A program made the position numbers and the translations under genes. A stretch of 63,997 nt of DNA, counting the filler, from Vezdaea acicularis (Eukaryota): the NCBI GenBank assembly GCA_026025075.1. It is 3 parts of 3 records of this genome, joined end to end, with 100 filler letters (N's around TTAATTAATTAA, not from the genome) between each part and the next. Parts side by side here need not be neighbours in the genome. Positions count along the whole stretch, not along the records: positions 28,866 to 57,405 come from JAPEUI010000171.1; 2 more parts are not named here. One strand, given 5' to 3'. Positions 1-63,997 of this stretch are shown here, in pieces; position 1 is the first letter of the stretch; each line of letters starts with the position of its first letter. A model generated the notes under the pieces. It was not told the origin of the DNA and made no database searches. It saw nothing but the letters and a program-made list of their open reading frames with translations.

Positions 1-487
1 ATCTGCCGTTTGGCATCGCCGGAATTGATGCAGAAACCGTTGCGTAACAAACAAAAGGCCCAATGGGATGCAAAAGCTACTCGCCTAGGGTTGGATTTTA
101 GAAAACTAAAACCCTAATCCCTTAGTGTCCATTCCTGATCAGAGTTCGAGCAGCATTGAACAGGCACGTCGGCCACATTTTCTTTGCTTTACTACTTGTT
201 CTGTGTCGTCAGACGCGAGAGACGGGCGCCCGGGCACAGGGATCTGATAGCTTAGCCCGCCCGTCAACGTGGCTTGCCCCTCCATGCACCATCCCGAGAT
301 CGATGATTAGCGCCCATCGGAAAAACCCCACGCTTTTTTTATGCGTAATGGAAACGTCTCTCTTCTCACGTGAAATTCTATACCGGACAAACAATATCAA
401 GTCTAAACTCCGTTCTGATGCATGAAGCCAAAGCGAGACCAGCCCTTTCAGTTATCGAGAAAGCATGGGATGATGACGAGGACCACC

Positions 488-2162
488 CTACTCAGCCACA
501 GTTGCCGTTGGATGAACGCCGCCGTCACCAGCAGGAGGCAACCCCTCTCCCGTTTCGACCCTTTCCCCTTGATCCATACGATCAAAAGCATTCCTGACCA
601 TCAGCTCCCAGTCGCTGAGCGCGACCCAGCCCCACTCGAGTAACCCGACAAGGTATAGGGCGATACATTGCCCAAGCCACAGTCCTGCGAGGCCCCAGCC
701 GTGGAAAGCTAGGTAGATACCCAAGGGCAACGCTCCTCCATAGTAGCTGATGATGTTGACGATGGCTCCGACGTGCTGCCGGCCACTCCCTCTGAGACTC
801 CCGCCGCAGCTGCCGTTGAGCCCATCAGCAATCTGGAAGAGAGCCACGTAGGGCATCACATCTGCAGTGAGCTTGATAACTCTTTGGTCGTCATTGAAGA
901 TTTTAGCGTAGAAGTCTTTGACACCCATTAGGACCGCGAGCACAACAGCACCCGTGACCATACTGAGTACGGCAGCCGTGTTAGCTGAACGTGAGGCCCC
1001 TTTCGCGTTCCGTGCCCCCAATAGGTTGCCGATTCTTGCACTGGTTGCAACCCCTATTCCGAACGGGATGGTGTTGATGATCTGGTCTGAAGTCATGATG
1101 ACACTTTGCGCCGCCAAAGGAATGGTCCCGAGGCGTCCTGCTGCTAAGGCAACAATTTCGAATGCCCACCATTCTGTACCCACATGAACGACGCCGCCGA
1201 GCGCGAGTCTGCAGAATACCCAGGTGTTTCTGGTGATGCACTTGCGGTCCCATCCGCCCCAGCACTCCCATCCGTCGACGAAGCGCGCATAGGCGAGGAG
1301 CATCAAGAATGATAACCAATATGATATACCTGTCGCAATTGGCGCTCCGAAGAGGCCGATCTTGAAGGTGTAAACAAAGAGGTAGTTCAATGCCGCGTTG
1401 ATAGGTGAAGTGATCAATAAGACGTAAGTTCCAGGCCGCATTATCTCTGCTTTTCGTTAGACGATACCTCACCTTTCTCTGGACGTTCTACGTACCTTGC
1501 GCCTGCAGGTACTTTTTCATGGTTTCAAAGTAAATATAACCCAGACCGCCTGGAATGAGCAAAGTCAAGAACTTCGCACTGTCCTTGCAAAGCTCTGGTT
1601 CCTGGCCCAAAGCTTTGAATACCGGTTCAGTGAAGAACCAGAGAATAGCGACTGGTACATAGAAGAGGCCGAGTATGACAAAGGCTCGTTGCAACAAAAT
1701 TCCGAGATCATGCTTATCTTTGCTTCCCGTAAAGCTCGAGGACGCCAGTGTGTCTAATGCAGTCGTTCCTCCTAATGCGATCAGCCATGCAGAGCACATG
1801 GCAAACATGTAGCTAAATGCTGAAGTAGCCAAAGCCTCAGGTGATAGACGGCCAACCACGAGGACTGAAACGGTCTGTAGGGAATTCTGGAGAGTATATG
1901 CGAGAATGACCGGTATGGAGTTCTTGAAGAGTAGCACGAACTCAGTTCGAACAAGCTTCCATCCAGGTTGGTTCTCATCTTCGAGCTCATAAGTTTCGCC
2001 TTCTTCTTGATCCGTCACAGTCGTATTGCCATTGCTTGTCCATTTTGCTAGGAGGCCTGTCCGCTCATTTGGAGGACTCCCTCCGGGAGTGGTTTCCTGC
2101 GAGGAGCTCCCTCGCATAAAACTTGGTAGCCATGACTTGTCTTTTGAGTCTTCGTCTGCCAT
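488..2162 (-). CDS. MATE family multidrug/toxin efflux transporter (ERC1-like); 2 exons, intron 1447-1495
   Basis: MatE motifs ALDTLASSSF, EWWAFEIVALAAG, STRIGNLLG-like SARIGNLLG and FQIADG; many TM helices. Intron has GTACGT donor, CTAAC branch site and CAG acceptor, joining ...QAQ-E-IMRPG. Confidence 0.93.
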
Positions 2163-3857
2163 CTTTGAGGACGTTGATCGAGCCACCAAAGTCTGGTGCT
2201 CGAGCTTGTTTAGAAACTAGCGACAATACCCTACTTTCAAGAAAAGCAGGTCGACATCGCGACAAGGGCAAGACCCCAAAGGTCTAGCCATCCTCGAGGT
2301 CGATCTCTGACGGCAGACTGAGCGATGTGTCAAAAACACGTTAAACATGGTCGCAGGATAGATAAGGGACAGTGGCAAAGGGCCAATGCGATAGCAGAAC
2401 AAGTGTCCGCATTTAGGCTGGGTGGCTCCATGCACGACTGGTCGGCCGAGGTGCAGCCCCAAAAGATGTGTAGTTCGGCCAAAGCAACACTAATTGCCTT
2501 GACAATGTGCAGCAACTGACCAGGAGGAGGGAAAGACATGTGCAATTAAGAGCGCGAGGATCTTAATCATAGATGGCATCGCGGTCTGCAGGCCCAAATC
2601 TGTGTCAACGCAAAGCATCAACTCACCTTGTACGAAGGCTGATCCGGCCTAATGTTGGTCTTTCCGGACAGAAAGGCCCGAAGACGGGGCATGACTCTGC
2701 ACTCGCTGCAGTGAGAGAAGAAAAGTATTTAATACTCAACAAATTTTTCAATGATGTGCTTTCGGCGCCTGATCTTCTTCTTCGCAGACTTGAGGTCCTG
2801 TTTTCTTTCTGGGTTGTCAAGCCCATTCGTACCACTTGGGCAAAGCACGTGCAGAATCCCTTGCCTTGCGCTCATTGCACATAAATTGCTGTTCTAAAAC
2901 ATAAATAACATTATATCAATTCACTTCTCAACTACCACCACTATTTTTGCAGAGCATTTCTTGGAGCCTCACAAGAGTGATGTCTAGCAGCAGGACGCGG
3001 ATGCATCAAAGCGGCGAGTGCAGATGCGACAAAGCGGCGAGGTCGGGACCAACCCGTCTCAAAGAGAACTTGGGCCAATGCTTTGAATTCTGCACAAAAG
3101 TATCATCTCACATGAGCGTAACAATGTTGGATCATCGTATTTCTGTAGCATCCCCATATCTCCGCCACTCAGGGGTCCCGGCGGCGCATTCATCTGGAGA
3201 GCTATCGCACAGGCGAACCGAGATCTACCGATGACAGCTTCCATTGGGCCTCTGCAGCCATTACGGCCGGTAGGCAATCATGGCCAAGCTGCCGACTCTC
3301 TAGCCAAAGGTCTCCCCCAGATAACGGGATTAACCCATGTCGTCCTGCGTTTTACACATCGCAATTCGTGCCGTCCCACTGGAGACGGCCTTGGTCGTGG
3401 GGGTGACCAGATCTCTAAACGCTATGGATCCTTGATCGATCGCATCCGTTGCGGGCGCGTTGATAACAATGGCTACACGTCTTTTTTGAGCTTCTATTTT
3501 CGATTGAAGGCGGGAAGACCTCCATACAATCACCCGCATTTCTTCCTGGATGCTTAGAGTTTCGTTCCTTTGGAATTCAGACATACCTGCACGCAAAACT
3601 GTGGATTTCCAAACGTAAGCTTCCTTATCCTCCTGCAACGAGCAGGCCGCGTGCGCAGAATTTCTAACTGACAGCTCTCCTAGGAGGCTTCAAGTGGTCG
3701 CCAACCAGCTATAAGTGCAAGGGACCGACTTGCCCCTTTTCGCTCCGTCTTTCCCTTTTTCAATGCGCACGTGAGGGCATTGTAAGGCGCGATATAATAC
3801 AACTAGACTTGAGCTGGTCGCACGAACGGCTACACACCATAGACATAGATATACAGG

Positions 3858-5852
3858 ATGACCGAAGAAATGAATGAGAAGGTGCCGGTAGAGGAGCCGG
3901 CGACTGCGACGGCACCTGCAACTACAAAGGCCGCAGAAGCTGGTTTTACGGAAGGGAGTGAGGGTGAGCCAGAAGGCGGCTTCATCAAAGATGGAATTCG
4001 TGTACATCCGCAGCCTACCAGCGATCCCCTGGACCCATTGAACTGGAGCCCGTGGAGGAAGCATTCTATATTGGCAATTGTCATGTTCAAGTAAGGTCTT
4101 CCTTTGCATCTATTCGGTCTCTTGCTGTGCCACACATTTCGTGATCTTTTGAAGTTATGTCGGAAGGTCTGAAGTCTTCTTCTGGTGAATGACTCCTTAG
4201 GCTTGTCAATGTATCCCCGGCACCAAGAATGGTTATTGAGCAGCAGTAGCGGCGGCGGCAGTAGCAAAAGTCCTTACTAACCACCCTCACAGTTACTTCA
4301 TGTTTACATACATTACAACTACAACAGTGCCTAGCTTTCCCCAGATCCAGACAACGCTTAATATCAGTGTGGGCCAAGTCAACTGGACAGTCGCTATTCC
4401 AGCGCTAGGTCTTGCTCTAGGTCCGCTTGTCTGGTCCTCGCTGGCTGATATCTATGGTCGCCGTATCATCTTCATCATTGGGACAATCATTTCCTTAGCA
4501 GCGTCTCTCGGGGCTGCTGGCGCGAAAAATTATGGCGGATACATGGCCGCTCGGTTCTTTCAGGGATTCGGCGTTTCTCCAGCTGCGACAGTAGGTTTGG
4601 CTGCAATCAATGAGTCAGTGTTACCCTCAGTATGATATGAGAATCTTAATGCTAATCTAATGTGCAGCCTGTATTTTGATTATGAACGAGGCTGGGCTAT
4701 TGGTCTCTGGGTCCTCGCGATCGACAGCGGCCTTCTCGTGGGGCCACTGAGTAAGTGAAGCCCTTCCTGAACCTCCCACTCAGCCTTTCAAGCTAACACT
4801 ATATAGTTGGTGGTTTCGTCGACCTCGTCAGTGAAGCGTTCATCGACTGGTTCACAGCCATACTTTTCGGCGTTCTTTTGGCCGCTGAAATTGCTTTCAT
4901 GCCAGAGACTCTCTATCCACGCAATCGCATGCTACAGCGCCTGCCAATGCTCAGCGGAGCCGTAGGAGAGGGCGACGCGGAGAAGAGCGGACGACGCCTT
5001 AGCGCTATTCCTGCAGACGAAGTCAAGCGCACCAAGGAGCTCCCTTTCATTAACTTTAAACCGGTACCAGGAATGCACCACCCCAAGCCTTGGGACTCCG
5101 TCGTACGGTTTCTGCTATCCTTCAAATATCTTGCCGTGACTATTGCTGTTCTCACTTACTGCTTTGCGTGGTACTGGTGGGTGCTGTCCATTATCACTTT
5201 GATCCCCGTCGCCTACATCCAGTATTCTCCTCAGATCCAAGGTCTCCTATTCATTGGACTCCTGCTCGGAACCTGGTTCTCTGAGGCGTTCTGCTCAGGA
5301 CACCTCAGCGACCGTATCAACGTCACGCTGGCGAAAAGGAACAATAATATTGTACTCCCGGAAATGAGACTATGGCTTGTATATCCAGCCGCAACATTGA
5401 GCGCTATCGGCCTCATCATTTGGGGCATCAGCGTCGACAAAGGCTACCACTGGATTGTTGGCCAGATTGCCTTCTTTCTCTGTATGCCAAATTCTCCCCC
5501 TTTTCCCCAAGAGACCCCAAAAGCTAATATGCTCCCCCTTTTAGTCGCGGCAGGCATACAGATGGGCAACACGGCCATCTGCTCCTACATCGTGGACTGC
5601 TATCCACTCCAATCCATGTCCGTGATCACATTCTACAGCGTATTCCTCAATCTCAGCGCCTTCATCAACCCGTTCTTCATCAGCCCCTGGGAAACGAAGG
5701 TCGGCTTCACCTGGACCTTCGCCACGCAAGGCATTCTCACCTTCTTTATCAGCGTGCCCGTTATTGCTGCGCTGCACAAGTTCGGAGGAAGGATCAGGCA
5801 AAAGAACGGCCACCCGAGCTGGGTCAACCCTGAGTTCGACTCTCACATCTGA
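3858..5852 (+). CDS. MFS transporter (DHA1-like drug:H+ antiporter family); 5 exons
   Basis: PQPTSDPLDPLNW N-terminal motif, MFS motif A (SLADIYGRR), ARFFQG, FMPET and PEMRL. Introns at approximately 4092-4292, 4614-4667, 4751-4806 and 5482-5544. Confidence 0.9.
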
Positions 5853-6925
5853 GCATTTTGGTCATGTGTGCGCGGGTTTGGTTTGGGTTAGGGTCTTCGT
5901 ACTGCTTGATACCGGTAGATGCGAATGCGTTTGGTTTTAGGTCGACGAGAATGAAGACATTAGCTTTTCGTTTATTGATCGTCATGCCATGATAGCAACT
6001 ATTGCGTTATCCTTCACGTGATGTCGTAAGCTTGACTTTTGCTTCATATACTACAAAGTTATTCACGTTGTCGTGATTATTGATCTATGCTAAACTATGA
6101 TGCCCACTACCATATGGATCACGAAGGAGATGCAACGAACAGAAGAGCAGAAGTAATCAGAGGGTTCTCTGGGGCGCTGGTGAGGAGTGGTTGGCTATGC
6201 CATCATCAAGCATGTTCGAGCAAGGATATTTGAGGGTGGGGTAGGATTATCATCATCGTCGTGGAACCCACCGACCGACGTTTGAAATCCGAGGGCGGCC
6301 CCGGCCACTGAAGTTTCATCATGTCGGGCTTCTCTCCGTGTTACTAGATGGACGTCGTGATGATGTTTGAGATCCAAACATATATGGCGCATCCATCGAA
6401 AGCGTCGCACAAACCCACCAGGCGATGCGCCCAAACTGTTTTTGACTGCGGACTCGTGCCCGAGAGACAGCCGCGGGCTGCACGATCTATATATGAATCA
6501 TGATGTTGATTTGCTCGTTTCCAACCCGATGCTGCAGTGGCAAGGACCGTGCGAATCACCGTGCCATGCGCCGTTGCGCTACTGTAAGCATCGCGGGGGG
6601 GCGACCCCAATGTTTTCGATGGCTTAGCGTGGCCTTATCGTCGTAAACCCTTTTTCCCTTTTTCCCTTACTCCCAACATCAACCCGCTACCGCTCCGCAC
6701 CTTTTCCTCTTCTCTCAACCTCCCCGCTTTCTTCGTAATTCTTTTGGGCATCGTCCCAGTCGCTCGTTTGATAAAGCTTTCGTGTTTGGGATCTTGTCGT
6801 TGGGGTGGTTGTTCGTCGTTGTCGCTTTGACTTCTTACCGTACGCGGACGGCTGCAGACGGTACTTGAGCTTTCGGATAGCACCATCACCAGCAAGAAGC
6901 TCCCACTTGGGCTGGATGAATGCAA

Positions 6926-9222
6926 ATGGGGAAACGTACGTCAATCTTTCTCAGAGTGGTCACTTGATGATGCAGGCAACTAATCAACGGCCTATTAGAT
7001 CGATGGGGCATCGTTATTGACGCGGGTTCGTCAGGCTCTCGAGTATACGTCTACAGATGGCTCGACAGCGCGAAGGCTCGAAAGACTGCCTCTGCAAAGC
7101 AATTGGGGAGTCTACCAGAGCCGGTTACAAAGAAGAAGTGGACACACAAGATACATACTGGTACGTTGACGTGCTGCAGCGCTCTCCTCGCCCTGCCTTG
7201 GAGATAAATCCCGCGCGGCTACTGAGACTTCACTATTTAGGCATATCAACTTTTGGTGATAAGCCCGACCTTGTTGGCCCGGATCACCTCAAAGAGCTCT
7301 TCGACCACGCTTTAGGAATAGTACCAGAAGATGCAGTGTCCGACACGCCGATCTTCCTGCTTGCTACAGCTGGGATGCGGCTATTGAAGGAGCAGGCTCG
7401 CAAAGAACTACTCCGCCAGATCTGCACCTACGCTCGCCAGAATACTAAGTTCTCTCTCCCAGACTGTAATCTTCATATCCAGGTCATACCTGGTGAGACC
7501 GAGGGCCTCTATGGATGGATTGCTGCGAACTATCTACTCGGGGGATTCGATAACCCCGAAGACCATTCACATGGCAAAGGCCATCACACGTACGGATTTC
7601 TTGACATGGGCGGCGCTTCTGCACAGATAGCATTTGCGCCAAATGCGACAGAAGCCGAAAAGCATGCGGAGGACCTGCAGCTCTTGAGGATGCGGACGAT
7701 TGATGGAGCTGCCTCAGAATATAAGGTCTTCGTCACAACGTGGCTAAAGTTTGGTATGAATGAGGCGAGAAGACGATACGTCGAGGCATTGCTAGAAGCT
7801 AGTCATGCAGCAGACGCCGGCGAACTGCCAGATCCATGTATGCCCTCGGGATTGAGCAGAAAGCCAGACGGAACAGTTATCCCGACAGACTCGAAGGACC
7901 TCGATGATGTGCCCTTTCTAATAGGGACAGGCCGATTTAAGGAGTGTCTGCGGCAAACATATCCGCTTTTGGGAAAAGACGCGCCATGTGAAGATACTCC
8001 TTGCTTGTTAAACGGCGTTCATGTCCCGGCAATCGACTTTGACGTGAACCACTTCGTTGGCGTTTCGGAATATTGGCATACCACTCATGAAATATTCGAG
8101 ATGGCGCACAAGGATAAAGCATACGACTTCAATACCTATCAACAGCGTGTGATGGAGTTTTGTAGCCAAGACTGGGAAACGATAGCCGCTGGCGTAAAGG
8201 AGCACAAATGGGGCAAGAAAGTCGACGAGCAATCGGCAGCAGACATGTGCTTCAAAGCCTCATGGCTGATTAACATGCTCCACGAGGGCATCGGCATACC
8301 TCGAGTAGGTCTCGAGGACACCAAACTCGGCGATCACAACGGCACTAAAGCTGTCCTCGACCACGCTAAAGACAAAGGTTTCCTCGACCCCTTCCAAGCC
8401 GTTGACAAGATTAAAGATACAGAGGTAAGCTGGACCCTTGGCAAGATCGTCCTGTATGCCGCCTCGCAGGTTCCTCCAGGCAACGATTCCGTCCTCCCCG
8501 TCGGTTTCGGCAGCAATGTTCCTGGCATCCCTCCAGACTTCCAATACGCCGGCTCCAAACACGCCCCAGTCCCTACCGACCCCTTCGACGACACCACTGA
8601 AGACGTCTCCGACCACGTCATCGACGAAATCGATGAGATTCAGAAATCCCTATTCCCGACCACCTCCCGGCGCACCCCAGGCTTCCTACTCTTCCTCCTC
8701 ATCCTCTTCATCGCCATCTACCTCCTGCTCGGGCGCGAGCGGCGCTCTCGGTTGTGGCGGCGCTTCACCCGCGGCGGTGGTGGCAAGCGACGACGCTTCT
8801 TCGGCGGCAAGCTGTTCGGACACGCGGCTGGACCGAGCTACGAGCGCGTGCTTGAGAGCGGGGAGGCGGCCAACGCTTTCGAACTTGCGGATGCTGATAG
8901 CGACGAGAATGAGCACTCGGATTCAAGTGATGGAACGCGCGTGGGCAGGAGCTCGGGTTGGGCCACTCCCAGGATCTCGAAGCCTGGCTTTGAGAATGCC
9001 ACCGGCTATTTTGATAATGTCGTTAGTCAGGGCCAGGGTCTCGGGTTAAGTCCACCCCCATTAGGGGTACTGAGTGGGAATGCTATGGATAGGAGTGGCT
9101 TGGTGGTGAGGACGGATAGCAGAGAGCGCTTGGCGCCGGGCCCAGGGGCCAGTGGCAAGAGAAGTAGAACAGGGAGTCCGAGGAGAATGGGACTGAGTCC
9201 ATTAGTGACGGATATTGATTGA
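6926..9222 (+). CDS. YND1: Golgi apyrase / nucleoside diphosphatase (GDA1/CD39 family)
   Basis: Spliced N-terminus gives ACR1 (IVIDAGSSGSRVYVY); also LLATAGMR, GETEGLYGW, LDMGGAS and SWTLG. Single C-terminal TM helix with a long cytosolic tail, as in Ynd1. Introns approximately 6936-6998 and 7161-7240. Confidence 0.9.
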
Positions 9223-9632
9223 GGAGGTGTTTGCATAGCGGGAAGTTGTAAATCTAGGGTGGATATTGTTCCTTGCGTGGGGCTGTATATATGGGCTCGC
9301 CTGCTTTGCTTGAGCAAAGGTATCTTGCCTAGCTTGGCTTGATTGTCTTTCTGTCGGACGGCGTGCTGGTAGCACACGGTCTCTTTGGCTCGGTTTACTC
9401 GCTGGTGCTGCGGGACTTTGCTCAAAACGGACGGAGTAAGAATGGGTTAGGGGTATATTTCTAGCATCGCACTAATCGCCTTCTTCTCTATCGCAGCTCA
9501 TGCCAAATGTACTACTATTACTACAAATATTGCCCTGGCTCGTTTCCGAAGGCCCTCATTTTCGTGACTCTGAGCATTGTCTCTAGAACCCATGACTCTT
9601 TCGTTACCTCATCATTACTTATCATAATGGCC

Positions 9633-10691
9633 TTATCCCATATTCATGGTATTCCCGGCCCCCCTCGGATTCGCCTCGGTGAACTCATCCCACTGCCTCG
9701 CCTTCATCGTGGCCTCGTCCGCCTTCGCCACATCGTCCTCGTCCACCTCCTCGCGCACTCCGCTAGCTTCGCCCCCGCCGTCGATAATGCCTCCGCGCCG
9801 CCGCTCCTCTTCGAGATACTCGTCGATTGTCATGGTCGGCAGGTTGTGCCCAGGCCGGAATACGCCCTGTTGCAGGCGCGTGCGGCTGTCGAGAAGTGTG
9901 AAGGGCTGGAGGGGTTTGCCGCTTTTGTCGAGGAGTGGGCCACCATTGAGGAGGGAGGAGAGGGGTGGGTCGAGGCGTTCGGAGTATGCGCCTTCTCTGT
10001 TGCGGTCGCGGTCGTCTGAGGTGGAGGTTTGGGCAGGTGGGAGCGGGGCGTCGGCGGGGGGAGCCAGAGAGAGGATTTGGAGCTCCTGCGCGATGCTCTC
10101 GAGGGCTTGGAAGGACTGATGTGTGGCGAGGCGTAGGCTGTGCAGGTGTAGTTCGCGGAGGGCTTCGTCGTCGGTGTCGAGCGCGGCGGGGTTACTGGAT
10201 AGGTGGGCGAGTTTGGCTTTTAGGTCTTTTTCTTCGCGGAAACGGTTTATTTTTGCGGCGCGCCGGAGGGCGGGGTCAGAGGGGGCGGTGGAGAAGGTGA
10301 GGGGAGAGGTGAGGTAGGTGGTGTAGAGGTGGGCGGAAGGGGGGGAAAGGAGCTCGTAGGTGGAGAGGGTGGAGAGGAAGGTTGAGTAGAGGTTTTGGGA
10401 TGTTAGGAGGGTGGCGCGGCGGGAAGGGGAGAGGCGTTGCAGGTGCAGATTGGCAAGGTGATGATCGATGAGGAGGTATTGTAGGTCGGAAGAGGAGATG
10501 TCATCGGCGGTCTCGTTGGGGCTGAAGAGGGCGAGGTTTGCAACGAGCTCGCTGCATGCTTCGTAGTTTGATATCGCCGAGGCGAGGGTACTTTGGTAGC
10601 TGGAGCTGTTGGTGTCCCACGAATTTTCAACTTCTTTGCGGAGCGTCTCAGCGGTCCGGTAAACGGACTTGAGCGTGCGTGGTTCTGACAT
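9633..10691 (-). CDS. TAP42: Tap42/alpha4 PP2A-associated TOR-signalling protein
   Basis: LFSPNE, RAAKINRF, GVFRPGHNLPTMTIDEYL and KARQWDEF-NPRGAGNTMNMG motifs. Single exon starting at MSEPRTL. Confidence 0.93.
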   Translation of the reverse strand: MSEPRTLKSVYRTAETLRKEVENSWDTNSSSYQSTLASAISNYEACSELVANLALFSPNETADDISSSDLQYLLIDHHLANLHLQRLSPSRRATLLTSQNLYSTFLSTLSTYELLSPPSAHLYTTYLTSPLTFSTAPSDPALRRAAKINRFREEKDLKAKLAHLSSNPAALDTDDEALRELHLHSLRLATHQSFQALESIAQELQILSLAPPADAPLPPAQTSTSDDRDRNREGAYSERLDPPLSSLLNGGPLLDKSGKPLQPFTLLDSRTRLQQGVFRPGHNLPTMTIDEYLEEERRRGGIIDGGGEASGVREEVDEDDVAKADEATMKARQWDEFTEANPRGAGNTMNMG

Positions 10692-11586
10692 ATTGGTGGG
10701 ATAGAGTGGTAGTGTAAAAGTGGGCAGAGGAGAGGGGAGAATGATATACCGGAAAAACCTTTTCGCCGAAGTGGGATAGTCTCGGTTCTGCTTCGCCCTG
10801 CTATCTCTGCCATCGCTCAGTAACCACCTCAAAGATTGGGTGGAACCAGCATCTATCAAATGAGGTGTTTGAGTACCTGTTCCACTTCTGTTATGTTCTC
10901 CTGAGCCTCACCTTGTTCACAGAGTGTGAACTAGCCAAGGGCAAGCGTCGAACCCTTACCAGGAGAACATGGCACAAGCTTAAGATTGAAACTCCGTACC
11001 TTTGTACTTTACTGACCTGTGTCTTTAATTGGATAGAACGATATGTTTCAGTTGTGTTTACGGTACGCAAGTATGATGATCATCCCGTGACACTGTGTCC
11101 AAGGGCAAAACGTCATTGTGTCTGCTTCTTGAGTTTATCTATTGGTTTCTTTAGCCTTCGTTCAAAAAACTTCTTGCTGCGTAACAACACGTTCAATTTC
11201 TCAGTCCACTTACCTTGAATTCTTTACAATCTTGCGCAAGATTGTCTCCTTTCTCTAGCTAGTGAGCTCGTCTCAAGAATACTTACTTCCGTTGTTCCTC
11301 ATTTGCCAAATCCACACTGGACATAAGTTCACCACATGAACGGAACACCATAATACTCTCAGACAACAGTATAGGAGTACTGCAACAAGTATAAACATTG
11401 GAGCTCCTCTTCAAGTCAATCACTGCTGTGCCGTTAAAAGAGAGCACTCTCTCTTGAACAGAGCACTAGATCTGTCAAAGGTCAGAAAAGATCCGTCAAG
11501 CAAGCAGCTGTCGACTTCACCTGGCTGTTCTGTCACTTCAATTGCATTTGTTTGAAAAGTGCTAGGACCTTAGATTTGAGCCGCCA

Positions 11587-14500
11587 ATGTCGGGTGACAA
11601 TAACAATATGTCGATGAACGTGTTGCAATTGAACAAAATATCCCCGGTTCAACCAATAGATCCAAAAGAACCAGATGTCTCGGCAAAGGCCATGGAGGTC
11701 AAAGGCATAGGCGCTCAACCGCCCGTCCAAGCTGCTGCGGCTGAGCGACTGAAGTGTAGATTGGATCGTTTTCGGACGCTAACACTCGCTCGTGGGGGAC
11801 AGCTGGAGCCACAGCTTAGGGCCATAGAGGAATTGAATGTAGCAAAAACGGAGAATTTTGTTTTTTCCGGCCATCTCGATAATGGCAAGAATGAAGAAAC
11901 AAGAAAGTGCGCCGAGAAGCAGACTCAAGATCTGGCTAAGCAAGGGCAGAGTGAATCGGACCAGTTCGGGGCAACGAAAGTTACTTGTCGGGGAGCCCCT
12001 GAGGTGTGCTCGGAAGATAAAGCGAACTTACCTGCAGTGAAAGCAAAAGAGCCCGCAACTTTTGGCCTCCTGGAGAGCCACAATAGCCAACAACCGGAAA
12101 CAGGAGTCACACCTCTGGCTGTGCCCACAAGTAGCACACCAGACCAGTTGCAAACTCTAGCAAACGCCTCGGGCAACATTCTTGAGGCGCATGTTGGAGC
12201 TAAAATAGGGCTAGCCGTACAGAACACAGGGAAGCTCACAGAAACAAATTCTCCCAACAGTCATACCAATCACCTTACGGAGTATCCCCCAACAATTCCT
12301 AACCAGAAGCTGAGCAAGAAACGCAAGAGAAAGAAAATGTCAGGAAGAAATGCAGGCGACGCCGAAGATTGGCAGTCTTCTGATGAGGAGAGCGAATATG
12401 ATTCGAGTGATGAGCCCGAACCTACAGCCAAGCCATTATCAGGCCTCACGCAAGAGTCGCTGGTGAAAGAAAAATTTGTGTCATGGTAAGCGTGTCTCTT
12501 TCATCCCCAAGCGCTTTAGATTTAACAGGCTCTCAGGGTGGAATCGAACGAAATGAAGCAGCTCTCCGAGGAAGACCGTCTCCAGGAACTATTGGAGCGA
12601 CCTGTCGAGGATGAGCGGGCAACCACAAGCTATCTTATGGCGCAACAGGAGTCAGAGCTGCTCATTAACAAGCCTCGAGAATATCAACTTGAGCTTTTTG
12701 AAAGAGCCAAGTTTGAAAACACTATTGCAGTCCTAGATACTGGATCAGGAAAGACCCTTATAGCTGTAATGCTCCTAAAGCACACCATCGATAAAGAACT
12801 CGAACGCAGATCATCAGGAGAACTCCCTCGAATTTCCTTCTTTCTCGTCGATTGTGTTACCTTAGCCTTCCAGCAATTTGCCGTGATTGAGCGAAACATC
12901 GATCAGAAAGCAGATCGTTTTTGTGGTAGTTCGGGGGTCGATTTGTGGTCGAAGGAAACGTGGGACACGCACTTCTCGCAGAACATGGTCATCGTCTGCA
13001 CCGCGGAGGTGTTGTATCACTGTCTCATGCATTCATTCATCTCGATTGAGCAGATAAACCTTTTGATATTTGATGAGGCACACCATGCTAAGAAAAATCA
13101 TCCCTATGCTAGGTAAGCCGTTCACATACTACAATTGTGATTCGTCATTTACTAACTACTATATAATAACACTAGAATCATTAGAGAATTCTATCTTGAG
13201 GCCAAGGATAGTCGTAAACGCCCTCGGATCTTCGGAATGACAGCGTCTCCTGTGGATGCCAGAGTCAACGTCTTGGAGGCTGCCCAGTAAGTTCCACCAG
13301 ATAGTTCCGACCCCCGCGCTGACCATTTCAGGGAGCTGGAAACACTTCTCCATGCCCGGATTGCGACGACAACTGATCTTGGTCTCCTTCAAAGATCAGT
13401 GCATAAGCCCGAGGAGCTCAACGAATACTATGATCCCCTTCCTTATCCCTTCGAGACGGCGCTGTGGTGGGAGTTAAGAAAAAGTTTTGGCCACCTCAAA
13501 TATCTGACTAAGACTTTCCAATTTGCTAAGCATGCAAGCTCTGAGCTCGGCTCTTGGTGTAGTGATCAAGTTTGGTCTTATGCCCTTGACGAGGAAGAGG
13601 CAATGAAATTAGAGCGCACGCTTGAAAGGAAGTTTATGGAGCGTGGCGATGGGGATCCGGAGCTGTTGAACACCGATCTGAGGCAGCTCGGACAGATAAG
13701 AGATATAGTCATGGCACACCCGTTCAGAGAACCCAAAGTCGACCTAAACGACCTCAGCTCAAAAGTATTGAAGCTCCACGAGTGTCTTCAAGATCGCTTT
13801 GAGGCACCAACTGAGCAGAAGTGCATTGTATTCGTGCAGCAAAGATATACGGCTAAGCTACTGGCTGACCTCTTTTCGAGGATTGGGGCGAGCAAACTCA
13901 AGACAGGGACGTTAGTAGGAGCGGGCAATGGAGATCTAGGTGATCTTAACCTTTCATTCCGAAAGCAGGTGTTGACCTTGACGAGGTTTCGGAAGGGAGA
14001 GCTGAACTGCTTATTCGCGACTTCTATCGCTGAAGAAGGTCTTGATGTGCCTGACTGCAACCTAGTCGTAAGGTTTGATCCATATCGCACTACAATTCAA
14101 TACATGCAATCTAGAGGTCGTGCACGCCAGGCAGGCTCGAAGTACATCCATTTAATAGAGAATGGTAACCTGGCCCATCTCAGGACTATCCAGGATTGTC
14201 GGTTTGGTGAGGTCGCTGTCAAGAATCTCTGCAATTCTCTCCCGGAAGATCGATTACTTAGAGGCAATGATTATGGTCTCGAAGAAGCAGGGTTCTGGGA
14301 TAAGGGCAACCAATCCTATCTCATACCTTCTACTGGCGCCCGATTGACTTACGGTTCTTGCTTGGCTGTTCTATCACATTTTGTAGGATCACTTGTGAGT
14401 TATACTTCTATACACTCAAAGCTCGACTGAATTAAATTGTTATTCTAGGGGCATAAGTCTGAAGGAAACCTATCCATCGACTATGTCGTAAGAAGGAACG

Positions 14501-17244
14501 GAAACGAATTCATCTGTGAGGTCGTCTTGCCAGAGCAGTCACCGATAAGGTCAGCTGTGGGCCGCCCAGAGCCTCGAAAGATTACAGCGCGAAGAGCTGC
14601 TGCTTTCCAAGCATGTGTGCTTCTCCGTAGGCAAAAATATCTGGACGAGAACTTGGTACCTACCTACCAAAAAACAAAGCGAATGTTACGCAATGTGAAT
14701 GCAAGCCTTGCTCTGAAGTCTAAGGCCAAGTCTGAATATGCTCGGCGAGTTAAATCAGACTTCTGGAAGATCAATGCTGGCACCATTCCAGAGGAACTGT
14801 TCCTGACGGTAATTTATATACCAAATGTCGCTAACCTCAGTCCAATTGGGATTCTCACCAGGAGTCGGTTTCCGGACATTCCCTGGTTTGATCTCTATCT
14901 CAAAGAGAAGGAGACGTCTATAGTGCAAATTCACAGTCTTTATTACAGTCTCGCAGTAACGGAAGAGTTACTGAATGATATCACAACCTTCACTGCTCTT
15001 TTCTTCGATCAACTCTTTAGAAAAGTCTACGAGGAAGATGTGACCCTAAGAGGATACTGGATTGTGCCAATATACGAACACCTGCAAGGTCTTGGGGATG
15101 GAAAACCTTTCCCGCTCATTGATTGGTCGACCTTGAGCTCTTGTATTAAGAAACCCACTCTCGAGTGGGATGTGAACACTCCCGATGCACTCTTCGAAGG
15201 AAAGTTTATTACCGATCCATATAATGGGGGGAGTCGATATATAACAAAAGGAGTACGCCACGACCTTAGACCAAGAGATCAAACCCCCGCGGGAGGAATC
15301 AGCAATGTTCTACGAAAGAAGCTGAATTCCGGCGGCCGCTCGGCGGAGGAGAAGGCTCAGATGACTCAGATAATCGAACAATGCAACAGCGTCTTCAAGA
15401 GGTCTGCGAAGCGGTCGACCTTCATGAGCGACGACCAACCCATTATCCAAGCAGTAAGGGTTAACATTACGCGTAATTGGCTCGATGTGCCGTCTAAGAA
15501 AGACCGGGACTTCGTCACGGACGCGTACATATGTCCAGCTTCACTAAAAATCTCCTCAGTAAGTTTTCAGGCTTTTAAAAATTCTTAACAGGCAAGCTGA
15601 CTGGAGAAGTTTCCTGTCACTTTCGCAGCTATGGGCTTTCAGCTGCCATGTATAATGTGGCGTATCGAGTCTTGTCTGATCGCCCTAGACGGCTTCCGGT
15701 CGTTGAACCTCGACGTAAAGCCAGAATTTGCGTTAGAAGCATTAACGCGAGACTCTTGCAATATGGGAGAGCATCGTGGTTCGCAGCTTGATTATCAACG
15801 GGGAATGGCTAAGAATTATGAGCGTTTGGAGTTCTTAGGAGATGCGTTTCTTAAGATGGCAACATCGATCGCCATCTTTGCCAAATTTCCTGCGGATGCT
15901 CCTTTTGACATCCATTGCCATAGGATGGTCATGATATGCAACAAGAATTTGTTCAAAAATGCTGTTAAAACCGGGATTTTCGAATATATACGAAGCTCGG
16001 AATTCGTTAGGTAAGTTGATGGACTCATCATTGAAAGTATGAACTATGCTGAGTTTGATCATAGACGGGAATGGTATCCAGAAGATTTGAAGCTGCTTCA
16101 TGGCAAAGGCGCCGGTCAAACTCCTGGGACCGATACAGCAGTGAAGCGAAGCCAGTCACTCGCAGATAAGACTATTGCCGACGTCTGTGAAGCGATGATT
16201 GGAGCGGCGTACCTTTCAAGGCCAACCCTTTATAACTTCGACAACGCCGTCAAGGCCGTGACCGCTATGGTAGGGAACGACACGCACACGGTGCAACGCT
16301 GGGGCGACTATCAAAAAAAGTACGAAATGATTGCATGCCTGTTGGTCAAACCTTCAGCCAGTCAGCTTGATCTACTCATGCAAATTGCGAGAAAAGATAA
16401 TTATGTCTTCAGAAATGCAAGACTTCTCCGATCGGCCTTCCTCCATCGCTCCTACGCCTATATCTACGAGAGTATCCCTAGCTACGAGCGCCTCGAAAGT
16501 CTGGGGGACGCCTTGTGGGACATGGTCTGCGTAGACTGGCTGTTTAAGACATACCCAAATCGGGATCCTCAATGGCTCACGGAGCATAAAATGGCCATGG
16601 TAGCCAACAAATTCCAAGCAGCTCTCTGCGTTCGACTTGGCTTTAATAAACATATCCGTTTCACCGGAGATTTGCTTCGTGTCCAGATAAGCAACTACGT
16701 CGACGAACTTGTAGAAGCGGAGGACCGCGCAAAGGGCTCCCCTGACTACTGGAACGATGTCAGATCACCACCAAAAGCCCTTGCTGACGTCCTTGAAGCA
16801 TATGTTGGCGCCCTCTTTGTTGACTCTAAATTTGATTACAGGCAGGTGGAGCGCTTCTTTAATGATCACGTTCTGCCGTACTTCACAAACATGGACCTCT
16901 ACGATAGCTTTGCAGAGGACCACCCAACCACCCGTCTCTCCAACCTTCTGCTGAAGAGCTTCGGCTGTATCAACCATCGTGTCTGGGCCCACGAAATTGC
17001 ATGTGAAGACCCGACTACCAACTACAACATGGCTGGGGTGTGGGTGCATGACCAAGTCATCGGCGAAGGGAGAGCTCCCTCGAGCAAGAGCGCGAAGATC
17101 GGAGCTAGTAAGGATGCGCTGGACAAAGTTAGGGCGTTGACTCGGGATGAGTTCAGGGAGAAGTACGGATGTGATTGCAAGGAGGAAGATACCAAGGCGG
17201 TTCTGGCTGGGGAAAAGGAAGTGCCGCTTGGCACGGCGATCTAG
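11587..17244 (+). CDS. dcl1: Dicer-like protein 1 (DExH helicase, HelicC, Dicer dimerisation dsRBD, PAZ region, 2x RNase III, dsRBD with Zn motif); about 7 exons; start either 11587 or 12337
   Basis: [33 protein letters not shown] and QSRGRAR helicase motifs. RNase IIIa [10 protein letters not shown]...ADVCEA; RNase IIIb YERLESLGD...ADVLEA. C-terminal YGCDC is typical of the fungal DCL1/Dcr1 clade. GT-AG introns begin near 12486, 13112, 13287, 14395, 15559 and 16011. Confidence 0.95.
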
Positions 17245-17418
17245 GAGGCTGCATTCCACAGGCGCAAGAGTCATACTGTATGACTATGGAGAGCGTTCGT
17301 AGGTTAAAACTGCATATCCAAACGCATTGGGAGGATAGACAAAACACTTAAAAATCTACCATGAGATGATGGATGACTTTGAATGTATGCTAGTAAAACT
17401 CCACACGACCTAGTCAAA

Positions 17419-18182
17419 TCATGGCCCCGTCCCAGCATCCAGCGTAGAGAGTTGATTTGCTGGCGCCGGGATTTGAGCTGGAAGTGGCGTCGGCTGCGGC
17501 AGACAAGTCCCGTCTGGCGTATAGCCTTTTAGAGAAGGATCACACAATGTGGCGTTGCTCGCGTTGAAGCTATTTCCTACTATGGTCCACACCGTCCCAG
17601 TCACGTTCAGCGTATTCAAGTTGACCGTCTGAAACACGTCGCTATACAGCGCACCTGCCTTGCTTCTGTCGGGAAAAGTCACGTTGGGGTACGTGAAGTT
17701 CCTAGCATGTGTATTGACCACAGGTTGAGTGGCCCGGCCACAACTGCATCCGGAAAGACATGCATTGAAAGCCGGGGAAGACACATAATTGTATTGAAGT
17801 GTGAGATTGAAGTCGGGCATGGACGCTGACCACGCGCTGGTACAGTTTGGAGTGGAAACCGTTTGGTTGTTGTCTTCATAATTGCAGCCGCAGCTTCGGC
17901 TACAGAAGTCCGTGAGGGAGGTAAAGTTCGTGCGGTAGAGGTCTGTCGGGTAGCCACTGGCGGGAAGGGAATAAGGGCACAGGAGGTTCTAAAGGATGTT
18001 AAGCACTACAACAGCAAAGGGGGAGATAAAAGGCTTACTAATCGTGAAACAGCAGGTGCATTGTCATCATTGGTACCATAATATGGCTTATTTGGGAGAT
18101 CTTCGCCGGCTGGAGCAGCCATAGCATTATGGTAAGTTACTAGAAAGACTAGTAGAGCCGTGCGGAATAAGTTGAGGGCCAT
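17419..18182 (-). CDS. Small secreted Cys-rich glycoprotein of unknown function, 237 aa; exons 18182-18039 and 17988-17419
   Basis: Signal-peptide-like start MALNLFRTALLVFLVTYHNAMA-APAG. The 50-nt phase-0 intron (GTAAGC...CTTAAC...TAG) joins in frame to the 17419-17820 ORF. Many N-x-S/T sequons. Confidence 0.8.
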
Positions 18183-18454
18183 CGTAGGTGATGGTTATGT
18201 AATCGGATAGTAATGATTCCAGTTTGAGTCGGACCTGGAAGTTGCTTTTCAACCTTGGAGAGCGACATGACTTCTTATTCACCGATGAAGCTATTTGCCG
18301 AGGTTGCGACAATTGAAGTCTGGTGTTGTGGTATTTCGCGCAATCGTGTTGGCTTTCGATTACCTGAAACAACCACGAAGGATTAAGAGCGGTTTCGCTT
18401 CCACACAAAATGACCGTTTTGGGCGGTCTCTCAAGGCGCTTTGCGAGATCCAAT

Positions 18455-19417
18455 TCACATCCCAGCCCACTCAATACAAAACGTTCGCACGCCTTTTGCC
18501 TTGTCGCCGTTGTCGTGCGCTATAAGGTCATCCGATGGTCTGGCACCACCAAGTAGAAACCCTTTCTTCACCCCAGTTCCCAAGCGACCCCCACCCACAA
18601 TATCTAGCAAGTCAATTTCCTCGTCCCAGGATGCGCCTGTAGCTAAGAAGTGACTATGAAATCTGAGAGGATCTCCTGGATATACCATATATTGACATCC
18701 GAACCGAAGGCCAGGTGATATGAAGTACCCTTTTGAATGTATGTGGGCAAAGAACGCGTATGAAGAGAGACTTCCATATATTGAGTCCATCCTGGGCTGT
18801 AACTGTATGTCAAGTGGTGGATAAGATACAACTGGGGTAATAGCATAAGGTTCCAAAGGAGTAAGCGCAAGTCCCGTAGCCTTGGTAGATGATAATGGCG
18901 CTGGACCACTATCGAACAATGAGGGCTCAGATTCTGCCGAATCTTCAAGGCCTCGAGGCTCTGACTTGCTTTCCCTATTGGATTCTGCTTTTTGAGCCTT
19001 CCTGGTCGTCCGCTCTTTCACTCGTGAAAGGCCTACTTCTTTTTTCATGTCGGCTCGTTGTTGGGCACTTTTCGAGGCCTCAATTCCTTGGTATTGTAGG
19101 TCGAGAGTAAAAGCTTGTCTTTGAGACTTACTCAATGTCCGAAGAATTGTCTCGTGCGCATCAATATCGTCTATGATGTAGGCCGCGCCCTTCTCCACAA
19201 GCAGCCTGACTTCTTCTGGCATGAGCTCTAGGGGTACACCAAGGAACACATTTTGTTGTGGAGCTTGTGGGAGCCCGCCAACAAGAACCCCACAGATGTG
19301 ATGTTCTCGGCGAATATAAGTGATGGTGTTGATGTCATAGATCAGATAACTTTTGCCAAGGCAGAATATAGGGAACGGTTCCTCCACTGTCACCGGATTG
19401 CCGTTCTCTTTTGCCAT
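18455..19417 (-). CDS. SEN34: tRNA-splicing endonuclease catalytic subunit
   Basis: PQQNVFLGVPLELMPEE and SPGLRFGCQYMVYPGDPLRFHSHF...GRLGTGVKK, with the Tyr/His/Lys catalytic triad. Confidence 0.93.
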   Translation of the reverse strand: MAKENGNPVTVEEPFPIFCLGKSYLIYDINTITYIRREHHICGVLVGGLPQAPQQNVFLGVPLELMPEEVRLLVEKGAAYIIDDIDAHETILRTLSKSQRQAFTLDLQYQGIEASKSAQQRADMKKEVGLSRVKERTTRKAQKAESNRESKSEPRGLEDSAESEPSLFDSGPAPLSSTKATGLALTPLEPYAITPVVSYPPLDIQLQPRMDSIYGSLSSYAFFAHIHSKGYFISPGLRFGCQYMVYPGDPLRFHSHFLATGASWDEEIDLLDIVGGGRLGTGVKKGFLLGGARPSDDLIAHDNGDKAKGVRTFCIEWAGM

Positions 19418-20118
19418 ATCCCATTTGGTATATCCTTCATACGTAGTAGCTACCGCCAAGAGATACGAAAGTCAGCGCAAAAGTTTCTCAAGCTAGCAAG
19501 AACAAAATTGGATTGTTGAGGTAGTATCATAAACTTTCAACATTAAGCATCAGATGCCCAAGACTTCGTCAAGGGCGTCAGAGGATTGACAGATATGTGG
19601 TTTGTATAATCTTTTAAGGATCCTCCAGAATGCGCATCAAATGATCAACTTACAAGTCAAGTCAGCGTCAACCGTAGTCAGGGACTCCTAGGCATTTTAT
19701 ATATTGCCATTGTTAGAGATATTTGAGAGCCAAGTTTTGGAGGGTCGTCAATCTTGGCGAATCGAAGGCAGGCACAGCCGAGCCGGGGTTATCTTTAAGA
19801 CTATGCCCCCTTCGGCTAGTGGCTTCGGACCCTTATCGGCTGTTTTACCAATTGGAGGGGTCAATCGCCTCCGCCTACGCCATCTCTAAACTATCAGCCA
19901 ATCTGCTTGGAATAGTATCTGACATATTCTTCGGCGCAACGAAGAATATGAACAGAACTATATCCCTTTCGTTCACTATCTTCGATCCCCTTGGGTAAAC
20001 CCAGGAGTCTCTATGGCAAGATCTGGGAACTACGCCGACGTCTGCAGAAGGCGTATTTCCTACCACAACCTCCCCGCGTCAAACCACCAAGTATTGTCAA
20101 AGGGCGTGACTCATCAAG

Positions 20119-22282
20119 ATGCCTGCAGATTCAGGAAACTCTCAACCGGACTCGGTGCCTGGACAACCATCGCGGCGCCTGAGCTTCTCCTACGATATAA
20201 TAGGGAGCTCCTTCAGCTCGCGCGAACCTACGGCCCGCATGGCTATCGCTAGGGATTTACGGGACTTGTCCGATGACTATGAAGATGAAGAAGAGGCAAT
20301 TGATTCAACAGAAAGCGGTATCTCTAGAAGTATGCCTACGCCTGCGCCGCTCAACCGAGGCAGTTCATATCATGCTAGGAGTATAATTGCGCTCGGTCCA
20401 AGATCGACCTTGATCCCCGCACTCCAAGTCCCTGAAGGCGATTCTTCGGACCAACAAATGAACGATTGGGAGAGAGAACATCTTAGAAAGGACGAAAGAA
20501 ACCTCCTTAGAGACAATTCTTGGCTCCCCCCGAAAGACCCGAACCGGGCGCAATCGGACGACGGCCTTGGGGGCGTTATAAGGCGCGTTAAATCCATTGG
20601 AGACAGCTCTGCCGCAAGGGCAGTCTCACGTCGCTTCAAGTTCAGCGAGACTTCCTCAACATTGAGGGATCCTCAGTCCCCTGCTTTTGGTGCTGCGCCC
20701 GACTCGACGGACAGCGGACCTCCCTCGGAGAGCTCCCCTCTTTTAAGCAAAAAGCGCAGTGGTAGACCGGATTCACCCACCGCGGAAGAAGTTTTCAAGA
20801 AATGGGATGAAGCTATTGCAGCTGGCAGAATACAGACGACGTGGAAACGTGAAGCCAAGACGCTGGCTGGATACTCCTATCCATTGATTGCAACATTTCT
20901 CCTTCAATATTCTTTGACCGTTGCCAGTATATTCACAGTAGGGCATATAGGGAAACGTGAGCTGGGCGCCGTCAGTTTGGCTAGCATGACTTCAAACATC
21001 ACTGGATACGCTATTTTTCAAGGTCTTTCCACCAGCCTAGATACGCTTTGCGCACAAGCCTATGGATCAGGGAGAAAGAAGCTTGTGGGACTGCAAATGC
21101 AGCGTATGGTTTATTTTTTATGGGTCTGTACCATCCCGATAGGGATTGTCTGGCTCAGTTCTACTGCTATACTAGAGAAGATAGTCCCTGATTATGAGAC
21201 TGCCCGCTTGGCGGGAATATATCTTAAAGTGCTTTTAGTGGGAGCTCCAGGCTACGCGGCGTTTGAAAGTGGGAAACGCTTTATGCAAGCTCAGGGACTG
21301 TTTGGAGCTACATTGTGGGTTCTGCTGATATGTGCTCCTCTCAACGCCTTCATGAATTGGCTGTTTGTTTGGGTACGCTGATTGCCCTCATTATGTTCAT
21401 GAACGTTTGCTGACTTGGTATGAAGCATTTTGGATGGGGCTTCATTGGTGCACCCATAGCCGTTGCGGTCACAGACAACCTCCTCCCCATCTGCCTCGTA
21501 CTATACGTCCGGTTCATAGACGGCGGGGCATGCTGGGGCGGTCTTACCAGCCGCGCTTTCCAGAACTGGGGCCCTATGATTCGGCTTGCTCTCCCTGGGC
21601 TCCTGATGGTTGAAGCCGAATTCCTTGCGTTTGAAATCTTGACACTTGCTGCGTCGTATTTCGGCCCAGCTCATCTTGCAGCCCAGAGTGTGCTAGCTAC
21701 CATCACAAGCATCACATTTCAAATACCGTTCCCAATCAGTATTGCCGCAAGCACACGTATCGCGAACCTGATCGGTGCGACGCTTGTCGGACCAGCGAAA
21801 ACGAGCGCGAAAGTCGCATTGGTGGCGGCGAGCATGGTTGGAATATTCAACGTGATATTGCTTTCTTCATTGCGAAATGTAATCGCAAAGCTATTTACGA
21901 ATGACGAGGAAGTTATCGCACTCGTTGGGCGGGTTCTACCCCTCTGCGCTGCGTTCCAGCTCTTCGATGCCTTAGCTGCGAACTGCAACGGCATTCTACG
22001 TGGATTGGGAAGGCAGGAAATCGGAGGATATACTAACTTGTTCTGTTACTACGTCGTAAGTTCATTTTCTATAGCGAAACAAGTGCCCTTTACTAATTTG
22101 AATAGGTTGCCATGCCAGTATCTTTCGGCGCCGGCTTTGGACTTCATTGGGAGCTTCTGGGGCTCTGGGCAGGGCCAGCGTTGGCCCTCGGACTTGTCGC
22201 TGCCATTGAGGCGTTCTTCATATTCCGTACAAACTGGGATAAGGTCGTTGAGGCAGCATCTGCGAGGAATGAAGCTGCGTGA
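20119..22282 (+). CDS. MATE family transporter with long hydrophilic N-terminus; 3 exons
   Basis: ELGAVSLASM, SLDTLCAQAYG, EAEFLAFE, STRIANLIG and FQLFD motifs. Introns approximately 21373-21425 and 22056-22105. Ends ...ARNEAA-stop. Confidence 0.92.
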
Positions 22283-22697
22283 AAGCGCTTGCTCTGGCTG
22301 TTTAATGTTCTGTCCATACGATAAGAGATGCTATTACATTTGGATATATTCTTTGAAAGCCCAACATATGAACTTGATACCCACGAAACATTACTATGTA
22401 AGAATCAAAAGCATGATTACATTTAGACGGGGGTGAAATTCGGAAGGGAGAAACCGTATTGCCGAACCACAATCCGGAAGTGCTTCGGTTGCACATGCTT
22501 AGACCCCACTCTCTTGGAAAACATCTTCCACATAAAACGGTTCCAATTTCTGCTCTCGACATATAGGGAGGCCGCTATGCGCCGTGAGCATATAATTATC
22601 ATGCTGCCCTTTTTATGACAACTGTATAATACCTTTTCCTAAGGCTACAGACCCTCCCCCAATTCGTGACTTGGAGCATTCTTCCTACAGCTCCGCC

Positions 22698-25435
22698 ATG
22701 GCTCCTTCCAACCGTCCGCTCTCGCCGACTACAGCTCCAGACCTCGAAATTCTTGGCGAGCAAGTGACAATACACCCCACTGGATATGTCGAACCAGACC
22801 ATCAAGGTGAGCCGAACAGGGACGAGACCATTCTGGGAGAACGGACGCGATTCTCCGACTCCCCATTCGACTTTCTGCGTGAGATCAGCCTACATGTCTC
22901 AGGTTCTGGATGGCGCGCATACGAAGGTTTCATTGGGCAGCCGATATACTACCCTGGCTTCACAGACAACATGAAAGCCGCCGTCCTCTCGACGCCAATG
23001 CTTCAAGCAAAGATACGGCAGTTGGCGCAGAAAAGGGTGGAGGTTGAAGAGCAGCAAGGGTTGATCAAGAAGGATGATCCAATGTATGCGAGCAAGAAGG
23101 CAAAGAGAATGGGAAAGATAGTGGAGAGTCTACTGGAGGTCTCTGAGAAGATGACGGATGATATGATATGCAAATTTGAGAGTAAACGGTTCATCAGAGG
23201 AGCGGCGTATTTGTGTAGTCAATTGTTGACAAAGGCTTATCATCAGGGTAGGAAGCCTTTTAAATAAATCCAATTCGTTCACAAGAGGATCTAATTTCTA
23301 ATTTCTATCAGGAATTCACGTGTCCAGCGATGAAGTACTTCATCTAAAAGCTGTTGCTGAGAAAGCTCAAGCGGAGAAACAATCCATCGTCTTCCTTCCA
23401 TGTCATAGGTCTCATGTTGATTATGTCTCTTTGCAACTTATCTGCTATCGCCTCGGCCTGGCACTGCCTACCGTAGTTGCTGGTGATAATCTTAATTTTC
23501 CGCTGGTCGGGCAGTTCCTTCAAAATGCTGGTACGTTCTAGCCTTTGCTTGACTATAGTTCAGTCCATTTACTCGGTTGTATAAGGTGCTATGTATATAC
23601 GACGAAGCTTTGGCAATGATGCATTGTATACTACTCTTGTTCAATCATATATGGATGCGTTACTGAAAGGTGGCTTCAACATCGAATGTTTTATTGGTAA
23701 GTTTTCTCAGATGCTGGTCCTCTTTTCGCTATCTTGCTATATCTAACAATTTTTAGAGGGCGGACGTTCACGCACTGGGAAACTATCCCCTCCCAAGTTT
23801 GGAATTCTTAGCTTCATTCTAGACTCCATAATATCTGGAAGAGTCGAGGACACAATAATATGCCCAGTCAGCACACAGTACGACAAGGTAATCGAGACAG
23901 AGGGCTATGTAAATGAGCTCTTAGGAACCCCAAAGAAGAAGGAGAACCTCATGGACTTCCTCTCAGCCTCCTCAGTACTTTCCCTAAAGCTCGGCCGGGT
24001 TGACGTACGCTTCCACGAACCATGGAGCCTCAAAGAATTCATTGTCAAGCAACAAAGCCGCTTCAACAACATTCCTGGCCAACTAGACCTCACAGAAATC
24101 AACCGTCCCGAAGTACGAACGCGACTCCTCCGCACCCTAGGCTACAAAGTCCTGTCTGATATTAATGCCGTCTCGGTGGTAATGCCCACTGCGCTTGTTG
24201 GGACCATCCTACTCACTCTGCGTGGCCGCGGCGTTGGCTACCCCGAGCTCGTACGGCGCGTAGACTGGCTATGCACAAGGGTACGCGCGAAAGGAGGGCG
24301 AGTCGCGCACTTTGCCGGTGCTCCTACGAGCGTGGTCGTCGAGCGGGCTCTCGAAGTGCTCGGCCCTGAGCTCGTCGGCATGGTGTCTGGACTGCCCGAA
24401 GACACCTTCTATGCCGTTGACCGCTTCCAGCTCTCGTTCTACCGCAACATGACGATCCATCTTTTCATCTCAGAGGCGCTAGTAAGCGCAAGCATGTATA
24501 TGCGCGTCAAGCAAGGCGGTGCGCCGGATACGCAGCGGATATCATACGAGGAGTTGCTGTCCCAGATCGCCTTCCTCTCGCAGCTTTTCAGGGGCGAGTT
24601 CATCTTCCCCACTGAAGGCCTAGCGGTGAATCTCCACTCAACCCTGCTCGGTCTCGAAGCCGATAACGTGATAAGAGTCGTCCGCAACGTCCCCTCCTCT
24701 TCCTCTCCTACGACCGCCGGAACCCCCATCTCCATCGAGCTCAGCGAGGCGGAACGTGCGTGCGGCAGGGAGAACTTTGATTTCTACTGTTTCTTGATCT
24801 GGCCATTCATTGAAGCCAGCTGGCTCGGCGCCGTCTCCCTAATGGGCCTAACTCCACCCCTACTCTCTCCTTCATCCCCAAACCAACTCTCTAACCAAAC
24901 TCAACCCCAAACCCAGCCCGCCCATCCCCCTTCTTCCTCCTCTTCCTCCTCCCCCTGGCTCAGCGCAACCCACGTCCAAACCCTCGCTCAACTCCTCGGC
25001 AAAACGCTCTACCACCAAGGCGACCTCTCCTACTACGAAGCCGTGAATAAAGAAGTCCTAAAGAACGCCTACGACCGCTTCCACGACGAAGGCATCCTGC
25101 TCATCTCCAAACCCCGCGATTCACGCTCTCCCGCCACGCTGCGCCTAGCGCCCGACTGGACCCCCCAGCGCGATCCTCTTACGGGAAAATTGCGAGCGGG
25201 TGGCCGGCTCTGGGCCTTTTGTGAAAGGATTGCGAGGAGTAGGCGCGAGGGCAAGAATCGCAGGGATGGTGCGACGGTTAGTACGAGGGTGCTTGCGCTT
25301 AGTGAGAGGGTTATGGGAGAGCTTTTTAGGGGCGAGGCGGGGGTGGGGGTGGCGCAGGGAGAGGGGGAGGGTGAGGAGAGGGTCGTGCAGAAGAGGCGGC
25401 CGCATCGTGGGATCGAGAGTGGTGCGAAGTTGTGA
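22698..25435 (+). CDS. Glycerol-3-phosphate / DHAP acyltransferase (PlsB/GPAT/DHAPAT family); 4 exons; C-terminal AKL
   Basis: Acyltransferase block I (LPCHRSHVDY), block II (GAMYIRR) and block III (FIEGGRSRTGK) assembled across introns at approximately 23249-23311, 23531-23585 and 23697-23756. Confidence 0.9.
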
Positions 25436-26066
25436 GGGGGCGGTTAGGTGGGGTGTCGAGTGGTGCGGTATGGTGGTGGCTACTAAGGAGAGGGGGGAGT
25501 CGCACTGGCGGGGTTGGCGCGAGTTACTGGTCTGGAAGGGGACGGCGTGTATATAACAAAGTTCAAGACATGGGAGGGCATGTATATAACAAACTCCGAC
25601 AAAAAATGGACACGAAATGTATCTAAACTCCTACGGTCCATATGTCACACTGGTCAAGGAAGTGAAGACTAATTGATACTTGCAGGAAAAGCGGGGCGTA
25701 AGTTGATACGCAGAACACTGGTATTCTAAAGCGGCGAAGCCGTATGAACATTCCCCCTCTCTCCCTCTCGCTCCCCCCAATTTTTACGCCCTCCCTTTCT
25801 CTCTGTCTTACGCTCTCCAAAAGTACAGCAAATCTCTGTGATCATCTTGTCCCCCCTCCGCCTTCGAATATTCCATCCATCCCCAACCCAATTAAGCCGT
25901 CCCAATCAATACCCAAAGCGCCTCGCTAATCGTCGAGTAATGCCCAATCCAATCCAGCCCGCCCCGGCCCGACTCCAACCCAGTCCGAGAGGGTCAATTC
26001 TTTTGCCTTATCCATTCCTTCGCTCTGCCCATTCCGCTGTAACCGCGTCCAAAGACCTCGGATACG

Positions 26067-28063
26067 TCAGTCGACTAGCTCAAGATCCATCGGTTCCTCC
26101 GTCGGCGCACCAAGGCGCGGCTCGTCTGGCATTTGTCCTCCGCTCTGACTCCCTCTTTCACGCTTCCCATCACCATCGACTTCATCGCGGTGTTCCAACT
26201 CCCGTAGCTCGCGCTCCTTACCGATAAGAGCGGCTCTGATGGTGCGCATTTCGGCTTCGAGCTCGCGCCGCCGCTGGGCCCGTCGTCGGCTGTTGTCGAC
26301 GACTAGGAGCTCGGGAGCTATGGGGGTGTTCCTCGCCGCATCTGCCGGCACGTGCTGGTGTGGTTCGGGTGGGTGTGGCTGGTGCTGCTGATGGGAGGAG
26401 AGAGAAGAGGGATTGAGCAGGTGTTGGATTGAATTTAGCTGGCGCGATGAGTTTGGCGTGTCAGAGCGATAGGGAACATGTTCCGTGAGTGGCTCGGCGG
26501 CGGAGCGGCTGTGCGAGCGTTTCCTACCTCGGCTGTCAGGGGAGTTTGCGGCTTGTTGGTCGGGGTTGAGTTGGTCTGCATGCGCTATGGAGTGGACATA
26601 CGGCTGGATGTCTGTGCTGGGATGGAGAAGTGACGGCGTGTTGGTACCTGAGGTGGGGCCGGTATACCCTGTGAAATCCACTGCGAGGCTGCGGCTGCCT
26701 TGCGCGTGCGATGGAGAGTTGTGCGGACTTCGATTTGGTTTTATACGTGCCAGTGCCGCCACTGGGTCGGGGCTCGTGGATGACACAGGACCATCACCAC
26801 CAGTCTTAAGGTTTGAGTGGTCATTTTGTTGGGGAGATGGCGCGTAGGGGGAATCGGCAAGGGCAGGTACGACACGTTTGCGGCGCTTGATGATAGATTT
26901 TTTCATGGCGACAGGGCGTTGCACGCCGTGCAGTTTGTGATATAGACCTTGCAAGTTGTTAGTATACTATATGCACAATGACCTGAATGGGGAAAATATG
27001 TACCGCAGGCATTACATATCGTATGGCCACTCTCGTCTCGCCGCCAGAGTGGCGTGATGGTTGTGCCGCAGTTTTGACACGCCACGACTACGGTGGAGTT
27101 CTGGCCTGGGACCTGTATGTCACGCATATCTGCCGATACAGCACCCTCGTCATCGTGCTGGTTGCTCGCGGACTCGTCCTCGCTGTTCTCATGCGTTTGC
27201 GGGTTCTCGCCTTCGGACTGATTCGTTGAGCTCGTGAGGTTTATATTAGCGGACTTCGCAACGCGGTTGTTGTAAGCCGGGCAGCCCGAACAGCCTGCTG
27301 CCCCGCCCGTACCGTTGCATTTTCCACCGCCAGGGCAGGAGCCGTGCTGGACTTGATCGGCGGAGACGTATGTATTGCCTACAGCGGTTTGGGCAAGGGC
27401 GGGAGAATTAAATGGGGAAACGCTGCGCTCCTGCGCTCCTAGAGAGGGAGGTGGACGCTTGAGATTCGTCGGCCTGGACGTATTGCGCGCTTTTTGATAG
27501 AGGCCACAAGCGTTGCAGATGGTAGCACCCTGAGGAGAGCGGCGCCAAAGGGGGGTTCGTGTCGTTCCGCAGTTGCTGGAGAAGATTAGACATGGGATTT
27601 CAAAGTGTTAATAAATAAATGGATCTCGTTTTGTATAGAAAGGGTGACAGGCCTAGCCTCGGCATAAGAAGGGTGCTCACCTGCAGATTTGGCCGGATGT
27701 TGGGGTACCTATCGAAGGTGACGTATATGGTTGATCTGACCGTTGGTCCATCGACATTGAGGAGTCTCGACTGTGTCGGTACTGGGAACTTGGTGTGGCG
27801 ACAGACTTTGTTATGGGAGTCCCGCCCACGACACCTTCCATCTCGTCTCCCTGTCCAATGGTAGTCTTCGACTGTAGTGACATGCTCTCGAGGCCGTCTC
27901 CACCAGATGCGTTACTAATCCTCCGGCCTTGTGCGTGGCCTACTAGATGTGCGGCAAGTTCAAGATCTTCCCTCGACGGCCCTGTTCCTGGTGATGGAAT
28001 GTTCAAGGACACTGGTTCTTGCGGCCCTTCTGCCTGGAGATTGTGGGAGAGTACGGCACTCAT
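26067..28063 (-). CDS. sreA: GATA-type iron/siderophore repressor (SreA/SRE/Urbs1/Fep1 family); 3 exons
   Basis: Two GATA fingers ([26 protein letters not shown] and [26 protein letters not shown]) flank the Cys-rich iron-sensing segment [28 protein letters not shown]-terminal coiled coil. Confidence 0.95.
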
Positions 28064-28765
28064 CCCTACCGTGGACCTCTCCTCCGAGCAGCCTATCACA
28101 TCGACAGACACCTACTCAAACGTAGTATATCGGCGGTCGAGGAGAAGAAAAAGCTCAAAATTGCAAGAAAGACGCAGTAGATAAAGAGAAGACAGCCCTC
28201 GCAGTAGCCTTGATGATAGGGCTGCAGCCGTTCTGTCCCGATTTACAACAAGGCCCTCCAAGTCGGTCAGCGGATGTATTCGTCGTTTGCCCCGGTGAGG
28301 AGATCAAGATTGGGGACAGCTCGAGAGGGTCTGTTGAGTGGGGGACGCGCGCGCTGGCCACTCGCACTCAGCGAGGGTGACAGGGAAAAATCGCTGTAAG
28401 GCAGACGAGCTGAGCTGAGGGTTTTCTTGGCCAGGGGATCCCCGGTGTGAATGCGGAAGATTTTAGAATTGTGTGATTGAAGCAGCAGGCAGAAGTGAAT
28501 GAAAGCCTCATTTCAGCCCTATGGCCCGCACACCTGCATCTTGCTTCCTCGTTTCATCTGACGTGAGCCAGAGTGTGCACCGCTCAGTCCGTTCTCTGTG
28601 CTTCGAATGACCTCGCGCTGTTCTTTCTCCTCCAGGCTCGGGCGCAGAGGCGGCCTCCAGAGCGGTGGAGGGGAGGGCCCCGGACAGGCTAAGCTTTTGG
28701 TCAGCGAGAATATGTGGCCTTCCATTGGCCGAGCCGGGTCGCAGTGCGCCTGGGGGGATGCCGGT

Positions 28766-28865
28766 NNNNNNNNNNNNNNNNNNNNNNNNNNNNNNNNNNN
28801 NNNNNNNNNTTAATTAATTAANNNNNNNNNNNNNNNNNNNNNNNNNNNNNNNNNNNNNNNNNNNN
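28766..28865. other. Assembly gap / contig linker (Ns with TTAATTAATTAA at 28810-28821)
   Basis: 44 N + 12-nt linker with stops in all six frames + 44 N; same layout as the second gap. Confidence 0.98.
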
Positions 28866-30262
28866 GCTAGATATAGGAACTTGTATTTGCACTGTGGTAG
28901 CGGGAGCAGGTGAGCATCTGGTTTTGGGAAATCCCGATATGTTGTCGCGTCATGACTTCTGTTCCCGTATTGCGGCGGCGTCTGCTAAGGATAAAGAAAT
29001 TGAGATGATGGATGCCCTATTCGCACGGCCTAAAGGTGTGCGACGCAACAGGGCTATTTTCATAGCTACATAGATAGCATTACGTAGACCAATAAATACA
29101 TACATTAAAGATATCCTCGACGCCCACCCACCTACCTACCAAGGTTGCCAGCTCTGTCTTGTATACAACAGTTGCGTGATTCGCCAGCCTGCCGCGGTTG
29201 CCCTGATTTATTACCTCCCGGTTCCGCGCATGAATCTTTCTGCCCCAGGGCGGTGAGGCGCGCGTCCGCCCAACCCCGTGCGCTCTCTCGGCAAAACCTC
29301 GCCAAGGCTTTTCGCTGTGCGCCTGATTATTCTTAGCAACGACCAATCACCTTTTTCTCACGTAACACTTTCCTCACTTTTCTTTCAGTCACTGTGGCTG
29401 CTGCCTCGTAAACCTGCACCCCAGAAAACCGCTCACCCTGTCTTCCACGCGTCATTTTGAGTCGTCTTGCACACCCTCCTCGGTCTTGCGGCATGACAGA
29501 GATAACGGGGACACACGACCAGAATAACAGCGAGGGCGGCTGGCCGCATGGGGGGGCCTCGTGTCTGCTGGAATCACCGGATGCTGGCGTCCGCGTGGTG
29601 GCGAGGAGGACGGGGACGGGGACGGCGGATTCGCCAACCGGGAGGGAGGAATGGAGTGAGGGTTGTTAGGGCTGCATAAGCCCTAGCCCGTACCCCAACG
29701 ACGGGCTGCGCGGACTGCGGGCGCTCCGGGGCGCTGCAGCGGGAACCCTGCCTCCTTCGTCCTCCTAGCGTATAGAAGGTCTAGTCTACTTGTTATGATC
29801 GAATCATCGCCGTTCGAAGGCCGTCGAGAGCTTTCTCTCTCTCTTCTCTCTATGTCTTCCAGCCTCTTCTGGTCGTTTCAGTGTCCTTCCATCGGGCGTT
29901 CCCACTATTCCCTCTTTCTATTTCCCGCGCGCTCTTCAAGGCTTCATGGCCTTCCTGTTTGCAAAATTTTCTCTTCCTTCTCTCTGCCCGATGAGGCGTG
30001 CTGGCTAGGCTACCGTCTACCAACGCATGAATTGGGGGTGTTTTGGAGAGAATGTGTCCTATGTCTCGCGTTGATGATTCATCATCACCACCACTCACCA
30101 TCATGCCCCCAGACAGAGACGCGCGCACTAGGTGCCCTGCTGAGCCGCACACCACCCAGGGCGGACTGGTGCTTGGTCCGCCGTACTTCTGACCACCCAT
30201 CGGACCCGCGTACCTGCGTGCTCGAGAGTACCGGGTGCTGCTGCTGGTGGCCTTGGTGGAGG

Positions 30263-30269
30263 TATAAAA
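30263..30269 (+). promoter_or_regulatory. Putative TATA box of the 30593 gene
   Basis: TATAAAA followed by a pyrimidine-rich tract about 330 nt upstream of the ATG. Confidence 0.45.
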
Positions 30270-30592
30270 GCCGCACGGTCCCCCTCCTCCCTGGTCTGCG
30301 AATGTGGATATTGCTTTTTTATTTCTGGTTTTGACTGAGAAGCCAACTTCATCGTCACTCGTTTCCGTCTGCTGTTTTCTGCTCTCCGAAACCCTTCTCG
30401 TAAGAGAACAGATAATCCGAAACCTCATATTCTAGGCGGCAACTTCCACGCCGCCCTTAAAGCGCTGCACCTTATCGGCGGGCCTTGCGCCCGATATCCC
30501 TCCCCTGCTGCATCAACCACTACAGCATACATATACGGCATACACAAACATACAGGTTAAGCCTCTGATACCCCACTACGACACGTCCCACG

Positions 30593-31333
30593 ATGTCGTC
30601 CTTCCACCGAAGCCTCTACTCCCACAGGCCTCCTTTCCTCCTCCGCCGACGGGCATCCTTCCCGCTCTCTCCCGAGCTAAAACACCACTTCATCCCCCCC
30701 TCGCCCTCTTCCTCCTCCTCGCGCTACTACTCCTACTACGAAGAAGATGAGCCCCAATCCCCCATCGACCAGAACCCCTTCCGCTTCTTCGTCTCGCCCC
30801 CCACACCCCCAGACGAGATGCAGCTCGATCACATCAAGATCGAAAACGACGACGACGGGGACGACGACCTGAGCGCTGGGATCGAGGGCGCCGCGCCCTC
30901 GACGCGGAGAGGGGCTTATTTCGATATGCCGCGCCAACCCCACGATATCGGCAGCGGCACCACTAACCGCGATAGCGCAACCCGCACGAATAAACGCGCC
31001 GCAGGGAAACACGTCTCTTTCCTCCTCGGCCCGGACGAGGACCCTCTTCCCCCTTCTTCCGCAACCACAACAGCAGATGCGATCAACGCGACATACACCG
31101 ACATCATTGCTTTTCCCCCGCGCCCGCCCTCTGCCGAGCGCGGCCGTTCACGGCGCAGACTAGTTGATGGTGGTGCTGGGGGGAGGAGGTGTCGCACTCA
31201 TTCCGATCGGAGGCGGAGTTGGGTCAGGCCGGATTGGAGGTTGGGTATGATTAGTGAGAGTGAGGAGGAGGAGGGGGATACAGAGGAAGAAGAAGGGGGG
31301 GAGGACTCGGGAGGACTCGAGGGTGGATGTTAG
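30593..31333 (+). CDS. Hypothetical low-complexity/disordered protein, 246 aa
   Basis: Intronless ORF with ATG context CACGATGT and an upstream TATA box. Short motif-like blocks (IDQNPFRFFVSP; RSWVRPDWRLGMISESEEE) and an acidic tail. Confidence 0.6.
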   Translation: MSSFHRSLYSHRPPFLLRRRASFPLSPELKHHFIPPSPSSSSSRYYSYYEEDEPQSPIDQNPFRFFVSPPTPPDEMQLDHIKIENDDDGDDDLSAGIEGAAPSTRRGAYFDMPRQPHDIGSGTTNRDSATRTNKRAAGKHVSFLLGPDEDPLPPSSATTTADAINATYTDIIAFPPRPPSAERGRSRRRLVDGGAGGRRCRTHSDRRRSWVRPDWRLGMISESEEEEGDTEEEEGGEDSGGLEGGC

Positions 31334-31842
31334 GGCGGGGCGGGGAGGATGAGAGGATCGGTGATGGTGGATAGGTGGGGTGGGAGAGGATTTTGATAGG
31401 GGTGGGGAAGGAAAAGAACTGGGAAGGGGGGAGGAGAATCGTGTATTATTCGCGAAGGCAAAACGGCAAAAAGGCAAAATTGCATTGGATTGGTTCCTAT
31501 CTGTTTTCTGTGTCGGCGGCGCTTTTGGCTTTTGGTTGGGGTGAATTGTAGGGCTGGGTAAATCAAAAAAGGGGAAGTTGTTCGTGTAATACCAATTCGT
31601 CAGTATATTCGAGAGAACATTCGTTTGATGGGAGCTCGTCCGTGCAATGAAAACCTCTTCCGTATAATGGGGAGGTAGCGCGTTCGATGGGAAGTCATAC
31701 ATATAGCATCAATTCGTTCCTGTGTTTGGGGGGGTCCATCCATAGAACAGCTAGGACAATCGTATGATCTCGACTCAATTATATCCCACCCTTCCCCGTC
31801 GGAAGCTATGCCCACTGGTTACATGATGCGGATTACATATAT

Positions 31843-33665
31843 CTACTTAGCCAACGGCCGAATATTCCTCTCAACATCCACGGTTTCGAACACGGGACCA
31901 GCATAATCCGCGCGTCCCTCGACGGCAACAGCGATGATATATTCCGTCTCCCATGCTCCGACCCAAAGATATGTGTCCTGCACCTTGCATCCGTTGCGCC
32001 AAACTTCCACGTCGTGAAGAGTATCCCCCCAGGGCGTTCCAGGAGCCTCGTCCGGATTTGATAAGTCATAATACTCGGACGATCCTCTGGGAAGCGGGGC
32101 GCGGACTCGCCTGAACTCGACTTCGCGAAGCCAGGGAGCTAGCAGGGCGTCACCCGTCATCTTCAGATATGCTTCTTTGAGGGCCCAGTATGTGTAGAAG
32201 AGGCGGAGGGTATCGACTTCGTCGGCCTTGGAGGACTCCGCTTCGTTTAGAATAGATGTGAGGTCTGCGTCCGAGAAGACGTCTTCGTACATTTTCACCC
32301 AGTCGCGGACGCCCACTTCTTTGATCTCCTTTATCTCGTTTCGCTCTCCAACGCAGACGATATCGACGCCTACCTTCACACCCCGGCCCGTATCGGCGAC
32401 CAAGGCAATAAGACCGGCTTGGTGCGAAATATTAAAGTCGAGCGTCGGAGCATTCGGCGATGGCGGTTGATAGATTGGTTTCTTCTTCTCTGAAGCTGCC
32501 AAGGTGATATCCGACCACGGGATGTGGAGAAGCTTCGCAACAGCCGCATACTTCAGTAGGTGAGAGGCCAAACTATGTTTCTGATCCCGATGCTGGACAT
32601 ATGCTAAGATAGAGCGCTGGGTCGCGGCAGGAAGCAGCCCTAGTAGCTAGGATTCCAGAGTCAGTCCCGCTGCGAGACAAGGGTGAGGCTTGGTCCCACA
32701 TCTGCAGGCAGGCTTTCCCCGTTCCACAGCTCGCGCGTGTCAACAAGCCAGCGTAGTGTTGAGTCCTTCGACTGGGGCTCCTCATTCCGCCGGGCCAGTA
32801 CCGAGGCGCGTACCTGCGCAAGCCACCACGCGTGGATCCTGGCGTCTCCGGTAAGTTCAGGGTGGAAGCTTGTGCCAAACACATTGCCTTGACGCACGGC
32901 GACTATGTCTCCCTCGCTTTCGTCGAGCGTCAGTGATGCTGTACTGGAAAGCCGATCCGCTCGCCCAGGTAGGATACCCATGACTTCTACTTTTTGTCCA
33001 GTTGCTGCAGTGGCCGACGAACCCTTTGGCTGAAGAGAGGGAGCTATCACCGTCTCAGGTTTCTCCCCCTCTTCAACCTGCTCGCCCGACATATTGGGAA
33101 GCAGCTTTTCTACCACTGGGGCACGTATAAAAATTCCTCGAAACGGCTCTGACGGGCTGTCTTTATCTGGATCGGCAGAGGCGAGGAAGGGCAGATCCAG
33201 GGGTGCTTCGAAGCTCTCGACTTGACGTCCAAAATGATTTCTATTCACACGAACGTCGAGCCCACCAACTAGGTCTTGGCCTCCGCGCTTTGTGCGGTTT
33301 GCGGACTCAGAGAGGAGGATCAGACCAGCGCATGTGCCGAAAGTAGGGTTGCGAAGGACCCTAGAAATGGAAGGTTAGCTCAGAACTTCATGGACAGAGA
33401 CGCCAGAGTACTTTACGAATTCTCGCAGTGGCTCGAGGATGTTTGATCTTTCAGCTACGAGAGCCATTGTGGTGCTTTCACCGCCAGGTATGATCAATGC
33501 GTCACATTGGGCGAGCTCGGTGGCGTGGCGCACTTCTAAGAAATTCCATTCTTGGACGCTGTTTGAAGGAGTCTGTGAGGCTGCATTGAGGAGTCTGAGA
33601 TGCTCTACAAAAGCACCTTGTAGAGCAAGCACTCCCACGGTTATGGGACTTTGTTTGGTGGCCAT
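31843..33665 (-). CDS. Predicted Pdx2/SNO glutaminase - Sfp-type 4'-phosphopantetheinyl transferase (NpgA/Lys5-like) fusion, 572 aa; exons 33665-33412, 33360-32700, 32646-31843
   Basis: Pdx2 motifs VGVLALQGAF, IIPGGEST, FGTCAG, RNHFGRQ, FIRAP and SFHPEL. Same frame continues with no stop and no Met into the PPTase N-terminal motif LRWLVDTR. After a 53-nt intron come SLASHLLKY, FNISHQAG, VGVDIV and YWALKEAYLKMTG. Confidence 0.82.
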
Positions 33666-34435
33666 CCTTCCCCAATACTGGGAATTAAAATTTTGGAGGG
33701 GTAGGTGGGGGGACTCGTTGACAAGGCGAAATAATTTTTCTGGATAAGTTAAGCGGATAGAGTTCCGCGAGGGGAGAAATGATTGGCGCCCTGTCATTGA
33801 TTGGATCAGTATCGCTTCAATGACATAGAATAAGGACAAGTTTGAGCAGATCAGATTCTTGTTGAATGAGTTGTAGCTAACGTCTATCATCTGATTTGAA
33901 TGGGGATTGCAAAGAAGATTATCGTCTGCGAGACAATAGGAGAAATCATGGGTTTGGTAATAGAACCATGGTCATTTTGAAAGCTTCATAAGGTCACTAC
34001 ATTTATCCTTGGAATTTTAAGCAAAGAAGTGCAAGCAGAAATGCAAGGGAGGTTGGAACGACGTGGACAAGGACTTGTTTTGCTGTAAATTGAACTTGAA
34101 ATTGCCTCAGTAAACTTCAAGGCAGAGGTTGTAACCATTACTTAGCTCATACGTTCTAGGGGACATCAAATTTTCCGGGCAAGTTGATATATGATCTTGC
34201 AATAATTTGTGAATTTGGAAGTAAATCAAGAAGTTTTTGTCAAAATTGTCATCGGACAGATTACACACAAGCGCTTCATGGATAACGCCTGGCCGGCTCA
34301 GAAATTCGCGAAATAAACACACGCAAAACCGCCTGAGCCCTTTCCTGACTCTAGGCAAAGAGCTCAAAGTTGCCGTAAAACTTGCCGATATACCTCCATC
34401 CCTACCAGTACATCCTTTGTTTCAACCCGTAAATC

Positions 34436-36186
34436 ATGTCACTCTCAATACCAAATGCTCCCAATAGCGGACTTTTCAAGCAGGGTTATCAAAAGTAAGT
34501 CTCACAGATTCCCTAGCTTAGATTGAACCGATCTGATCTCATATTATAGCTACGAGTCCGAGGATGGCGCCGTCCTACGCAATATTGATGCTTGTCGTAC
34601 CATTGCCCAGACAGTACAGACATCCCTTGGTCCTTATGGTCGGAATAAGATTGTCATCAACCATCTTCAGAAGATGATCCTGACTTCAGATGCGGCTACA
34701 ATATTACGAGAATTAGACGTAGTCCACCCCGCAGCAAAATTGATCGTGATGGCAAGCCAGCAGCAAGAAGCTGAGATGGGTGATGGCACAAACTTGGTTA
34801 TCGTACTCGCAGGGGAAATGCTCAAGAAGGCGGAGGAGCTCCTACGGATGGGCCTAAAGGCGAGCGACATAGTGCAGGGCTATGAGAAAGCACAGAAGTT
34901 CGCTCTAGAGCAGCTCGATGAACTCGTCGTCGACAAAGTAGAAGATATGAGGTCGCAGGAGGAGCTAAGCAAAGCGATAAGAACAGTGGTTGCCAGCAAG
35001 CAGTCCGGCACCGAAGACTTCCTGGCTGGCATGGTCGCAGAAGCCGTGTTAGCCGTCTTGCCAAAGAACCCCCTAAACTTCAATGTGGACAATGTCAGGG
35101 TAGTAAAGATTATGGGGAGCAGTCTAGAGCAGAGTAAGGTGGTGAAGGGTATGGTATTCGGTCGGGAACCAGATGGTAATATCCCAGACCTGATTTTTAT
35201 GACAAAACATCTAACGTGGTTTAGGCTCGGTCAAGAAGGCAAAGAAGGCTAAAGTCGGCGTCTACTCATGCCCCATAGATATCTCACAAACTGAAACAAA
35301 AGGTACGGTGCTTCTGCATAATGCAAAAGAGATGATGGATTTCACCAAGGGAGAAGAGAAACAGCTAGAGGGGATCATTAAGGAGCTTCATGACTCGGGA
35401 ATACGCGTTGTAGTTGCGGGCGCCACTGTTGGAGAACTCGCTCTTCACTATCTCAACCGGTATGGAATTCTTGTCATCAAGATTCTCTCGAAATTTGAAC
35501 TGCGGCGATTATGTCGGGTCGTAAGCGCTACGCCCTTAGCTCGTCTCGGAGCACCTATGCCAGATGAGATGGGGTCGGTGGACATTGTAGAGACACTGGA
35601 GATTGGGGGCGATCGAGTCACTGTGTTCAGGCAGGAAAACGATACAACGAAGACCGCGACTTTAGTCATTCGAGGAGCAACACAAAATCACCTGGACGAT
35701 ATTGAGAGAGCGGTGGATGATGGGGTCAACGTTGTCAAGGCTATCACGCGCGATCCACGGCTCGTGCCCGGAGCCGGCGCCGCGGAGATGCAACTTGTGG
35801 AACGCATCACCGCTTATGGAGAACGCACTTCGGGTCTGGCCCAGTACTCGATCAAGAAGTTCGGCGAAGCCTTCGAAGTGATCCCAAGAACGCTTGCTGA
35901 GTCGGCAGGCTTGGATGCGACCGAGGTTCTCTCAAGATTATATACCGCGCATCACAAGAAAGACGAATGGACTGCTGGTGTGGACATAGAGAACGAGGAC
36001 GGGACAGGAGTGTTGGACGCTCAAGACGAAGGCATCCTAGATCTGCTGGTTAGCAAGAGCTGGGCTATCAAGCTGGCTACAGAAGCTGTGCGCACAGTCT
36101 TGTCGGTGGATCAGATCATCGTTGCTCGTCAGGCAGGAGGCCCCAAACCACCAGGCCCAAACCCAGGGTGGGATAATGAAGATTAG
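34436..36186 (+). CDS. CCT8: T-complex protein 1 subunit theta; 3 exons
   Basis: MSLSIPNAPNSGLFKQGY N-terminus, TSLGPYGRNK, MGDGTN and VDQIIVARQAGGPK. Introns 34495-34549 and 35176-35224. Confidence 0.96.
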
Positions 36187-37434
36187 AGTAAGCCTTTGAT
36201 TCAGAGCGTTGCATATGTACTGTACCAGTATCTGTCAGCTATGAGCGAGTGAAAAGAATGTAGAACTTTGACCTTGGTCCCATTTTGCCTTGGGCGTGAA
36301 GCGGATGTCCGATTGTAGAAAAGAAGCTGCAATGGATGGCCCTGATTGGCCGAGAGAGTGCAGAGTTTCGAAGAAAAGCCGAGTCTTGATTGGGTCGCTT
36401 TACGGCTAGCGCCGGTAAATGGCGACATTAACCTCTGGTTACTTGCCCAAGACGGTACCTGGCCAGGGGAAATTCCTGCAAACGCCGCGCCTTGCTGCGC
36501 GTTTCTTTTTGCGATTGCCGCAAGCCCCGTGTATGATGTGACGCCTTGCAGGATCACTATTGGAATCATCCAGATTGAAGTGCTAAATCAGGGAGGCTCC
36601 GAGCGGCCAGTTGTCAAGTCAATGAGCTCGTATCCTGCAGAGGGATTCACTTCCACCGAGGGCGTCGGTTCCCCAGCGGATGTCACTCTCGAAGGCGTTC
36701 GACCGTAAGCGCTGGCTTCGGGGGAACCTCCGCACGTGCGCGGGACGGAGAGAAATCGTCAAGGCTTCTTCGAACGGCCTCGAAGAAGCAAATACTTTGC
36801 ACCATAATTTTGGGATGATCTATATGCACTGCGCCTGAACAAGTCACATATAGCTTTGTCCAACCAGCTCGGTGTGATGAACGAAATTTTCAGGTACTTG
36901 CGCTCGTGCTCGCTAACGTTCCACAACGGTGCATCCGACTGCTGCTGCGGCATCCATCCATCGAGCTGCAAGTACACGTCCACTTGAAACCGGCCGGCCG
37001 TCGCTACTCCTCGCGGTCCTTGCTCTCAATATCACTCCCCTCTCATACTGACAACGCTGGCCCTTCGGTCTCGATATATGACACCGAAGACTGCCTGTCG
37101 CTCCTTGAGGAGATCGCAGGGGAAGATTGGCTTGCGCTGATACATTCCTCGCGAACCAGCTGAGCGTCAGTCAGGGAGGGCTTTGATAGCCGCTCGACCA
37201 GGAAGACTATCGTTCACTCATGACACCGCTCTTTCTATGCGGCCACGAAAACGCAACCTCCTGCAAGGTTCTTTGCGTTCGCAACTCCTACGTTCATCCC
37301 CACTTCGGAGTCCTGTGTTGTAGATTTTGCATTCGGTGAAGGCTGGGTCTTTACATCACCTCTCACTTTTCATCTCAACTACATCAACCACCTTTCCAAG
37401 AGCGCAATCAACGCACAAGATTACAAAGCATACG

Positions 37435-39830
37435 ATGGATGCCTTCATGGAAGGGGACCCCCCTCAGTCGATGAGCCTTGCGCAACGACGACAATCGTGG
37501 CTAGCACTGGAGGAAGGCGAAGATGATGCTCGCTCAACGGCTTCAAGTCCTCTCAAACTCGCCTCCCCAATATCGCGGAGAGCGCGGAGGTTAGATTCGA
37601 TACCTCATTCACACCCACGACCTCTACCGACTCCAAATAGACCCTCTGGATCCCCGATACAATCCGCACTACTGCCTTCAGCACCTGCCTCGCCACCAAC
37701 ACCTGCACCAAGTCCTACTCCTCAGCACCGAGCCCCCAGTTGGAACAATGCAGGGGAGAACGAAGATGCATATCTACGAGATGCTAGGACTCGGTTCAGT
37801 CGATTAGATGGTTCAGAGAGGCAAAGATTTCTTGCCGAAATTTTGAACCTCTGTGATATGCAGCAACTGAGCTTCGTTCAACATTTCGTTAGCCCCCGGT
37901 TAAAGAAGGATCCTTTCCGTAGCCTCCCAACTGAATTATGCCTTAAGGTAAGGTTCCCCCCCCCTTAAAGGGCCATTGACTCTTTGATGCCTGAAAAATA
38001 CGAGTCCTTAGCTAAGCGACGCCAATCAGGTCCTAAGCTACATCGATGACCCCCGCACTCTTGCACGGGCTTCTCAGGTCTCCAAACTCTGGTACAATCT
38101 ATTAATTGACGACGCCGTCTGGAAGAAGCTTTGCGAACAACACTCCTATCGTCGACTATCTAACTACGCTCCTGAGAGATACAACGTACTGGAAAGTATT
38201 CCCTTCACGGTCTTCAACTCGAGAGAACCAACCGCTCTTCCAAGCGTCCGCCCCGCTCAGGCGTCAAAGTTCCTCACGAAAGGAATCATAGCTGGCCCAT
38301 CCGCCAGCGAGCCAGATTTGAGGACCCGCAATATTGAAAGCGTGACACGACCCAAATCTACTTACGAAAAGCAAACTCAGGTGATGACATACAAGTCTCA
38401 CTTCAAACAACGCTATATGGTTGAGACAGCATGGAAACGGGGTGGGGCGTTTGTCTGCAAGCACATACATCCCGATCAGGGCGTCGTAACCAGCCTGCAT
38501 CTTACACCTAAATATATCGTCGTGGCACTGGATAACGCTAGGATACATGTTTTCACAGCTGATGGAGAGTTTCACAAGACTCTCACAGGCCATGTGATGG
38601 GCGTATGGGCGATGGTGCCTTGGGGTGACACGCTTGTTAGTGGAGGATGTGATAGAGATGTGCGGGTTTGGAATATGGCTACAGGGTATGTGGTTACAAA
38701 AATTCTCGGAACTGCGCATCTTATTGTAAATGGACGTCTAACTTTCGATTCTAGTGAGATCGTTCACATCCTTCGGGGCCACACCTCAACGGTTCGGTGT
38801 CTTAAAATGTCCAACTCGGACACGGCAATCTCTGGCTCGCGTGACACCACTTTAAGAATATGGGACATTCGAAACGGCATCTGCAAGAACGTCCTCGTTG
38901 GCCATCAATCGAGCGTCCGATGTCTTGAGATACATGGCGATATCGTTGTCTCAGGTAGCTACGATACCACAGCAAAAGTGTGGAGTATATCAGAAGGTCG
39001 CTGTCTTCGCACTCTCACTGGCCATTTCAGTCAAATATATGCAATTGCCTTTGATGGAGTAAGGATAGCAACAGGAAGTCTCGACACTAGCGTCCGAATC
39101 TGGGATCCAAACACTGGGTATGAAGATCGATATTCTGACGGTGAAAGAGTTTAAGCTAACCCCTTCTGCAGAGACTGTCAAGCCATATTACAAGGGCACA
39201 CATCTCTGGTTGGCCAATTACAGATGCGTGGTGACACTCTCGTCACTGGCGGATCCGATGGCTCAGTTCGCGTTTGGTCTCTAACGTTAAATGGTGCCAT
39301 TCACCGACTTGCTGCTCATGATAACAGTGTCACCAGCTTACAATTTGATGACACACGAATTGTGAGTGGTGGTAGCGACGGGCGTGTTAAGGTCTGGGAC
39401 CTTGAGTCGGGTACCTTGGTCAGAGAGCTTGGCTCGCCTGCGGAAGCAGTGTGGCGTGTGGCTTTCGAAGAGGAAAAAGCAGTGATAATGGCAAGCCGGG
39501 CAAATCGCACGATCATGGAGGTATGCTTGGTTCTTTTGACCTTGCTTAATAGAAACAATCGACTAATATTCCCAGGTCTGGCGGTTTTCACCTCCTGATG
39601 AGGCGCTTGCATCTCATTACCGTGCAGAAAGCCCATCAAGCAACCCCGATGAGATCATGGCACGGGTTCGGGCTTCGGAAAGCCCTGAACGTATAGATAC
39701 GCAAATGGAAGACGCTCCACCCAACATGGAGGCGGACGCCGAGTATTTTGGAAAGAAAGGGGACCCGGGCCAGAAAGGTGGTCCGCACAAACCTCCTTCG
39801 GCAGAAGGTTCAGCCGATAGCGCAACATAG
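37435..39830 (+). CDS. F-box / WD40 repeat SCF substrate adaptor (Cdc4/Fbw7-like family); 5 exons
   Basis: Dimerisation-like helix (FLAEILNLC), F-box (LPTELCLKVLSYIDD) and about 7 WD40 repeats (GH...SGSRDTTLRIWD etc.). Introns near 37948, 38686, 39118 and 39521. Start codon uncertain. Confidence 0.9.
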
Positions 39831-40283
39831 AATCATTGACTGATTTTCTTCTTGCGGTGTCCTAGTAACGAAAGCATTTACGGCTAGCAAATAAGCCTTT
39901 TGCAAAGGCTTGAAGCATGATCTGTGGAGAAATATCCTTTCCTCATGTTTAGCGGCAACGACATCCATAATAGGGCGTTTTTTTTTTTTTGCAAACGTGG
40001 GCTGGATGGAGGGGGGCATGTCATAATTTGTGGCCTCGAAAGGCGATTCTGTATCAAGGAATTGGGAGGCTTCTTGCGGTTGCGCAAATTTTCGCGTATA
40101 ATAGACATCAAGGATATATCTTCTTGTTTATGGAGCAGAACCAAAATTATCTCTGGCTACACCCGCAGACTACAAATCCACTAATCCACTAATCATCTGC
40201 TTTTCTGCCCTGATAAAAGATAGCGACGAACAGTTTCCAACCTCCCCCTTCGACCCCTTTGTTACCGGATCATTCGCCGAGGT

Positions 40284-40489
40284 CTACCTGCTTGTTCCAC
40301 TACCGTCTCTCGATCTCTCACAGAGGCTGTCCTCATCGTGGCCGCAATTGGGGCAGGCCGAGTGCACCCCACAAATATAGGGGCCTCCCCCGCACTGGCA
40401 CTGAGGGCGTGTTAGCTGGATACATGTTGCGTTAATCGTGAATATGAGTAGCATACGCAATGCCAATAGGTCGTTTCTTCTGGATCCAT
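40284..40489 (-). CDS. 49-aa Cys/His-rich putative zinc-ribbon microprotein; exons 40489-40457 and 40400-40284
   Basis: MDPEETTYWHC|CQCGGGPYICGVHSACPNCGHDEDSLCERSRDGSGTSR. The 56-nt phase-0 intron has GTATGC donor, GCTAAC branch site and CAG acceptor. CAA-rich leader and GTCATGG start context. Confidence 0.78.
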
Positions 40490-41933
40490 GACTGTTGACT
40501 TATTGTTGAATGTTGAATGTTGATTTATTTATCTAGGTGTTTACTACAGCATACGATCTGGCGGAGCTAAGGAAAGATCGTTAGTACAGCGCGAGTACTT
40601 GCACAAATCAGCCTTCATAAGATTGAGCTGTTCATCTCGTTTCGTTCGCCTCGAAAAGCTTGTCCTTGATAACCTGTTTGCGCGCTCTTTTGGTTGAACA
40701 AGGCTGCCAATGAGGAGAACCCCATGAGCATGCCACTCCTGCAAGGCTGTTTGATGGCGCGGCCCCGACCCAGCATTGCATCCCTGCTTGGGCCCGCTGC
40801 GCCTCTTTGGAATCGACCGTCGTGTGCCATCCCTTCGACCATCACCATAGCATGGCGAACTCTCGGGATCTGCCGTATCACCTTCTTTCAGCACATCTCA
40901 TTCGCGGGGAAAGGCTTCCGTAATCTGCTGCAGTCATCAATTCTTTCCTCGACATGGTGCACGCTTGCCCGGTCCCCGTCTACTGTAGCCTTCTCAACTG
41001 GTAAGTCTCTTGGGATATGCCAGCCTTGTGCCCCAACTAACTTAAACCTTGCAGCCGAGCACTCTGCAGCATCCTCCACGGCTAATTCATGCCCTATATG
41101 AGGCGGGCTTGTATGGACCGGACCGTACTGCCGTTTCGGTCAGGAGAGCAACCGCTGGGGGCTAATACTTTTAAGCAGAGAACAAGGGCAATCAAACAGC
41201 CTCAACTTTAGAGTTACGGTCCTTAACGGCCCTCTTTGACTCTACGTAGAGCGATGCTGGTAGCAGGCAATCGAGACTACGGGCAATAAATGAACGTTTA
41301 CCCCGGCTGTGGGGGAGTGTTAACCCCTCTTTGCTGATCACTATCATTGCGACCACCACCGCTCAACTGCGGTCCGTCCTACAACGATCGACATCAAGTT
41401 GCATAGCCTGGGAACCATCCCGCCAATTGACGAGCAGCGGGGCCAACGCCAGAAAACGCCGGTTGGTGGCAGCCTGCAGTCCACGCAACAGCTATACCTG
41501 GGAGCTGCTCTACGACCTACTTATCTAAGTAGCGGTTGTGCCGGTCTCAGGGTCATTCCTTGCCAGGACTTGCGATGGCCATTCGTGGCAGTTGATTTTA
41601 TCGCGCATTCAGTACATATTGATATTTGTCCATTTTCTGCTGGATACACAAGGCTAGGAGGTAACCCGTTGCCTAACATAAAAGAAGCCGAACTAGTTTA
41701 TTCGAGTCCGACTGCTTTCTGGATCGTTTCAAATTTGACGGCCTCGAAAGAATCCGTTCTTATCCTAAGGCATCCTGCAGACCCCACCTGTGGAAAACAC
41801 CAACCAAAAGAACAACAGTTGTTGGAAAAAGCCTTGGCTCCATAGCACTGCAGCTCACCGCAGATTGAACAGCAACAGCTACTGTGCCTCAAAACTGCCT
41901 TGATAACCTGACCCTTGACGGATCTGGAACAAG

Positions 41934-44900
41934 ATGAGTTTTAATTGGGGGATAGGGGACCTTCTGAGTGTTACTCAGTTGGCATGGAATCTCTATCACA
42001 ACTGCTACCTCGTAGCGAAGGAGGCACCGGATGAGTTCAGACAACTGGTCAACGAGTTAGCGTCTTTGCAGGGAGTCCTTCGAACTCTGCGTGATGATAT
42101 CAATAGCGATACGAAGTATCTAGAGAAACTGGGTGAACAGCGCAAAGAAACTCTAGAGCGATGTCTTCGTAACTGCTACGAAACGCTGAAACGTCTGGAG
42201 CAACTCGTGACGAAATATCGCGAGCTCGGAATCAGGGGTGGAGTGCAGTTCTGGCGTAAGATAAGTGAGTTCTCAAAAGACAATCTAGTCGTGCATAAAT
42301 CTCATACTGCACTAGAGTGGGTGACGCAGCAAGGAGATATATCTACCTTACGGTCGAAGATCATGGTGCATCAATGCAACCTCTCCCTTTGCATGTCCTC
42401 CATTGGCAAGTATGTTGGATTCGCCCCCAACTTCAGATGTAAACCTATTATATGCTCACTCTTCACAGTTCAAGTCTCTGGAGATTAGAGAGCACGATGG
42501 CAGAAGCTCTCAACAAACAACCAGATGAAAGAGGGTCCGAGTTAACGAAAACTCTTCTTGAGGACTCAACTCTGCTCGAAGGGTCACAAATGCCGTCAGA
42601 CGATGCCATGCTTCGTACACAAAGCCAGTCCAGCGATTCAATCGACTCGCCATTGGAAAGGACCCTAAATAGGAGATTCACTGACGTTACACTGGTTCAT
42701 CCTGCCTCGCCTGAGTCAACCCCGACTCCCTCTTTCTCAGAAGAGGGCTCTGACTGCGGCGAGATGAGTAGTTTGACCCGTCATAGGTCTCATACACAGG
42801 GAAGAGCTCAAAGAACTGATTCAGTGCCAGTGGTCAGACCTAAAGACTTTCCACCGAGCCCAAGAAACTCTGTTGACGAGCTACCTGAGCATAAGAGGAG
42901 ACCTTCGACAGTTGCACCTGCAGATGCATTTATGAAAGATAAGTCAATCGCCCCAGACGTGGTTGAGGCGGTGGCGGGAGCAATGAAGGAACTCCTAAAG
43001 GCAAGTGCTGATTTTCATTGAAGCATCAACGCTAGTTTTATTGGAGGCTCAGCGGCCGTCCTCGAGCAGCAGTCATTAAACAGAGCTACTTCGATGCCTA
43101 CTTTCTGCCATATTATACCGCACATTGTGACTGCTATCTAACGATATCGCAGATAAGGAGGCAAGAGCAGACAATGAGGCCTCTGAGAGTAGCACCCCAG
43201 GATGAGATCCATCGACCAGATGATGAGCTAAAGGCGAAGTTTCAAGACCTCGCAAATGACGAACTGAAAATACGACGGCTGAATGTTCGGGATTGGCTCA
43301 GGGTTGCGACGTGGTGGCTACTAAAAGCGAGATCGACTTTGAGACTTTATCAGATCCCCTCGATCACGAATGCACGCGGAAGTTTTAGCAATTCCGGTGA
43401 TTCTAGAGCTCCATCCAACCAAGCCTATGTCGACCTTCTAAAAGCTAGCTGGATCTTGTACGATGTCGTGCTCAAAGATGATAATTTGACACCACTGCTG
43501 GTGAATGAAAACCGCCAACTCTTTTACAAGTAACTCTATTGTTCCCTTAGTTTGGAATCACTTTGCTAATCTCTCGGTGTAGTCTCCAGGATGCAATTAG
43601 TGAGGATTGTGGAATGTTCAAAGAAGTGGACATACCTGAGCGACAAACACTACGCTTACAGAACCTTAACATCTGGGAATTGCAGCAGCCTGAAGAAGAG
43701 AACTTCGAGGATATTGACATGATTCCTGGCCTCGAGAATGGGCGCTGGATAACCGTTGAACAAGACCATGCCGGCGAGGAAGACGAGGAAGTTCTGTTCA
43801 GGACGTTCGTAAACGCGGAGATTGGCACTAGGCGCCTGCGAATGAAATCTAGAGGAGCCCCATACATGGTAAGCAATCGCGGATACTCGTTAAGTGCACA
43901 AAGCTAATCGTTCTTCAGCTGGTGCTGTCCACAAAAGAGGGTGAGAGTGAACCCAAAATTACGATTTGCAATCAGAGCGGATCCTTCTGTCTTACCAGGG
44001 ACTATACTATAGAAGACGTAGTCGAACCTGAAGATCTAGAGCCGCCCATCAGCCCTGTCGCACAGAGCGGCATGTCTACAGAGTCTTCCGCTTCAATTCC
44101 TCTGCATTTTGGAAAATTGAAGGTCTTTGTCTCGTTTCAAAGCAGGGATCTTATCGCCTTCCAAGCTCGACCTATAGCCTACTTTAAAGCCGTGAAAGAT
44201 CGAGACTTGAAGCATTACAAAGACGCATCGGAGAAACTTCTCTTCAGATGGTGAGCATCCCGTTGTTTTGTTAATTCGTACAAGTCTTGCGCTAACATTG
44301 GATGCCTTGCAGCTCTGTTGAAAGGTTTGAAATGCTGAAGCCAGCAACAATGACGCCCACACACCCTCGAGATGCGGCAGGTAAATCACCCAATTTTCAT
44401 TTGCTCGGTCGGAGAGGGGTTTGAAGCAGCAGTACTGACGTGACCGCTGTACAGCCAGCTGCGATCTTAGGATAATAGAGATAGTCAAGAGCGAGGGATG
44501 GAGGTCCACCCGACGCCTGGTGCTCAGTTCTAGCGTCGGAGAAAAACATCCCTGGTGCAAATCTCGATTTCTGCCTCTAAGCCGAGTTCAAATCAAGCGT
44601 GACGAAGACTCTCGACAGATCACTGTCAAATGGAGTGATTGTTGTCACGAAGTCATCACAACCGACGGCGCTTACAACAAGGTGTATACCTACACATATG
44701 ATGAGAACAACCCCAATCTCGCGATGCAGCTTGACTTCCGCACTCAAGCGGACGCTTCCGATTTCGAGAAAGCTGTCCTATCATTGTCCCAAGAGCCCCA
44801 TTTCGATTGGTCCTGCGGCCCAGATTACCACGCTCTCTACGACATCTCGGACGCCGAGCCCAACCCAAAGGACTACAAAGCAATCATCCGCACTCACTCG

Positions 44901-45770
44901 CACCTGAAATGGAAGTACTCAGAGCTCTATTATTTCTACCGGGACATCGACTTCCAATTTAATCGCGACAAGACCCAAGTCCGCTTCCCCGGCATCTACA
45001 GCATAACCTACCTATCCAACCACGTCGAAATCCTCTCGAAACCCGACCCCCGCTCGCCCCCTCGCTTCTCGCACTGCCAAAAGAAGATCTGCAACGTCGT
45101 CCTCGACTTCCCCTCCGAGCCCACCTACCACGCCTTCATGTCCTCCCTGACAAACGGCTACTCCCTCCTCTTCTCCCGCCGCGTCCACTGGATCGCCCAT
45201 AAACCGCCCTCGCGCTTCCACCTCACCAAGAAAGCCGCGCCCTCCAGCAAAGGCGCCGCGGACCTGCTCCTCTGGCGTAAAAGCCGCGATACCTTCCGCC
45301 TCTCCTTCCGATGGGACGATCGCGTCGATGATAAGTGGCTCTCGCTGACGGTGCCGCGTAGCGGTGTCGATACGCTCACGCATTCCGGCGACTCGAATCG
45401 GGCGAGTATTCCTAGCTGCCATATGGAGCGGGGTAGGTCCCTTAATATGTCCCAGATTGTGGGTTGTAACCCGAAAGACATCGCCAAGGAACGCACCGTC
45501 GCACCGCTTATTATAGCTTTTGAGAGCGTGAGAGGTGAGTTTCGCCCCCCCTTTACCCTCTTTCTCCCCCTTTTTCCTCCTTGCGAGGCGGAGGTTTTGG
45601 TTTGTAGTTCATTACACTCGAAATGGCGAGCTCATGACTGATGTATGCTGCTTATTCACACAGATAGAGAAGACTTCGCGCACGCGATCAGCGGTGCGGA
45701 TGGCGCGCGGAAGGATGACGTCCATGTGCTGCTAGAGCGCGTGGAGAAGTTCAGGGGCGCGTCCCCTTGA
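41934..45770 (+). CDS. About 1068-aa protein with N-terminal HeLo-like/SesA-type (fungal STAND N-terminal) helical domain and uncharacterised C-terminal domains; 9 exons
   Basis: MSFNWGIGDLLSVTQLAW...APDEFRQLVNELASLQGVL...L..LRSKI pattern. Exons 41934-42264, 42316-42409, 42469-43000, 43153-43529, 43583-43868, 43919-44250, 44313-44380, 44455-45534 and 45664-45770 sum to 3207 nt in frame. Includes a GC-AG intron. Confidence 0.8.
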
Positions 45771-45963
45771 TGCGCTTTTCTGTCCATCTCCCCCCTCCCT
45801 TTTATTGCTTTTTCTTTCTTTTTGTTTTGTGGTTGAAGGGTATGACGGCGTTCTTTCTTGCACCTGTTTTTCGGAGGACGGTGTGGGTATGTGGGGGTTT
45901 GGTTCTCGTTTGGTCGTGGGTACACTGGTGCGGCGTGGTGTGTATGAGTAGCTACGTGTTTAT

Positions 45964-46030
45964 TTGTCTATCTGTCTATCTGTTTACCTATCTATCTACC
46001 TACCTACCTTCCTTCCTACCTATCTACCCC
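45964..46030. repeat. Compound tetranucleotide microsatellite (TATC/CTAC/CTTC)
   Basis: gtctatctgtctatctg...ctatctatctacctacctaccttccttcctacctatctacc. Confidence 0.75.
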
Positions 46031-49000
46031 TCTTAACTCAAAAGAAGCCCTTATACAGAACCGTAGTCCTTCTTCTTCACGAACCGCTCCCCCCAACTCC
46101 GGGGGGCAAGCCACCGTTCCATCAGGGAGGGCGGAGCATAGCATAGCACGAGCTACGCATAACCAACGCAACATCTACCAGACTCGCGACAGAAGGGTCC
46201 GTAAGGCTCACATACAAGTGTTAGGGCGTCATAGAGTTCTAGGGCTCTAGAATGTGTTCAAACTATGCTTATCAGTTTACACAGGAGTCCTCGCTAACCT
46301 CGCACTCATCAAATCCCACTACCATCCACTATTCTCATGCATGACATTATCATCTCGATGGGTACAGTACATGTACCTACCGCAGCAGCAGCTACAACCC
46401 TGTCCTCCACGTATCATCAAGGACCACTAGCAAAAAATACGACATATAGTCGTAGGGGCGGTTCAGTCAGGTTGAACCCGCGTGCGTATCGAAACAGGGT
46501 TAAATTTTTGGCTGGGACGAGTGAGATCTGCATATGAAAAAAAAGATCCTGGGCGCCTCGTGGCATTTGCCGAGGCCGAGATGTTGGTGATGACGATAGG
46601 GTGCCGGTAATGTTTTCTTCGGAGATGGGTGCGCTTTGCGGCAAGCAAGGGGGATTGGCAGACTAGCGTTTGTCCTGGCAGATAGTGAAAGTTGTTCACC
46701 TCAAAATTTTCTAGGGAGGGGAAAAGGGTGTAGCGGATCTCCGTCCAAGTTCCTGGCATGAGGTTAACACCCACGTTTTTTCTGGGAGGGGGTGCCGATC
46801 ATCAAAAGACGGGCTGGAGGCTTCGAGATGCAAAAAATTGCTGATCCTTATCCACATGAAACTAGGCTCTGTCGGAATTCTCCTTCACTCATAAGGCCTT
46901 ATTTGGGCCAACGGAGTTCCCGACGGACAGAAAAATTCTACTTGCACACACTTTGCCGTCTTGAAAAATGCGGCATCGGCTTGTCTCCGAACGCCAAGCG
47001 AGCCGAGGGTTGTGTGATGGTGGGGAAGATAGTAATGGAAAATGCCGTCACCGCATCTTTTTCATCTTTGTGAAACACTCTTCTCCTCCAAATTCTTCAG
47101 CAGCAGCGGCGGAGATGCAATCGGCTTTGCGCCGCCTCTTCGCTTCAAAGGGTGATGTTCATTGGCTCATGCAGGAGTAAATCTTGACCCATGGCCCACC
47201 TATGATGCGCTTCTTGAAGAACGTGGCGGACTATCGGAGTTGCCCTCCCTTGTACCAGGCGGGTAAAAGTGAAAATAAGGTTGACTCGTGTGCGATGTCG
47301 CAAGGAGCAGGCCATGCTGCTCTTGGCTTCAGAGGCTGACTGGGCGCCAAGTAGATAGACTTTCGTTGCTTTTCCTCCGATAGAGTTGACGACGCTCGCT
47401 TGCGTCAGAGGTCTGAGTCGGCCAAAAAGTCTGGTAAATAATGCGTTATCCCGTGCATAAGATACTCTCATTGGCCCCGAGGTGGGCAATTAGGCTTGCT
47501 GATTCCGCTTCCAACCGTGGACCCTTTTGCATGCATCTTTTCTAGATAGCGGACCGGCTCTACGCCATGGCGTGTTGACGTGCGGCAGCATCATGGCCCA
47601 AACGCATGTGCATTCGATATATTTCGATACAGTCTGACTTGAACGGAATGTTGCCAGCCTGCCGGACCACGTCTCAGCCCCTCAGGAGGCTGTCCTGAAA
47701 TGATCTCGAGGCTAAAATAAAGCGAGCAATCGAATCTGGTAGCCGGGACTGAGGCCCGTTCTGGACAGGACGCGTCCGGTCAAGAGGGTGTGGTAGGCGA
47801 GACGAGGATGACGATCCTTCTTCATGCTCGCGGCCCCAAATGATCTCAAGCGGCAGAACGAATTGCACCAATCCAACTCGACTCTGATCTTGGAGGGTGC
47901 CAGACTCGAGACCACGAGACGGTTGGCGTCCCACGCCAATCGTTGCGCCATGGGCCTTGGCCCTTTGCGGTCGAAGGATTCATCGATGGCGACAGTTGAT
48001 GTGGAGATGGAAGGGAGCTATCCCCATATATCTTGGCCCAATGGTCAGGCGACGAAGGGAAGGGGACGAGAGATGGATGATTCAATAAGGCTAATAGCAA
48101 AAGAGGCACGGGGTACAATACCGGTCGGGCACCGTCATTCCATCGTTGATAGCGTTGATAGAGTTGAAAAATAGCAATGTTTGGTGACGGAAGGCATTTC
48201 GACGGTTGATGTTGGATGGAGGCCCCACGCCAAGGCTGGAGTTTGCATTATGTGCAAAGCGGACACTGCGTGACCTTCGCCTTACCCTAACCCTGCCTCT
48301 CCAGTGCTGCTGCTGCGGCTGCGGCTTCTTCCAACCTGCACACGGCGACGTTGAGCCATCAGCCAGGACGAGGAGCTAAAGCCGCCCCACATGAATCGGT
48401 CAATTATCAGCTGTGTCAAGAGGCGTCATGCTCTCATTCGCTGCTATTTATCCACCTATTTTGCCTGGAGCGGCCAATTCGCCGGAACATAGCGATTGGT
48501 TGGCTGCCCCAGCACCAGCGAAGCACCATCGACGCCGGCGATGGGCTGGCCGGCAGGGGCTGTTGACGGCCGACTGCCGCAGGCACCCGCTCTCTCACTC
48601 CTGGGAGCCCCTCCGACGTTGCTTTTCTTCAGCTGCTCACTGGCTGCCGTCTGACTTGGGACGCCACCTCCACGATCCACGCATCCTGGCCGATCTCAAG
48701 TACGAATCAGCGCCCTCGAACAGCGCCAGGCGATCTGAATCGCGACCTCGAGATGCGACATCGTCCTTCCTCGAGCAGAAAGACATACTTGGGTACGATG
48801 CGGAGGGGAAACGCTGGCAGGCTCGTGCAAGAAAACGTCAAGTCGCGTCTGAAGGTTTGGGGCAGCGGATGCACCGTTCATCCGCTACCTGAAGAAGCCA
48901 TGGCCAGGGATGGTCTTTGCTCTCCCGGGGCCGCACACGCTCGACCTTGTGGGGGACCCTGGCACGGCGGTGCTTTGGGCAGGATGAAATCCCCCGCCAG

Positions 49001-49944
49001 AATCCAGGGTCAGCCCAATCGCCATCACGATGGATCCTGTCGATCATGGCTCATGGGCCATGCTCGGCCGCCCAGTGCTCGAGCGGCTGCGTAACGCAAC
49101 GTCAATCGCTGGATGAACGCTGCGCTAGATAGAGCCCCGGCGAAAACTGCTTGCTCAGTGCCACTGACGAAGGAGAAAGGCAAAGCTACAAGCATCTCGA
49201 CCGGCATTAGATGACAATGACGCCGACAAGAGCTTGTTCGTCGCATGAGGGAGAGCCACAAAACAGCTGGATGGCCCCCCTCCTTCGTCAGCCATAGTAG
49301 TCTATTCATTTCATATCCTTCGTGCATCAAACATCGTCCAGTTACCCGTCAAACAGCCTCTGCCCGACTAACCAGCCGTGTCTGCATCAAGAGGTCCGGA
49401 AGTACCGTACCAATACCGGTCTTCGAGAAAGAAAAAGCCAACGAGCAATACCGCACCCTGCCAACCCCACCAGGGCTGGCCGACATACCGCGAAAACTCA
49501 ATTCGAGGGAAGGTCCTCCAATAGCCTCGCGAACGCTTGGAGCATCTCCCTGGCCCGTGGTTCGTACGAGATAGAGAAAGAGATAGAGAAAGAGGGAGAG
49601 ATAGAGGAAGAATTTGTCGCACAACGGCACCTGCGATCCCGTCGCCGCCCTGAGCCCCGCCAACGCCATCTACTCGAGACAGTTACTCGAGACACCCGAC
49701 AACCCTCTCCGCTTCCCGTGGGCAGTCACGGCAGTCGTTGCGCTCCACACAAGCGCCATCGTCTCCTACCCGCCCCATCGCATCCTGCAGCCCGCCATCG
49801 TGCTCCGGGCTTCCTCTGGTGGCGGCCACTGCCCCGTTTTCCCATTTAACTGTGCATCTCGTCTGTCGGAGCACAAAGGGCCCTCCGACGGACTAAATGT
49901 CTGCCGACTGCACTTAGGCTCCTCTGGTGATTCCTTTGCAGTCC

Positions 49945-52900
49945 ATGTCGCATTTCCGTCCTTCATCCAGCAGTCGTTCCACCTCCGAGGAAAGTGTTAA
50001 TAAGAGGATCGTCGCCAACTTCCACGAGCTGGGCCTGCTGTCGACTGACGAGAAGCGGCGTGGCGTGCCGAGACAGAAGCAGAAGCAAACTTACCGGCGC
50101 ACCGTCGACCGGTCGTACTCCAACGGTAAGTACATGTGCAACGCGTGCGAGACCGCTGCTCTTCCCCGCCCACCCGCCAACCTCCCTTGCTGTCTCAAGA
50201 TTTGGAAATAACTGTCTAACACGAACTGTGGTATGCTGCGTAGGGCCGCCATTGACCAGAAGCACGAGCGTCCCATCGAGATCTGGTTCATCGGCCGCGA
50301 GACCGCTGGTACATGCGAGACCAAGCTTCTTCACGAGAAAGAATACCGACCCCGCCTCGACCGTACCTCTAGACGCTCCCTACCGTCCGGTCTACCCCCG
50401 ACCAACCACCCCACACAGGCCAAGCCTCGTAAACAGGCCCAGCAATATTCTAAAAAAGGTCCACGAGAAACAGGATCCATCGGCCCCGCGCCGCCCGAAT
50501 ATTAGATTTGCGACACCTCCACCGGGTCTGAATCGGAACATTGACCGATTTGAAACAGATACACATTTCGAGCGGGTGGAACGACCCAATCGCCCGGCAT
50601 ATAATAGCAAGGTTCAAACCTCGTTCAGCTGGAGAGCAGGAGGTGCGATGGCCGGCATGCTTGACGGGGAGCGATCACGGACCAGGCGAGAGCGAACATT
50701 CATTGGTAGCCAATGCGCGGTGTGTGACGAGCCACTGGAGCACACTCTGCGCGGTGAAAGGATCCTACAATTTTCCTGCGGCCACGTCTCTCACGAAGCA
50801 TGCTTCTATGAGTTCATTAAAGAGGTGGAGTCCCAGCATTGTCCGACGTGTAACGCACCGTTGGGGCTCGATACAAGTAGAGGAGGAAGCATACTTGATT
50901 TAGGTCGGTCAAGCTTAACCGCCCGTTAAACTTATCTCTTTGTGTCATTCCTAACTCTTAACAGAGAAGCTCAGCAGCATCGTTAGATCGGTAGCTATAG
51001 CTGAACCCAGAGATCAATCCCAACCCAGACGGCAACCTCCTACACCGACTTGGGAAAAGGAAACTATACATGAGCCGCCTCCGGCAGCTCGACCTCACCC
51101 GAGTCATCGAGATGGTCCTCCTCATATTCGGGAGCGTGGCTCCTCCTTGAACCGGGGGCATGCTCGAAATGACAGCAATACGTCTGCACATGACTCCGCG
51201 ACAGAGTTCGCCGAACCTCCCCATAACCGTCGGCATGACTATGACGTTCAAGCAATGGAGACGAATGTCAGCGCTAGGAACAGCATGTCCAAGAAACCCA
51301 TGCCAGCGCCCACCATAACCATCAGGAGCGAATTCCCCACTCTCACACGGTCTCGTCAGCAGCAATCCCTAACCTGTCTGGTCACCGTCGAAGTGCCTGA
51401 AGGTAAATGGCGACCCGACCCCAATCACTTCAGGGGCGCGCCCCTGACTACTGGGTCCACTGCGCTTATTCCCCCTACACCAGTGGATCCACCATCAGAT
51501 CCTACGGGAGCATTTAGCCGCATAGCTTCACCCCATCCAGGCGCTGATTATGAGCCCTTCGAACCGTTCGAATCCCCTGAAGAGTTGGACGACATCACGG
51601 AAGACCTTCGCACGCGGGTTGACAACTGGCACGGTCTAGACTTTTCGAGGTAAGTGTCACCATTACTCACGTCACAAAATGGTTGTGCTAATCTCACTCC
51701 GTCTAAGGTTTGGACGACTTCGTCTGTTTAGCACGATCCGTGTTGGAAAAGACCGCCAGTCATGGCAGGAGCTCGAATGCTACTTGTTTGCGGAGATGCT
51801 TATATGCGTAAAGGAGAAGAAAAATGCTGCGCCTCAGTGGGATGCTTCATCTCAACGCAAATTGACAAGGTGTACGCTGAAAGGGTCTATCCTAATCAAG
51901 AAGCACCTTAAAAGAGTCAATGAAGTCAGCCCAGGTGAGTCTTGGCCCAGCTTGCCCAGGCGATCGTTGTAAGACTAACCAGTCAAATTAGACGAGCCGA
52001 TTTTGACTTTAAGTCTTTCCGTCGCGGAATTGCCGTCGTTCCATCTCCTCTTCCCAGACCGTGACCAACTAGTTCTATGGAAACGGGCTCTTCTGGACCT
52101 GAATGGCTCGTACGAATCAGCTCCTCTTCATAGTCACAGTCAGAGCCCCGTTACCGAACCTATGGATAGCTCGGAGACGGACGAGGAGGATTATCGTACT
52201 CTCAAGACGACCAAAAGAGTGTCTTCGATGAACTCCTCGTTTGGTCCTAGTAAGTCCACTACCACAGCGCCCACGGAGTACACCGCAGCCGGCAAGGGGC
52301 TACCCAACATTTCGTTACCATCGCCTGTCCACGTACCTCTAGATATTGTGGTGGTCATCCCGGTATCATCTTCGATGCAGGGATTGAAGATTACGCTTCT
52401 GCGGGATGCACTTAGGTTCCTCGTCCAGAATCTAGGAGAGCGAGACCGTATGGGACTGGTCACTTTCGGATCTGGCGGAGGTGGGGTACCTATGGTGGGA
52501 ATGACGACGAAAAGCTGGTCTGGATGGCCAGAAGCGCTGAACTCCATACGCCCTTTCGGGCAGAAAAGTCTGCGAGCGGACGTGGTCGAAGGCGCTAACG
52601 TCGCCATGGATCTCCTGATGCAGAGGAAAAACAGCAATCCAATCGGCACGATTCTCCTCATTAGCGATTCATCCACTGCGGATGCAGATAGTGTGGACTT
52701 TGTCGTGTCACGTGCCGAAGCTGCAAAGTAAGTTCCATATTCCCCTGAACCCCCTTAACAATCATACTAAGAGCCTCGGACAGGGTCGCGATTCATTCCT
52801 TCGGCTTGGGCTTGACCCATAAGCCTGATACGATGATTGAGCTATCAACAAGGACGAAGGCTTCCTATGTCTACGTCAAGGATTGGATGATGCTCCGCGA

Positions 52901-54107
52901 ATGCTTAGCAGGCGTGATGGGCTCAATGCAGACGTTATCCCATTCGAACGTCAAGCTGAAATTAAAACTCCCGGAAGGATCCCCGGCCAAGTTCGTCAAG
53001 ATCAGTGGCGCTCTACAAATCACCAAGCGAGCTACGGGGAAGGAAGCCGAAGCAGCTCTCGGAGACCTTCGCTTTGGAGACAAACGAGGTAAGTCCATTG
53101 CCCCTCTCTCTAACCCTGACAAAGACCTTGTGTTAACACCCCTCCCCCCCAAAGACATCTTAGTACAACTTGTCATTGCCCCCGACAACTCGTCACAAGA
53201 GCAGCTCCCTCAAGATGCCTGGGAATCCATTATCTCCGGCCTCGAAGCGCTCGGCCCACTTGATTCCGAAGACCCACGAGGCGTCAGCGTCGAAGAAGTG
53301 CCTCTCATCCAAGCCGACCTAACATATGGCGACATCCTGCGCGACAGTATACTGACGCATCTGCCGCGCCCGTCTCTCCTAGCCATAACAATGCTCCCGC
53401 AGCCCAGCCGCGCCAAGGGCCGCGCCTCTTCACCGCCTATCCCGCCCCATCCGTCCATCGTTCAGCGCCGCATGGAACTACTCACTTCCGACATGATGAC
53501 CAGGGCCCTCACGCTCGTATCCCGAACCCAACACGAGCGCGCACACCACCTCCTCCAGGAAACGCGCTCCATCCTCAAGGGCCTTGGCAAGGGTGGCTTG
53601 CCTCCTGTTCCTCCTACCAGTAGCGGCACCAAGCCTCGCACAAACTCTTCTTCCGCACCAACGCCCTCCCCGGAGAAAAAGTCTGGCTCCACCACCGCCA
53701 CCAATAATCGCAGCCGTAGCGCCTCAACCAGCACCGGCAGCACCTCGCCGCACCCCGACTCTCACCAAGATTCGCACCCCGACTCTCCCTCTCCCGCCTC
53801 CCACGACCAAGAGCGAACGTCATCTCCCGTTTTCACGCCCGCCCCTGGCATCGATGTCAGTACCCTCGCTGCGCTCGACGCTGAGCTTGAAAGCGCCCTC
53901 GAGTGGATCAACCACCCAGCCGTCTTTGGCAGGGACTCGAGAAAGGCTGTCCTCCAGGCCATCGGCGTCATCAGCAGCCAGCGCGCGTATACGTTCCGGA
54001 CGGCGGCAGAAAGTCTGTGGGCCGGTCGCGTGAGCGGGGTTAGGAGACTGATGGAGCGGTCTAGGAACTGGAGGGAGGTGGACGAGGGGTTGCGGGAGGA
54101 GGTATAG
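49945..54107 (+). CDS. RING-H2 + PH + vWA domain protein (Far1/Ste5-like architecture); 7 exons; alternative start at 50648 (MAGMLDGER)
   Basis: RING-H2 CAVC...CGHVSHEAC...CPTC; PH-like FGRLRLF...ECYLFAEMLICVKE; vWA LDIVVVIPVSSSM...DRMGLVTF...LLISD. Exons approximately 49945-50125, 50244-50903, 50965-51649, 51708-51934, 51992-52727, 52784-53088 and 53155-54107. Confidence 0.88.
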
Positions 54108-55138
54108 GTATGGTGTCTGTCGACCGTGGTAGGTTTGGGTAAATATGGGAGGAGGAGACTGATTACCTGTTCAAAGGGCTAGAAAACTAGCAAGTAGGGA
54201 ACATAGGAGGTTGGTGTAAGGGTCTCACAACATAAGCAAGGGAAAGCGGTTGTTTTGGGGGGTTAAGGGGGGGGGGCTGGGGGTAGAAGGGGTGTCATCG
54301 TAAGCATTTCGGAGGCGAAAACCCGCATGTGAAGCTCATCGGATCTGTATAGTGGAGGCTTTTTTTTGTATCTAGCAACCTCCCATCTGTTTTCATCTCT
54401 TTGGGGTTTCAATTTGTCACATTTCATGAGCGGATGCGACAACGCGGCTATTTTCACACGATAGATACCCCCTCACTTCATCTAAGGTGGACGGTGGATG
54501 GTGGCTGGTGGTCGTTCGCTTGTGGATAATGGTTAGGTCAATCCAGAATTTTTCAAAAGAAGTTCGTGACTTTTCTACGTGAAAGTGCTTCTGAAAAGCG
54601 AAGGTGGGGGTGATGGATATTGTCATGTCGTTCCGCCCGAACCTGATGAACCCTTTCTGCTTCTTCCTCGTAGATACTAAACCACAGGGAAACGCGCCTC
54701 GGCCGTCAATGTACTTGCGTGACGTCAATTTCGTCCTTCATGATAGATGACCTCTCGAAAAGGTAGATGAGGTTTTGTTGGGGCCTTTGCGGTAAAGTAT
54801 TCTCTCCTATTAAAGGGGTTTAAGGAGAGTTTCTGAGAGATTCGGTGCGCGGTTGTATTATATGCATGGCCTCCTGTGGTATGGGGGTAAGGACCGTGGT
54901 GGTGCATGAACTTAGTGGTCTTGTGTTTTGAAGGGTCGCCTGTTTTATGGAGGTTCGGGTTTATTTGGAGTTTTGTGAGGGTTGGCGGGAACGGCGTTAT
55001 GTAGTGACATAAACATTAGGGGCATGAGGTCGTGCATGGACGTGCATCTGAGCGAAGCTATTACCGAGCTCCTCCGATCCAACGTTGCGCGACTCTACTC
55101 ACTTCCACCCCTCTTCATGACCCCCAACCTCTATCACC

Positions 55139-56500
55139 ATGTACATATCCCGCCTTCTCTCACGTCCGCCCGCGTCCGGTCCCCTCATCTTCGCTCCTCT
55201 CCTCCGCCAAACATCCATACGGGTCCCAAAACGGTTTCCCCCAGCACTACACACTCAGCGGCGTGCCCAATCCCGCTTTCCTTTCCCCAGCACCGGTGGC
55301 AGCCGCCCGCGATATACGCGCTTCAGCCGCGCACAGGGCGTTGCATCCCTATGGCAGAACTCCCCGGGGTTTCGGTACATCGTCGGTGCGGTGATCGTGG
55401 GCGGCGGCGTCTTCTACGTCAGTAATATCGAGACCGTACCTGTACGTTCCCCCTCTCATTCCCTTACCCCCGTCTACCACTCCCCTGCCAAGGACACATT
55501 TCCCCCACAAAGAGCCTTCAAGATTGCTAATTAATCTCATATTTGGGGGGGACAGGTCTCCGGCCGCCGCCGCTTCAACGTCTACTCCCCAAGCAGCGAA
55601 GAAGCCATCGGCCGCGCCCAATACCAACAAGTGCTGTCCCAATACCGCAACGCGCTGCTACCACCCTCCGACCCGCGCGTGCGCATGGTACGCCGTGTGC
55701 TCGACCGACTGATCCCGAGCTCTGGTCTGGCGGATGCGAAGTGGGAGGTCTTTGTGATCGACGCGCCGGGCGAGCGCAATGCCTTTGTCATTCCGGGCGG
55801 GAAGGTATTCGTGTTCTCTGGCATCCTACCGATCTGCAACGGCGAGGACGGGTTAGCAGCTGCACTGGGCGTACGTCGTCCCTCCACCTCCCCCTCCCTC
55901 ATCCTCCCCATCAAGCCTTGAATACACCTACAACCCAGAACCTCAACTAAACCCCCACAGCACGAAATCGCACACAACATAGCCCACCACGCCGCCGAGC
56001 GCCTCTCCCAAACCATCCTCCTAACCGGCGCTCTCCAACTCCTCTACCTCCTCGGCCTGCCCCCGGAGCTCCCCTCCGCCCTCATCGCTGACCTCGCCTT
56101 CCTCCGCCCCGGCTCCCGCAAACAGGAGTCCGAGGCCGATTACATCGGGCTCATGCTGATGGCCCAGAGCTGCTTCGATCCGCACGCCGCCGTCGAGCTC
56201 TGGCGGCGCATGGAACAGGCTACGAAGTTCGAACCGCCTCAGTTTATTAGCACACATCCGAGTAATCATAATCGTTTGCAGCAAATGCGCGAGTGGATGC
56301 CGGAGGCGACGGCGAAGGCCGCGGAGGGCGAGTGTGGGGCGACACTTGGTTATGGTATGTTTTCTCCTCTCTTCTGTTTTGGGGGTAGGGAGGCTTTCTT
56401 TTGGCGTTAACCCGTGTTGAGCCCTTTTTTCTTGCTAGCTGGCTAATCGTTCCTCGTAGCGAATGACTTCAAGAAGGCCTTTGGAGAGGTGGTTTGGTAG
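55139..56500 (+). CDS. OMA1: Mitochondrial M48 metalloendopeptidase; 4 exons
   Basis: Arg/Ser-rich presequence-like N-terminus, ETVPVSGRRRFN, NAFVIPGGKVFV, HEIAH zinc motif, SRKQESEAD and STHP. Introns 55442-55555, 55871-55960 and 56356-56459. Confidence 0.93.
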
Positions 56501-57036
56501 GGGAGGTGGGGGGCGTATCGGAAGCTTTCTTGGAGTATGTTGGGGTGAGGGAGAAGTAGGAGGAGGAAAAAGGGTTGAGGGGGGGGTGCATGGAAGGCAG
56601 CATCATTGGCGCACGGGAACAGGAACTGAGAGACCTAAGGCCCAGGAAGCGGTTCCGACCTGCTCTGAAAGGTCTCTGGAAATTCGAGGGATGTGGATGG
56701 TATGGAGGCCAAAACTTCTGCTGATCCGTGGAAAGGAATCTGGGGAGCACGGCTAGACCGTGAAGAACTGCTCTGTCATAGAAATTCTGAACAGCTTGTA
56801 GCGCCGCATTCCAGCTTGGGAAAAAGGTGGTAAATGGGCGCGGAGCAGAAGCACGATAACAGGATCGTAAGGTCACTGTTGCATCACTGGGTTTGTGGGA
56901 AGTTAAAGTCCAGCTAGCAGCTTGCAAGCTCCACATTCATCCAAAAAAAAATAACGCACGTCAAACGACCGCCCAAGCCAAACGCCGTACTTTTTGCCCT
57001 CTCCCTTACCCCTATAAAAAGCCCCATGCCCCCACC

Positions 57037-57405
57037 TCAGAACCTCGTCCCATTAACGCCCACGCCGCCCCTCCCTAATTCCGCCGCGACAACCGTCGCT
57101 TCCCTGACAGCTCTCGCGACTGTTCCGCGGACCCTGCCCTCTTCAAGTACTAGTAATCCGCCGATGGTGCAACCGCCAGGAGTGCCGACTTTCTCCCTCA
57201 CGAGCGCGGGATGCTCGCCACCGAGCACCAGTTTTGCCGTTCCGAGCATGGTCTGGGCGGCCATGAGCTGGGCCTCGGCGCGGGGGAGGCCCATGGCGAC
57301 GGCGCCGTCGGCGAGGGATTCGAGGACGAGGGCGAAGAAGGCGGGGCCGGAGCCGCAGAGGGCGGTCGAGGCGTCCATGAGGGAGGGCGGGAGGGAGAGG
57401 GTGCG
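57037..57405 (-). CDS. PRO3: Pyrroline-5-carboxylate reductase, C-terminal part (5' part lost in gap)
   Basis: MDASTALCGSGPAF, DGAVAMGLPR and TPGGCTIGGL dimerisation-domain motifs. Confidence 0.92.
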   Translation of the reverse strand, partial: RTLSLPPSLMDASTALCGSGPAFFALVLESLADGAVAMGLPRAEAQLMAAQTMLGTAKLVLGGEHPALVREKVGTPGGCTIGGLLVLEEGRVRGTVARAVREATVVAAELGRGGVGVNGTRF

Positions 57406-57505
57406 NNNNNNNNNNNNNNNNNNNNNNNNNNNNNNNNNNNNNNNNNNNNTTAATTAATTAANNNNNNNNNNNNNNNNNNNNNNNNNNNNNNNNNNNNNNN
57501 NNNNN
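57406..57505. other. Assembly gap / contig linker (Ns with TTAATTAATTAA at 57450-57461)
   Basis: Same layout as the first gap; truncates the genes on both sides. Confidence 0.98.
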
Positions 57506-59268
57506 CCGCTAAGTTCGCGCTCGATCAGATCGCGGCCTTCGCGCCAGGTACCAGAGCCGTAGGGGTCGTTGTCGTCGTCATCGTCGCCATCGTCGGCAGA
57601 GCTGGGGTCGAGCAGGCCCAAGCCGAGGCAGCGCTTGATCTTGCCGTAGAGGTTGAAGAGGGAGGCGAAGACGGAGAAGAGGATGAAGAAGGGGAAGACG
57701 AGGTCGAAGCCCTCGACGAGCTTGGTGCTGTCGAGCAGGCGGCCGAGGAAGTGGTAGAAGGTGGTGGACTGGTAGAGCATTTTGGGGAGGAAGGTGACGA
57801 AGTTGTAGGCGAGGGGGATGGTCAACTTGGCGGTCTGCATGGCGTACCAGCATGCGCTCTCGCCGTAGGTGTTGCGCCGCACGAGCGCACGGTTGCCCCA
57901 GACTTTCGCGTCGCTGATGGAGGTCAGGGCCGCGGTGCACATGTAGAGCAGCCAGGCGGCGGCGATGACTTGGCCGCCGAAGCCGATCTGGCCGCGCGAG
58001 CTGGTCGGGTGGTGTACGATGGTGAGGGAGATGATGGAGAGTTTGGGGGCGGTGGATTTGATCAACTCGCACCAGATGATGCAGGTGGAGGCGAGCGCGA
58101 GGAAGGAGCCCAGACCGTAGCGGAGGAGGGGGAGGAGCTGTGTGTAGAGGAGGTAGCGGGTGTAGGGCGTGAGGAGGGTGAGGCGGGAGACAATGGTGGA
58201 CGGGGCGGAAGAGGAGGTGAAGATGAGTCGTTTGGAGGCGGAGGAGTCCAGAATGGCTTGAAGACGGGCGGCTTCGCGGATGATGAAGTCCCATTCTTCA
58301 AGGAAGCGGGCGCGCCTGTGACGCTCGCGTTTGAACCTCCGGGTGAGGTCGGCGAGGTACTGCTCCGTTATGACGATGGGTATGGCGGCGGATGATGTTC
58401 GGGGCATAGGAGCACGGCTGGGTAATCGCGTCTCGGGGAGACCGGACATGTCTGCGAGCTCCTCCACCCATTCCTGTAAATCTCTCGAGACAAGATTCTT
58501 CCCCTGTCGTAGCTGCGCGACCTGTGTTTCTAGTTCGACCATCTCCTCTATGGATTCGTCTAGGCTGTCGTGTATCTTGGGAGCCTTCGCCTGGAGTCTC
58601 TTCAGCCGCTCCCCCGTATTCGCATTGCGGATAATCTTCCGCGGGACTGCGACAAGGCCGTGGCCCATCAGGTATATCGCAAGAATCAAACCCCAGCAGT
58701 ATGCTAACGCCATCACCAACGCTTTGAAAGATGTCGCGCTTGCCCCTGACTGGATGAAAAAGTACACCAGTCCGGCCGCGCCCGAGCCCAGGACAATGAG
58801 TTGGTATCGAGCATTTTTACGCAGGGAGTAAAGAAATCGGTCTTTGGGGGACAGATAGCCCGAGTCCACGTATTCGCCCAGCAAGGGAAGAATGAACCTA
58901 CGAGTTTTGATGTGTTAGCGAGATCGGATATCAAACCATACCTATGATACCTACCAGGTTAGGAAGAAAGTCAGCCAGTAGCTGATCCTCCACGACACGT
59001 GCAGCACGGGCTCGAGGAGTCTGATGCCCCTCGTCCCGGAGTCCGTCCCCGCACTTGAAGCAAGGTCGACCGGCACCAGCACGATGATGCTGGCGGGGAG
59101 GGCCAAGGCGAAGAAGATCGGGACGAGGAGGTAGGCAGGGGTCGTGCGGATGGGCAGAAAGTGGCGGAGGATGAGCAGGACTGCGGTGGAGATGACGAGG
59201 AGAGCGCAGACGGCGAAGATGTCCGAGCCGATTGGCGACGCGGCGAGGGTCGCGAAGGGATCGGCCAT
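57506..59268 (-). CDS. LMBR1-domain membrane protein (LMBRD2-like), 3'-truncated by gap; intron 58898-58954
   Basis: LVPVDLAS, WRISYWLTFFLTWFILP, EYVDSG, GHGLVAVPR and PLAYNF motifs; multiple TM helices around a coiled-coil loop. Confidence 0.9.
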
Positions 59269-59977
59269 GGCCAGCTCTTGGAGAAGGGACGTGATGGGCG
59301 GTAGGGCTGGAAGCGCAGAGCGGTGGGGGTTTCTGCGGGAGGTTCTACGCCGTCAGACACAGGCGAGACATGGTCCGAGAAAGGCAGGCGGCGTATCAGG
59401 GCGGCGGAAGGCGGCTACGGTATGCGCGTGTCTGTCTGCCTCGTCAATACGCCGTTGATGGGGAGAGTGTTGCGTTGATGCGGCGCGTCTTGAACAGGAG
59501 TCGCCTGGATTCGAGGGTTTGGAGAGGGCAGGGGAAGAATGTGAGAAGAAGAGAGAGCAGTCACGGCGGAAGGCGGCGGACGGGAGTAGCGAAAGGCCGA
59601 CGTCGACAGATCGGCGCCGGGGGGCAGACAACGTTCGAGGCTGGTTATGTCAGCGGCTTGGCGTGGCCTTATTGACGGCCCGGCGCACGTGATACACATC
59701 TTGAAACGTCGTGGGTGTGATTGGGCGGACAAGCGAGGGAGGGTACGGCGGGCGCCATCGCACCCGAAAGGCTTTTTTCGGCTGTGGCTCCCGCGCCGCG
59801 GGCGAGAAGAGCGAAAAGAGAAAGCGCGCAAAGAGGCAGCGGCGACCGGGGGGGGGTGGAAACGGAGGGGGAAAGCGCGAGAGAGAAGGGAAAGGGCGAG
59901 GGAGAGAGAGGGAGAGTCACGGGGAGCGTCACGGGCGCGCCAAGAGACAAATTGGAGGGCGAAGGCAGTGGAGGAGG

Positions 59978-60172
59978 CAGCAGCAGCAGCAGCAGCAGAC
60001 GACTTCTCTCTCGCCGGCGCCCGGTCACCCACCGCCTCAGTCGTCTGCACGCGCTTCTCTCCTCGCTCTTCTGTCCTGATCGGCGGTCAGTGCAGACAGT
60101 CTCGCAAACATCGAGCAGAGCAGACCGGCGGGCATGACCACCGCGATTCTGCTGCTGCTGCTGCTGCTGCTG
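59978..60172. repeat. (CAG)7 at 59978-59998 and (CTG)8 at 60149-60172 in the divergent promoter
   Basis: Read directly from the sequence. Confidence 0.9.
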
Positions 60173-60469
60173 ATGATGCTGCTTGCTGTTCGGTGCGGCC
60201 AGGTCGTGTGTGTCGTGCGGGCGTCTGGCGTATCAGCGCTGCGGGAGCCGGTCGAGCCCTGCCGTTTCGTGTGGCCCTGGCCCTCGCCTTAACTTAGCTC
60301 GCTGCTTAGCCTGGCGTCCGCCCCGAAAATGGCGAGAACGCAGACGCTGGCCGACTGGTCGACCGGCTCCCTGGCCTGGTCCATGACCCGCAACGCAACC
60401 TGACAGCAGCCAGGGCCCTGCGCTCCACTCCCAACGCACGCCGGCCATCGTCTCCATCTCCTCGACCCA

Positions 60470-60582
60470 TCATCCTCTCCCCTCCCTCTCCACGCCATCC
60501 ATCGCTCTCGTCACCTTCTCCCTCGCCCTCCTTCTTCCTCTCTCTCTCTCTCTCTCTCTCTTCCTTTCTCTAATCCTTCTCT
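60470..60582 (+). promoter_or_regulatory. Pyrimidine-rich CT box including a (CT)n microsatellite upstream of the Med15-like gene
   Basis: Strongly C/T-rich tract; CT boxes commonly precede transcription starts in filamentous fungi. Confidence 0.55.
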
Positions 60583-61116
60583 GCCACGACCGCTTCGTTC
60601 GCTCTGCTCCTGCGACCCGCTCCATTCTGCTCCGCCTGCATCGACCGCGGGGATAAGACACGCACGCACGCCCGCCGCACACCAGAGACACCCGTCGCCG
60701 TGTCGCCCTGCTTGGGCCAGCTCGTGCTCCTGCATCGAGCTCGCTGCTCGCCCGACTCTATCCATCCTCCTCACCGACATTCTCCGCCGTCGCTCGACTC
60801 TTGTTGCGTCTTATTCGCGGGCACGCCGACGGCTCTGACTCGACGTCTTACCACTTTCTCCGGACTGTGTGTGCACGACGAACGACAGAGGGCATCTTGA
60901 TCGGAGCACAGGTAGATCGGTGTCACCGGCGCACTGCCTCCGGAGGACGAGCGTCACACGCCTCCGCGACGAGCCCCATCACCAACCTTCTCGTTCTCCT
61001 TCAGAATTGCTCAGCGCTTGGTCGAATTTTTGCTTCACGGGCGATCATCTGGATCTTATTCTTAGTTTGCCGGAGAACACTGACATGCTGTCATCCCCAT
61101 CGGGGCCACCGTCATC

Positions 61117-63997: not shown

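Follow-up and report, generated by a model that had tools for sequence, protein, structure and literature searches.

A gene of Vezdaea acicularis joins the glutaminase Pdx2 and an Sfp-type phosphopantetheinyl transferase (PPTase) in a single open reading frame. Judged from its sequence, it is very probably a genuine, lineage-restricted Pdx2–PPTase fusion of a Vezdaea-type ascomycete, in which one three-exon gene would give a bifunctional protein of 572 aa. Residues 1 to ~276 would form the Pdx2 glutaminase and residues ~287–572 a PPTase of the NpgA/Lys5/AASDHPPT kind, with a hydrophilic linker of ~10 residues between them. Pdx2 is the glutaminase half of PLP synthase and supplies ammonia to Pdx1. 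PPTases such as NpgA and Lys5 serve both lysine synthesis and secondary metabolism; in ascomycetes, Sfp-type PPTases are essential, occur in single copy and activate the synthesis of lysine and of all polyketides and non-ribosomal peptides, and they have been proposed as antifungal targets.

Gene structure and the two enzyme domains

The fusion gene lies on the minus strand of the window, by which we mean the whole analysed stretch of 63,997 nucleotides, filler included. Its coding sequence (33665–33412 + 33360–32700 + 32646–31843) runs from an ATG at 33665–33663 to a TAG at 31845–31843, and the three exons (254 + 661 + 804 nt = 1719 nt) make up 572 codons and the stop. The features, in the order of transcription, are the following:

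33412–33665, minus strand: exon 1, 254 nt; Pdx2 residues 1–85, including the PGGEST motif; Pfam SNO, 66 bits
33361–33411, minus strand: intron 1, 51 nt; GT..AG, CTAAC branch site at 33378–33374, phase 2
32700–33360, minus strand: exon 2, 661 nt, no stop; remaining part of Pdx2, linker and first PPTase motif; SNO, 99 bits
32757–32786, minus strand: junction with the linker NEEPQSKDST, residues 277–286; holds an out-of-frame ATG (32785–32783) and a run of four C (32777–32774)
32647–32699, minus strand: intron 2, 53 nt; GT..AG, CTGAC branch site at 32664–32660, phase 0
31843–32646, minus strand: exon 3, 804 nt including the stop; PPTase residues 307–572
Linker-spanning stretch of the fusion protein: NEEPQSKDSTLR

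Exon 1 begins with the usual fungal Pdx2 N-terminus, MATKQSPITVGVLALQGAF, and is collinear with the homologue P0020. Excision of intron 1 joins EFVK to VLRNPTFGTCAG, in agreement with homologues (EFVKVHRNPTWGTCAG) and with the NCBI model. Intron 2 is supported because the sequence obtained by its removal, ESLPAD joined to LLGLLPA, is collinear with 20 other PPTases and gap-free at the joint; here too the NCBI model agrees. Within intron 2 there is an in-frame TGA at 32663–32661, 12 codons past the intron start. A sequence-only reading of this DNA had proposed a single intron at 32647–32699 and a product of 572 aa. We recovered that intron at exactly the same coordinates, with its GT..AG borders and branch site, and obtained the same protein length, a count that also requires intron 1, which the earlier reading did not mention. 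When 111 ORFs of the window were scanned with Pfam, each of the split domains (TCP-1, peptidase M48 and RNase III) could be accounted for by short introns. On its upstream side the fusion gene is flanked by a TCP-1/CCT chaperonin gene (34527–36183) in divergent orientation.

The Pdx2 half had been described as a complete Pdx2/SNO domain, and this description holds: the SNO family (PF01174) scores 173 bits on the 572-aa protein (cut-off 27), and the catalytic residues stand in invariant columns. These residues are Cys95 in GTCAG (starting at residue 93) and His251 and Glu253 in FHPE (starting at residue 250); the three columns do not vary in 14 fungal Pdx2 sequences (alignment A1, where they correspond to C10, H166 and E168 of P0003). 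Cys, His and Glu of GTCAG and FHPE make up the class-I amidotransferase catalytic triad. Residues 1 to ~276 thus correspond to a full-length Pdx2 of the fungal type, akin to Pdx2, Sno1 and PdxT and furnished with the Cys-His-Glu triad. The best fungal relatives are 63–71% identical to the fusion over exon 2, and a PDB search returned 12 distinct PdxT/Pdx2 sequences with E-values down to 3e-30, solved chains of 2nv2, 2iss, 2abw and 4ads among them.

Two Pfam families describe the PPTase half: AASDHPPT_N (PF22624), with 62 bits on exon 3 and 61 bits on the 572-aa protein (cut-off 27), and ACPS (PF01648), with 43 and 41 bits, respectively (cut-off 25). The PPTase motifs are found in the order LRWLVDTR (287), FNISHQ (376), GVDIV (398) and WALKEAYLK (459). 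In an alignment of 21 PPTase rows (A3), the columns of R288, W289 and D292 in the first PPTase strand show either no variation or at least 90% conservation, while F376, N377, S379, H380, G398 and D400, as well as W459, L461, K462, E463, A464, Y465 and K467, are invariant across all rows. The motifs FN.SH, G.D and W.LKEA..K are presumably those that bind metal (Mg2+) and CoA. Over their full length, residues ~287–572 can be aligned with 20 fungal PPTases that stand alone, and they resemble NpgA/CfwA, PptA, Lys5 and AASDHPPT; in the PDB, two human AASDHPPT sequences (2cg5/2byd) match this half with E ~5e-12. The next-best PPTases, from Trichoglossum hirsutum and from metagenomes, are 39–40% identical to exon 3. 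Among named relatives the Trichoglossum protein, which is a stand-alone enzyme, is the closest (39% by BLASTP with exon 3, 45% in A3). Since the Pfam families match, the conserved residues are kept and PDB sequences match each half, both fused enzyme domains look intact.

The junction and its occurrence in other proteins and genomes

At the junction the sequence reads WWLAQVRASVLARRNEEPQSKDSTLRWLVDTRELW, so that the end of Pdx2 and the start of the PPTase lie within ~10 hydrophilic residues of each other in one uninterrupted exon. Exon 2 carries, with no stop codon, the C-terminal helix of Pdx2, the linker and the PPTase motif LRWLVDTRELW. Ordinary Pdx2 proteins end 5–25 residues past the WWLxQV helix, whereas the fusion runs on into a second enzyme: for none of the best 150 of 2853 matching Pdx2 representatives (E <= 0.001) does the alignment extend beyond residue 199 of the exon-2 query (220 aa). 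Stand-alone PPTases (n = 20) begin 3–20 residues ahead of the RW motif, the Trichoglossum enzyme with MATHNLIRWLLDTRELW. The fusion differs from them in that its PPTase lacks a separate initiator Met, its N-terminus being joined to Pdx2.

In-frame Met codons occur only at residues 1, 67, 175, 212, 424 and 468, and the translation of the spliced gene contains none between residues 212 and 424; an intact PPTase can therefore be made only as part of the fusion. This full list of Met codons bears out the earlier statement that a separate PPTase would have no in-frame ATG, and reading the frames through the linker places the only ATG there (32785–32783) out of frame, as had also been said. One could also read 42 nt at the junction (GTACGC...CCCCAG) as an intron bounded by GT..AG. 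We dismissed this reading because the stretch is too short for an intron, lacks a branch site and would in any event leave the frame unchanged.

An AF2 model of the fusion protein was built from alignment A4, after a MAFFT alignment that pooled the two families (A2) had superposed them on each other and was set aside. The model is mediocre, with a mean pLDDT of 66.3 and values below 50 for residues 96–209 of the Pdx2 half; within it, a helix at residues 258–276 precedes a linker (279–300) with pLDDT below 50, and the PPTase half lies mostly at 70–95. A linker modelled with such low confidence fits a flexible tether and proves nothing.

We looked for the same combination of domains in other proteins. 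A PPTase domain was found in none of 15 long Pdx2 relatives (386–2000 aa, exon-2 query) and in none of the 11 long relatives that were rescanned with Pfam; conversely, the one long PPTase relative retrieved with exon 3 (at least 469 aa; P0004, 538 aa) carries no SNO domain. The best 150 of the 2853 Pdx2 representatives include no protein with both SNO and PPTase (0/150), and only two of these 150, P0010 and P0105, exceed 400 aa. In the ESM Atlas no SNO + PPTase protein was found, and exon 2 matches only SNO clusters. In the long Pdx2 relatives, the additional domains include GST, kinase, peptidase S10 and IP5 2-kinase. Examples of such fusions or merged models are P0019, which combines SOR_SNZ (Pdx1) with SNO, and P0105, which combines SNO with SAICAR synthetase; none of the long relatives involves a PPTase. 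Many of the long Pdx2 relatives are probably annotation merges bridged by a predicted intron, whereas the Vezdaea junction lies inside one exon.

The fusion was seen in two genotypes of one lineage, namely in the window, which equals the NCBI model, and in a second contig. In the main texts of the open-access papers searched, we found no description of a Pdx2–PPTase fusion, and a search of open-access full texts for the species name Vezdaea acicularis returned only a floristic paper. On these sequence comparisons, the protein combines two known enzymes in a new domain architecture, which has so far been seen only in the Vezdaea-type lineage. In NCBI taxonomy Vezdaea is listed as leotiomyceta incertae sedis; in PMC12238968 the revised Lichinomycetes include it alongside Thelocarpon, Sarcosagium, Piccolia and Caeruleum.

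The gene neighbourhood of Pdx2 was compared with metagenome loci. Among the 80 loci listed, four are fungal-like (L001–L004), with Pdx2 proteins 49–64% identical to that of the window, and none of the 80 is closely related to the window. One of the four, the Eurotiales-like L002, is the only one for which tblastn listed a PPTase as well:

L002, 3187–4494, minus strand: PPTase ORF, 47–50% identical to PptA of the Penicillium type
L002, 5038–5385 and 5386–6006, plus strand: Pdx2 ORFs, ~70–72% identical to Aspergillus Pdx2

The counterparts of the two fused genes are thus immediate neighbours. However, they stand head-to-head in L002, with starts ~660 bp apart, and each has its own start and stop codon, so that they are unfused. 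At L001, L003 and L004, tblastn found no PPTase within ~6 kb of Pdx2, and beyond Pdx2 itself the window shares no synteny with any of the four loci. In Aspergillus nidulans, pyroB and npgA may likewise be neighbours, as the sequence-only reading suggested; the passages of PMC6319467 that were consulted do not mention which genes flank npgA. The earlier proposal that neighbouring genes had fused is thus upheld in part: the two genes are adjacent in L002, but they diverge there instead of lying in tandem, and at the three other loci Pdx2 has no PPTase within ~6 kb. The fusion would most likely have originated by the loss of a stop codon, intergenic DNA and a start codon between two adjacent genes.

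Sequence accuracy and alternative readings

The spliced translation of the window is identical over 572/572 residues to KAI9852687.1, a hypothetical protein of Vezdaea acicularis (M1824_001817). Taken alone, this identity is weak evidence for the fusion, because automated annotation often runs Pdx2 together with an adjacent gene in one model. KAI9852687.1 was retrieved from the cluster that holds the exon-3 ORF at 90% identity, and P0290 and P0169 belong to the same cluster. The second contig (Logan/ENA, 19,141 bp) comes from a slightly different genotype and gave two prokaryote-style ORF calls, with seven amino acid changes overall. Leaving aside the start residues, the exon-2 ORF (P0290, 195 aa) differs from the window at 1/195 residues and the exon-3 ORF (P0169, 242 aa) at 6/242.

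A single additional base would turn the fusion sequence into two overlapping ORFs. With one more C in the run at 32777–32774, the ATG at 32785 would come into the PPTase frame and Pdx2 would end at a TGA at 32742–32740; the PPTase would then start with MRSPQSKDSTLRW, and Pdx2 would end 11 codons later. A one-base indel in this run could accordingly mask two slightly overlapping genes, a reading to which we assign a close to negligible probability. An ATG and a stop fall in the required frames within ~15 codons by chance in about 1 of 10 cases by our own estimate, and it would itself be unusual for two tandem fungal genes to have overlapping coding sequences and to lack an intergenic promoter. 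Above all, P0290 crosses the junction in the same frame, as VLARRNEEPQSKDSTLRWLVDTRELW / VLARRNEEPQSKDSTLRWLVDTRELWNGESLPAD. Because a second genotype keeps the frame across the junction, an indel artefact is very unlikely. The stop-free, in-frame continuation of Pdx2 into the PPTase that the sequence-only reading described is thus found in the window, in the NCBI model and in the second genotype, and we are highly confident that the fusion exists in the DNA.

Two further readings accept the fused DNA and differ in what they make of it. The cell may make two proteins, or mostly one of them, so that the fusion protein is minor or transient; routes to this would be retention of intron 2, an internal promoter combined with a non-AUG start, or a protease cut in the linker. 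The in-frame TGA of intron 2 would indeed stop a retained form at 318 aa, and the linker is hydrophilic and of low confidence in the AF2 model. We nevertheless consider this outcome rather unlikely: an intact PPTase would have no in-frame AUG, the LRWLVDTR strand with its conserved R288, W289 and D292 precedes intron 2 and follows Pdx2 without a break, and non-coding DNA of promoter size is absent between the domains. Alternatively, the fused copy could be a decaying, redundant paralogue, with stand-alone Pdx2 and PPTase genes elsewhere doing the work. The PPTase half does diverge faster between the genotypes than the Pdx2 half (6/242 vs 1/195 changes). Yet every catalytic or motif residue that was checked is kept in both halves, both introns are canonical, all 572 codons are open in one genotype, and both large exons are open in the second genotype too, which makes decay a highly improbable account. 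Expression of the fusion as one protein, as predicted from the sequence, is likely.

Predicted function and significance of the fusion

If the gene is expressed as modelled, the fusion mRNA would be spliced into the three exons and translated as one polypeptide of ~63 kDa. Its Pdx2 half would dock on Pdx1 and supply ammonia, as Pdx2 usually does, and its PPTase half would do the usual job of converting apo- to holo-carrier domains in alpha-aminoadipate reductase, PKS and NRPS enzymes. The main consequence of the fusion would be obligatory co-expression of the two activities. Retention of intron 2 would yield a Pdx2-only isoform of 318 aa and could uncouple them. In PLP synthase, Pdx2 docks onto the Pdx1 dodecamer from outside. 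One could imagine that up to twelve PPTase domains are displayed on this dodecamer, which would couple the formation of holo-carriers, and with it lysine synthesis and PKS/NRPS activation, to vitamin B6 synthesis, either physically or by regulation. Splicing or retention of intron 2 would then determine how much Pdx2-only protein is made relative to the bifunctional form; we give this arrangement little chance of being correct.

In its public entry the protein is labelled 'hypothetical', though both of its halves can be named with confidence. Were the fusion neutral, it would be a curiosity of one genus, and it may have arisen simply as a neutral side effect when the DNA separating two adjacent genes was lost. 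A Pdx2–PPTase protein would mean that a PPTase tolerates a bulky N-terminal partner placed ~10 residues from its first strand. It also offers a test case for 'Rosetta stone' functional coupling against the mere collapse of intergenic DNA, and Vezdaea, a little-studied lichen-associated lineage, provides the setting for this question. The fusion would thus be a natural experiment for the biology of both PPTases and PLP synthase.

A single base at the fusion junction

At the junction of the minus-strand Pdx2/PPTase fusion gene (window 32785-32740), a single base separates the present frame from two overlapping ORFs. One base added to the C4 run at 32777-32774 would bring the ATG at 32785 into the PPTase frame; the same added base would end Pdx2 at the TGA at 32742-32740. 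This near-overlapping layout could be due to chance (~1 in 10 by our own estimate) or could be a trace of the origin of the fusion.

Pdx2 elsewhere

Many of the public fungal Pdx2 models P0005-P0018, long relatives of the Pdx2 exon query, are 390-1180 aa long and have unrelated neighbour domains attached (GST, protein kinase, peptidase S10, IP5 2-kinase). Most of these multi-domain models are probably annotation merges.

On the Eurotiales-like metagenome contig L002 (3187-6006), Pdx2 and the Sfp-type PPTase are head-to-head, divergent neighbours with ~660 bp between them. An antisense ORF resembling a cap-binding protein lies directly 3′ of Pdx2.

Other features of the window

Genes on the same stretch of DNA
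491-2216, minus: MatE-family transporter
7021-9219: GDA1/CD39
9636-10907, minus: TAP42
12526-17241, plus: Dicer-like
20110-22433, plus: MatE-family transporter
23747-25432: GPAT
26906-27607, minus: GATA zinc finger
34527-36183, plus: TCP-1/CCT chaperonin subunit

Two MatE-family transporter genes fall within the 64 kb of the window. The helicase, Dicer dimerisation, two RNase III and dsRBD domains of the Dicer-like gene are distributed across five ORFs, two of which are broken apart solely by one in-frame stop (16012-16014), presumably within a short intron.

Two pairs of 44-base N runs, with 12 bases between the runs of each pair, occupy 28766-28865 and 57406-57505; their appearance suggests masked sequence, not gaps in a scaffold, and both intervals are filler between joined records, not genome sequence.

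The divergent neighbour of the fusion gene

The TCP-1/CCT gene is divergent from the fusion gene, and the two would have a promoter region of ~0.9 kb in common.
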